Below the pieces are notes generated by a model that saw nothing but the letters and a program-made list of their open reading frames with translations, was not told the origin of the DNA and ran no database searches. Below, in pieces: positions 1 to 64,000 of a stretch of 64,000 nucleotides of DNA. The first letter of the stretch is position 1. Every line of letters starts with the position of its first letter. Made by a program: the position numbers and the translations under genes. This DNA is from Zygnema circumcarinatum SAG 698-1b (taxonomy: Eukaryota; Plantae; Zygnematophyceae): the NCBI GenBank assembly GCA_037447605.1, contig CM074805.1:1335361-1399360 (forward strand), in the 5' to 3' direction.

Positions 1-3000
1 GGAGTGGCTGCAGAGAAGGTAAGGCGAGCAAATCGAGGCGTATCTGCTCAAGTTTTATGAGAAAGTATCAGAAATGTAATGTGAAATGTCCGGGGAAATC
101 TGAAGCGATCGGTGACATTTTAACTGACTATGGAACATCTGTCCCTACTGAGGGAGGTCTAATCTTCAAGCTCAGTATAGCATTTGTTTGGGCAGATCAT
201 TTAGACGAGAACATAGATTCATAGATTCTAGACTCATAGAGCCTCGCTTTCTTGTTACATTCGCAGATTGTTTTCTATGAATCATTCACAGAGCACTTCT
301 CAGATGGTGATCGCTGGGTTGTTTCCCAGAGCGCTGATTACGGAGGTGTGTGACCCTCCAAACTGCAAATATTTTTCTTGCCTTGTGATCCGCTTTTGCT
401 TTTCGAATTTCTTCAGTACTTAGTAGTTGCTAGTTTTCGGTGTAGCGTTCTTCGATTACCTGGTCCTGCCCTCGCACAAGGCATGAACAAGTCCAACAAG
501 TAACGGGTACCATCTATTGGATAAAGAGTCATGCAAGGAGAAGAGTCATATAGAATTAATGCCTGGTCTGCATTTTGCGCTGCTACTTTGCGTTAGGAAT
601 GTCTTAAGGTCGGCACTGCACTTGCTTTTACCTTCAGTATTGTTATGTGAGTGATCTGTGTTAAAGCATGTATTGCTTCCGCAAGAGTAAAAATCCTTTA
701 TGCGACTGTTTCTTTCTTTCTTCTCCTTTTTGAAACTCAATTATTTCTGAACGCTGCCAGGAGGCTGCTGTCATAAATTCTGCAATGTAGATCCCTTTTT
801 GTCATGATTTAGCAAGTAGGACTGCTTTATCAAAGCAGTTATGGAGTTTCTGCACCTTTTCACAGCTAAGCACACAGCAATCAGTGTGCTTGTTTGAGCA
901 TACATAATTGAACGAGGTAGGGGCAGCTGATTCGAATACACTGGCGTGAATGCTTGTTAGTTTTGTGAAAACCTCAATGTTTCATATGCACACCTGGAGT
1001 ATCAGAAGTGACTATTGAAGTGTCTGGTTACCTTCTTCGCAGCTTGTGCCGAGTTGCTTATATATATATTTGAAGTCTAATATGAAAGCGTAGGGTGAGC
1101 ACGTCGGTCAGAGCAGCATGTAAAGGAGTATGATACTTCGTACCTAAATCATTGTTCCTATAATTTTCGCAGGTGAGTGGAAGCATGAGGCAGCGGAAGG
1201 CACTGGTGATTATGGCCTCCTTGTTAGCCAGAAGGCTAAGAAATATGGGATTGCAGCCGCTCTTCCGGAGGCAGTGGATCCAAAGGAGGGCACAGTTGTG
1301 CTACAGTACGACCTGAGGCTTCAAAATGGGATTGAATGTGGAGGAGCTTATTTGAAGTTTCTCATGCCACAGGTGAGGCGAACTCTGGCTCTTGTTATGA
1401 TAAATGTTGAAGGCTTGGCCCTTGAGAGGCAGAGCAATTCTAGCTCTATGGCTTGCTCTAGCTCGTTTGCAGGCTCATTCCTGCAGTTTCTGGCGATATA
1501 GATTGTTTTATCATCGAAGGTGTTTGCTGTCACAATTGTCAGACTAGCAATTTTTGTTGTTTTTCTTATCACGTTGGTTAAGAAGCGCGCATAAGTAGTG
1601 CAGGCGGCATTGAACTGTGTTTGAAGCAGCGCTGTTCCCTTCAAGCGCCTCCTCCGTATGTGTTTTTAGGTTTAGCTCTTCTATTCAGACTCCATCTCCT
1701 CAGAACTTCTTGTTGTTTTGTTGTGTTCAGGAGGCTGGATGGACCCCTAGCCTGTTCAAGGACGATTCACCGTATTCAGTGATGTTTGGACCGGACAAAT
1801 GTGGGTCCACCAATAAGGTCCACTTCATTTTTCGACACAAGAATCCAAAAACCGGGAGTTATGTCGAACATCATCTGAAGAGTCCTCCCTTCCCAGTCAA
1901 TGACAAATTCAGCCACGTGTATTCGGCAGTCATTTACCCCAATAATACACTCAAGATTCTTATTGATGGAGAAGAGAAAAAAACTGCAAATCTTCTATCT
2001 AATGACTTCGAACCACCAGTGTTGCCCTCAAAGACGATCCCTGATCCAGATGACAAAAAACCAGAAGACTGGTGGGTCTTGAATTTTGACCCCAAATTTG
2101 ATGGCTGTTTGCGTCGCTTATTGGCTTTGAGCATTAAGCTGTACGCTGACCTATGCAAGTGCTGAATATTGCGATGGCCAGGGCGGTCAGTACGGATACG
2201 GCCAGTACGGTAGTATACTGTATGTAGTGATTTGTTCAAGTTGTTTAGTAATGACTTACCCGGTTGCGTTCTTCCGCAATTCAGGGATGAAAGAGCAAAA
2301 ATTCCTGATCCTGAGGCAAAGAAACCTGACGACTGGGATGAGGATGCTCCTAAGTTGATCGAGGACATGGATGCCAAGAAGCCTGAGGGCTGGCTGGATG
2401 ACGAGCCTGCAGAGGTGATTATCCTCTACACGGCTAAACGCGCGGTTGCCACAGGGTACTACTGGAATGCCTACTGGAATGCGTTTCTGGAGGTCGTTTT
2501 GTCTGTTTATGGTAGTCCCTAATTGTGGATTGTTTGTGTTTCTTGGTTCGGCAGGTTGATGATCCCGAGGCCACCAAGCCTGAAGACTGGGATGAGGACG
2601 AAGATGGGGAGTGGGAGCCTTCGAAGATTGCTAATCCTAAGTGTAAGGAAGCCCCTGGATGCGGAGAGTGGAAGAGGCCCACAAAGAAGAATCCTGCTTA
2701 CAAGGGCAAGTGGAGTGCACCTCTTATCGATAATCCTGCGTACAAGGGCATATGGAAGCCAAGGGATATTCCTAACCCAGAATACTTTGAGCTGGAACGG
2801 CCGAACTTGGAGCCGGTGGCTGCTGTCGGCATTGAGATTTGGACAATGACTGTAAGTGAAGCAAAAGAGTATCTTAACATATATACAATGCGTACATGCG
2901 CGAATTCTGCAGAAGTTTTAAGTTAAAAAAACTGGCGTCCCGCCCGCATGATTATATATAACAAATGGAAAGCGAAGTGCTCATGTCGAGGCTAACTACT

Positions 3001-5152
3001 GAAATATGTCCTTGGCAAGACAAATATGGCCCTAGTGGCTTGTAGAAAGCCACCTTGAGGTGATAACGGGTTTGGAAGATTCTAGTAGTTTGCGCTAATA
3101 TATAGATATGTGACTGGTCCTCTGGAGTAGTAGGCATATCGGCTCTAAAGACATGCATGCTTACCCAGTTCAGTTTGCGTTGGAAAAGGAAGGGATTATT
3201 TAGTTATTAACTCCAGACCTGGATTATTTGAAGCGACATTGTAACTGCTAGGTATTGTAGACACGAGAATATGACCATTAATGGGTACTGTTTAGTACTG
3301 TTCCAGTGTCAGCTTGGCATCTGGACACTTATACCCGGGTGTCGTTTAGCATGAGAAATTGCTCCCAGACTGGTCCCTGGAATCTGGCTGTTTGCGTTTC
3401 TTCGGACTCAGTCATTGAAATGAACGACAGCATTCAGGATTTGGTTAAGTGCTGTGAGGCAAAGTAATTATCCTTAGAACTTAGGTCTGAATTATGTTTA
3501 CCCTAATGGCTTGCAATGGAAACGAGAATGTCTCCTCGCAACCTGTTTCAAAAGATTTCAAGATCTATTTTGTTGTCTGAACAAACGCTGTGTGTCCTTG
3601 TTTCAGGATGGAATCATGTTCGACAACATCTTAGTTACACATGACGAAGAAGCAGCCAAGGAGTACAGGGACACAACTTGGAAAGTGAAGTTTGACAAGG
3701 AGAAGGAGATTCAGAAACTACAGGATAAGGAGGAGGAGAAGGAGAAAAAGAAGAGCAAGAGCAAGCCAGCATCGGAGAAGGGTTTCAAGGTAGGGAAGTC
3801 ACCAAGGACGTCTGGTTTGGTAACATCATGACTGATTGCCATCAAAGGTATTTCGTGCTGTAATTTTTTGCAGAGATAAGTCTAGCACCCCATGTTTGTA
3901 TGGTGTCGTCTATTGCAAGGTGAAAAGAAAGCGATGCCTGTTAAGCATAAGCTGCACGCCTCAAGATATAAAACGATTGTAAGCCTTGAAAGTAAACCTT
4001 TAAGAAAGTGAAATCGGAGTTGTAGTTTATTTTTGGTTCTAGCTAAACACTGCGAGTTGTTCAGAGTCAGACAGACTGGGAACCCCAGTGTATTCAGTAT
4101 TATAAGACCGCTTTGCTGTATCTACGGTTTGTACCTCGTCCTCTGCTTCGTGTTTGTCGTTTTAAGGTGAAGTTCACAAGAACCTGTGGAAGCGTGTGAG
4201 TATTGACTTTGGGGGTTTCTGCTGGAACACTTCTTCAGGAGCAAGTGTTTGACAATCTCCACAAGATTGCTGTACTTCCGACCCTAAAGCCAGTGAAGAA
4301 GTACATTGTGGTATGGTCAAGGGCTCCCCTGTTTGCTTATGGGGGTGGGATCTGTATCATTTAAGAATTAGCACTTGCCTTTGTCAGACGAATGTCTCCC
4401 ATTTTATTGGAGAGGCAATGGCGGCCGAAGCTTCGTTTAGGAATTGTGAGGGAAGGTTACGCTCTGTGATGAAGTGCATTGTAACTATCCCTGAAGCAAG
4501 TGCCAAAAACACTGGTGGTGCAGAGCGCCTTGGATTTTCTGGAGAGTAAAGATGAGTACGCGTATTCGTTCATTGCTCTCCTATTCGCTCTTATAGTGGC
4601 AACGATCTATTGCCTTCTCCCTGCAAAGAAGAGGAAACCCCGCACGGTAAGGACCGAACTCCCTGCTTTGCTCCCCCTGCTGTATGATACCCTGCAGTGG
4701 AAGAGTAGTCTTACCCCAACTGGCTCAGGTAGTTTGGAAATTAGTTTCTCAGTTGTTTATAATATGGTATATATTGGTTCCTCGAAGCCGCTGAAGTAAA
4801 AACTTGCACGATAGGATGGCCGATTGTTTTGCGGTGAAACCGATGGGCTGCTGATCTGCCGCACGTTTTGGAAAAGTTTCGGGAACTTGACAAATTCACA
4901 TGTGTCTGCATGCTGTGTTGTATGCAGGTGACAATGGAGCAAGCTAAGAAAGAGGATATCTCGAGCCCCGACGATGCACCAGGAGAGACTGGTGCCAAGG
5001 CTGAGGGAGAGGAGGCAAAGGAAGCAGTTGAGAGCACAGAACAGGAGGAGGCTGTGACTGAGAGTACCCCAAGTGAGCCTCCTGCTGATGCAAGCGGGGA
5101 GATCCAGGGAGAGGGCGTGCCTGTGAAGCGCCGGGTGCGGCGAGAAACGTAG
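1..5152 (+). CDS. CNX: Calnexin (5' end outside the window); exons 1-18, 267-345, 1173-1372, 1731-2071, 2285-2414, 2555-2851, 3607-3789, 4239-4310, 4524-4646, 4928-5152
   Basis: In-frame GT-AG chain: [46 protein letters not shown]-domain repeats ([14 protein letters not shown]; [17 protein letters not shown]), a TM segment ([19 protein letters not shown]), an acidic tail and a plant-like C-terminus KRRVRRET*. Confidence 0.97.
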
Positions 5153-5653
5153 ACCATTTAGCGGATGGATGTAGGGTCAGTGCAGGAGGGAAATGCAGGC
5201 GTTATCTCTTTAGACGGAAAGCTCATCTTTGCTGTATTGTGGCACCATGTTTCTTGTCTCAGATGCAATACGTTAGGAGTGTACTCTGGTGTGGCGCGCA
5301 AACCCAATAGAGAATGTAGAGCTGTGAGAGTAGGAGTCAGGGGACCAAAAGTAGGAGCGAGGCTACATTACCGCCCTCGACCTTGCCAGCTGTAACTCCG
5401 GTTTCTGAACGTTTGTCCTTCGATTTTCGAATTCAAGAGCGGATGAGTTTAGAGAGGAAAGAAAGAAATGGAAGGGTGGGGAGGGATGCATGCTCTATTT
5501 ATGAATACTTATCCCGTTTATGGATGATTTACCTCTATTCCACCGTGGGACACCATCTGCTTCACACCTTGTCTAGTTCATTAATGAGACAATGTCTTCT
5601 TCTGCCACATCCTTCTCCCTTCTTCTGAAATCAAAAGAGGGGAATCGAAGGGA

Positions 5654-5749
5654 ATGGCGAGGGAATTGATCTCATGCTGGCGATGCCGTCAGAGGTACAT
5701 GGACAAGAACAACATACGGAACCACGAGGAGGGTCACAGAAGGACCTGA
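5654..5749 (+). other. 31-codon ORF encoding one C2H2 zinc finger (MARELISCWRCRQRYMDKNNIRNHEEGHRRT*); microprotein or gene/TE relic
   Basis: ATG in ggaATGGc context; exact C-x2-C-x12-H-x3-H spacing with Tyr at C+4 and Ile at H-3; below the ORF-track length cutoff. Confidence 0.45.
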
Positions 5750-5920
5750 GGACGGAGTACGGGCTGTAAGCGGACCTCGCATGACCCGGGAAGACATCTG
5801 ATGGGCCACACCTGACGCCCCACCTGGAAACGCCAGTCCCTTGTCGTTTTTCGCGGTAGCCGTACACCTGCCGCGCGGCGGCACGTCTCCTGGACGCGAG
5901 CGCCTTTCGCACAGGCCGGC

Positions 5921-6108
5921 GGTTCAGCGGGACGGACTGACCCTCGCGGTCCCATTCCGCGAAACGGGAGTGGACTCTAACCGGACGTTCGGTAGAATCC
6001 CGTTCCGCGGAACGGAGCACGGAACGCTGCCGGGCCGTTGCCCGCTCTTTGGCACCGACCGTTCAGCGGGACCGGCGGACACTCGCGGTCCCGTTCCGCG
6101 GAATGGGC
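5921..6108. repeat. GC-rich ~50-bp direct repeat pair plus three related palindromes
   Basis: GTTCAGCGGGAC..CTCGCGGTCCC(A/G)TTCCGCG(A/G)AA at ~5922 and ~6061; perfect palindrome CCGTTCCGCGGAACGG at 6000-6015; imperfect copies at 5951-5968 and 6091-6108. Confidence 0.8.
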
Positions 6109-6937
6109 CAACGGCGCATTTGGCGGTTTGTTGGCGGCGCCTTTCCAGCCTTCGAGGAACCCAGGGCTGGACTGTACGGAATTACAAATTGTAATTATTT
6201 ATTTTGTTTTTATTTCAGTCGTCCTGCTCTATCCTTCACCGTGATTGGCTGCCGGCATTTATTTTATTTCGGAAGTTGGCTGGAGACAAAAAATGACCGC
6301 ACGCGTGGGACAGGTACAGGTGCGGCGGTTTTCGTACGAATTCGTACCAGCACTTGAAGGTTGAACCGGACCGTACCTTTTTGTACGTTTCAGTCCACGC
6401 GGCGACCACTCCGCATCTGTCGCACGCCACGTCATGGGAAGCAATTTTTAGAACAAAATTCTCTCCACTTGCAATTAGGGCAAGCGTGACGGGATCTGAT
6501 TCGCCAGAAATAGCGCTCGCCGCCTGAATCTTTGAAACGGAGAAAAGGTCAAAGGGGACGGATTCTGAGAACTGTGACATAGACCGTGAACTAAATAGTG
6601 CAGCCGACGTTTGCAGCTCTCAGTTGCTCTCTCTCCCTCCCACTCCCTTCTTTTCTTCCTCTCTCCCTCCCTCCCTCCCTCCATCCCTCCCGCACCTTTT
6701 CCCAGTCCCTCTTGCTCTCTTTCTTACAGCGCCTCCCGTCTCCTGTAACCCTAGCTCACCCCGAGCGCAATTTCGCAATGCATTCAGCTTCCCTTCCGAC
6801 CCGACCACTCCTCACCTGCGCAATCAATCCATGGCTGCCAAAACCTTAACCTCAAGCCAATCTGGACGCTTCCTTTCTGAACGATCCTGTCTCGACAGCC
6901 CTCCAAACACTAATTTTGCGCCCTTCCCCTCCCTACC

Positions 6938-9588
6938 ATGTCCGCCGCTCTCTCCGCCTTGCTGGCTCTCTGCTTCTTGGCAGCCTCCAGCGCCGAACAG
7001 GCGCAGGTCATCATTCCCGGCATCCCGGGGTCGCAAGTACAAACTGTGAAGGGCGCAGAGCTGCTCAGAGGGACCCTCGCCTGCTTTGCCAAGAGAGGGA
7101 AGTGGGAGCGCAATGAGCGCCTCAAGTCAATAGCATGGATCCGTGAGCAGTATGGGAGGGAGACGCAGTGCGATCGGGAGAATAAGATGTTTGGACCGGA
7201 GCAGATAAATGGAATGGGGGACGGGCAGTCCAAGGTGTTGGAGGACATGAAGTGGAAGTGGTCCATGAACAAGTGTCCGTGGGAGGATCTGCATTATGCA
7301 GGTTTCTGCAGGTAAATGAGCGAGGTTTGAAGTAAAGGAGGGTGGGCAGTATGAGTCTTTGTCGTATTTGAGCGGCGGAGGAAATCAGGAATACATGTGA
7401 GCCGATCATCATGGAGATCGTTTCTTTTGTTTTTTTTCTCAAGATTGGCACGATTATGCAGGGAGAGCGAATAAATAATGGGAGAGAGAGGAGGGGATTG
7501 AGAGGGTGGAGGGAAGGTGTTTAAGCTGTACCCGCTGCATCAACCTTTCCTAAAAACAAATTATGTTCCGTTTGATACATTCCAGTAAATAAAGAGCAAT
7601 CTATCACTTAACATTCCTTGACATTATTGATAATGCCAAATTTTATTCGAATGCTTTAAGGCGAGCGACTTGAACTCTTCGCCGACGCATTTTAGCACTA
7701 GTCCACCGATCTCGAACAGGTTCTTGTCGGGTGGTTTTTATTTCCCCGTCAATTTATGAGGATTAAGAAAGCTGTCTGACTTAGTTTCTCGTCGAGGACT
7801 CAGATTAGTTTCCCCTTTTCCTTCAACTGAAGTTTAATCTCCGCTTTTCTTCATTAATTGAAGCCTCTTCAACTTTGAAATATAATGACGAGCATTATGA
7901 CATTCCTATCCTCCCTTCCTATTCGTCTGAATGCCTTCACGAACCTCATAACTTGGAGTCTGCTGTTATCAGCAGTCCTCGTCACTCATGTACTTCTGCT
8001 TAGTCAAAGTGCTTAAGCTGGAATTCTGCCGCTGAATCTTTTGGCAAGGATCAGATGGACTATTCGTACTTCTTGCAAACAAGTCGTATGTTATTCCTCC
8101 TCTCTTTGTTGAATCCACAGGCAGAAAAGTAACTTTTCAAGTGCACTAGGTGTCGCACATGCATTGCTCTTCCTGTTACGACTAACACTTCAACATACGA
8201 AGGGTCTTTTGAAATTGACTGAGATACACTTGCCTGGAGGCTAGCTTCTGCATATGACTAAAATAGTTGAAACGCCAAAAACCTGGAGGGAGGTCCTCTG
8301 ACGAAGTGATGGTGATCATCACGCGTGTCTATGGAGAGAGCCATATTCTAAGGAGACATATCCTACTCTGAGGTTCTTGCTATTTTGCTCCATTACTTAG
8401 TAAAATAGTCCCCAAGACGGAGTCTTTCGTCCAGATGTATCAACAAAGGACCTCTTGGTCTGACTTATTGTACTGCAGCGGAGGGAATGCCACTTGTATT
8501 GGTTTCAAGTAGCGGGATATAACGTTGGTTCGTAGTTGGCGCAACGCAGAAGCAAAGTTCAATGTTCTTGCTTTCATTCCGTGCTTGGCCTATCGCCAGC
8601 ATAAGCATATAGAAAGCGGATCAACCGTAGCAAGCTTTTGTGCGTAGTATAATGTTTCTGTGGTTTTGTAGAGTCACATTCTCCCCCCCTCGGCCAGGCT
8701 TTCTGACCACTTTGCTGGTGCTGCGCAGGACAATGTGGGGAGCATATGGAAAGAAAGCGAGCATTCTCATAGTGGGAGACGAGCTGTCGTGGGGAATGGA
8801 ACGTCGCTTTTTTTACAACTTGGTGGCTACAGGGCCCAGTGAGAAATTCTGCTGCCTTCGTTCCCAGAAGTGCTGCTCTTACTTCATTTGTCAATAATCC
8901 AGAACTTCCAAAAGCTCAAATTCAAGAGACCCAACAAGCCCGTTTCACTGCTCTGTTCTCTCTCATTGTAATTAGCTCATATCGAGAGGACCAGGGTTTC
9001 AGAAGTTGAACCGCCTTGAAGAAAATCTCAATACAGGATTGCTAAGTGCCGGCCCAAATGACGAAACTGTTGTGGCCGAATTCCGCCTCTGAATAAAATG
9101 ACAGCGTACATGAACGTGTTTATATGTCCGTTTCCATTTGGAACGTGCAGGCAAGCCTGTTGTTGTCAACCTTTTCCCTGATGGATGCTTTTCATGGGAC
9201 AGAGGCCAAGAGAGAAAATTTTGCTCCGGAAATCGGTACTGTCAAGACATTTTGGGAGGAGACTCGGTTGCCGTACGATTTATTCTAAGCCGTAACCTCT
9301 CCCTCGCTCGCACTTCCGACCTCCAAAATGGTGTTCCATGGATTCAGGCTCTCTCGTTTTGGAGGCCCACAGTGCTGGTCTTCACCCACACGGAAACTGG
9401 ATTGAGCAAAATGCAATTTGAGGAGAATATTCTGAGTGTGTACCAATGGGTGAAGAAGCACTATCCGAGGACACTTGTAATCTACCGGGCAAACACATTA
9501 GGTAAGAGATTCTCCCCTCTGTGGCAGACACCAGAATGTGTGTCACCGAATGTGTTGGTCACCGAATTCAGTCGAATATGTATATATA

Positions 9589-9634
<46 letters not shown>

Positions 9635-11894
9635 GCCATATCCGTGTGCTTCTGCCTCGGAAATAGGCCTGTTCTGTCAGCGGGAGGCCCTTGGGAAACC
9701 TTTCAGTCGTATGAAATGAATTGCAGCGATTCTCTGCCTTCTGAACTCTTAAACATTTACTTTAACCCTAAAGTCACTCTCTCCCTCTGATCCATATTCT
9801 GTTCATGGCAGCGAGAGGCTGTCCCCCGCCTGGAGAAGACTCGAGGTTCGAGGAGCAGTCGAAGGAAAACCAAGCCTCCCTTCTTGAAGAAAATGAAGTT
9901 ATGAAGAGAATGGCGATGCAGTGGGGGGCCCTGTACTTGGATGTGAATGCAGCCCTTCAGCCAAGACATGTTCAAGGCGACTGTGTGAGTCTCTGCCAGC
10001 AGGGACCCCTCGATGCGTGGGTGCAGCTTCTGTACAACACGCTCAAAGTGGCCCTCCCTCCCGCAGAGATGAGGGAGGAGGATAGGGACATGGGGTCATC
10101 GACGAGTTTGGAGAAACTCACTGTCGATTCCTATGTGAGGGTTGCGCCAACAGAGGCTCCAAAGTTGAATGTTGCGATTCCGGGGTCGAAGATCAAAACA
10201 AACACTGCCTTGGGCAAGGTGAGGGAGCAGTTTAGGTGCTTCACCCACAAAGGAAGATGGGCGTACAACCCAAAGCCCCGGCTTCTCCCCTGGCCAAGGA
10301 AGCCTGTGAAGGAAGTTCAACCCTGCGATGCACGACAAAACAAAAGTGGGGGAATTTTCGGAGCGGTAGCTGATGAGGTGGCGATGAAAGGGGGCAATTG
10401 GAGTGTGAGAGAGGACCTGAAGTATGAGTGGAAGTCAGCACACGCATGCAAGCTGAAGTTGTTCTCACGACGAGCTTTCTGCGAGTGGGTTCCTTGTGCC
10501 TTAATTTTTTGGCATGACAGGTTGATGTTTTAGGCAAACTTAATAGCAAGCAACAATACTATGTGATGCATCAAGGTGGTGCACCCTGTGACATTATATG
10601 CTAGGTGTCCCCTCATGTCTATATGGTGAGTGCAGGTTGATGGGTCCGGGACGGAGTATACTTTTCGTGGGGGACTCGATGAGTGTTGGGTTCCACCGAT
10701 CTTTGTTCTTTAATCTGCTTGTGGGGCATGATACAGGTGACTCTTCTATTCTCTCACTCTCTCACTTGTTCACAGCGGCGGCCCTCTGAATATTTTCTTT
10801 TAATTAAGAGAAATTTGAGAACATAAAGAATCAGACATTTCCTTGCTACGTTTTGGCAGGTTTCTTGTGATTGAGCAGTGAAAATAACTTTTTTACGCTG
10901 ATCGATGGCTTAGGACGTATACACCGATTCAATCTAACGAAAGTACTTTGCATATTGCGTATAAATGGACCTGAGATTGAACATTCCCCCTGCTTGTGTC
11001 TGCACGATTTGCAGAAAAATATCCGCCAGTGTCGCTCTTCCCAGAAGGGATTAATGAGTGGGATGTGGGGATGCGGAGATCAATATGTGAGGGCTACGCT
11101 CACTGCCAAGAAATATTTGATGAGCCGGTGGAGATTCGGTTCTGCTTTAACAGAGGGCTCACTCTGACGGAGGTCCCTGTGGAGGGAGAGGCTCCATGGG
11201 TGCTGAAACTGGAGGAATGGAAACCTTCAGTAATTGTTCTTAACCGCGGAGCACATTACCGCAGCGATGACATCTTCGAGCCCGCCGTTAGAGACGCTCT
11301 CTATTATATCCGATCGAGAATGCCGAAATCTCTCATTGTATGGCGCAACACTGCTCCGGGTGAGTTGAGTTGAGTCGAGTTTTGGTCCATGGCTTTTGAA
11401 CTCCTCACGAGATGAGTGTGCTGAAACGAGAGCAGTCAGTTGGGCTTTCCATGAAAGTATCTTGCACTGATTTGTGTCCCAACGACGAGCCAAAAACGGC
11501 TTGTTGGTTCAACAATTTCAAGCTTCCGCAACACTGATGCAAATTCAAATTTAATTTGTTCCCTTCGTCCTGTGGGGGGTGGGAACTGCACCCTGCAGGC
11601 CATATCAACTGCATGAAGTATGACGGGCCAATCGCAACGCGGCAAAACGCGGCGTCCCTCCCTCCTCTCTTCCACTGGGCGGATTTCCAACGCCAAAACA
11701 AGATTGCCAAGCGATATGTGCAGGAGGTGGGCGGAGTGTACATGGACATCGATCACTCCACGGCTCTCCGCCCCGATGGGCACCGAGGCTTCAACGAGGC
11801 AGGTGTCCCGGACTGCTTGCATTACTGCCAGCCGGGAGTGCCCGACACTTGGGTCCTCCTCCTCTTCAACTTCCTTAGGGAGCTTCTCAAGTAG
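6938..11894 (+). CDS. Secretory-pathway TBL/PC-esterase (SGNH-like O-acyltransferase) with two tandem domains; exons 6938-7311, 8729-8838, 9151-9501, 9812-10484, 10636-10736, 11015-11359, 11599-11894
   Basis: N-terminal signal peptide; domain 2 has ILFVGDS, NRGAHY, IVWRNTAPGH, LRPDGH and DCLHYCQPGVPDTW; domain 1 has the degenerate equivalents ILIVGDE, IYRANT and DCVSLCQQGPLDAW. Splice phases are consistent throughout. Confidence 0.9.
9586..9631. repeat. (TA)n microsatellite in TBL intron 3
   Basis: Interrupted TA run visible directly. Confidence 0.95.
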
Positions 11895-12598
11895 GCGTTA
11901 GGGGCTGTATAAGGCTGTTAAACTGAACTCTAGGTAGTTGGAAGGCTACTCTAGGTAGGATGTCTGTGAGAAAAGGTAGAAAGGCGCATTTGTGTCTGTA
12001 GTAGAGCTTCGTTTGGAAGCGCCTTTCCTTCGGCCTATGGGAGCTACAGTAGCTGTTTAGAGCGCTGCACCTATTCGTTTAGCATGTTTGGATACATAGG
12101 CGGGACATCACATCCCATGTTCTAGCATGCGTCTCATTCTTTTGTTCTAGCATTCATTAATTGTGCCAGTCAAGCTCGTCATGATTCACCAAAAACTTGT
12201 GGCGTGTATGACAAGGAACTTGTGCGAGCCTTTGATATGAATTAGGGTTACAATGGAGTTCCCAGAGAGATGCCAGAGAGATGGCTCTCGAAACGGAATC
12301 ACTGGAAAAGCAGCTGCACATGTAGCGCCCAGCAAGTGGCTGCCAACCCTCCCATCCGTACTTTTCGTAACAGCTTCTTGCCCGGACATGACTAGAGAGG
12401 GGGGGTCGACTGCCCTACCGAGCCACTTTCTATGACTTCGGGGGCATATGTCTCTGGCGGAGATTGCAATAGAGGGGGGAACACACTAATGTCACAAATG
12501 TACACGGCAACGCTCAAGAGCTTCAGATTTTTCAACAAATCAGCTTGAACACAGGATGAAACCCTAAACAGATTCAAGGGATGGCCTGCACCAGCAGC

Positions 12599-15500
12599 TC
12601 ATCGCACCAACACTGACGTGAAGCCCTGCAGGAGGCAAAGCAGGAGGAGGGATGTACCGGCTGCCAGCACCCCCCCAGATATGGTCCGAAATAGGCGGGG
12701 AGAGAGGCGAGGGAACGAGAGCGCAAGCAGCGCTTGGCATGCTGCTTCCCCGTCCAAAAAGTACACCTGTCGTGTCCAAAACGTTAAAGAGAAGAAACAC
12801 AAAGTAAAAGTCGAAGTTACACAAAGAAATAAAGTGTTTTCGCATCTCAATTCCCCTTTACTGCCCTCTCTTTTCTCTCCCTCCATCAAGGACGGTTCAA
12901 CGTAGAAGCTTTATACTCCCTAAGGGGCGAGTTGAAACATGATGCTCACCGGTGCCATGTTGATGAGAGCAAGAGCTGCTGACACCTGGCAGGTGTAAAG
13001 CAGCAGCTTTTCGATCAATTGTGGGCCCCACAGGGGAGCTTGGAGCTTCCATCTAAAAAGGACACGTGGCAACTGGAGATGCCGCGGACGATACTCCGTG
13101 AGTTTAGCTGCTTCCATAAGAGAGAATATGTCTCCTCCAAAAACGACAAAGCGCTCACTTCCATGATGTGCGCCTTGACTTCTCTCTGTTCCTTCACGGG
13201 GCAGGAATGCAATTTTGAACAAGAAGGCTCCGCAGGGGAGAACAGGCTCAAGGCAGGTAAAATCCTGCAGGCAAAAACCATTGCTCGGAAAAATCAAATG
13301 GCCATCCACTTTGTGCGACTAAAGCTCACGATTCAACCACAACAGCAACTGTAAGGCAGACAATACTTACCTCTTCACAATAAAAGTCTTCCTTTATCTC
13401 ATTATTCGCTCCTCTCACAACCGCCGCATCGTCCAGTTCGCTCCACCCCCACCCACAATGCTTCAGTTGAACAATATCCCTCGCAGACAAACAAAGGCCG
13501 GCTGCTCTACTGTCGTCGCTTCTGCTCTCGTTCTTGGACCCTTCCAGGCCTCTCCTTCCCTGCCCCTCGTCCTTCAAAAAGGTCGTGGTATCTTCCTCTC
13601 TCTCCCTCACCAAATTATCCCATTCAACGCTTGAGCGACTGCTGTTTACTACTTCCACAAATAGCAGCCTGTCCTGGGGGCATCCTCCTTTCCCTTTCTC
13701 ACCATCAGCCCTCTTCACATCGCTCTCCCTCCCCTCCATGCTCTTCTCCCTGATCTCTGCCTTCTCAGGACTGCCTCCCAAATGCTCATTCTTGATTAGG
13801 GTTTCACTCCGCAATCTTTCCTGAAGCGCTTCTTTCTCCAAAACACTCCCACCTTCCTCCAACTTCCTATCTGAATGTTCCCCAACAAAGGCCTCTTTCA
13901 GCTCCCACATACCCCTTTTGGAAACGCAATAGCCTTGTCCCGTTACCCACTGCCCAGCCGCCACGTGGGGCCTCCCAAGGACGGCCACGTGGCCTCTGGC
14001 CGCGCCTGCTCCTGTCGCGCGCTGACACGTGGAAGGAATGAGCGCGGCGTGCAGGCTCGACTGGCGTAGGAGCTCGTTCCATGTGCGCCGTCCCGTAATT
14101 GGACGGCCGTTTGCAGACGTAAGCATGTCACCGGGGCTGACGTGGCCCTGGAGAGGCGAATACGGCGGTATTGCTGCGACCTGCAGCATGATGACGGTGT
14201 TGCATGTGAAGGAGAGGGAGAGGGAGAGGGAGAGGGAGAGGGAGAGAGAGAAAGGAGAGTTACCATAATGGTGGAACAACAGGAGTAGAACGGTAGGAGC
14301 AGCCTTGGTAGGAGGCCCAATAAGATGGCACAGATGATGCATTGCTGCACCAGTAAACCCTAAAAATCCTCATCAATTCCGCCTACAAAATACCTCGTTA
14401 TCTAACAGAAGAACAAAGAAGCAAGACATAGCTTGTGCCTGTATGGCACCGCGACATCCATTGCCTTATGCCCTCAGATTCAGTAGCTTCAGTGAGCATC
14501 CAAATAATGGCAGCGAGAAGGGCCGGAAATCGCCACGTGTGTACCGCCACATTGTGCCATACTCCGGCGCAGTAGATCTTGAGCGCTCTCCACGGCGGCA
14601 GCAGTTCCATGGCGGCCGAATTCAGTTCTACAAGCGCACCGGGAACGAGCACAACAAAGAACACCGCCACTTTCTCCGTGCGGACACCTTCACTGCAGAG
14701 ACCGATTCACTCATTAGCAACTCCAAAAAGCTTAGTTCCACAGCAGGAAAGGGAACAAAAACAGCGGTATTAGACTCTAGCTATAGGCCAATGGTAGGGC
14801 GCCACCTGGCAGCAGCCAGCGCGTGTCCCGCTTCATGCAGTGCCACGCTGGCAGCTGTCCCCAAGAAGAGGAAGCCCAGGTCGGCCAATGGCAGGTTGAC
14901 ACCTGGCACCTGCGCGCCCCCTCTGCTGCAGCTGAAGGCCCGGCAAGATCCGAAAGTTTTCGGGCCGGGCAGGGCAGGGCCGGAAAGGAGGAAAGGGCTG
15001 CGCAGCCCCATTGGGGTTCAGCTGAAGCGAGAGGGAGAGAGGGAGAGAGGGAGAGAGGGAGAGAGGGAGAGAGGGAGAGGGAGAGAGGGAGGAGGGAGAG
15101 AGGGAGAGGAGAGAGGGAGAGAGGGAGAGGGAGAGAGGGAGAGAGGGAGAGAGGAGAGAGGGAGAGAGGGAGAGGGAGAGAGGAGAGAGGGAGAGGGGAG
15201 CAGCTTCAGGGAGCAGCGTGAGGGAGAGAGGGCCCATACTGCCCCGCCTGCATGCATGTCTAAAGCGCGATGTTCGACTGGCGAGAGTCTTGGGAGGAGT
15301 CACGGGCATAGGGAGGGAGGGAGGGAGGGAGGGAGGGAGTGAAAGTAGCATTGCTTTCAGACATTCTATCCTCAACCCTCCCGCCTTCCGCCCTCTCTAG
15401 CTCCACTGCATTTTGGTGCGTACGGAGTATGGAGCTAACTGCATTCATGCTACTATCTTTTGTCATTTAGAAAGGATTGCATCTTGAAGGTAGTACACAA

Positions 15501-18274
15501 TCTGTCCATACGTGTTGCAAACTATGCATTGGGTGCAGGTCATCCATCATTAGCGGGAGGCGCACCACCGGAGTAATGATTCGACGGGAAGGAGAGGATG
15601 CATGGAACCCCGAACTCTTCCGCGATGAGGGCAACGGAACGAACCCAAGAGACGCATCCCAAATCAAAACCTGCACACTTCCACCGGCGGTTTTCAATGA
15701 CAAAGAACAAGAGAAATCCAATGCAAAAAAAAGGTCTAAAATTCTAGAAATGCTATCAAAGTTTTGAATGTTTTGAAAGTTTTTGAACATGCAAACTCAC
15801 CAGCATTGCGAAAATGATGCCCAACACTCCAACTACAGCGCCCAAACTGAACCAGAGCCGCAAAAACCTGCACACCAATCGCCATACAACAATTCGCCGG
15901 TTTGTAAACTACAAATAAAAATTGAAGTTGAAAGAACCCCCTACCGGATCACATTAGGTCAAAGGGCTCATAAGGTTTATGTTTGCTAATGATGAACCCT
16001 AATCTTGTGCCGGAGTTGAAGTCAAAGAAGTGCACAGAAAATACGTAAGCAGTCCTAAAATACCGAGTGTGCAAAAGCATGGGAAGAAAAAATATGTACA
16101 TTTCCGAAAAAGTGCAGGGTTCAGGTTTAGGGCTTAGGGTCTAGGGGATTGCCACAACAATTGTAGGAATGTATCCAGGATTGTACCGCAGTGTATCACG
16201 TGTGGTAAGGGTACAATTGGAACGCAAAGGTACGGGTGAGCATGAGGGTGCCTTCCAAAGCTGCAGGCAGCTAACTTTCAGTTGGAGGATTACATCGTCG
16301 AAGAATTCTGCCCTGCCTTCGATCATTGCCTTCGGATGCACGCATGGGTAGATTTGGACCACATCATCATCGAGAACTTGGAAGATTCGGGACTGTGCAC
16401 GAAAAATGACGTGGGCGTGTTGGAGTATGCACAAATAGAAACTAATTGATAACGATCACGAATGTCTACGAACGTTCCTTGTCTCTCAACGTAGCATGGC
16501 CCTCGGTCGACATAGGGCCACCATGCCTATCCTTCAGAATGTGGCTCAAATGGGCGCCAATACCCTTTTGCAAACACACGCACCCTCAACTCCCCCATCT
16601 CTATCTGTGCATACTCCAACACACCTATGTCATTCTTCGTGCACACTCTCGGATTTTCAAGGTTCTTAATGATGATGTAATTTAAATCTACCCATGCGTG
16701 CGTCCGAAGGCAATGATAAAATGCAACATAAAACTCCTCGTCAATGCAATTCTCCAACTGAAAGTTGGCAGGCTGGAGGGCACCATCCTGCTCGGGTGAC
16801 CCACGGTCCTCACCCACACCTTTGCGTTCCAATTGTACCCTTATCACACGTGGTACACTGCGGTGCAATCCCTGGGTACTAACAATTCCCCTATGCACCA
16901 AAATGCTATCAGATTCTGTACTCTGAGTCTCTCCTCCGTCTCCTAAGGTTTAGGGTTCGGGGTTAGGGTTAAAGGTCTAGCAGTTCAGCAGTTAGGGTTT
17001 AGGGCTAGGCATAGGGTTGGGTTCAGGGTTTAAGAATTTAGGGTTTCTGGTTTAAGGTTAACAGTTTATGATTCAGGGCTCAAGTTCACAGTTAGGGTTT
17101 CAGGTTTAGGTCGAGGGTTGACAACTGGAGGTTCAGGGTTTAGGGTTTAGGGTTCAGGGTTTGAGGTTCAGAGTTCAGGGTTTAAGGTTCAGGGTTCAGG
17201 GTTTAAGGTTCAGGGTTCAGGTTTCAGGGTTTAGGGTTCAGGGTTTAAGGTTTAGGGTTCAGGGATTAGGGTTTAGGGTTTAGGGTTCAGGGTTTAAGGT
17301 TTCGGGTTCAGGGTTTAGGCTTAGGATTCAGTTGAGGATTTCAGGTTAACGGTTTGGGTTTAGGGGTTAGGGTCAGGGTTTAGGGTTGAGGGTCAGTTTT
17401 CAAGAATCAGTGTTTAGGGTTTGGAGGTTTCGGGTTTAACGTTTGGGGTTCAAAACTTTGAAGAGTTCGGGTTCACTGTTTACGGTTTAGGATCTGCGAT
17501 TATGGCTTCGGGTTTTCAGGGTTTAGGGTTAGGGTTAAGTGTGTAGGGTCAGGGTTAGGGTCTAGGCTTTCAAGCTTTAGTTTGTTAGAGTAGGGTTCAG
17601 AATTCAGGGTTTAAGGTTTGGGGTTTAAGGTTCAGGATTCAGAATTTTGGGCTTAGGGTAGGTCTTACGATTTAGGGTTTAAGGTTTACCCCTCTTCCCT
17701 CTACATTTTCCTCGGAACCCTAAAATCCGTTTCTCCATTTACTAGCAGGGAGGCCCTCCCCTCCCTCCGTCCCTCCCTCCCTCCCCCTCCTCCTCCCACC
17801 CCCCTCCTCTTCTGCCTCTCTCCCTCCCTCCCACTCCCCTCCTCCCCTCCCTCCCTCCCTCCCTCCCTCCCGCTCATCCTCCCACCCCCCTCCTCCCCTC
17901 CTTCCCTCCCTCCCTCCCTCCCGCTCCTCCTCCCACCCCGAATCTCCTCTGCCTCTCTCCCTCCCTCCCACTCGTCCTCCCACCCCCCTCCTCTTCTGCC
18001 TCTCTCCCTCACTCCCTCTCCTCCGCCCACCACCCTCCTCATCTGCCTCTCTCCCTCCCTCCCGCTCCTCCTCCGACCCCCCTCTTCCTCTCCCTCCCTC
18101 CCGCCTCCTCCCTGACCTGCCATGTCTGCGCCCCGCCGCGAAGAGCACGCCGTTCAGAGCGGTGGTCTCGGCCGCGAGGGTGCATCCCCCGCCCGCGCAT
18201 CCTCGCGCCCTCCTGGGAGGCGCCGCGGTCGGCCGAGACAGCTGGCGCAACCTCGAGCCGCCACGTGGACCCAT
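12599..18274 (-). CDS. S2P: Site-2 protease (peptidase M50, MBTPS2 type); exons 18274-18117, 15867-15801, 15670-15566, 14909-14806, 14692-14545, 14344-14264, 14180-13371, 13264-12950, 12766-12599
   Basis: ALNGVLFAAGRRHG/RFLRLWFSLG, PGVNLP, HEAGH (HExxH), SEG, LKIYCAGVWHN, PDZ-like SPLQGHVSPGDMLTSANG, and INMAP/VYFLDG with the third zinc ligand. All junctions are in frame. The start ATG is inferred. Confidence 0.93.
15020..15339. repeat. GA-rich simple repeat (GAGAGG/GGGA)n in S2P intron 3; a similar tract at 14210-14258
   Basis: Visible directly; reads CT-rich on the S2P sense strand. Confidence 0.95.
16149..16907. pseudogene. Two decayed copies of an unidentified coding fragment in inverted (tail-to-tail) orientation inside S2P intron 1
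   Basis: 16267-16440 (+) and 16772-16599 (-) encode 58-aa segments with 42 identities and many synonymous differences; nucleotide homology extends to ~16168 and ~16875. Confidence 0.8.
16944..17688 (+). repeat. Interstitial degenerate telomere-like array (TTTAGGG/TTCAGGG/TTTAAGG)
   Basis: About 745 bp of 7-mer variants, G-rich on +, most regular at ~17135-17320; a short 4-5 unit copy at ~16115-16148. Confidence 0.93.
17755..18116. repeat. CT-rich (CCCT/CCT)n tract at the 5' end of S2P intron 1
   Basis: Visible directly; reads as GGGA/GGA runs on the S2P pre-mRNA right after the donor. Confidence 0.95.
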
Positions 18275-18717
18275 CTCATGCTCGCCCGGAAGCCACGTGT
18301 CCGATCCCACCCGGATAGAGCGCCACGTGGCAGAAGACTGGGGGCACCTGTTCCATGTGCCGCGCGTTAGATCAAGTTTTACGGGACTGTAGCACGTAAC
18401 GTGGAGCGACATAGAAAGAAGTCCACTTTTTCTGTTCAACTTGTATCAAATGATCAATGCGGATCCGAACTTGGACGTTGCTCGCCTGTTGTGGACCCGG
18501 CAGAAAGGGTTAACTCTCGAGGCCGCCTCTTGGACGAGCGCTCGCTCACTTGAACTCGTCGCTGAAGCCGTTGCGGGGTAGTGGCTGTCCCGGGAGGGGG
18601 TGAGGGAGGGAGAGGGAAGGGAGAGAGGGCCCGTATTGCTCCATCCCTTTATCTCTCTCTTTCTCGCAATTTTTTTTTCGCTTTCTCTCTCCCGCTCTCG
18701 TTTTTCTTCTGTCGAAA
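18255..18717. promoter_or_regulatory. Bidirectional S2P/NOT3 promoter region with G-box cluster
   Basis: ATGs 444 bp apart head-to-head; GCCACGTG at ~18260, ~18292 and 18322. Confidence 0.65.
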
Positions 18718-21700
18718 ATGGGTGCCACAAGGAAATTGCAAGGCGAGATTGACCGAGTGTTGAAGAAGGTTCAGGAGGGGGTGGAGGTGTTCGATGGCAT
18801 CTGGAATAAGGTAATTTTGTTCTTTCTGCGCCTCGCATACTCTTCCTTATCGCCAGTTGTTATCTGCCCATCGGAGGAGGTCCAATTCCGGTGCTGCCAT
18901 CAACACGCTTTCTTCCCTATCCTTAGTGAACTAGCTTGACCTAAGTTTAATCTTTCCTTCAGCTGCCATCTGTTCCTTCCGTATTTTATTCCTTAGGCAA
19001 TTCCTTATTCTGGATGGAGGGTAGCAATTTAATAGCAGGGACTACACACGCTTACCACACTCAGCTATGTAGTTTTTCAACTTATTTAATGCACTTATTG
19101 AAACTTAATGATAAGCAGCTTTGTAGGGGTTTTGTTACGACTGTGTTTTCGCTGAAAAATTATGAATGGAATATACGTAATTTAGGTTTCCAAACTTAAT
19201 ACACATTCTCCTGAATAGTTCCTGCTGGTCTAAGACAGTGCGTTAACACTAGAATATACTGAAGAAAAGCAAAACCTTTTTTGGCATTCTGTGTATACAT
19301 TGAATAAGCTGAGATGATGCAAGGATCAACTGCGGGAGTCACATTTTTAACATGCACATAGAATTCAAGAGCTCTCCGGCACTAACTGGGGCAATGAAAT
19401 TCGTTTCGCAACACTTGAGCGTCGTTGGTTTCTCAGTGCAGCCAAAACCTCGTGGGACCGTGGGACTAATTTTGTTTGAAAGCAGTGATAAGCGCGACGT
19501 CGAGTTGATTGGCTGACTTTCTGCACACCGTAAATGCACAGGTGTACGACACAGAGAGCGCCAACCAGAAAGAAAAGTTCGAGGCTGACTTGAAAAAAGA
19601 AATCAAGAAACTTCAACGGTATCGTGATCAGATTAAGACATGGATACAGTCGAGCGAGATCAAGGACAAAAAGGTTTGTCGATCTGGCAAAGTGATTGAC
19701 ACATTTTTCTTGGAATTTGCTTCCACAACAGTTTATAGAATTTGACGTCGCCAGAGCTGAAGATGATTGCATGGAGTGTTAGGTATGGGCTTTATTACGG
19801 CTGGGTTAGGGGAACATCTTGTTCGGTACATTTTGAAACTCTGGATGCATTGAAAGCAACTTTTGTAGACGTTGCATGCACTTCACTTTGGAGTCAAGAT
19901 GCCTTGTGGGGCCTGCATCCTTTATTTTCAAGGTGATCTAGTGTTGATACGGGCATGTGCAATATTATGATACACCTTGGGTCTAGATGTTTTTAAGTAG
20001 ACCTCTATAGGGGACATTGGCAACGGTTCACACTCTTGCCTTCCCCAATTAGCAGCTTGGTTATGCACAAGCATTCAATATTTTTGCGGTTCCTATATGG
20101 CCCACACTTTATTAAGTCTTTGCCGTTTGTCTGTCTTTCTAGATGCATCAGTCAAGGTTTGTTGTGAATGAATTTTCTCGATTCATCATAGCAGGGCCAC
20201 ATGTCTGATTAACTTATTCCAAATGTGGACGACAGGCACTTATTGACGCAAGAAAATTGATAGAGCGCGAGATGGAACGATTCAAAGTTTGCGAAAAAGA
20301 AACAAAAACTAAAGCCTTTTCTAAAGAAGGGCTTGGACAGCAACCGAAAACAGTAGGTCTTTCTTTTTCTTGATTTCTGTATGCCTAGGCTTGTGAAGCT
20401 TTATGAGCACAAGCACATTCGTGACGAGCATTCAAGCTGAGTAATATCTGAAGGGTTTCTATTAAATGAAGTAACAGCCTGCTTTTATTGAGTCAGTGGA
20501 GGCAGAGTTGCCACAGAGAGAGAGCGAGAGACAAGGGAAGTGAGAGAGAGGCAGAGAAGAGAGAGGAAAATGGGGATGTACGGGAAGGGGCTGGTAGGAG
20601 GGAACACAGGTGTGAGGGTTCAGGGAGGCAGAAAGAGCCGTGAGGGAGGAGGGAGAAGTAACGTGATATAGGAGTGCTTGCTGTTTAAATGTGGACATAT
20701 GTTGTTGGGCTACGGATGCAGGATCCGAGAGAGAAGGCGAAAGGGGAGACGAGAGATTGGCTGAACAACATGGTGAGCATCCAAGCCTTAATTTTGTTCC
20801 TTTGTTCTTCTCTAACCTGTCAAGCTCCTGTATTTTGTTTGACCTCATGTGTCCATGTCGGTTGGTCTGTTTGGCACAAGAATTTAGCAAACTTTTGCGT
20901 TCCTAACATATTATTCAGCTGAACATATGTACAAAAGGATAAAGTGCAACATATGCAGAAATGGAGAGGGGTGGCCTGTATTGTAGGTGAGTGAACTTGA
21001 GTCGCAAATCGACTCGTTCGAAAGTGAAATGGAAGGACTTCAAGTCAAGAAGGGGAAGCAAAGGCCCCCTCGTTTGGTAGGCTCCCTTCAACTGCTTGCA
21101 TGTACTTTGCTTATATTTCATGAACGACTCAAATCGTTTCACCAGCAATAAGGCACTTGCAGAAGAAGGGAAGGAGAAAAAGAAAAGAAAAAAGTTGAAA
21201 GCTGCCCTTGTCTATAACTGGCCTGCAGGGGCAGTCTAGGTTTGCATTTCTCCCTTAAGAAACTTTACCAAGAAGCTAACTACCTTTATCCTTACAGACA
21301 CATTTGGAAGAGTCGATTGTGCGGCATAAAGCACATATCATAAAACTGGAGATGGTGCTGCGACTACTGGATAATGATGAACTGTCTCCTGAGCAAGTGG
21401 GAGATATTCGGGATCTTATTGAAGATTACATCATGCGAAATCAGGTGCACCTTTTGTTCTCTCGATTCTCATACCATATGAGTTCAAGAAAAATCCCGCT
21501 GGGTGAATATGCTTTCTTTATTGCCCTGAATAAGTGATGGGGACCAAGACAAAGCCCTGATAAACGGAATCTGACTTTTTCTTTTTTTGCTATGGAGCAG
21601 GACGACTTTGAGGAATTCGAAGATGTGGATAATCTATACGAGTCTCTCCCAATGGAGAAGCTGGAGGCACTGGAGAGCATGGAGACAGTACCCTCTGCAC

Positions 21701-24700
21701 TGCCTGTTGTGGTCAGTAAGGAGAAGGTATCTTCTTGTGTAAACAAGAACATTACTTCGCTCCGCCCTCCTTTCCACCTTCAAGTTCAATCCATCAATGC
21801 ATCATGGAAGGAGTTTCTTTGTCCGAAGCAGACTTGTTCGTTAGGTTTGTCCCATGCATTTCTGTGCTTAGTCATTAGTGGGCATGGCTCCCTTCGATTT
21901 CACCGTGTTCAGATAGCTTTAAGAACACATTCCCACTTATTCATTTTAACGTTCCATGTGAATGTGAATTTTTGTATGGCTTGCAGGGAGCTGTTGTTCC
22001 CCCTGTCCCTCCTCTTGCAGGAGCAGTTGCAGCTGCAAGTGTTAAGCCGCCGCTGCCCCCCCCTCTTGTTGCCTCCCCAGCGGTCAGTATATGGCTCTTC
22101 CTTTGCACCCCTTGCTTGTGTAAGTAAGCACAGCAGCTGGAAGCTATTGATGGGTGAGATGGTGGGCATTTCAAGCGAGCAACTCCTGGTAGTGGCAATT
22201 TCGTTCCTTTCGTGCTTACATAGATAGCCATCTCTTTCTCATCATTCATCGAAGCACTGAGCCATGTCTTGCTTCTCCCTTCTTTCTCCTTCTTCTTCGC
22301 TTTTCATTATTCAGACCCTAGATACCTCGGAACAACTTCGGTCCTTGCAGGCTTCAGTAACACCATCTGCCACCCCTGCTGTAAGCTCATCTGCAGCAAC
22401 CGATAGTGCAGAGGAGAGCAGTGCTCCCTCTGCCCCAGATTCTGCAGAAGAGGGAGGAGTCTCCCTCCCACAACCTACCCCTCCTCCTCCAAAGACCCCT
22501 CCTCCCCATTCTAGAGGAAGTCTCGCAGGTCCACCACCCGGACTTGGGATTTCCGTCCCTCCAAAAGCTGCCACTTCTCGAACAAGTAGTGGGTCTCCAG
22601 CACCTCCTCTCAGTGGGGGAGGAGGAGGCCCTGCAAGAGCAAAGGAGGAGGAGGCTTCTCCTTTAGGCAGCCCTTTAGCTGCTGCAAGGGGGGTGGGTAA
22701 TGCAGCCATGAGTGAGGTGAGCTCAGGGAGAGCATTGGGAGGTCTCTCTCCCGTATCCCTTGGAAGGGGTCTGCCATCTCAACCCCCCAATCTGCAGCTT
22801 GCAGCAACTGTTGGATCAAGCAGTCAACCGTTGGCTGAACCGGCTGGGAGGTCGGTTCAGACGCGTATGGAGGGAGGGCTGGGAAGTGGACCTGCAGCAG
22901 CTGTTGGGAGCACCACGGTGGGAGGGGGAGGGGGGGCTCCTATTGGAGCTTCGGCTGTGGGAGTACCCAGTGAAGAGCTCTCCGCATTGCATATTGGAGG
23001 AGGAGGAGGAGGAGGAGGGACGGGAAGCTCGCAACTTGGAACATATTCTGCAATTAGAAGCTTTGTGGGGAAGGCTGTGGAAGGTGGAAGTAGTGGGGGG
23101 TCGGGAGAAGTTTCTAGTGTTATGGGGGTTGGTCTTGGATTAGGGTTAGGGACGGAAGGGGGAGCACTTGGTGCAGCACAACAAAGGATGTTCAATTCTG
23201 TTGGAGCACAGTGGAGACCGGGGCTGCCGAGTTCAGCTGTGTTTCAGAATCAAACGGAAGGGGTGAGAATCTCAGTTTCTGTGTTGAATTCCAAGCTAGT
23301 TCTGAGTTTCTGAGGATGTATTCCTACAAAAGATTTCGCAAAACTCTAGAGAACAACTTCCTCTGATATGTATCTCATGGTCTGCTTCTGAAATATCTCG
23401 ATCTTCCTCCTTTCCTCCTTTCCTCCTTTTCTCCTTTTCTTCTCTCCACTCTTCTCCTCTACTTAATATTGAGGAGCGTTCGTTGGGTGTGTGTCAGACC
23501 ACACAGTTTCACCCCCGTTCAGAAATCTCCCCCGACCAGAAGCAGCGGTACATCTCCCGCTTTCAGCAAGTGCAGCAGCAGGGAGTGAGTGCCACTGTAA
23601 TGGGAGCTTCAGGGTTGGGAGTGGGCCAAATGCCACCTCATCCGTCCGTACAGCCCTCTACAGCAGCAGGGCAGCAGGCTCAGCAGCCGGTAAGTGGGGT
23701 ATGGGACTTGGGGACTATGACATTTCACAAAGGAAGAGCTTACAGTGGGGGAATCGCAAGCCCTTCCTTTCTTCGTCATATCATAGTTGCAGACAAACCT
23801 ATGCTCATGCTATTTACTTCAGCCCGAAGGAAGGGAATGGAATTTGATCCCTCCTCGTGTTACTGTATTCGTATGCAGGCCCTCTTGCAGCCGCCTGCAA
23901 GTGTGCCTCTACCTCAGCCTGCAGTACAACAGGGGACAAGTGGTTCACAAGCTCAGCCGCAACTGAGTGTATCTGCAACCCTAAATCAGCAGCAACAGCA
24001 GCAACCTGCAGAGGAGACCTCGTATCAACTGCCAACAGCGGGAGAGGGAGCATCTGTTCTCTCACAAGCAGGTGGGAGAACTGCAGGCAGTATGACGGAG
24101 CGTATTCTACTTAACTCTATGGAGCTTTCTAGAATGGTGCCAACATGAAGTCCATTTATTCTTCCTGCAGTCTGAAATAGAACTTACCTTTGAAGTTTTG
24201 AACCCTTCGCAACGCAAAATGCCTAAGTTTGTATTCTACTCTGTGATTTGTAAATTTGTGTGACAGATGGACGGAAGACCCCGCCTGCTTCTGCGGGACC
24301 GTTGCAGCTGCCACCTCAGCAACCTCAAGATGTTCTTTCTCCCCTTTCTGCTGTTCCATTAGCGGAGGTTTTGGCAGAAGCAGAAAGTGGACCTGCAGAG
24401 GGGGCAATTTCAAGTGCAGTCGGCACAGGGTCGTCATTTTCTCGAAGTGTGGGCGGCAGTGTGAACGAGGAGGAGGTCAAACATTCAGGAGGGGTCGATG
24501 GGCCGGTGCAGACTGAGACACTTCACGCAGGATTGGTAAGCTGGGGGGGATCATCAATGTTGTTGAACAAAATGCGGCTTCTGTGGGTAGGGGAGGGAGG
24601 GAGGAGAGGGGAGAGGTCGAGATTCATAACCTGATTCGACATGAGATGACAACTGATGGATGAAAAGTTGAAAGTTACGACGATGTTTGTAGCGTATTTA

Positions 24701-26192
24701 GCATAATGGCTACGCCTTGGTTGACTTCACTGAACACTGTGAAAGTGCACCAGGGAAGTATATGGGATGCTAACTTGCTATGATTGAATAGAATTCCGGT
24801 GTGTTAGAAGCTTCCTGCAGTGTTAACTTGAGTTTTTTCCTTACGAAACGACTACTAAATGACTTTCCCCTTTTTTTTTAACAGCAGATGAGCGTTCCGG
24901 CAGCAGCTCCCTCAGAGATGAGCCTGCTCCCAGTCCACCATTCAGATTTCCCCCCTCCCATGAGTCAAACTCAAGTCTCCTCCTTGGCAAATACCCTCGG
25001 TGTGATCGGCCGAAAGAGCACCCTTGATCTCGGAGCAATTGGAGATAGTCTTAACAGCGCAGCGGCAGGGGGACAGTTGGCAGCAGGAGGAGCAGCTCCC
25101 CTGGGATATGACCACACGCAGAGTTTGTCTCTTCTAGAGTCGTCTTTCCGGAACATTCCGCATCCGAGAGATTCAGAGCGGCCCAAACCACATCATACTG
25201 TGAGCATGCATATGCCTTTAAGCACTCAGACACTCCCTTGGAGTAATGGCTTCCTCGTAACTGGTGGTCTGTAGGGTCAATTTGGAGGGGGTGATGTAGT
25301 GTCAGGTTCACATTTGAGTGTTTGGTGGAGGGGGATAGTTATGCGATTTTTCTTACTGCTTTGTTGGGTGAGGGATGATGTGGCTTACAGCAGAGAAGCC
25401 CTGTTGTAGCGCCTGCCAGCTACCCGCAGACACCTGCAAGCATCATAGACAACCCGGCTCTGTGGGAGAGGCTGGACATGGATGTGCTGTTCTTTGCATT
25501 TTACTACCAGCAGGTGACAACTTGTTCCCAACAAACGCCTTCGCCTTTAGTGATGAGTCCTGCATTGCTGGGAAAACCGTAAAGCCCCACTTGGATGTCT
25601 TTGCGAGCATGTGAGAGGTATGGCTGTAACACCCCATTGAGATCAACGCTGAAGGCTTGGGGCTGTGCGTTCTGTGGGCCTTTTAATGGGAGGCAGGGCA
25701 CGTATCAGCAGTATTTGGCGGCCCGGGAACTGAAAAAGCAGTCTTGGCGATACCACAAAAAGTACAACACTTGGTTTCAGCGGCACGAAGAGCCGAAAAT
25801 GACGACGGATGAGTTTGAGCAAGGGACATACGTCTACTTCGACTTCCACATTGTGCACGATGACTATCAAACCGGCTGGTGGGCGTCTTTCTCAAATTTT
25901 GCCACGCGTTAAAGCTGAAGCTTGCAGGGAGCGAGAGGGAGAGAGGGAGTTTGTGTGTGAGGGAGGGAGAGATATATGAGAGCAGACCATTGTTTTGGTC
26001 TCCTAGAAGTCTACATTACGGCTTGGCTTGCTTCCCTTCTGCATAAGCAACCAAAACAGTAGAGGGCGAATTACTGCCTGACTGTTTCTAATGGAGGAAA
26101 AAAGTGCGGTTGGGTTTTGTTTCAGGTGTCAGCGCATCAAGACGGAGTTCACCTTCGAGTACAGTTATTTGGAAGACGAACTCGCTGTGTAG
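18718..26192 (+). CDS. NOT3: CCR4-NOT complex subunit NOT3 (Not3 N-terminal domain plus NOT2/3/5 box); multi-exon
   Basis: [74 protein letters not shown], a low-complexity middle, [43 protein letters not shown], and last exon [21 protein letters not shown]. Middle exon limits were not all resolved. Confidence 0.96.
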
Positions 26193-27034
26193 AGGGGGGA
26201 GAGAGTGGGAGGAGTTGGGGGTCCATCCACCATGACTCGGGCCGGGCCCGACTCACTTAGTCAACTCATTTTTGGCAGCGATAGCCACAAAACCAACTGC
26301 TTAGGAAGATGGCCGACCGGCGGTTCCTTTTCCGAAATCTAGGAAATTCAAGTTCCACAATTTTGCGGAACTTCGAGCTGTGCCTTAGTGTGAATAGTAG
26401 GGAAGGCGCACAAGGGAGCCGGCCGACTTTGTTGTATTTAATTCCACTCTGGACCAACACAAAAGCTGCAAATGCGGCCACTTCTATGCACCGCCTGTTC
26501 CTTTGTGTTCATTTTCGGCTTTTTTGTGCTCTCTCATTGGTTGCAAGACGATGTAACAGGATATACTCTGATCAGTTTGTTTTCCAGTCCATGGTAACAG
26601 CACAGAACGAGAAGCTGCTGCCTCTCATCGACACCCGCATAGACCTTCAATAGAAGAAAGCTTTTGAAGTGAGCCAGTGCAGAGCCGCTCCCCGTGATAG
26701 ACTTTACAATGGCCACTGGAGCCATCAAACAGGGCTACAAGAAGGTTTTGAGTATACGATACATTATGCTCTAATAGTCGTACCCGTTCCCTGTATAGCC
26801 GTAGTGAGGTAGGAAGGAAGGGAATAAGAATAAGTTTCATCTACCGGTCCTCTCTTTTCTTCTCTCCTTTTTTCTAATTTAATACAATACATGCGTGAGA
26901 CTACGAGGCTCGTCAGTCCTTCAAGCTGCGGTTACAAGTTTAAACGAAGGAAGCAAACTAGCCCTACGCGGCTTCTGGATTATTTTGCCTCCAGCAGAAT
27001 TCTCGTCTATTCTTTCTCACATTCCGCACTGCTT

Positions 27035-30000
27035 CTAGACCTCCGCCTGCACCATCTGCTCCTGGCGGAGCTTCTCAAGCATGGAGTAGTTGCGCTTCAT
27101 GGCCGCGAGAATGAAGTCGCCGCCTGTGACAGGAGGGTACTTCTTGAGGGGGCCCTCGATGATGGAGCTCTTGTTGGCCTGGTTGAAGTAGGCAATGCTG
27201 TACCGCGGACCCTGCAATTCAACAACAGCCCAAACGCCTTAAGTCAACGTCTCATACACCAACTAATGTGGACCTGACAGACCTACTAAAGCCCATCTTC
27301 GAAGTAGGAGTTCCCAACAACACGCTCTATTCACAAGGGATTGCGTGAATAAAGAAATCAAACAACTGGAGCCGAAACCACAGACAAAGCTATTATTATG
27401 AAAGGCAAAGGCCCTGGTCTACATGCATAGATCTAAATCTACAAGAAGCGAAGGATCGAGAATATGGGAGATAGGAGCGCACTGTGTACTCGTCCGGCCG
27501 GGGTGTTCGCACGCGATGAAAGTTGGACTTGAGGGCGTCATCGCTCCATTGCATCAACATATCCCCTATGTTGATTGTGATGGCGCCCTTCACAGGTGCT
27601 ACTGGAGTCCACTCATTTCCAGCTGCAAAGTCAGTGCTGGCCTCACGACCTGCAGTTCAACTCCTGGCACTTGGTTAGCGAAAGAGAGGTGGAGAGTGTG
27701 GAAAGAGTGGGGAGCAGACGGAGGAGGAAGGAGGGAAAGGGACTCGAGTAGGAGACAAGGGGAAGGGAGGGACGGAGAAAGCCGACGGAGAGGAGGAAGG
27801 AGAAGAAAAAGTGGGAGATGGGACGAGGAGGCAGGAGAGTGGTACAGTAGTAGGATGCCAAGCTATTGCATGATTATCACCTGGGCAAACCTCCAAGCCC
27901 TCTTGGCCAATCCGCTGAAATAGAAGTGTGAGGGTATCAAAGTCAGTGTGGGCTCCAGCCCGCCAGAATTTCGGATCATACGGCTTCCCAGTAATGTCAA
28001 AGTAATGGAGCATTCGAAGAGTTTGCTGACAGTCCTGCTTTGTGGGATCATGGTGCTGATCAAAGAAATCCTGTGTGTGGAGAAAAATCCGGTAGCACCC
28101 GTAAACTAGGGTCAGATTGTGATATTTAAACCATTCAACTTTGAACACCTTTGAACTGCTGAAGTTGAACTATGTACATGGAACGAGTGAAGGGAAGTCG
28201 TTCCAGTAGAGGCCAAAACTCACCTCCGAAAATCCAAGGCCTATTGCAAAACAGGAGAGGAGTCGCAGCGACACCGCCTGCACTTGCTCCATGAAACTCT
28301 GAGTGAAGGCTGTGAATCCTGGGCAGTCCTCTTCAGCAGGCCACTTTCCTTCCATGTTTACGTATCCCATCTGCAAAGACGTGTAACATAGAGTTGAGTT
28401 AAATGCGTCAAACAATAGAAAACACACCAAAAAAATTGAACATTGGGTTACGCAATATCTTCAACCATGCTCGCCATAAGGTGCTATCCCGCCACAGCCG
28501 GTGGCCCACTGTGTCAAGATGTGATCACCAATCCAGCTGCATATAGGCTGCCTGCAGAGCAGCTAAGGGCCTCTATACTCATGCCAGTAGCTTTAAACAC
28601 TTAGCATATAGTTTGTACAGCAAGGCTTGATCATCTCATGTTACCAAACAGGTTTAGCTTGTTTAGCTTGCTTGCTTTCACCAAACAATGGATTGTCGTG
28701 ACATTCCATCAAATACCGCTGTGCCAGAGAGCACCCTGCAAACGGAACCATGGCCAGAGGTATATTTCGTTGCTGCCATAAATTTCCCAAGACAATGAGC
28801 TACCTTTATCGTTCTAAATTTCTAGCATTATGCGGGCTGCTTCCATTGCTAAAAAGTATAGCTCGTTTTCTGATAGAGCAGAATGAACGTTTGAGTCGGC
28901 CTAGAAGGGGCTACACACGGCAATACCAAAAGTGCATTCCATTTACCTGGAGGGACTCCTTGAGGTCGGCAGTTCCAGTGGACGGACGGATTTGGCCCTG
29001 CTTCTCCCATCCGACATTCTTCTCCTTTACGAGGGCATTCTTCGCCTTCACATCATCAGGCATTCCGAAATACTTTGCTGCGTACTCAAATGCTGTTACA
29101 TTTTCCAATCCATCCACCCAAGATAGGCATCGCATCAGAGCAGAAGACGAGGAAAAACGGATCACTATAGAAGGGAGGACCATGATGGACGGGAACTGTG
29201 TAAATAACTACATTATGGCAAAGCCTATCAAGAAAAAGTAGCCTCATTTATTATATCCACTTCCTTCCTCCAGTCGTTTGTACCCCGTTGGCTTTGTTTG
29301 CCACCCTTGAGCTGTCGCTTCCAGCTCGATTGCAATTGGAAAAAGGACTAAAGTCTCAAACCTCCTTCCAAATAATATATCACTTTTTCTGTTTCACCTT
29401 GGATAGTCTAGACTCTAGGGCCTCGTAATCAAAACCTTCGAAGTGACTTCACTCCATTGTATACTTTTGAAAAAATCCTGTATCTGACAAAGCCTCACTT
29501 GCTGGTCGTCACGTTCTAAGAAGCGCAACCGAGATTCAGTGGAGAAGCAATAAGCGGTACAGGAAATGAAAGAAGTAGATGATAGAAAAGATTAAAATAA
29601 GACACGAGCAACTTTAAAGTTAACAGTAATTTGCGAAAGCTTCAAAAGTCCATCACTTTCAGTCCATGCCATCTGAAAATCCGTGCGAGGAACATGTTTT
29701 ATACTTCTTAGTGAAAGGAGGAAGGACGAAAGAGCTAAGCTGCCTCCAAATCAACAATTGAACGAGGAGACATCATGCCGGCATCACTACTTCACCTTTG
29801 TCAATCAGCTCTTCGGGGATGCCGTGCCCGACTACAGTGAAGAACCCTATCTCTTTCGACGCCTGCATTATCTCCTTCACTATCTGCAACCCTCCATACA
29901 ACGTATCACGCGTAAGGCAGTGAGAGCTTACCAAGACATTAGTATTGACGTGGAGATTGGCATAGCTCATATACACTTTGCAAAAGGCCGCAACTTATCG

Positions 30001-30145
30001 GTTTCTTTCAGAATGACAAAGCCTTAAAGCAAGCACCAGATTACCAGACTTCAGCAGCAAGCCTGCAAGCAAGCATGCAGCGCACCTCTGCCTTCCTCTG
30101 CTCGAAGTTAGACATGTCGATGGTGGGCACTGCGCGCTCTGCCAT
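27035..30145 (-). CDS. 2-oxoglutarate/Fe(II)-dependent dioxygenase (DIOX_N + 2OG-FeII_Oxy), 7 exons
   Basis: MAERAVPTIDMSNF/IVKEIMQASKEIGFFTVVGHGIP, HTD (HxD) in RAGAHTDFDTLTLLFQ, INIGDMLMQWS, distal His in KSNFHRV, and RYS (RxS). Junctions are in frame. Confidence 0.93.
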
Positions 30146-30654
30146 CTTGGCAATTCAGACGAGAGAGACTCTAATGAAAAAATTCACAAAAACACTCGTT
30201 CTAAGATGCCTCCAAAGCTCACAAAACACCGCAAAAAGACTGTTGTTGCTCAGCGTTATGCTGGATGCAGGTTCTCCTTCTCTTGCGTCCTCCTTGAGCA
30301 GGAGCCAATCACAATTGGCCACGTCAATAAATTTATGACGTGGCAATCTGAGATTGGCCCAGCCTCCCTGCTGAGTCCCGGACCGACAGTCACGTGGTTG
30401 CTGAGTGGTGGGCTCGAATCCACCCAAAAAACAATTACTGAATCCACGTTTCCCATTGGTTTCCTCTGGTTCAAGCACTCCGATCCACAGGCCTCTCACG
30501 GATCCACCTGGCCACGGCTGCCGGCGCGAGCAGGGTGGCGGCTCCAACCGACCTACGCGGGCAGCGAGCGAAGGCGGCGTAGGTCGGCACATGTCCAGCC
30601 GTAACGTTATCGCGCAAAGATCGCGAGAGCGCTGTACGAACTTCTGTACAATGG

Positions 30655-30664
30655 AAAAAAAAAA
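30655..30664 (-). terminator. Pol III oligo-T terminator of tRNA-Ser
   Basis: T10 on the minus strand about 20 nt past the tRNA 3' end. Confidence 0.8.
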
Positions 30665-30685
30665 GATTTTTGATTCCGATTAAAG

Positions 30686-30767
30686 CGTGTTCGGCAGGAT
30701 TCGAACCTGCGCGGGCAAAGCCCACAAGATTTCTAGTCTTGCTCGATAACCACTCCGACACGAACAC
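30686..30767 (-). tRNA. trnS-AGA: tRNA-Ser (anticodon AGA), 82 nt, with long variable arm
   Basis: GTGTTCGTGTCGGAGTGGTTATCGAGCAAGACTAGAAATCTTGTGGGCTTTGCCCGCGCAGGTTCGAATCCTGCCGAACACG: acceptor stem, CAAGA/TCTTG anticodon stem, GTTCGAATC T-loop; upstream CAA and an AT-rich element. Confidence 0.97.
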
Positions 30768-31224
30768 TTGATGTCATGAAATGGGTTTGTAACACTTTAT
30801 AATATTTTAAACACAGGTACCATATATAGAGCTGGTTTGTGTTACATTAGTTTCATACACTACGCAATCAAGATCAACGCCACGTCCTCCCCTTGGCCAG
30901 AAATATCCATGTGCATAACTAGCATATGCGTGTTCATATTGCTCCAACTCCTCCCTCTCCCCATACTCTTTCACCTTTTGGACGTTTCTCTCTTTCGTAT
31001 TACCTTTCACTTTCTCTTGCATCACTTTATTTTCATTTCTCATAAGCTTTTGAAAAATACAAACTACAGGAATTTTTCCAATGTCCCAAAGCCCACCATC
31101 GTCTAGCTCGACTTCCTCCACATTGCCAACAACACCGCAACAACGCATCATCCTTCACGCGCTCCCTTGCAATGTGCACCCATCCAGTGACTACCATTCA
31201 AGTTTCATGACATTATCGTTGCAG

Positions 31225-31626
31225 CTCAAAGATGCTGAGTTGGCCAAGCTGCGAGATGAGTGCAATCGTTTAGCGCCACTGCCATTGTGCACGAAGCAGA
31301 TGTACGGCAGCTGAGAGGCGAGCTGGAGGTTCTTGAAGGTGTGAACGCGGAAGTGGTGCAACTGCGCAGGGAGGTTCAGCAATTGGAGGACGAGGGAGGG
31401 GATGTGAGGGACACTCTGCGAGCTAAGGAGGTAGAACTGGGGAAAGTAAAGACTAAAGAGAGCTGGAGGATTTGGTACTTAAAGCTCAGAAGGTGGAGGA
31501 GGAGGTATATATAGAAAGAGGCCTGAAGCAGAAGAGTTGCAGGCTTAGTTGGGAAGCACAAAGGAGGACTTGCTGACTCAGCAGCAGGCGACCCATGATG
31601 CAGAACTGGAGCAGATAAAGCAACAG
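31225..31626 (+). pseudogene. Decayed coiled-coil exon (about 3 frameshifts and 1 stop), bounded by AG/GT
   Basis: Stitched frames give LKDAELAKLRDECNRL/..VRQLRGELEVLEGVNAEVVQLRREVQQLEDE../ELEDLVLKAQKVEEE/EAEELQA*LGSTKEDLLTQQQATHDAELEQIKQQ, then gtaagc. Confidence 0.6.
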
Positions 31627-32304
31627 GTAAGCTGGCATGATCGATGGTGGTGAACTTCAGTTCTGCAGCAAAATGGAAATGTGCAAGTAGGTCACAGTAG
31701 ATATGTGTCCCACACAATGTTGGGTTAGAGCAAAAAATTGCGCAACAAGAAGAAAGTAGCCGTGTTCTTCATTAGCATTATCACTAGTCGGTCAGTGTGG
31801 GCCGTACTAAGGAGTTAGGGTGGCCCTCAAAGCTGTTTGACCAAATTCCAAGGCCAAGCTATTGAGACGGCTTACGTGTTTCCGTCTGCTTTGCATTTGG
31901 GGCAAAACAGAGACTCCGTTTTTGCCAATTGTACAACACGGGAGACTGGAGAGCCACCCATTACAATAATGTATTTAAAAAAACACTGAGAACCAACTGG
32001 CCAGAGAAATTGCAACATGATCATGTCAAAGCTTCACAACGGATCAGACATATCAAACTCAAGGCACTCCTTTATAGGGCAATACATTTTACAGAGGAAA
32101 TCACTTAACTCATTTCCTCATTTCTCTCTACTCTGTACAAGACGTTATCCTGACAAGGGTAGCTCATCGGTGATATAAGTACACCCTGGGACAAAAACTA
32201 TTCCTTAACAACATTGGAATTCCTTGTGTATATCAAGTAAAGACTAGATGCAAACTGGTGAACAGTAGGGTACAGAACCAGGCTGAGTTAAAAAAGTTGA
32301 CCAA

Positions 32305-33792
32305 TCAAATGAATGAAAGAAGTGCTGTTGTGAGACTCGATACCACCCTCCAGCTGAGGCCAAAGTACAAGCGAAGTGCTGCCATTGGAATCCTGACGCC
32401 CAGTCCAATAGGTCCTCTCGCAGCGCTGAGCACGTCCATGGCAGCTCTGGTTTCATTCAGGAGCAACCTGAGTCCTGCATCAACGATACCTTCACTCTCT
32501 ACTCTCACTTGTGGATTTATATTATCACTGTTCCCAACAGCATCGAAATACCAACCATCCCCTTGATGTATCTGCTGCTTGTCTCTACAACTCTCGATTT
32601 GTTCCTGATGAACTGCACCTTGAAATGTGCGGGGAGCGTCAACTTGCACCTGGTGCGGGCTAGCTTGCTTGGGAGTGCAAGACTCTGCCAGATTCTTATC
32701 TGCGCAAGAGTTGAGATGAACATGCTGGCTCTTTCCATTAATACAGTGTTCAGGCGTACGAGCCATCGAGTCACAAACTTCCGACGGCCTTCGAACTGCT
32801 TCAGGCCCCTCATGAGATAACTTTTGAACCCAATGCAGGAAAACGGATAAAAGCTCATGGACGCAAGGGTCCACGACAACGTCCTCCGTAGCTACCACAT
32901 TGCGCACAAGGTGTTGCAATGGACATCCCCGGGTCAATGCCTGGTCGAGCACTGCAGATAATCTGCTTTCCAGGTCAACTCCCAATGTGTTTCTCAAAGC
33001 AGCTTCAGCTTCACGCAGACTTCTAAGAACAGCTTGCAACTCCATGAATGTGGACTTCAATTGCGATGCAAGAGCGACCTTATCCATTTCGAGAATGTGA
33101 ATCGTCTCCTTGAGTTGAATCTCAGTGCTGTTGGCTGAAAGTAAAGCATTGTTGACCTCTTCGCATTTGCTTGCTAGTCTCTCCATTTCACTGTACAAGA
33201 CAAGTGGAAAGTAAGAGTTGGACAGCGGGAAACAAGCAGCGTGAAATATGAAGGTCAGCTGTTGAGGTAGCAAATGAATTTGACAGGTACAGTTGAAAGA
33301 CGGCAAGATGGAAAGGAACAAAGGATGATTGTCGCTTTTGTCAGTCCTGTTCTTTCAGCTTTGCAATAATGAAAAGGATCGACAGAGGATATTGTAGCAC
33401 ATTGTTATCCATAGCTAACTTACTTCTTATTTCGCCCTAGTCTCGTTGGCAATCTCAGGAAGTTTACGATGCTAAGCAATTCTGAACAATGAATTGAATA
33501 ACCTCCACCTAAAGTGCCTGCAATTAGCAGAAACAAGAAACGTGCTTCGGTTTCCATACCTAACAAGAAACGCTCCCGCCTCCCTTTCCTCATTCAGATT
33601 TTTCTGCACGGCAATGTTCATTTTCTTGAGCTTGTGCACCTCGGATTCCCTCTTCTGTAGATCATCTCTCAGTTTTGCCCAGCTCGTCAATAATGGTATG
33701 AGGGCGCGCTGCAACGTCAGATTGCTTGCAGATTGAACCTGTTCCTTCACTTCCTCCATAGAGACATTTTGTTTTGACGTGCGGCATAACTC
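32305..33792 (-). CDS. Uncharacterised coiled-coil protein; exons 33792-33560 and 33190-32305; N-terminus unresolved
   Basis: The two exons join in frame (AFLV/SEMERLASK); the second has ~295 open codons; heptad-rich N-terminal half; no family recognised. Confidence 0.65.
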
Positions 33793-34236
33793 CTGTACAA
33801 AAAGATGAGTTCAGCATGCTCGCTCAGAATAAAGAAAATTAACGAGGCATTCCTCAAATACCAATCCCAATAAAGAATGCGAAGGCAAGCACATTACATC
33901 TGACAGCATTGAAATGTAGCCTGAAACCACAAATTTCACAAACAGATTTAAGCGTTACACGCACCTGAACCAGACTCCCAGGCAGCATAGTACTGCCGTC
34001 CGCAGCAACGCACTTACTAGCCGTTCGTGAAGCAGAAGTCTCCATATCCCGTGCTGCGACTACTATTCATCCAGAAAGATCAAGCAGCATGCCTTACATA
34101 TTCACAGTAGACATCTTTGCCCTCGGCCGTCCCGCCATAGCCTGCCCTGCCTACCTTCCTAATTTGTGGTTCTGACAGCCTGGAAAAGTCGACATCCAAT
34201 GTGGGACGGCCGAAATCTCAGGGGGAATCTCCTATA

Positions 34237-34290
34237 CCGTACTCTGTCCGTACTATATTCGTACAATCATGTACTTTTTTTTCTGTACGG
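34237..34290. promoter_or_regulatory. Dense GTAC/CCGTAC cluster (SBP-domain binding-site type)
   Basis: Five GTAC cores in 54 bp (CCGTAC 34237 and 34248, TCGTAC 34259, GTAC 34271, GTACGG 34285), upstream of the minus-strand coiled-coil gene. Confidence 0.55.
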
Positions 34291-34908
34291 CGCATTTGAT
34301 ACTCTCAGGTGCAGGATGGCACTGAGTAGGTCAAGGAGCACAAAGGGGACACTGTTCGATGGCTAGCGGACATTGCAATGACAAATGTTACACTGGTCAA
34401 TGTTCATGTGCTTGCGGTTCACAATGAACAATGTTGAACATTTCATTTTAAGGCTTGCATGCCTCACATGGTCTCGTCGAATTGCCGAACAAGGTTGTGT
34501 GACACATTTGCCAATTCATAGTATGAACTTGTGAGAGTCTGAAACGTGATCTCGAGAATGCACTGCTCAGCTGGTGGAGACCAATTCCGGAGTGAGGCAT
34601 TCGACGACAGAGTCCATTTTCCAGCTCCGGCAAGGACCATTACTCCATTCGTCCAAACGACGATTCAGGAAATGCCATGCGTTCTCCGACATGGAGTCGA
34701 GGATCGATGGGCTTTCAGTGTCAACATTGCACGTGGTTACCAGCAACATGTCACAGTCCTAGCAGTCCCAGGAGGAGGAGGCTAGAGGAACAGTTACAGG
34801 TGCTCTTTCGTAAGCTAAACACGAACACGGTCATTCAGTTTTCCATCAATACATCTGCCACCATGAAGCCCAAATATGGAGGTGCCCTAAACCTGCCCTG
34901 GTGTAACT

Positions 34909-36959
34909 TCACTTAAGTTCTAACAAGCGCAGGAAGACTGATGGTGCCGCTATCCGAACCCGCAGATCCGCAATGTCAATATCATGTCCGCCCTCCACGA
35001 ATCCCCACTCCTCCACCTACACAGGAAAAAAACACACCTGTTAGTCATCGCTGCAGGCACACATAGCACCAACAGGCAACAATCCTCCGTACTTTACTAA
35101 AGTCTTCCTCGTATTCGCATTGCTGTGACAAAATATCCACCAGCATGATGTGAATTACGAGGGAGAGTAGAACCCTGTTTGCCCTAATCTGTTTGCCAGT
35201 CTTCAGCAAAGTGAATGGGATTCATTTGGCAGCAGCACCTGATAATCCTCCTCCAATCGGGCTGCTACAATTGCCTCATAGATTCCGAGCCGTTCTCGAG
35301 CCACTGCCAGTGCAATGACAAGGGAACGCGCAGATCCCGCGAGTGAATCAATGGCTGCCAACTCCCAGTCGTCTGCTGCTCTCAGAGCTTTGGCCATGGC
35401 TTCCACTACAGCCGGTGGCTGGTCGGGGACCAAGAGCTCGGAGGACGTTGAAGGCCGCACTCCAATTTCAGATTCAACCCACTCAAAGAGAGGGTCCCAG
35501 ACTTGGACCTGCTTAGCTGCCACAGCAGAGAGCAAAAGCTTTACTGGCAAAAACTTTCGTGCCATGTAAGCATGTTCTCAAGGTTCAACTCGGAAAAAAT
35601 AAATGAAAGAAATGATAATCTAACCTTGAAGACGCCAAAAACACTTTCAGAATCAGGGTGAAAAGGGAGACCCAATTAGGTGATGAGGTGCTGGAGGCAC
35701 CTCGGGCACGCAGCAGGGACTAGCCTGTGCTTGCGCTTAAATTCCTCAATTAGATGAACCAATCCTTTTCTAGTTTACAACATCTCTTTGCATGATTAAG
35801 TGTCTAAAGTAAAAAAAAATGAAGTTCTGTCGGTTCGTGTTACGGAAAAAAATACCAAATAGGGCAAACATTAAATGCTAAATGCAACACACTGGAAAAA
35901 AGGATAAAGGCCGATTTGACTTGCTCTGAGATTTTCCTTCCTATCCAGTCAAAGAGCGCAAAGTGAATCGTGATCCATCGTGCAAGTATGCCTGGTGACG
36001 AGGAGAAGCCACTCACTCACTCGTAAGCAGAGACGGGGGAGCTCGACAGCACACGGAATCGGAATGGAAGTATGTGAGCAAGGTCTCGATGATGCCGTCG
36101 CGGTCCAAAGGGACCTGATCAATAGCTGTCGCTGCCAGCTTCATTAGGGGCATAGTGTGCGGCCGAAGCTGTCTGCCTTCCTGCAAGATAGCATAACAGG
36201 GAGAGAAGTGCAGGAGCCTTGTATGGATTTGAGCACACGCACATTAAGAAAAATTACATAGCCCTAGCACCTCCCTGATCTCTTTCCTCCTGTCGTCTCT
36301 CTGCATTGTCCTCGTGCTCTCACCTGCCACTCCCATTCCGCAGCAATAGCGAGCGCTAGCGCCTCCGTCGGAACCCTAACCTCCTTCTTGGCGGGAGTCT
36401 TCAGCACCCGATGGTCAAGTTTCACGACCCAGCCATGGCCATCTCCGGCAGGAGCTGCGCCCGCTTTCTTGTAAAACCTCGGAGCTTTGCTCCCGGTTAG
36501 AGGCACCATCGTTTCTCTCTCAGGCGCCTTCTTTCCCTCCTCGCCCTCCCCTCCCTCCCCTCTCTCCTCCCCTGAGGGAGACGAGGCTTCAGCAGGGTGC
36601 CCTCCCGCTGTGAAGAGCGTTTCATCTCGAGAAGCTTTTGAAGCAAAGGCCCTGCAAAACGGCGGGGGAAGCTCCTCCTTCCAGCCATGGCTTCCGCGCA
36701 GAGGGGCTCCCCTTGGACGGGGCAGAGGAGAAGAAGAAGGCCACGTGGCAGGCCCCTGTGCAGCGGCCCGTGCCACGTGGCGCCAAATGCGCCCAATTGA
36801 GGAGAAGCCCTTGGGCCAACCCATCTGCACCTGCTCGAGAACGCGCCACGTGGCAGCTTTGGCCGATGGCAAGGCTCGAGAAGGCGCCACGTGGCGGAGG
36901 GAGAGCAGCCGGAGCCTGCTGCTGCCGCTGCGCGCTGACCGTACAAACTCGTACGGCAT
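34909..36959 (-). CDS. ATP12: Mitochondrial F1-ATPase assembly chaperone ATP12 (ATPAF2); exons 36959-36324, 36180-36021, 35516-35239, 35016-34909
   Basis: RFYKKA..VKLDHRVLKTPAK..PTEALALAIAAEWEWQ, RPHTMPLMKLAATAID, QVWDPLFEW, ARLEEDYQ/VEEWGFVEGGHDIDIADLRVRIAA. The inferred presequence carries an R-A-F-A-S cleavage-like motif; the start is uncertain. Confidence 0.94.
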
Positions 36960-37486
36960 GAGGTACATTTTCGAATGGTAACCTATCAACCAATGGGAGC
37001 ATGCCACGTTAGCGCCACGTCGAGGGCAATTCAGACGAGACAATGGATCAACCTTCAGTCCAGAAGTGGAATCGGTTGAAATTGTCCGTAGTGAATCCAG
37101 ATCCTCACACGATTCAGCATGAGATCCACTCTGCGTAAATGAGCGAGTCCAAGCGCCACGTGGCCTCCTTTTGTCCGCTTCTGCGGAGCACGCCCTGCAG
37201 GGCGAGGGAGAGCGAGAGGGAGAGGGAGAAGCGAGTGAGAGGGGAGGGGGGAGGGAGGGAGGGAGGGAGGAGGGAGTGGGGAGGGGTGTGGGGGAGGGAA
37301 AAGAGAGGGGGGAAGGGGGAGGGGAGAGGGGGAGGGAGAAGCCTTTCTCTTTGGGAGGCCAAAGTGAAAGTTTGGGGAGCAATGCGGCGACTGGGCCATG
37401 GCCGCGGCATAGCTGACAGCAGCTTGGCCCAGTCTAGCCGCTTTCGCCATGCAGAGCGAGGCTCTCGTGGAAGATTCGAGGAAGCC

Positions 37487-39263
37487 ATGGGCGCAGTGCC
37501 TCGCAGGCTGCGCTGCAAGAGGTCTCGGAAGCCAGCCCCAGAGCGCTTTGACCCCTTGGAAACTCTCGGGTCTGACCTCCTTCTGCGTATTTTAGGATTT
37601 GTGGATGCCAAGCAACTGGCCCGCTGCAGCGCCGTCTCTTCGGAGGTCAGGCCTCAGCCTTCATGTCTGTTGCCCTTGGATCGTTCCTTTTGTATTTTTT
37701 GGAACTTTAAGGTGCTCCTATACTGGTGGGCCTTTGTGGAGCTGGATTGCAGTCTTCTACTGCTAGTATAGCTTGAACATGGCGAGGAATAATTTTGAGA
37801 ATGTTGTGCATGGAACGGACTTCGAACTAGAATAGGAAGTATCGGAATTTATGGAAATATATCATATTGTTGTCTGGACTGAACGGGCACAGGCTTCGAG
37901 CTGACTGCGCACACTATTTGCCACAGTGCTTCTATGGGAACCAATGAGCATGTTCTGAGTATGTCAGTCTTACGAGAGGTCGTTTCTTGTCTTCAAACCT
38001 TCTTGACTGATGTCTCTTTCCCTCAAGTGACTCATTTGGTGTCCACATTGGCCTGCAGTGGCGCCCACTGGCTACAGATGATAGGCTGTGGAAGCGTCAC
38101 TGTGACATACTTTGGGAGGGAAAAGTATTGATCGCTGAAGAAGCTCTCAATGACGATTTGCCGAGTCTGGATGCATATCGCATTTCTTTGATCGATGGTG
38201 AAAGGGTAGGGGACGCGCCTTTCTTCTGACTGTGCTTAATGTCTTTAAATGAGTTTATATTGTCGGACAAGCTGTCTGACAAACCAGGATATAAGGACGA
38301 TTTATCTCTCACTCCAATGTTGGTGCAGGAGGATGAAGTGAGCTCATCGTTTCTCTCTCCATATCGCTGTTCTGATGTGTGCACTTGTCCACATCGTGCA
38401 GGCTATCATCTCAGAGGATGACCTCTGCAACAATAACTGGGTATGCCGCTTTCATGAGGTGAAGGACCTGCATACTTTCTAGCCGCATACTGCCTACCCC
38501 TTGCAGTTTTTTGAATCGTTTGTCAAGTTTTGGGAATGCATATAAGAGTAATTTCATTCATGTTGGTCTTTGTCCCCTGGAGAGAGCGAGTCGAGATTGA
38601 AAACAAATAGTAGCGGTGGAAAATATGAGACGGAAATGCATGCAATATCGGAGAGATTATCTTTGTCGAGAAATTTCAAACGTAAATTGCTTTTCCGTTC
38701 TGACAAAGAATAGATCGAGATCTGAGTCCAATTTTTAAAGCATTCTGCCCGATGCTGCCATTTGGCACGAGCAGATCAGTGCCAGCATCATCCCATGTAG
38801 ACATCTAATAGGCACATGGCTACAAGTTTGCCTTGAATTTAACTCACAACCATTCAATCTATTACATGATGAAGCTAGCTGAGTGGCACCTCTCGCATTG
38901 CCGCATTGCATTGAGATGTTTCTTGAAATCTTCCCGTCTTGAACGCTGAACATTGAACCATGTAGGCCCAATTGTCTTTTGTGCTTTTCCCAACAGAACC
39001 CATTCTGGAGGGGCTTACCCCCCATGAGAAGGTACTTTTCTCGTGATGGGACAATTTCAGCGGGCCGTGGTGATATTATGTACGGTGACGGCACGTACAC
39101 GTGGCGAATCCGACGGCGGCGGAAGAGGCAGTCAGTGGAAGTGGGGTCCTTCCCTGAGCTCTATCCTGAGAGGAGGGCCGACTGGGGGTGGACCATGCGG
39201 AACGGGTGGGTTGTGTACTACTCCCTTGGGAAGGACGAAGTGAGCACGAGCGGGAGCAAGTAG
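37487..39263 (+). CDS. F-box protein with a plant-type C-terminal domain (start could be 37382; one small exon may be missing from the model)
   Basis: F-box DPLETLGSDLLLRILGFVDAKQLARCSAVSSE/WRPLATDDRLWKRHC; later exons AIISEDDLCNNNW and PFWRGLPPMRRYFSRDG..ADWGWTMRNGWVVY. Confidence 0.85.
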
Positions 39264-40848
39264 AGACCGTTCTTTTGAGTGATGGAAGTTCGTCCCTTTC
39301 TTACTTGTAGATATTCAATGCTGTATAAAGACTAGTCGACAGGCATGGGATGGTGGTACTCCCCCTTTTTTTTTTTTTTTGGGCCTCTTGGGAAAAATTA
39401 GCCGCCGTAATGGATTCTGTGGGCTCTATCTAAGTGAAGGACCTGTTGTAGCAATTGTGTGACTCCCAGTGCAAACTCAATCAGCTGTTTGAGACTGGCG
39501 AGCAGGTAGTTAGCATGTGGGAACCGTCGCACCGTTTTGTACGGTTTTGTTGGAACGGCGTACTTTAGGACTTAAGTTGGTGATAGAAACAAAAGTGTGA
39601 TGATGGTGTCTGTTGTAAATATGTGGGAATACATCGAGAATGCGCATCCTTTCTCGTATGTGCCCATTTCATGATCAGCTTTGGCCACTTTTGCGTGTAA
39701 GACACGAATGAAATAGAGCGCAGTTTTGGTAGTTCCTTTATTCGGTTTGGTTGAAGTGAAACGGAGCACTACCGTAGCCAAGAAGATTCGGTCATAGAAA
39801 CGAGGGTTCAGATCCCAACGGAGAATTCTTTATATTGCCATTCCATGCATGAATTCATGTGCAGCAAGTCAACCTGATTTTATCAGTTGTCTTGCTCCAT
39901 CTGTTGAGCAAACCACCAGGGATGGATTACATGTCGAGTCAGGCCAGTGGGAGTGATCGGTCGACCTTATTTTTGACCGCCACCAAAAAAACCCTCATGC
40001 CATGATGCACCCCCAGCCAAACTCTCAGTTTGAGATATCACGACATCAACAATATCCTCTCAAGTGCGACATTGTCATGGTCACCCTCCTCTGTGAAGGA
40101 GTCCATAGCTCAACCCCCTGTAAACTGTGGTGTCTATAGCCGACGGAGGTCCCCCCAGGACTTCCCAACATAGACATCACAGCAACAAAAATCAATTCCC
40201 CTCCAACAAGGCTACATTCAAATTTTTTCCCAGACATGGTCCACCGCATGACGTGGGTTATCTGACAGCAAAGGGACATTCTTTATGTGTCTCCACGCCT
40301 CACCCTTCAGGACAGAGACGGCACGAGCCTAAAGCCCCAAAATGTAAATCAAAAGCTTGCATCTACAGAAGTGTACACCTCCCCCCTATGTCCCGCCCCG
40401 GAAAGAGAGCATCCCGGAGCAGTACTGGTAGTTCACCACCTACTTACACCACCCCAACCGCCAACCCCCGGGGACCCTCTCATATATGAAAGGCTAGGTT
40501 GCAGCTTGAGTTTCTAACATAAGAGTGCCGCGAACACAGTCTATAAGCAATCATAGCCTTCACTGCCTTCACTGCATGATCGCAGTTGGGACTAAGTGGG
40601 AAGAGCAGGAGAAGATCGCACAGAAAGGGAGAAACTGAACTGCAAAATTTTAAGCCAGACATTCACCGAGGAGGAGAAGGGGGCAGGAACGGCCTACAAA
40701 CTTTGATTTGACCTCATCCCGTCACTAAAGCTGGGATGTTGGGTTCGGGAAGGAAGCGCACTTTCTTTATACTATGTAGCCGCTTTCGCAAATTTCATTT
40801 TCACCAAGCAGAGAGTGAGTGCCAGGACTGATGGCAGAATGTGCCGAA

Positions 40849-43800
40849 TCAGACAACACCAGACGGCAAGCGGACCATCATTTGGCCCTCCATCACACTG
40901 CGTCATGCCAGGGAGAATTACGGTCGTCAGGAAAAGAATGAAGCTCAACCCCAGTATATGGTGTGACAAGGTAATAGATGACCCCGCTACTCATACTCTC
41001 TATACCTTTCAAATGAGTTTCAGGTTTTTTTGAGGAATGCGGGCGGGGAAGGGCACGAGAACGAAACAACACGGCTTCCAACGTTAGTGATCTGACTCTA
41101 AACTGAAAATACTGCTACCAAGAACTGCTGAAAATGTGCAAGCTCGGAAGGAGTTACTGGTATCGCTGAGTCTATGAAGGCAACGGATGGACTGAAAAAA
41201 TATCCGGAAGCACAGCGGGATCAAGACCCACTAATGCCAAAGAGTGCAGTTGAAGGTTCGACCCCAGACTACTGAGAAACCGGCTCCAAAAACTGCTCAT
41301 AGGATACTACTGTCTGCTTGCCGACGAGGGCAACACTGTGATGCAGCACTGCACAAGAAGAGGAGTTGGGTCTCACCTTTTGACATAGTAATAACAGAAG
41401 TCAGCAAGAATAAACGTCTGCACAATCTCTGAAAGCAGCACCATTGCAGGCCACGGACCAAGGCGCAAAGCATTGAAGAGGAAGCTCTCTCCATCTAACA
41501 TCTGTCACAGGAAGAAAAGGAACGCACTGGTAGTTCAGTCCCTATAGAGACTGCAAACGAATGCGGCAAGCTGCTCATCATATCCCTGATGTCCAGGTGG
41601 CCTCTCACAATTCTGTGAACAAGCATGCTGATATCGCCAAGGCTGTCTCAATCACTACACTACAGAAGTACTCCTCAGCCAGTTCCATGTTTGTAAACTG
41701 GTCGACAGCTAAAACCGCGATGTTCCCAACTTCCCATTATGCATTACTAAGCCCCTCGAGCAACCCCCTTATTTCACTCTCAACGTTATATTGAAGAAAG
41801 TCTGAGACGTCATCATAAGCTATATCCTAGTTCAACAATTTGTTCTCTTACAGGTGATATTACTCAGGCTCACATATGCTTCAATTGCTTGAGTCGAAAA
41901 GTCTCAGAATTGCAGGGCGGGACAATTGAAAGGCGTGCATATAGTGAGCAAATTTCTACAATTAATCTGTAGTTGTTCATTTCCTCCATGACACTTGCTT
42001 CCACAAGCTGATTCCATATCGTCGAACTTGCCAATAATACGTCTAATTCTCACACTCACACACAGCACGCCTCTCCTTGAACTGCTTGCAGAGGAAATGG
42101 TTGCACTTTATTTACAGTGGAATGAATTTATTTGCAAACGACGCACCTGCAGGACCCAGTGCGCGCAGCTGAGGAAGCGAGCGATGCCGAGGGCAAAAAC
42201 GTAATGTGCTGTGAACGGTTCAACTACCTGCAAGTTCCGTCACGGACCAAGACAACGATTGTCCAGTTGATCACTCGCAAAACCGAGAAATGACCACCAT
42301 AAAAAAAAAAATTATGGCGGGCCTCGAAGTTTTACAGAAGAAGCACATTCATCTACTCATTCTTCTTGCGTTCGCATTTATTCACTCTATGGCTAGCTGA
42401 CGACTCGATATTATTAAATTAGCACGAAAACGTGCTAACGAAGCAATAAAAGCCTTGTGTTCGGCACGTGAAAGAAAAGTCTATTCGTGCATTTGAATAC
42501 GGGCACAAAGGGAACCACGTTTTGATATAAAGTGCAGTCCAGCGTTAAACCAAAAAACTATAGCTGCGTACCTGAGTTCTTGAAAGTCTTACAAACTTAA
42601 GCAAAACTTGGCTCACCTTAGTGTTCTGCATGACGCGTAGCTGAGGCAAGACAGAGACGGCCTCCAAATAGACGCAAAAGGCCCAAAGTATCCTATTCGC
42701 CAAAAAGTGTGATGTTCCTGGATGTATAAGCACCGCCAATATTGCACAGGGTGCTAGCTGTTGGGAACATGAAGACAAACACCCAGGGAAGCTCATCACA
42801 CTACTTAGTTTGTGCTAAACATAAAATCAAGGTGAGGTAGGGGGTTCATGTGCACCAGTAAAACCATAACTAACAGCATGTTCCTCATGACCTCTCATAC
42901 CAGCAGCAAATTGTCACCACTAAAATGATGTGAATTCCGTTTGACTTTAACTATCTACTCATTCAAAAACTTCATTCTGACGGCAATTTCCATATCCATG
43001 GAAACGTATGCGGTGTGTTACAAACTACATGTGTCATCCTTGTGAAGTGGTTCGCAATCCATTACAATACTCGGAAATTCATGACAGTGAGCGCGCTAGT
43101 CAGGTAAAACTAAAAAAAAAAAAAACTGGCAGCTCACTGACTTGGAAGTCTGAGTATAATGCTCGCTGAGCCAGACTGGAAAATTCATGATAGCATTTTG
43201 AAAAACAAAAACTCTCATATTGAATACAATCAATCGGGTTAATCTTTGCTGGTTTCAATTTCAGAATGCAAGCCAGAAACTTCTAAAGATTAATCATGAT
43301 TTGAGAAATTTTCGAGAGCACTTCCAGGTAATGAGGCGATTCATCCTGCTGGACTTTGCAGTATTTCGTATTTTTTAAATTGAGATACATTCGTTCACAC
43401 AGCGTTTATAGAAGTTTCATAGAATGTTGTACAAAGTACCAATTACCTTGCGAAAGATTGCAGGAAAGAGTATGCAAGAGATAATTGAAAGTTGGAAAAA
43501 AATTACACACCACATAATGCAATGGAAGGTTGTCAAGGTCTTCAGAATGTGTTGAGCGCAATTTGAAGCGCATTGTGTATATCACCCATACTGTAGTGGC
43601 AAGAGTAGCAAGATCCAAGATAGTATGGATATCCTTCTCCATCACAAGACTGCAATAGAGGCGGACTGACAAGAAAATGGCTGTAAGCTCCTGCGACTTT
43701 AAAGATAAGCCTGCAAAAAAAATAATAAGAAACAATCTGTGAGCCAAACATCCTAGCGTCCTACAAATTTAGATGGAAAGGCAATGTCTCTATGCTTTCG

Positions 43801-44405
43801 TGGACCATGGACACTTTCCGATAAACAAAGGTAAGACAAGAAATTCGCAACAAGAAAAAAATTAGAATTAGCCTCATCCTAACAAATCACTGTGCCTCAC
43901 TATGGCAGCATGCGTCACTTACTGCGTCACTTACTGTCTATGGATTGGAACAAGTAAATGCAAACAAAAAAAAGTGTAGAGGCATGCATTATCCCACCAT
44001 TGAATTTAGTTATGGATGATAATCCTTCACATTTTGTTCCATTGCAAGAGGCTGAACTAGCTAGTGCCGAAGTCTGACAGGCGAATGATGAAACAAAAAA
44101 ACAAGATACGTTGCTTCATGATCCCAATATGAGAATTAAGGACAGTATTCCAGATAATAGGCAGTAACTGCACCTGCACATGTGCGCTCCTTCGTGAGTT
44201 TGTAGATGAGCACGCCAATACCGACCGCATGAATTGCCTCCGCTGCCACAAAAAGATTGTCGTGATCCACTACCATAAACCGTAGCAAGATTAGACTGAA
44301 TATCCCGGTCAAGACGCCCAATCCCGTTTTCACACGAGGTGGCTGCCTCTTCAGCCATAGCACCGCCCCCTGCACGGCACCGCGACCCTTCCGATCTGCC
44401 GCCAT
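40849..44405 (-). CDS. ERD2-related ER lumen protein-retaining receptor (extra N-terminal TM type); exons 44405-44174, 43710-43511, 42757-42617, 42227-42147, 41501-41377, 40897-40849
   Basis: WLKRQPPRVK, DHDNLFVAAEAIH, KLTKERTCAG/LSLKSQELTA, YLEAVSVLPQL, VEPFTAHYVFALG, QTFILADFCYYYVKS, and C-terminus VRLPSGVV*. Confidence 0.95.
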
Positions 44406-44884
44406 GCCTACACCCGAGCTTTTCTCCACTCAACCCTAACTCACGCGCACCCTTCACACCTACCCCTCTCCAAAACCAGCTCCAAGCTCTAACTGAGCGC
44501 CCCGAGCCAAGCCAAGCCAAACAAGCCTCCCGAGCAGTGCCCCTCGGCCCTGCCTCTCACCGAGCACCCCCTCTCTCTCTCTCCCTCTCTCTCCCTCTCT
44601 CCCCCTCCCTCCCTCTCCCCCTATCAGGCCGGCCACGCGGCGGTCGCGGCAGGGCGCCACCTGGCAGCGACGCGCGCGCGCAGAGGGAGGCGGCGGACCC
44701 GAGGCCGCGGCGGAACGCGCTCCATTATGCACCCAGCCCGGCCGTACAGCCGGCTGCGCCGTAGGCCGTACTGTACTGGCTATTGTAATGCTTAGGCCGT
44801 ACAGTAGGCTGCAAGGCCCAGGGACTTGTGGCCGAGTGTGGGGCAAATGTTCAATCGCAACCACAGATGGAGCATTCAACCAGA

Positions 44885-44886
44885 GG

Positions 44887-44932
<46 letters not shown>

Positions 44933-45022
44933 GGAATGCTCATTCTGGGGCATGGGCATGGGCATGGGAATGCTCATTCTGGGGCATGGGCATGGGCATG
45001 GGAATGCTCATTCTAGGGCATG
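44885..45022. repeat. (GGCATG)8 followed by a 34-bp minisatellite x3
   Basis: Unit GGAATGCTCATTCTGG(GGCATG)3 starts at 44933, 44967 and 45001 (last copy partial). Confidence 0.95.
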
Positions 45023-46241
45023 GCCGTGTGACATGGATGCTGTGGGCTCTAGAGCAGGCGCGGCGTGCATGGACCACAAACCGGTTGGGAAGGGCGGCTT
45101 TTGGGGCTGCTGGCCGCGCTGCATTCGGTGTTTGCGGACCCGCGTAAGGGCGTGACTCTTGGGGATCGTGCGTGGTGGGGCTCCCGTTGGGGAGCGCTTC
45201 AGACGTCGCCGTTGGCGCCATGGCGTGGTTCGAATGAATGAATGCATGCACACGTTCCCCCGCTATCGCCGTGCGGCTTGCTGGTAACTGCCTCGAGGCA
45301 TGCAGTGCTAGCCTCAAATCAAACAAGATGACTACAACAATGGCGGCACGTTCAAACTCCGGTTACCATCCACCATGAGCTAATTTGGGAAATATGGCCA
45401 TGGCCATGCCCCGGTAGTTGCCGGCCGTACAACTGGCGCTTCGGGTGGATCGTTCGGCGGTCCAAATTTTCCGTTGGTCGGATTTCCCACCAACTCCAAC
45501 GGACGGTTGCGATAGCCTGCCCGACGGCGCAAAGTCGATCGAGACTGTCGGAGAAAAGTCGTCGCCCCTGCCCTGCCCGGCCGGATCCTGCTCCCGCCAG
45601 CGCCCAACGGGCACGTCCGTTTGCTAAAAATAAGGAAAAAAAAAAGCGTCCAGGAAAGAGGGATCCACGTGGCAATCCCTGATTGGGTTCTTTTCCCTCA
45701 CCCTGCCCGTATCTTTCCCTCCGTACGTTCGAATCCCAACCTCCAAGTGGCCGTACGAAAAGATGTACGGTATCATTCGTACATGTTCGCACATAGGAAT
45801 TAGGCCGAGATCTTTTATCGGTCTACAGTAGTTCCGTTCCTAGTGTCAATTTGCCACGTGTTAAGAAAGATTTTGCATGTACACGTGATAAATCACCATT
45901 GGGCAATCTCTACGACAAATCCGAACGTCCAATCAATGGCGACTCACAGAATCTCCGAACCGATCGGATGACCTCAGCATTGGACTGCATGGAAAGGGTC
46001 ACTGCTTGACTGTGACTGTAACTGTGACATGGAACCTGACAAAGATTAGGGCTAGGCTTCCCAGTACGGTGTAAAGGGCAGCAGCTGACTACGAGGACCG
46101 AGTCTTAGGGGCGCCCTCCCCCCTGGAGGCTCTGCCTTCCTCCTGGAGGGCAGAATTAGGGCTGGAGGGCAGAATTAGGGTTTGCTGCCGCAGGAGAGAG
46201 GCCTGATTTGCAAGCACACTGGGGCTGACCGAGGGCCCATC

Positions 46242-48535
46242 ATGGACAGTAAGAATGTGAACAGCAGTCCGGGCTCTGTCAATGTCATCAGCAGTCTCGG
46301 CGCTAGTATTCAGACCAGCAGTCCGGGCTGCGGTAGCTTCTGTTATTCCCAGACTAACGACACTTCGGCGCTTCGCTTTCGTTTTTTCTTCTACGACTCG
46401 AAAAACTGGCACGAGTTTCCGGAGTCTGCCAGTCGACAGCTGGCAAATTCACTGGAGCTTGGGTCAGAACGATGTCTTTTCCAAGTAGGGAAGGCCTTCT
46501 ACGTGGCGGAGTTCAAAGAGTACGTGCAGAGGAACATCCAGACAGACTATCGACGCTCTATAGGATGGCGAGACGTGCTGAGAAACGAAAAGTAAGTTCG
46601 TTTCCAGTCGGTGCTGCTTCATGTGTAGCCGAGTCTTTTTATCAGCAATAGGCAATACACCACTTGTTCTGTATTCTGCAACTCATGCAGCTCCCGCACT
46701 AGATCAATGGATATTGCCACTTCCATTCCTTGACCCCTTGACTCATTTGATGTTAGTATTGTCTTCCTTCTGGTGTTTGCGACAGCTATGGCCCGTCGAC
46801 TCCATTTCAGGGATGTTCGAATTTATGGTCAAAGGTAGCGAGGGAAAAGAGAAGGGCCACGCTGCTATCGCCTCTTGATTTCAATTGTGACGAAGCTCTA
46901 TTTGTCAGAAATAAGTAAGTTTTGCATAAAAGAGCCGGAGAGCAAGTAGTTTCATTTTTCGTAGGTGACGTAAAAGGCTAAAGTGGTTATTTGTGTAGTC
47001 TACGCGTCGTCTAATTCAGCAGAAGTCTGATTATTCGGCTGACCAGCTCAGTACATCTCGCTGGGTACTCTACCTTAGGTATGACATTTGGGGAGGATCA
47101 TATATCGGGGCGTTATAGCCTGCCTTTACCGTTGTTTTGCTTATTTCTAGAGCTAGCTGTTGAAGGGTTCTGAATATTGGTTGGCATGAGCTTAAACATG
47201 TTTCAAAAAGTGAACAAAGTACTTGGGTGGCTTCTTAGCAATGTACTGTTTCCTGTCTTATCCAGGTTGTTTAATGGCTTGGGCGATTTGTCAACAGACT
47301 ATCTTGTGTCGGCTATTCATAAAGTGCAGAATTCTGAACGTCGCATATCTATGTTCAGGTACGTGTCATTTTAGCCTTTCGAAAACATTTACTAATCATT
47401 AAGGTACCCTGGTCAAAGAAAACTGGCCTTTCTCCGCAAAGGCAGGATGCTTGATATACAGGTCTTATGTACCCTCTACATTGTTTTCTAGGAACCCTGT
47501 CCTTTAATTTCCTCTTTCTGAGTTGTCTTTTCACCCTTTTCGGTCGTCCTTCCTTGAACTTAGCAATGCCGCAGGTCGGCAGATGCATTTTCCCTGGCTA
47601 GGAAACTCAAGGGAAATCTTGTCGTATGTGTCCATCTGCCACTTTCTGCCACTTGATTGTCGGCAGCTTGGTACTTACGTGTGAAGCCAATGACAATATG
47701 TTACGTATGTTTATACTGAAGCCCGACATTGCATGAACTGAATGTTTTGCAGGGACACAGCACAGGAGGTAGCAGCAAAGCGTGGGGGCAATGCCAATGT
47801 CTGCTGGGTATGGCATGGGACTGCGATGGAAGCTATGGAATCGATTGTAACATATGGATTTGGCCAGCTTGGAAAACCACGACATGGAAATTTGTACGGT
47901 TCTGGTGTCTACTTCGCTCCTGAGAGTAAGGCTGATGTAAGTGGCGTTCGTTGCCTTCCATTGCTGTGTGTTTTCGCTGCTCAACTAGGTCGTTCAAATG
48001 TCATTGCTGATCTTGTTACTTTTTTTTTTTTGTGTTCGCAGATTAGTTTGCCCTATGCTGAAAAAGATGATTCAGGGGAACGGACGCTGCTTCTTTGCCA
48101 AGCTATTCTGGGCTCACAAGAACAGATCGCTGCACACTCGGAACATCGGCTGACACCCAGTAGCCCTGATTATGATACAGGTCAGGACTCTTCCTTCCAT
48201 TTGTTCAGTCTAGGTCAAAATCTTCACATTGTCTGGTATTTTGGCGAGCAAAATATAATTCAGAGTCCGATCTGATTTTCAAGTGTCTTCACACGGTCGT
48301 CCACTCTCAATAACCTTGAAAAGTTGAGTTCCAGGGCTGAAACAACACTTCGTGCTGGCATGCAGGAGTCGATCGTTTGAAAAGCCCGAAAATACTTATC
48401 GTCTGGAGTCCTTTTATCAACTCTCACACTATTGTGGAATACGTTATCACTGTGAAGGCCCTTGGGAACGACGATCTTTCTTGTGGTATGGAGAGCTATC
48501 ATGGAGGGCATGTAAGGAGCTTGGGACCACATTGA
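46242..48535 (+). CDS. SRO/RCD1-like WWE + PARP-like protein; exons 46242-46592, ~46788-46914, ~47266-47358, ~47752-47936, ~48042-48181, from 48366; 3' end uncertain
   Basis: WWE-like FFFYDSKNWHEFPE..TDYRRSIGWRD; PARP-like KRGGNANVCWVWHGT, GFG, LYGSGVYFAP, DDSGERTLLLCQAILG, YDTG/VDRLKSPKILIVWS..INSHTIVEYVI. Phases are consistent. Confidence 0.88.
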
Positions 48536-49968
48536 TGACACTTTGGTTGTCATTCACACCGTTTCCTGAAGCATTGCGGAATAGTTTAGGCTTTGGCAGG
48601 AGATAGCTTGAATGGGAACCTGAAACTTGTACAGGACAGACGTGGTTCCCTCGTTTTCGAAAGTGTACTGTTCGGAAAGCGCACAGGAATGACTATGGAT
48701 CCATCTTTCCAGGTGGCAATTCACCTTTGGGAAACATGGAGAGGGAATACCGAGAGGAGAATTGGGAGTGAGACACAGAGAGAGAGAGAGGGCGAGAGAG
48801 AGAAAGAGAGGGAAAGAGAGAGAGGGAGGGAGAGAGATGTCCATCTTGGACGAGTAGTGCAGAAGTCATTTGCCAATTTTGCATTTTTTTTAGGATGGGC
48901 TAAGAACTAGCCGATTGCAAGCTGTACTATACGAGCCAGGTGCCTCCATTTGTTTCGCAAAATTCCACGGGTTCACTGTCTCCAAATAAGTGCAAAAAAA
49001 AAAGAGTTTGCACAAACTTCGCATTAAGGGCTTTCTCTGCGGCCTATTCGGTCATGAAAGCTCCAGATTGGCTTCTGGTTTCTGGCTTCTGGTTTATGCT
49101 CGCAGTACTTCACTATTGTATAGGGCCAATGCACTGTTAGGATGACGGATTTGAAGCTGGATATTTGGGGTTCGTTGTTAAAAGATATTTTTAGCCTTTA
49201 ATGACAAGAGGAAGACCTGAAAGCCAAGACGTCAGGATTACCATAGCGTGTACTGGTTTTATGAGTTTATTTGTTTTTTTTTTTTTTTTTTCATTTCGGT
49301 CCCCTTTCATATCAAGTTGCTGACCTTCCCCGGCGTACAGAAGGAACCCAACAAAAGGAACCCTGCCTCCCTTAGGTGGTTTTGTACTCGGCATCATGAC
49401 ACCCATGCATGTCGACCCAACGCACATCCCGAAAAAAGGCAGGGCATGGACGGGAACCATGCCATGGCCTAGCGTGGAAGCTCAGACACATATGTACGTG
49501 AACATGCGGTAACAATGGCTGCCCCTCTGCATCCAGATAAACGCTCCCAGGAGGACAAACTGTCCCAGTTTCCACAGATATGGAAGAGCTCCATGAGCGA
49601 GCCTTGATGATCAATGGACTCCGACAACACAATAGGAGGGCTGCCTGCTTGGAGCCATATGAAGGTGACAAAGCCGTTTGGCTCATGGTAGATAGTACAA
49701 CTGCTTCCTATTACATCCGCTCTACATCTGGAATAAAGCTGCGTCAATGAGAAAATGCTCACTCGCTACTCTTCTTCAACCACTACTCTACACGACTCTC
49801 TCCACAATCATCAAGATTGGAAAACCTCACGTGCACGCGATCTCATAACTTACCTCTCACGGTTCTTGACATGCTCGTTCCTTCCACCCTTATCCACTGA
49901 ACTCCACTCTTACGCCACTTCCATTCCGTTCAATTCAGAAACTCTTCAGTGCCTTTGGAAGGCTCTGC

Positions 49969-51877
49969 CTACAAGACCACCTTCACCTTCTTCTCGAGAA
50001 TTGGAGGGTCAATGTCAATACCCATATTTGCTGCTGTCCCCGCCACTATCCTCATAGCTGACTCAATTGTTGTGCAGTTAAGGTCTGGTAGCTTCTCCTG
50101 TGCAATTATTCGAATTTGGTCTGGTGTCAACTTGCCAACCTTGTCTTTCTGTGGATTGTTTGACCCCCTCTCAGCCCCTGCAAAGCGTCCATGCACAACA
50201 TGCCCCTCTTGAGTCACATGGCTCTATTTTAAAGTAAGAAATCGTCCCGTCAAGCAAAGAACCAGTTCAATTTAAAAATTTGTAATTCATCCTATTGTTT
50301 GCTTCCTGTCTGAGGAATCCATAACATTCAATGGTCCCAGCTTCGTCGAAAGCAAATCCTGAACACTCCCAGGATACAAAGCAAATGCTCTCATTGTCAA
50401 GGCCTCCCTCAGTTCCTGAACGAACAAAACAGATCGGAGATGGACTGACCACATGCTTTTAGAAGCAGAACGGATGCCGGAGGAGTCTTGAGGATAAAGG
50501 TAAAACTCTTGTCCTGCCACATGCCAACAAGGAGCCTAATTGAGCTTGTGAGTATAAGATTGATCCATGATCGTCCCCAGTCATAGTGGTGACGTCGAGG
50601 AAGCAGAATTGTCAGAAGTTGGAAGTGTTCCTAATAATTTAGAGTAAAGGCTTAATGATATTAGAGGCTGCGGCAACGTACATCATACACCGTGATCTCA
50701 ACAGGGATAACGTAACCCGGCTTATCAGCCGTCTTCGCGTTGTACTCCTTGCAGAACATCATAATATTGACTCCCTTAGCTCCTAGGGCAGGTCCAACAG
50801 GCGGCGCTGGAGTTGCCTTTCCCGCTTCTAACGCCAACTTGACTATGCCAACAACTGGACGCAATTTCCCACCAAATTCCCTTCCACAATATCAGCTGAT
50901 GCGTGCTGCACCACTTCTCCTTCAGCAGGGTCAAGGACATCACACAATGAAGCCATTATGCTCGAGCCATAACTAAGTCCGGAATCCTCAAACGAGAGGA
51001 AATTAAACGAGAGAAATCATGATGCGAATCGCAACACAATTGTAAAAGCTCATTTTTGATCTGCCACCATGCTAAAAGGTCCCTGCAAGCCTGCAAGGTC
51101 TTGACACATTGTAATCTGAACATTACTTGTACGACACTGTTTGAAGGCAATCCAAAAGACCCTGCCCAGCGGTCCAAACATGTGTCTCACGATAATCTGG
51201 ACTCAATCACATCAGTTTATTAAGTTCAGAATAGTTGGCCGCCCGGAAAGGGCATATTGACCTTTTAAAACTCTGACCCCAATGACGCTCTTTGAAGCAG
51301 AGTTTTCAAAACCTTACCCTTTTTCGCCTTTCCCGATGGCTTTGCGGCAGGTTTGGCAGCCACTGCCCACCCATCATCCCCCAGATGAGCTCACGAACTG
51401 ACATTCTACAAGAACAAAGTGAGACAAAAAACGCTCGCGAACGGAAGCAGAGGTCGTGCACGAAGCCAGTCCCCCAGTTTCCATTGAGAGAGAGCTAGAA
51501 CGTAAGGACGAGAGAGGGAGGGTGCAAGAGACAGGCCACTGACGCAATATACGGCAAGAACGACGCAATGCTGCAGTCCAGGATAGAGAATTGGGTGAAA
51601 TAGGTGACTCTCGGGGACTCCGTTAACAACACCCCCAAAATTGAGGCAAAACCAGAAATAGAGAAAGCTTCAGGTCGCATGCATAGTTGCAATGCTTACT
51701 GGAAACCCGGAATCTCGACAACCTTCCTGAATTGCCAGTTTCTGGCTGACAGAATTTCTGCCCAACCAAGCTTGAACTCCCGCTGCCAGCCAACTGGCTG
51801 GACGGCAGGAAGGCACTCGCCATGGCGCCGTCACGGACACCCAAATGAGCGGAGCAGTTCATCGCCGGAGCCGCCAT
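49969..51877 (-). CDS. RPL11: Plastid 50S ribosomal protein L11; exons 51877-51700, 51362-51318, ~50855-50681, ~50513-50452, ~50180-49969
   Basis: Transit peptide, then [95 protein letters not shown]. Confidence 0.96.
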
Positions 51878-52394
51878 GGCCTGCACACCCCTGCTACAAG
51901 CTTCTCCTGCTTCCCCCTTCCTGCGAACAAATTTAGGGTTAGAGAGAAGGCAGAGCGCTGCCAGGAGGCAGGCTATGGGGTTTAGGGAGGCGAGGTTCGC
52001 TACGTGGCAGGCCCCCCGCGAAGGGCGCTCGGGGGAAGTCAGAGGCGGCCGGATCCACCGTCCATGAAAAAAGCGATAAATGATATCAGCCGTCGAGTTT
52101 ATTCAATCGACGGCCATAGTGAGAAGGAGGCTTTTGGATAAGGAGTGAATTTGAGCTGTTCAAGTTTTGCCGGGGTTGAGATGGGCAGGTCCAACGTGTA
52201 GGATGGGTCCACCACTGCTGTTCCACTGAGTTGATCTCGTGGATCTGGCGATCTACTTGCTCCTTGAACCCCCTTCCAAGGGCGGGTCTCTCTGTCGTCC
52301 TCCCTGGTCCTCAGGCGCTGTCTCCCCTCCGAAGTTTGGAAGCTGGGGAAGGTGCTGGAACCCTAATTGTTTGCTGCTGCAACAGGCATCCGCC
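51878..52394. promoter_or_regulatory. Bidirectional RPL11/ClpR1 promoter with mirrored telo-boxes and a central hairpin
   Basis: AACCCTAA at 51933-51940 (-) and 52359-52366 (+); GCCGTCGA-N10-TCGACGGC at 52089-52114. Confidence 0.7.
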
Positions 52395-55300
52395 ATGGCG
52401 GCTCCTTCACTTCACTGCTTCAACGCTGGCCAGGCCGTGCAAGGAGGCGCCATGGCCAGTGGGTTTCTTCCATGCAGCCAGCTGTCGGGCAGCCAGAGTT
52501 CGAGCCTGGCTGGGCAAAAGCTCGTGATTCCTCTTGCAGGAAAGTTGGGAAGCTCGAGAAAATGGCGTATTGCAGCTGCTTCTGCGTCCCTGGACCGCAT
52601 TCCGAAGCAATTCCGGACCGAAAATTTAACGGAAGGAGGTACGTTTGTGAATCTACAGATGCGATAGGAGCACTCTCCATTGGCCTTTTGACTTCGTTGA
52701 TGTTTGGGCGATTCTTAAAACGTTTCATATCTAGTGAAAGTCATGTAGCATCAGCTTCTTTTCGTGTAGCAGCAGAAATGCTCACGAGTCACGACTTGTC
52801 GTCACTTGAAGGCGTTGCTTTCCATTTCTTCTTTTGTAGTTATTCTTTGTGAGGTAATTTCAAGTCCTGGTCATTCGTTTGGACACTAAAAGATTCGTCT
52901 GAAAAGTTGATTCACGCAGTGCGCTCTTTTTTCCGTTAGAAATTTATGGAATCTTCGACAAATACCTGTCTGGGAAGTCATCTAAAATTAGGAATCTAAG
53001 CTGCCCGTCAATTCACGCTTTCTACCTAGGGTTGGCAAATGTTGCGTCAGTCGGTGGATTAGAATGCTGTGGCCAGAGCAACTTCCGCAACTTTAAGAAA
53101 GCTTCTGATGAGTCTTTGATGCAAGAAGATTTCCTTCCGGGTTTTTTTGTTCTCTTATTGTATCCAAAATATGAACGTTTGCACTCACTTTTTGGAAGCC
53201 TGAAGGTTCAGCAGAGGGCATGATGAAGTGAATGGTTCACAGACAGCACCTTACTATTACTGATGCACACAGGCACCTTACTAGTGGTTTGCAGGTAGTA
53301 AATAGTGGCTTCCGCATTTAGTTGAGTTCAGTCAGTGGCCTTCAGTTTCCTTGGATCTGTTCGGTAGCATATTCTTTACGTTTATGTTAACGCTTGGTTC
53401 TTCTTTTTGCTCGTTACTTTCTTGTTTTATCGCAATCTGGAAAAGTTGCATATTCTATGTAAAAGGTTTTGCCTGAAGAATGCAAAGCTCATATTCGTAG
53501 ACCAATGTGCGGATGATGGGTGGGCAGTGGCTGAAAATTTTAGGAGTGTGCCACAGTCGCTCTATGGGCTGACACCAAGACAATTGGACATGTTTATGGC
53601 CGGGGAAAATTCTGTACTTCGCAAAGGAGAGAGAACCTCTGAAGTAAGCTCATTTTTTTTTCTTTCTTTCTTCGCGTTCTATTTTCTGTTTGAGATTTTG
53701 AAGTGTTTTTTCGATTTTGGTTTTGTGCCAGTTGTCAGTGTTGCAAGTTTTTGCTTGACATTGATGTATGAAGCAATGTAGGAGTATCTACGTTCCTAAT
53801 TCTGTGTAGTTGTGCAATTGCGTTAATGTAGAAATGATGTTGTTGACGGAAAGCGAAAAAGTATGCTGTCGACAGCATCAGTTGTAGATGCATCTTTCCC
53901 TTTCTCCATTTCTTCCCTTCTACATTCCAACCCCCTTCTCCCATTCATGTCTCTTCTCAACCTGAACTCCTGCTGCTTTGTTGGAACAGGCAAGCATTAC
54001 ATCTGCAAAGTGTTACAGGGAGCACACTGGAATGTGGAGCATGGACGGAGTGGATAACGGGCCATCACGCATAAGCATGAGTGTCAGCATGTATAGAGGA
54101 GGCGGTTTCATGGGCAGGCCCAAGCAAGCACCCCCGGACTTGCCCTCGTTGCTTTTGGATGCACGAATCTGCTATCTTGGCATGCCGGTGAGTGACCCTG
54201 AATAGCTGAGTTTGGATGGTGTGAAACTACAGAAATTGCATCATCCATGTCTGCACTGCCTGATTAGGCTCGCATTTGCTTTTGCACGGCAGCAATCGTG
54301 GCACAGGCACTTTTATATGCATTTCCAGTAGGGTGCATTGGCCAGTTATATAGCCATCAGCTAATTGAGCTGCGCCAGAACTATCAGTAGTCTATTTCCC
54401 CACGTTTCCTTATGTTGCGGTTTCATCCTGTTACCTGTGGGATATAGAGATTATTTAAGAAAAAGGTGTATTTCAATTAACATGCGAATAGTTGCAACCG
54501 ACATGATGGCAGCAGCATGAAAGTCAGTTGTCTCTGCAAGAACAACACACAAGGAATGGCCAATGGCTGTATTGGACTACGCAGTAAGAATGCAGTGCTA
54601 TTGTAGATAGGCATCACTTCTCCTGCTCGACTTTATGACGCGCCCTCATTTGTCGGAATTTTGATCCGACAGAGTCGCACTTCGTCTGTGCTTGCAATGC
54701 CCACTTTGCAGTTGCTTCTTGCCCACGTCCACCTGATGCACTTCCGTTTGTGTTTGGGTCCTTCCTCAGATAGTGCCAGCGGTCACAGAGCTTGTGGTGG
54801 CGGAGCTGCTCTGGTTGGATTTTGATGACTCCTCAAAACCCATCTACCTTTACATTAATTCCCCCGGAACACAGGTGAGTTAACAAATCAAGGGCCTCCT
54901 CGGTTTTCTTGGAGTATTACAGTAGGTTATGGCTACAGCAAAAAGCTAGATAATCTTTTCCGGTGAAATATACGGCGCACTGCTACATAAAGGAGATCTC
55001 TTTGTTTATGTCAATATTTGCCATGGCTGAGAAAGCCATATAAAACTTTTCGTTGTGCAGACAACATTTAATGTAACTTACCATCAGCTTTTTTTGTGTT
55101 CGTTGTCAACTCCTTGTATCCACAGAACCAGAAACGGGAGAGTATTGGCTTTGAGACAGAGGCGTATGCTATTGCAGACACCATGAACGTGAGTGAAATC
55201 ACCGCTTTAAAAAAGGAGGGACGGGGTGATGTCAGTCACAGTGCAGTAGTTCAATTTGAAGTCTATAAACTGCACGATTTTCTCTTCATTTCTACAACAC

Positions 55301-56577
55301 TTCCGTCGTGAATGTCATCAAACGCTCAATGTCAGCGTCGTTTTGTTCTATCTGGCATGGGTTTGTTGGCAGAACGCTTTCGCTTCCTTTGCTGCCAAAG
55401 TTTTACGCTGCAATAAGAGATGTTCAGGTGTTCCATTCGTTTAGGAGACAATGGTGATGTTGTCCTGTTGGTATATGCAGTATGTCAAAGCCAAGGTCTA
55501 CACTATCAACTGCGGTCAAGCACTTGGACAAGCAGCCATGCTTTTGGGCATTGGGGACAAAGGCCATCGTGCGGTGCAGCCTAATGCCGTCAGTGAGTGC
55601 TATGACTTGCTCCCCATCCTGGATCAGGAAACCGAGTTTTTCATTCGTTCTATTCCTTATTCCTTTTCATTATGGAGTTAATTTCCGTATGAAAGAGACG
55701 TGATGGGCATATTGCGATCTTAAGCTCTTCTTAGTTGTAGAGCTAAGTTAGCAGCTTGTTTTTCACAATGATGTGGCCCAAGCTGCAAGGAACGTGAGAT
55801 GTTGGAAGCATTCTGTTTAGATGAAGTCATGGGTTAGGGCAAAATGTCGGAGGCTGTTGAATTTCAGTCGAATGGTTTGTTGAAAGATGAAGGGAATAAG
55901 AAAGTGTACTCGTTGGCTATGCTGCAGCCAAGATCTATGCTCCCAAAGTGAACCAATCAGGAGGATCTGCAACTGATATGTGGATCAAGGTGAGGGGCTG
56001 GAGATGCTGCAATGATTGCATTGCTTAAGTACTGGGTTTTATGCTTTTGGTTTGTAAGCAAATTTTAGCGGAAAGCGAATACAGGTGTTTAGATGCATAG
56101 GAATCTACTGATTGCCTCTCTGGGCTGGTCTTGAGCTGTGCAGGCCAAGGAGCTGGATGCCAACACGGATTACTATGTCGAATTGCTAGCAAAGGGTACT
56201 GGAAAGAGCGTGGAGGAGATTTCCAAAGATATCCAGAGGCCGATGTACTTCCGTGGGCAGGAGTGCATCGACTATGGTCTGGCTGACAAGATCATTGAAA
56301 GCAGAGGAGTAGCCATGGAGAAGAAGGTGAGATACTCTATTGTATTTGACAGCTGAGATGCCTGAAATTAGGGCTATATATATATCTTTTGGGTTATGGC
56401 GTAATGTTAAGTGAAGCCTTGGCTGATGGAGAGATTGACTAACTTTGTTTCTGATTTGTGGCCTCCGTGATGGGACAGAATTACGATGAACTGCTTGCTC
56501 AGTCGAAGGCTGTCCGAACCCAATCTTCACGACCTTCCGCAGCCTCTGCAGGAGCAGGGGCAGGCGCAGGGCGCTGA
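52395..56577 (+). CDS. CLPR1: Plastid Clp protease non-catalytic subunit ClpR1; 9 exons, the first 52395-52638 and the second 53528-53643
   Basis: SLDRIPKQFRTENL..G/VAENFRSVPQSLYGL..QLDMFM, SMSVSMYRGGG..RPKQAPPDLPSLLLDARICYLGMP/IVPAVTEL, ETEAYAIADT, DMWIK/AKELDANTDYY, matching the recalled ClpR1 sequence pattern. Confidence 0.96.
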
Positions 56578-57903
56578 GCTGCTTTGGTTGCAGAAAGTTT
56601 GCATGGAGGCAGATCAAGCTTGCCAGCTGTGTCTGCTCTTAAACCCATCTCTCTCTGTCTGGAACACGATGGCAATGCTCCCAAGGACCAAGTGCAGCCG
56701 AATACCAGCACCGGACTCTGCACTTAAATTTCTTTCTTACTTGTGGAAGGCCTCAGAGCTTGCTCTGAATGCTTTTGAAGCTTCACATGCAGAATCTACC
56801 GGCAGGATATGTAAGGCTGTCTTGCCAGTGGGGGGCAGATATTGGCAGAGGAGATCCAGATGGGAGACAGTTATGGTATGCATAGTGGTTTCTTCTATAC
56901 ATAGCGTGGCGTAGGTGGACCACATAATTGATAGAATGGATGACTTGGAAGCTGGAAGCCTGTTCCTCAGCTGTGTACATACCTCCCAGTGTGGGAAATG
57001 CTGTGCAGGACTTTTGGCAGGCGCCTTGTAATGAATCAAAAGCCTGTACACTTTGATGTTTCATAAGCGGGCTGGGTATTGAAAGGTGTGTAGCAACCTT
57101 TGTTGTACGTTTGCTGTGGGCTTGAATATGTTTTAGTAGCAATGCTGTACACTTATGGTCGTGCGAGCTTCACCCTTTTAGGGTGGGGGGGGTGTTGCGA
57201 TGCATGAGTTGAAAATTTAGCTCATTCCAATGTGTGATGTTCTTCCTCCGCGCTCTTCAAAGTTCTTCTTACCCTTCGTTTTCAATTGAGTTCGTTCGAT
57301 ATGTATAAGGAAGTCTTAATCACAACCTCTCTTTCACACCATCGTTGAATGAGAGCCTTAGGTAGGCCTAGTCACTATATTTCTCCAGGAAATCTGTTGG
57401 ACTTAACCTAAAAAACTCTTATTTAATCATCTTTAAGTATGCCGCTGAAAACAAGAAAAGACTTGCTAGAAACTCATCTGAAAATGTGTTTCCTTTTCCA
57501 CTTCCATTAACTTATTTGTTTTAAAAAAAAAAAAAAAATTGTCTTAAAGAGCTGCGAAGCGAAGCTCAGAGCCTCTGTAGGTAGGAAGGCAAGCCCGGAC
57601 CAAGGGCCGGGCAGCTCCGAGCGAGTGTCAGCCAATGAAAGGTCAGCACTAAGACTCGGGCAGGCAATAACTTCTGTACGAGCCAATCGTGTAGGAGCAG
57701 AGTCCGCGTATTCGGGCAGGGGCCAAAAAACAAATGACCGGTCTTCTGCACTCGAGCTCTCCGCTTGAAGGGGAGAGAGGAGCACAACTCTCACAGTCTC
57801 CAGATATATTCCCTTTGTGACGAACTTCTTGGCTTTCAACAAGAACTGAATTGCAAATGCTTGCAGTTAAAAGAGTCTTTGTGTAAAAGAAGGAAACATA
57901 GCC

Positions 57904-60900
57904 ATGGCTTCTGATGCTGGCTTGCAGGAGGAAAGCCCTGCTGCAGCTGTACAACCAAATGAGTCACAGAAGCAGAACGATTATCCGTTGGCGCAACTCT
58001 ATGAGCGTGGCGAGGATGTTTATGAGAGGGCGCAGCGCGGGGAGCTTCCTGCAACAGGCGAAGCGGCCGTGGTTAGTAGGCCTGCCGCCAGCAAGTCCAA
58101 GGGTCCGCCTTCAGGATTTTTAGGTTTTTGCCGAATTGTAGCCGACCGATAACTTTTGATGCAGATCATTCTGGTTGGCATACCTTCCGAATAAAGTGAT
58201 TTTAATAGTGGAACTGCCTGTAGATGCAACGGAATGGCCAAATTATCGCCATTAGTGCAGACAATCATGTGGTGATTACTGTCAATAGTAATATGCCTAC
58301 TTCTGTAGAATGGATTAGCAGCTCAACTATTAAACCTCGTTGACAACTCTAAATGTTTTAGCGGGTTAAAAAAAAAGAGGTCACTTCACTAAAATAGATA
58401 GGGCTGTACTTTCATTTTAGTTTCAAGCTAATGTTGACCGTACTTTCATAAAGAGCGTGGAGGATATACTATGTGAGGGTGGTGTTGGAGCAGTGAGAAA
58501 AGCCGTCGACAGCTTCCAATGGTCGTTGTAAAATATTAGTTGAAAGTTGGGAAACGCCTGCATATTCCTTATTGCTGGTATTTATGTATCGAGCGTAACT
58601 CGGCTTGAGCAGAAATGGGCAGTTGGTTGTGATCGTTTGTAAGTCTCCGGTTTTCACATTTTTTCGCATGGTTTGTGGCAGGAGCGTTGAATAGAAAGTC
58701 TTCGAAAAAGGAATTTTATACTAGTAAATTAATAACGCACATTGTAGGACTGCACGTATTTTCTTCTACAGTATTGTTAGTTATTCATTTTGTTAAATAT
58801 TAGCATTAGAAATGGAAGGAGAAGGATGTTAGCACTTAAAGACAAAATTCCTTGGTACCATTGCGCATTTTCCAAACTTCGCAATGGCTAACATTGCTCA
58901 ATGCTCTGATTATAATATCTCTTAACTCATGGGGCTGTCAAAATATAAGGACAATATTTGAAAACGATTAAAGGCAAGTAAAGTGAGTGACGAGGCTATT
59001 ATTTTTACGATCTCAATGCATCCAAACGAGAGTGTAATGGTTGTTTTACCAGTCCCATAACCAGTCAAATCATAGTGCTTTCAAGACATTGTCGATTAAT
59101 TTAGGTTTAAGGCTGCCTTCCTTTGCATCAGAAGCTGTAGGCCTGACTTACGCATTCGTTTTGTTTCTGTCAGTTGAGTTTCTGAGAGCACAGCGTAATC
59201 TTTTTTTGGGCTTGCGGGCCAACAGAATGCGCTAAGAGAAGGACGTGAGTGGCTTGAGCTTTGCTTGGAGCGTATTGATCAGCTGAGCCTGTTTTCATCC
59301 AACGAGGAGCTGGAGGATGTGGCAACAGGAGATCTCAAATATCTTCTGGTGGGCAATAGCACATCGCCCATTGAATGGACCGTAGAACTTTGAGCCAGTC
59401 GAGGTTGTAGGGTTCTTACGTGCAAGGTCTATAAGGAAAGTTCGGCCTCTACACATGTTCAAAGTGCATGCAAAACATCGGAATCGATAACTGTAGTCAC
59501 TGGAAATGTTTATTTGGATGTTGCATACGTCCCTATTCCATCCAATTACCCTTCCACGCTTCGCAAAAGGAGAGGTTACAGTGATTTGGGATGAACCTTA
59601 TGCTGCTTGAGCGCCTTCTACACTCGACTTTTAAGTTTGAGCGCTATTTTAACAGGGAGAGCATGTTATCAGAACAAGCATGTAATCTTGCGCCCTTGTT
59701 AGTACTTCCTATGTCAACCCCTTTCGTGGGATTCGTGCATATTCACATTTCAGGTGCCCTGGATGCTCAGTGAACTCCTGCAGCGACAGACGAAACCAAA
59801 TCGGCTTCAGATTGTCAGGGCTGCGAGATCGCATTTGTCTGTAAGTTCTCTCTCGTCCTCTTCCACAGACACATGCTTTCCTACATTTTTCTATGCCTCC
59901 CCTTCAATTTCCTGTTCACCTTGCGGCTTGTCAAGTAGCACTGAGCTTTAAATCGATGTTGTTGCATTATGGGGCTGCCTGCGGCTTCCCACTTGTCACT
60001 TATCCTGAAGGGTAGTTTGGGAATGCGACATGTGCTGTTTTAGGAGCTAATTTCTCTACTACGGTATTGTTTTTTCCGCGCCTGATTTCGGATGTTGAAT
60101 GTTTTCAGGCCTTTATATCACGATGTGAGCAGCTTGGACTGCTTCCAGCTGGAGAGAAGGCTGCCCTGGCGAGAGAAGGTCCAATCGATCTTGCAATGCG
60201 GAGAGCAGAAAAGGTGAATGCAACCAAATGGAAAAGGACAGTCTTCATCGTATTTCGTTCCTTTCTTTAGTTTTGCTCCACCTCCTATCCGGTTTCACGG
60301 GTTCGTCCAGAATTCATTTCCAGCCAAGCTCAGCTTCAAATGAAATTCAGGATGACGATTTTCTTTGTTAGTGACAAACGCATATGGATGTAATCTCTAG
60401 CAGGTTTGCGCTATACATGGCAGCCCGATGTTGTTTAAAGTATTTAAATTTGAATGCTTCTTGTTGGTGGTTAAGCATTCAGATTGCGCGATTTAAGCGT
60501 CAAAAAGAAGGGCAGGCAAAGTTAGACGAGCTGCGGCGACGAAAAGAAGACAGACGGAAGCAGAGGAGGCGAAGACAAGGGGCAGCAGGAGAGGGAGCCA
60601 ACGAGGAGGAGGAGGAGGGAGGAGAGGAGGAGGAGGAGGAGGAGGGAGACGATGAGCAGGATGAGAGACAGGTGAGCTATCGGAGTTTCCTCCATTTTAT
60701 TGGGGAAGGGAGAGTGAGGTCACTTTTCATTTTTCGTTCTTGAGAGTTTGGATGGGCACTCTTTCTTTTCTTCCGCGTACGCAACTGGTTTGCTATTAGA
60801 GATGTCGCATCTTAAATATTCAATGGACAAGAGTTAGTAAGCATCCGTTTGCTTTTGGGGAAATTGGAGCATGCGTGCAGGCTCGCCTCGTTCAGATTGA

Positions 60901-61833
60901 GTTGGCTGTGGGGGAGGTAAGATTTCGAATCAATCTCGAAAAAGTAAATTAGAACCCATTTGGAGAGCGGGAAACTAGTTTCTTTAAAGCAGGGGGCGTA
61001 ATTTCGAGGGCAACCAATTTCCTGTTGCAGGTTACAGTCTTATTCTAAACCCTTTTTTCTCCAGGAACTCACAATTTGAATGGGGAAGTTACTGGATGTA
61101 GGCCTTGGATACAACGGAGGGGTTAGCACGTGAGGAACTTATGCTGGTAGCCGTAGAGGAGGCGAAAAAGACCCAAGTGAGCATTCCACTTACCGCTCTC
61201 TTTGCCCATCCTTTGCTTGGAATTCGATAATCAGAGTGAGGAAAAACATCGCCCGCAAGGTTCGTGCAGCACTCACTCTCTTGGAGTTGACTCTCTTTGC
61301 AGGAGGAAGGGCCCTATTCCAAAACTGCATTAGAACAGCGGCAACTCGCAGCAGATGACTTCCATAGAACGGGCCGACAACGAGCCCTGAGCCGCGAGAC
61401 TCCGAGCATGCAGCCCATCAGCTGCGCCACTTTCGCCCAAGACGTGATCGAAGGGAGGGCCAACCAACGGCAGGCCCACACCCACCGCCTTCCAACCGTT
61501 GGCTTTGGGCCCGTCTCGCTCATGGGCGGGGCGAGAGGCCAAACGCATCGCCAGAGGGTGCAGGCGCGCGTGTTTCAGCCGAGCCATAGTCTGCCGAGAA
61601 TGAGCATCGAGCAGGCGGGCGATAGGGAGTTGGCCATAATGAATGGCGTCACAAAGAGGAACGAGGCGCTCGTGGCGGAGGCGGCGGCGGCGAATGCGGT
61701 GAATGGGAGCTACGAGGGGGAGAGGGAGGAGGGCGAGGATGAGGCGGCGGAGTACAAGGCGAGGGCGTGGGATGACTGGACGGACGAGCACCCGAGGGGG
61801 CAGGGCAATAGCAAGCTCACGCCGTGTGGGTGA
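57904..61833 (+). CDS. TAP46: PP2A regulatory subunit TAP46 (TAP42/IGBP1 family), about 8 exons
   Basis: LSLFSSNEELEDVATGDLKYLL/VP, RAEK/IARFKRQKE, QPISCATFAQDVIEGRA, VFQPSHSLPRMSIEQAG, KARAWDDWTDEHPRGQGNSKLTPCG*. Confidence 0.95.
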
Positions 61834-62635
61834 TCTTGGGATGGATGCGCCATGATGTGTTTTAGTCCCATGGAGCGAGCATGATGGCATGACATGATAT
61901 GATGCGCACATGATGTTGGCAGGCAAGCATGCATGATGGATGGATGGGTGTGCATTTGAGATTGCAATGTAGGAAAATCCCACTTTTCTAATTCGTCAAT
62001 GTCAGAGCAATAAGTCCGTCCTTCATGGTCCTACCGGAGAGTGTAAGGTACGGTAAGACGGGGTGCCAGACTTGACACCTCGCGGCGGAAACAGGGCGTG
62101 ACAGATTGAAAAGGAGTGAGGAGGCACATTACCGGGGGTCCAAATGGCTGTATGGAGTCAAAATTCATGCTGAAAATTGACCTTTGACGTGAGTCCAATT
62201 CGCAGGCTCGGCTGCTATAGCAGCTTTGACTCGCTGGCCGGAAGCTAATCGAGTCTACCCTCCCCCCCCCTCCCTCCCGTAGAACAGTGAAGGACTCTTA
62301 CAAGAGGGCTGGGCTGTGCGCGAACACGAAAATGAAAGGGGCTAAAAACCCTAAAAAAACCCACTTTTCACTCTCTGCAAAAAGATTTAAGGTCCCACTT
62401 GAGCGTGAGATTTCAGTTTTTTTTTTTCAGAAAAATAGGCTTCTTTTTTTTTTTGAAAAAATCGCAATTATATTTTTGAATTTGCTCTAAAGACCTCGGC
62501 ATCCCCACCCTTAAATGATCTGCGCGCTTTACAGCTGCAAACCGCCCAGAGCGTGATACCTCCCCCCTGACTCAAGAAATGGGAGCCACCGCCCGCTGCT
62601 GGAGTTGCACAAGACCAACATGTACGGTAGCTTTT

Positions 62636-63000
62636 CGATTGGTCCATTCGCCACGTGGCCCACCGTCCTTAGTTTGAATCTCTAGGCCCACTATTGGTCC
62701 TGCCTTGGCCGACATATGCCACGTAGTTCGCACGTGTTCCACGTGCCTGCCACGTTTCAGGCTTCCGCGGCGCCAGACGCGGCACCCCTCGGCGCAGAGG
62801 CCCGACCGGGAGCAGATGTACGAACTAATACGACAAAAAAATCCGTACGCTTCGCGTCAGGGCTCCAAGGGTTTTTTCAAACAAGGGAAAATCCACGAAT
62901 GGCAGACGGCCACGTCGACGGAGTCCTCTAAACGCGGACACGTGGTGCGCGGAGAATGGCTGCCTTACCGCAGATTTTTGGACGGAATGCACGTGGATCC
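62636..63000. promoter_or_regulatory. ACGT/G-box cluster upstream of RbcX
   Basis: GCCACGTGGC at 62650 plus about seven further CACGT cores in a GC-rich stretch. Confidence 0.6.
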
Positions 63001-63391
63001 AGCCCCTTGGAAGATCGACGGCGGTGAAGGCGCCTCGTGGCAACGTTCAGAGACGAGATTTCGCTTGGCGCACACACAAAGCGTAATGCGTTGTTGCGGA
63101 CAGTGCGAATGTTCCCCGTCTCATTAAAAAATCGCAAAATGTCGCACGGAGCCGCAGTTCAGCGTGCGGTCCCGTCGTGCAACCCCCCTTCCTTGGCTAC
63201 GGGATGGCTTTGGAAGTTTGGAACGGAACGGGGAACTGACGCATGGAGTCCGGCCCCAGTGCAGGTGCTCTGATAAACGGCGCCGGCTGCCGGCCCGTCG
63301 TTGCTCCTCCTGCAGGCCCTGCAACCAACTGTCCTGAGCGGCTCGGCTGCCTCCCTGCTAGCAATACAGAACAGGAGGGTGATTTGAAGCC

Positions 63392-64000
63392 ATGGCGACA
63401 AGGTCGCTGCAAGCAGCTGAAAGGATTTCTTCAACCGGTGCGGAGGTTTCTTCTCATATAAGGTCGGGGTACGATCAGAGGGCTGTGTTGCAGGGGGAGA
63501 AGAGTCAGAGCAGGCGGAAGGGAGTCGTTTATTCTGCTGCTCACAGGGTGGAGACTCGGAGAGCTTCTGGAAGAGTTCTTCAGGACGCAACGTTATGGTG
63601 CGGAGAGAAAGCATCTCTCAGAAATATAGGGTTGCTCTCAAGAGGGAGGAGACACATTGCGCTTTCCCCAGCTTGTTCGAAGATGTTTGTTCCTGGTACG
63701 ACAGAGCTTTGAAAGGCGTCTTTTGATGGAATTCGGTATAACTCAACAGGATTATCGAGTAATCCAGCTAAATTATTTTATCGACTGCTGCTTATTTGCT
63801 TTGCCTGCCGTTTTTCTGCCGTTGTTTTTCTATCCATGACTGAATTTCACGTTGTTGGTGTCAGGTTTTGGAGAGAAATCCCCGGAGGCGAAAGCAGCCG
63901 ATTCTCTCCATAATTTCTTCACCTATCTTGCTGTCAAGATCGTCCTGGCTCAATTGCAGGTGCCATTCTCTGTCCCTCTCTCAAAACGAGGTCGCCGCCT
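63392..64000 (+). CDS. RBCX1: Rubisco assembly chaperone RbcX (RbcX1 type), 3'-partial; exons 63392-63695 and 63865-63959
   Basis: Transit peptide, then ACSKMFVPG/FGEKSPEAKAADSLHNFFTYLAVKIVLAQLQ, the RbcX1 N-terminal signature. Confidence 0.92.

Follow-up and report, generated by a model that had tools for sequence, protein, structure and literature searches.

The window (the whole stretch of 64,000 nucleotides of Zygnema circumcarinatum DNA that was analysed) carries two predicted nuclear genes for plastid proteins, RPL11 and a ClpR-type gene, in head-to-head arrangement. An earlier note on this DNA had placed their ATGs 518 bp apart on opposite strands, and the sequence bears this out, with the ATG of RPL11 at 51877 (minus strand) and that of the ClpR-type gene at 52395 (plus strand). 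The locus comprises the following features (evidence in brackets):

49969–51362, minus strand: remainder of RPL11, exons 51318–51362, 50682–50854, 50450–50513 and 49969–50177 (RNA joints, translated model, Pfam)
51363–51699, minus strand: RPL11 intron 1, 337 nt, GT..AG (RNA joint 51700/51362)
51700–51877, minus strand: RPL11 exon 1, 178 nt, phase 1, with the whole 59-residue presequence (ORF, translation, RNA joint)
51755–51829, minus strand: core of the RPL11 presequence, 25 codons (peptide identity, inverted repeat, dN/dS)
51878–52394, no strand: divergent intergenic, leader and promoter region (sequence, telo-box scan, RNA contig starts)
52395–52638, plus strand: ClpR exon 1, 244 nt, phase 1, with a presequence of about 60 residues and about 21 further residues (ORF, translation, RNA joint)
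52446–52520, plus strand: core of the ClpR presequence, 25 codons (peptide identity, inverted repeat, dN/dS)
52639–53527, plus strand: ClpR intron 1 (RNA joint 52638/53528; exon 2 from 53528)
53528–56577, plus strand: remainder of ClpR, exons 53528–53643, 53990–54187, 54770–54874, 55126–55188, 55481–55592, 55928–55989, 56144–56326 and 56479–56577 (RNA joints, ORF-consistent GT..AG model, Pfam)

A divergent pair of genes for plastid proteins

By its predicted product, the nuclear minus-strand gene encodes plastid ribosomal protein uL11c. The translated model gives a full protein of 222 aa with matches to Ribosomal_L11_N (PF03946; 90.8 bits) and Ribosomal_L11 (PF00298; 70 bits), and among solved chains it matches spinach chloroplast L11 best (E 6.5e-31), with bacterial and mitochondrial chains ranking lower. 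About 75 residues precede the L11 N-terminal domain in this product, and the domain aligns with residues 74–135 of the spinach chloroplast L11 chain. The exon 1 joint (51700/51362) is spliced in RNA contigs of four runs; RPL11 thus does use exon 51877–51700, as the earlier note had supposed, and the transcripts therefore provide no argument against its reading.

The plus-strand gene is predicted to be nuclear and to encode a subunit of the Clp core that is catalytically inactive and of the ClpR type; judging from its N-terminal region, it may be ClpR1 rather than one of ClpR2–4. The gene model, in which a loose end of RNA is placed at 55928 and the last two introns are inferred, encodes a protein of 393 aa; the exon 1 joint (52638/53528) is spliced in RNA contigs of four runs. 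Pfam CLP_protease (PF00574) matches three exons, the solved-structure matches are ClpP chains (those of 7eko among them), and the Clp domain begins far downstream of exon 1. The motif GQALG aligns with GQAAS of an active ClpP2, so that the catalytic Ser is replaced by Gly; visual inspection of the gene model suggests that His and Asp are lost as well.

RPL11 and ClpR are transcribed divergently from an intergenic region of about 0.4 kb. The RNA contigs of ClpR start at 52328 and 52344, and both genes are covered in 4/4 RNA runs, so that the pair has the properties of a bidirectional gene pair (divergent and expressed, with starts within 1 kb of each other). The RPL11:ClpR depth ratio ranges from about 3.6 (X1) to about 0.26 (X2, X3), a rough figure from a poor measure of depth. 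The telo-box, with cores at 51933–51940 (minus) and 52359–52366 (plus) in a telo-box scan, is the sole feature common to both leaders and is a frequent element in the 64-kb window; a candidate leader match of telo-box plus TTGTT was not significant and was set aside.

The shared presequence

In both proteins the presequence precedes the conserved mature domain, as an N-terminal extension that is absent from bacterial homologues. Based on its composition (Ser/Ala/Gly-rich, few acidic residues, net basic), the module that they share is predicted to be an ordinary stromal transit peptide: within 59–60 positions, the presequences contain 10–12 Ser plus Thr, 8–9 Ala, 7–8 Gly, 0–2 acidic and 5 basic residues, with MAAP at the start of each. 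The module ends in basic/aliphatic stretches that align with each other, R-F-R-V-S and K-W-R-I-A, and are similar to a stromal processing site; the predicted cleavage site would lie near R-V-S / R-I-A. In RPL11, exon 1 ends with this stretch. As previously claimed, the mature parts are unrelated, consisting of L11 domains in one protein and a Clp protease fold in the other (Pfam, solved structures).

Transit peptides are usually alike in Ser/Ala-rich composition and loose motifs. Judged from the alignments, the first exons of RPL11 and ClpR are homologous, beyond such compositional likeness. The presequences are identical at 27/42 positions with one gap (MAFFT); the earlier note was right that they are alignable with a single gap, and its count of 26 is raised by one. 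Its figures for the core (51829–51755 vs. 52446–52520) were reproduced on recount, with 20/25 residues identical and exactly nine of these 20 encoded by different codons. The BLOSUM62 local score of the two presequences is 138, compared with 28.0 ± 5.4 (maximum 62) in 20,000 composition-preserving shuffles (z = 20). The same codon is used at 16 of the 27 identical residues, where 9.4 are expected from codon usage (P = 0.004); this excess indicates residual descent at the DNA level, and not protein convergence alone. Both first exons end in phase 1, as had been noted, which follows from their lengths (178 and 244 nt) and the RNA-confirmed joints. Furthermore, three inverted, collinear DNA blocks join RPL11 and ClpR (blastn and repeat search):

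51867–51880 with 52392–52405, inverted: block 1, 14/14 identical
51756–51829 with 52446–52519, inverted: block 2, 74 nt at 78% identity
51357–51379 with 53511–53533, inverted: block 3, 23/23 identical

Divergence between the presequence exons is high at silent sites (dS about 1.36; pS 0.63), which are near saturation. The dN/dS of 0.17 overall falls to 0.08 within the core. In a neutral simulation, at least 20 of the 25 core residues were kept with P = 2e-4, in agreement with the earlier proposal that selection at the protein level kept the peptide. The 150-nt sequences ahead of the two ATGs, both intron ends, and the rest of exon 1 show no likeness above that of dinucleotide shuffles, and the second exons of RPL11 and ClpR show no extended homology above such shuffles. 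The first introns are unalignable except for the last 17 nt of the RPL11 intron.

The acceptor block and the origin of the shared presequence

The third inverted block lies at the intron 1 acceptor of each gene:

51357–51379, minus strand: 23-nt block, GGATGATGGGTGGGCAG then TGGCTG, across the RPL11 intron 1 acceptor (23/23 to the ClpR copy; blastn)
53511–53533, plus strand: the identical 23-nt block at the ClpR intron 1 acceptor (blastn, RNA joint)

A 17-mer of this block has two matches only in the window, even with three mismatches allowed, and the RNA joints place the acceptor at the same position inside the block in both genes. The last 6 nt of the block encode Met-Ala and Val-Ala, residues that each protein requires anyway. 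No RNA structure was found around the acceptor, and no Rfam families were found in 51000–54000. The complete identity of the block clashes with the saturated silent sites. The identity would be due to constraint at the nucleotide level or else to recent templated copying of a short tract. The shared presequence is separated from the acceptor block by about 21 ClpR codons and nearly the whole intron, all unalignable; one contiguous duplication does not easily account for the presequence and acceptor pattern. It is very unlikely, in our view, that the core and the 23-nt acceptor together constitute a selected shared control module (e.g., an import or quality-control determinant plus a splicing checkpoint), by which a plastid ribosome protein and the Clp core would be supplied in step.

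We infer duplication as the mechanism for the presequence, and with moderate confidence we favor an old local inverted duplication, in which the presequence 5′ end was captured by an unrelated neighbor and then maintained by protein-level selection. Under this scenario, the 5′ end of one gene would have been duplicated locally, in inverted orientation, long ago, and the copy would have been captured in frame by the unrelated neighboring gene, displacing its prior presequence. Silent sites, leaders, and introns would later have diverged to saturation, and purifying selection would have held the core of 25 residues together with MAAP at the N-terminus. The earlier note had proposed that a local inverted duplication gave one gene the promoter as well as the targeting module of the other: the homologous first exons and the collinear, inverted, adjacent blocks fit this proposal with respect to the targeting module, but the 150-nt upstream sequences, no more alike than shuffles, lend no support to a copied promoter.

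Alternatively, exon shuffling or a mobile sequence may have distributed the presequence exons of one lineage-specific family, the two described here among them, over many genes for plastid proteins, with the adjacency of RPL11 and ClpR being incidental or one instance of a recurrent process. The RPL11 presequence fills its own phase-1 exon and would therefore be readily shuffled, and the searches of protein collections did not return the window's own two proteins. Such a family is nevertheless unlikely, because a local event would be expected to give just this inverted, collinear, adjacent layout with its acceptor block, and because the sequences searched gave no further copy. When the 64-kb window was scanned in six frames with a profile of the two peptides, nothing else matched (8.9 bits for the runner-up, vs. 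93–96), and the first exon of RbcX (near 63392–63712), the transit peptide of which had already been described as lacking the motif, was likewise unmatched. An HMMER profile search found no third member among 1.84 billion protein representatives, a set that returned neither window protein; one low-complexity match to these representatives (P0001; six short stretches) was rejected as unrelated. The four transcriptome assemblies contain no other contig at least 80% like the stretch. Metagenome contigs gave 0 matches to the back-translated core pattern and 0 to the 23-mer. The presequences showed no likeness to solved-structure precursor sequences, including the 224-aa precursor-length spinach chloroplast L11 chain, and the only match of the presequences and ClpR exon 2 among solved-structure sequences was a His-tag artefact.

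Additionally, protein searches were made with stop-free stretches of both genes. The 142-aa ClpR stretch (region 53–112) gave six word candidates, none of which scored; this search was weak, because its length window of 78–248 aa excludes full-length ClpR and because RPL11 has just one 5-residue word in common with the ClpR stretch. The 159-aa RPL11 stretch (region 76–134) gave no candidate, which suggests that the collection searched holds neither Zygnema circumcarinatum nor a close relative. Nothing in the present results points to a genome-wide family of the presequence.

A second alternative, which we rate as quite unlikely, is that the inverted arms exchange sequence by short-tract gene conversion or templated repair, by which part of the likeness is renewed; the 23-nt block would then be a recent patch. 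The block is 23/23 identical, against near-saturated silent sites in exon 1 and flanking intron at shuffle level; it is sized like a short templated insertion, with an inverted copy less than 2.2 kb away, and its last 6 nt (Met-Ala, Val-Ala), which encode required residues, could have acted as microhomology. However, conversion normally requires flanking homology, of which the acceptor has none, and functional constraint on the acceptor accounts for the identity equally well. The exon core is without long identical tracts beyond those expected at 78% identity, so that ongoing conversion is unsupported there. Convergence or composition without common descent, the usual cause of likeness among transit peptides with their Ser/Ala-rich composition and loose motifs, and a reading to which silent sites with pS of 0.63 and little signal leave some room, is effectively refuted by a score that is 20 SD above the composition-preserving shuffles (reached in 0/20,000), by the excess of shared codons (P = 0.004), and by the identical 14-nt and 23-nt blocks in collinear inverted order.

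Precedents and implications

The acquisition of targeting peptides by duplication or exon shuffling has known precedents, and the RPL11/ClpR pair would be a clear case of it. The nuclear rpl32 of Populus and Bruguiera was fused to a Cu-Zn superoxide dismutase gene, thereby gaining a transit peptide (Ueda et al. 2007; Cusack and Wolfe 2007, summarised in PMC4329224). Here too, a ready-made transit peptide would serve both a plastid ribosomal protein and a plastid protein unrelated to it, by way of a genomic rearrangement. In the rpl32 case, however, the recipient was newly transferred from the plastid and had no presequence, and the products first came from one locus, whereas RPL11 and ClpR each have a copy of their own, and the two copies are inverted and transcribed divergently. 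Both RPL11 and ClpR are long-standing nuclear genes, so that the event would have been a replacement.

Exon shuffling also supplies organelle targeting sequences, as described for cytochrome c1 (Long et al. 1996, PMC38815; reviewed in PMC7456531). As in those cases, the targeting peptide of RPL11 and ClpR is carried by a 5′ exon with compatible intron phase and is homologous across unrelated mature proteins: the presequences are alignable, the mature parts are non-homologous, and the 5′ exons match in phase 1. Unlike those cases, RPL11 and ClpR are immediate neighbors, with an inverted copy and an identical 23-nt acceptor block. New transit peptides are gained mainly by indels and alternative starts (PMC7456531), so that shuffled cases are a minority. 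Head-to-head plant pairs with a short shared intergenic region are also known, e.g., At5g06290/At5g06280 (PMC2772851). These resemble RPL11/ClpR in being divergent and less than 1 kb apart, with at least one gene for a chloroplast protein, but pairs of this type share regulatory DNA only, whereas the first coding exons of RPL11 and ClpR are homologous. In rice, mitochondrial presequences are reportedly shared between rps14 and sdhB, and between rps11 and atp2/coxVb. As in RPL11/ClpR, unrelated organellar proteins there have the same presequence because a 5′ exon was duplicated or is used jointly; in contrast, the rice cases are mitochondrial and followed recent organelle-to-nucleus transfer, and one of them is a single alternatively spliced transcript rather than two copies.

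Documented presequence takeovers mostly concern genes freshly moved from the organelle. RPL11 and ClpR have long been nuclear genes and serve unrelated plastid machines; they share one presequence, and both copies would still lie at the site of the event. Transit peptides are usually regarded as fast-evolving and as defined by composition. The core of the shared presequence appears to be under strong purifying selection (dN/dS about 0.1) with saturated silent sites, and would thus provide a natural experiment on which transit-peptide residues matter. With two genes, a short intergenic region, and an odd acceptor, the locus is a compact test bed for targeting-signal replacement and for the possible coupling of divergent plastid-biogenesis genes. 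If there are more such captures in the genome, retargeting in this lineage may repeatedly have come about by local inverted duplication.

Gene models of the head-to-head pair

The nuclear gene for plastid ribosomal protein L11 (RPL11, minus strand) and a Clp subunit gene (ClpR, plus strand) lie head to head, with 518 bp between their ATGs. Spliced RNA contigs assembled from four public runs (X1, X2, X3, and X6), all of one organism, join 51700 to 51362 in RPL11 and 52638 to 53528 in ClpR, and also give most of the further introns of both genes. The RPL11 joint, found in all four runs, bears out the claim of an earlier note that this gene uses exon 51877-51700.

First exons of both genes and assembled exons of RPL11
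ATG 51877, GTAAGC donor at 51699, minus strand: RPL11 exon-1 open reading frame, read from the sequence
ATG 52395, GTACGT donor at 52639, plus strand: ClpR exon-1 open reading frame, read from the sequence
51700-51877, 51318-51362, 50682-50854, 50450-50513, 49969-50177, minus strand: RPL11 exons, 222-aa assembled product

The RPL11 product contains both L11 domains, and among solved structures it matches spinach chloroplast L11 best (E 6.5e-31). The ClpR model, with an assembled product of 393 aa, is based on joints for six exons and a loose end at 55928 for the seventh, with the last two introns predicted. Three ClpR exons match Clp proteases, and the plus-strand gene is classified as encoding a ClpR-type subunit because a glycine replaces the catalytic serine of active ClpP.

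Resemblance and age of the common presequence

The exon-1 peptides align across all 59 RPL11 presequence residues with one gap, and are identical at 27/42 of the initial aligned positions and at 20/25 in the conserved core (51755-51829, minus strand, in RPL11; 52446-52520, plus strand, in ClpR). The local alignment scores 138, compared with 28.0 ± 5.4 in 20,000 shuffles (maximum 62); this likeness exceeds chance. Three collinear DNA blocks link the two genes in inverted orientation.

DNA blocks linking RPL11 and ClpR, all inverted
Around the start codon: 14/14 identical
Core: 74 nt, 78% identical
Intron-1 acceptor: 23/23 identical

The same codon is used at 16 of the 27 identical residues, where codon usage in the RPL11 and ClpR mature regions predicts 9.4 (P = 0.004), and thus the DNA keeps a trace of common descent beyond the protein likeness. 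All elements of the original observation were recovered, among them the nine identical core residues with different synonymous codons and the fact that both first exons end in phase 1.

For the exon-1 presequences, the Nei–Gojobori method gives a pS of 0.63 and a dS of about 1.36. Across 42 codons dN/dS is 0.17; the 25-codon core alone has 0.08, and codons 1-17 have 0.34. When the 17 observed core substitutions were placed randomly, at least 20 of the 25 residues were kept in 2 of 10,000 trials. Between the genes, similarity does not rise above that of dinucleotide shuffles in the leaders, at either end of intron 1, in the remainder of exon 1, or in exon 2, and intron 1 measures 337 nt in RPL11 vs. 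889 nt in ClpR. We propose an old duplication, since which neutral positions would have become saturated, with part of the peptide held under constraint. The earlier note had read the likeness as a copied promoter and targeting module preserved by selection on the protein: the core dN/dS and the random placements uphold the selection, and the shuffle result for the leaders leaves no support in the sequence for the promoter copy.

The 23-nt acceptor block comprises the last 17 nt of intron 1 and the first 6 nt of exon 2, with the splice site at the same place in both genes. The 17-mer has no further match in the window even with three mismatches allowed, folding gives no common structure for the block, and there is no Rfam family match. 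Because silent sites are saturated and the remaining introns cannot be aligned, the block does not represent simple inheritance at the neutral rate. It can be read either as strong nucleotide-level constraint on a purine-rich acceptor, or as a recent short copy between RPL11 and ClpR. Such a copy would have come about through short-tract conversion or templated repair, and the six exonic bases, required by each protein in any case, may have primed it. A single contiguous copied segment is complicated by the unalignable ClpR coding and intron sequence that separates the presequence from the block.

Distribution of the module and expression of the pair

No third copy of the module (the common presequence of ~60 residues) was found in six frames of the window, including an RbcX-like first exon, or in metagenome contigs; among solved-structure sequences, including the precursor-length chain (224 aa) of spinach chloroplast L11 matched by RPL11; or among 1.84 billion protein representatives, collections evidently without this organism, from which the window's own two proteins were not retrieved either. 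The four RNA assemblies contain no other transcript contigs at least 80% alike, the two inverted copies themselves being 78% alike as DNA. Given this divergence and the failure to return the window's own proteins, a module family confined to the Z. circumcarinatum genome is conceivable, if rather unlikely.

63392-63712 and about 63880-63960, plus strand: RbcX-like gene, continuing past the window end

The first exon of this gene ends ...KMFVPG, and GFGEKSPEAKAA...FFTYLAVKIVLAQLQ lies in the next; the N-terminus of the gene product is not similar to the module, in agreement with the earlier remark that the RbcX transit peptide lacks the motif.

Each leader contains a sense-oriented telo-box core (AACCCTAA), which lies about 55 nt upstream of the ATG in RPL11 and about 28 nt upstream in ClpR. 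This core occurs 32 times in the window (span 9764-62354) vs. 1.9 expected by chance, with about 19 copies in an interstitial telomere-like array (16950-17723) and about 13 isolated, so its presence in the leaders is no evidence of homology. Several isolated cores apparently lie close to gene starts. Close to the midpoint of the intergenic region, GGGTCCAC (52205-52212) is a candidate class II TCP-factor site, matching GTGGNCCC on the opposite strand.

In X2 and X3, one 939-nt RNA contig (51700-52638) connects the exon-1 donors of RPL11 and ClpR, covering all of the intergenic region; the middle of this interval is almost free of RNA coverage in X1 and X6. The contig probably reflects read-through at a low level, or DNA background, between two highly covered exons rather than a single transcript. 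The RPL11:ClpR exon depth ratio (49900-55800) is roughly 3.6 in X1, 0.26 in X2 and X3, and 0.44 in X6, contig depth being a poor measure of expression; this spread of more than 10-fold argues against strict co-expression from a common intergenic region. In X1 only, summed contig depth reaches ~24,600 at the RPL11 3' end (49900-50096), at least 5x that of other RPL11 exons, in 287 contigs of which many are merely 90-99% alike; the other three runs have no such excess there. An abundant transcript with error variants could account for this, or X1 may include a related strain.

The module as a probable transit peptide and known acquisitions

In composition, both presequences are typical of stromal transit peptides, and they precede plastid-type mature proteins. 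A weaker alignment extends to a stretch of basic and aliphatic residues, R-F-R-V-S in RPL11 and K-W-R-I-A in ClpR, which looks like a stromal processing site; it coincides with the end of RPL11 exon 1, and ClpR has about 21 further residues before the intron. We infer that the entire transit peptide, not merely a motif, is common to both genes. Additionally, another in-frame Met occurs in both presequences, at codon 19 of RPL11 and codon 20 of ClpR, in an identical 11-nt context, GGCGCCATGGC (51819-51829, minus; 52446-52456, plus), which repeats the context GCCATGGC of the first ATG. The core starts exactly at this Met, codons 5-17 being far less conserved (dN/dS 0.34 vs. 0.08), and alternative initiation there is conceivable. 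The stronger suggestion of the earlier note, a dedicated common signal for the ribosome and Clp, is unlikely.

It is established that targeting peptides can be acquired from existing genes through duplication or exon shuffling, as for cytochrome c1 (Long et al., 1996, as cited in PMC7456531) and for rpl32 fused to a Cu-Zn superoxide dismutase gene in Populus and Bruguiera (Ueda et al., 2007; Cusack and Wolfe, 2007; as summarised in PMC4329224), with further plastid-gene transfers as examples (PMC7488351, PMC8018952). New transit peptides arise mainly through indels and alternative starts, and shuffling is a minority route (PMC7456531). The presequence sharing by RPL11 and ClpR is real and falls within this known process. 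It differs from the known acquisitions in that the two copies have remained neighbours in inverted orientation, the core shows unusually strong conservation, and an unexplained acceptor block is present. Furthermore, both partners are old nuclear genes, and thus one presequence was replaced, not newly supplied.
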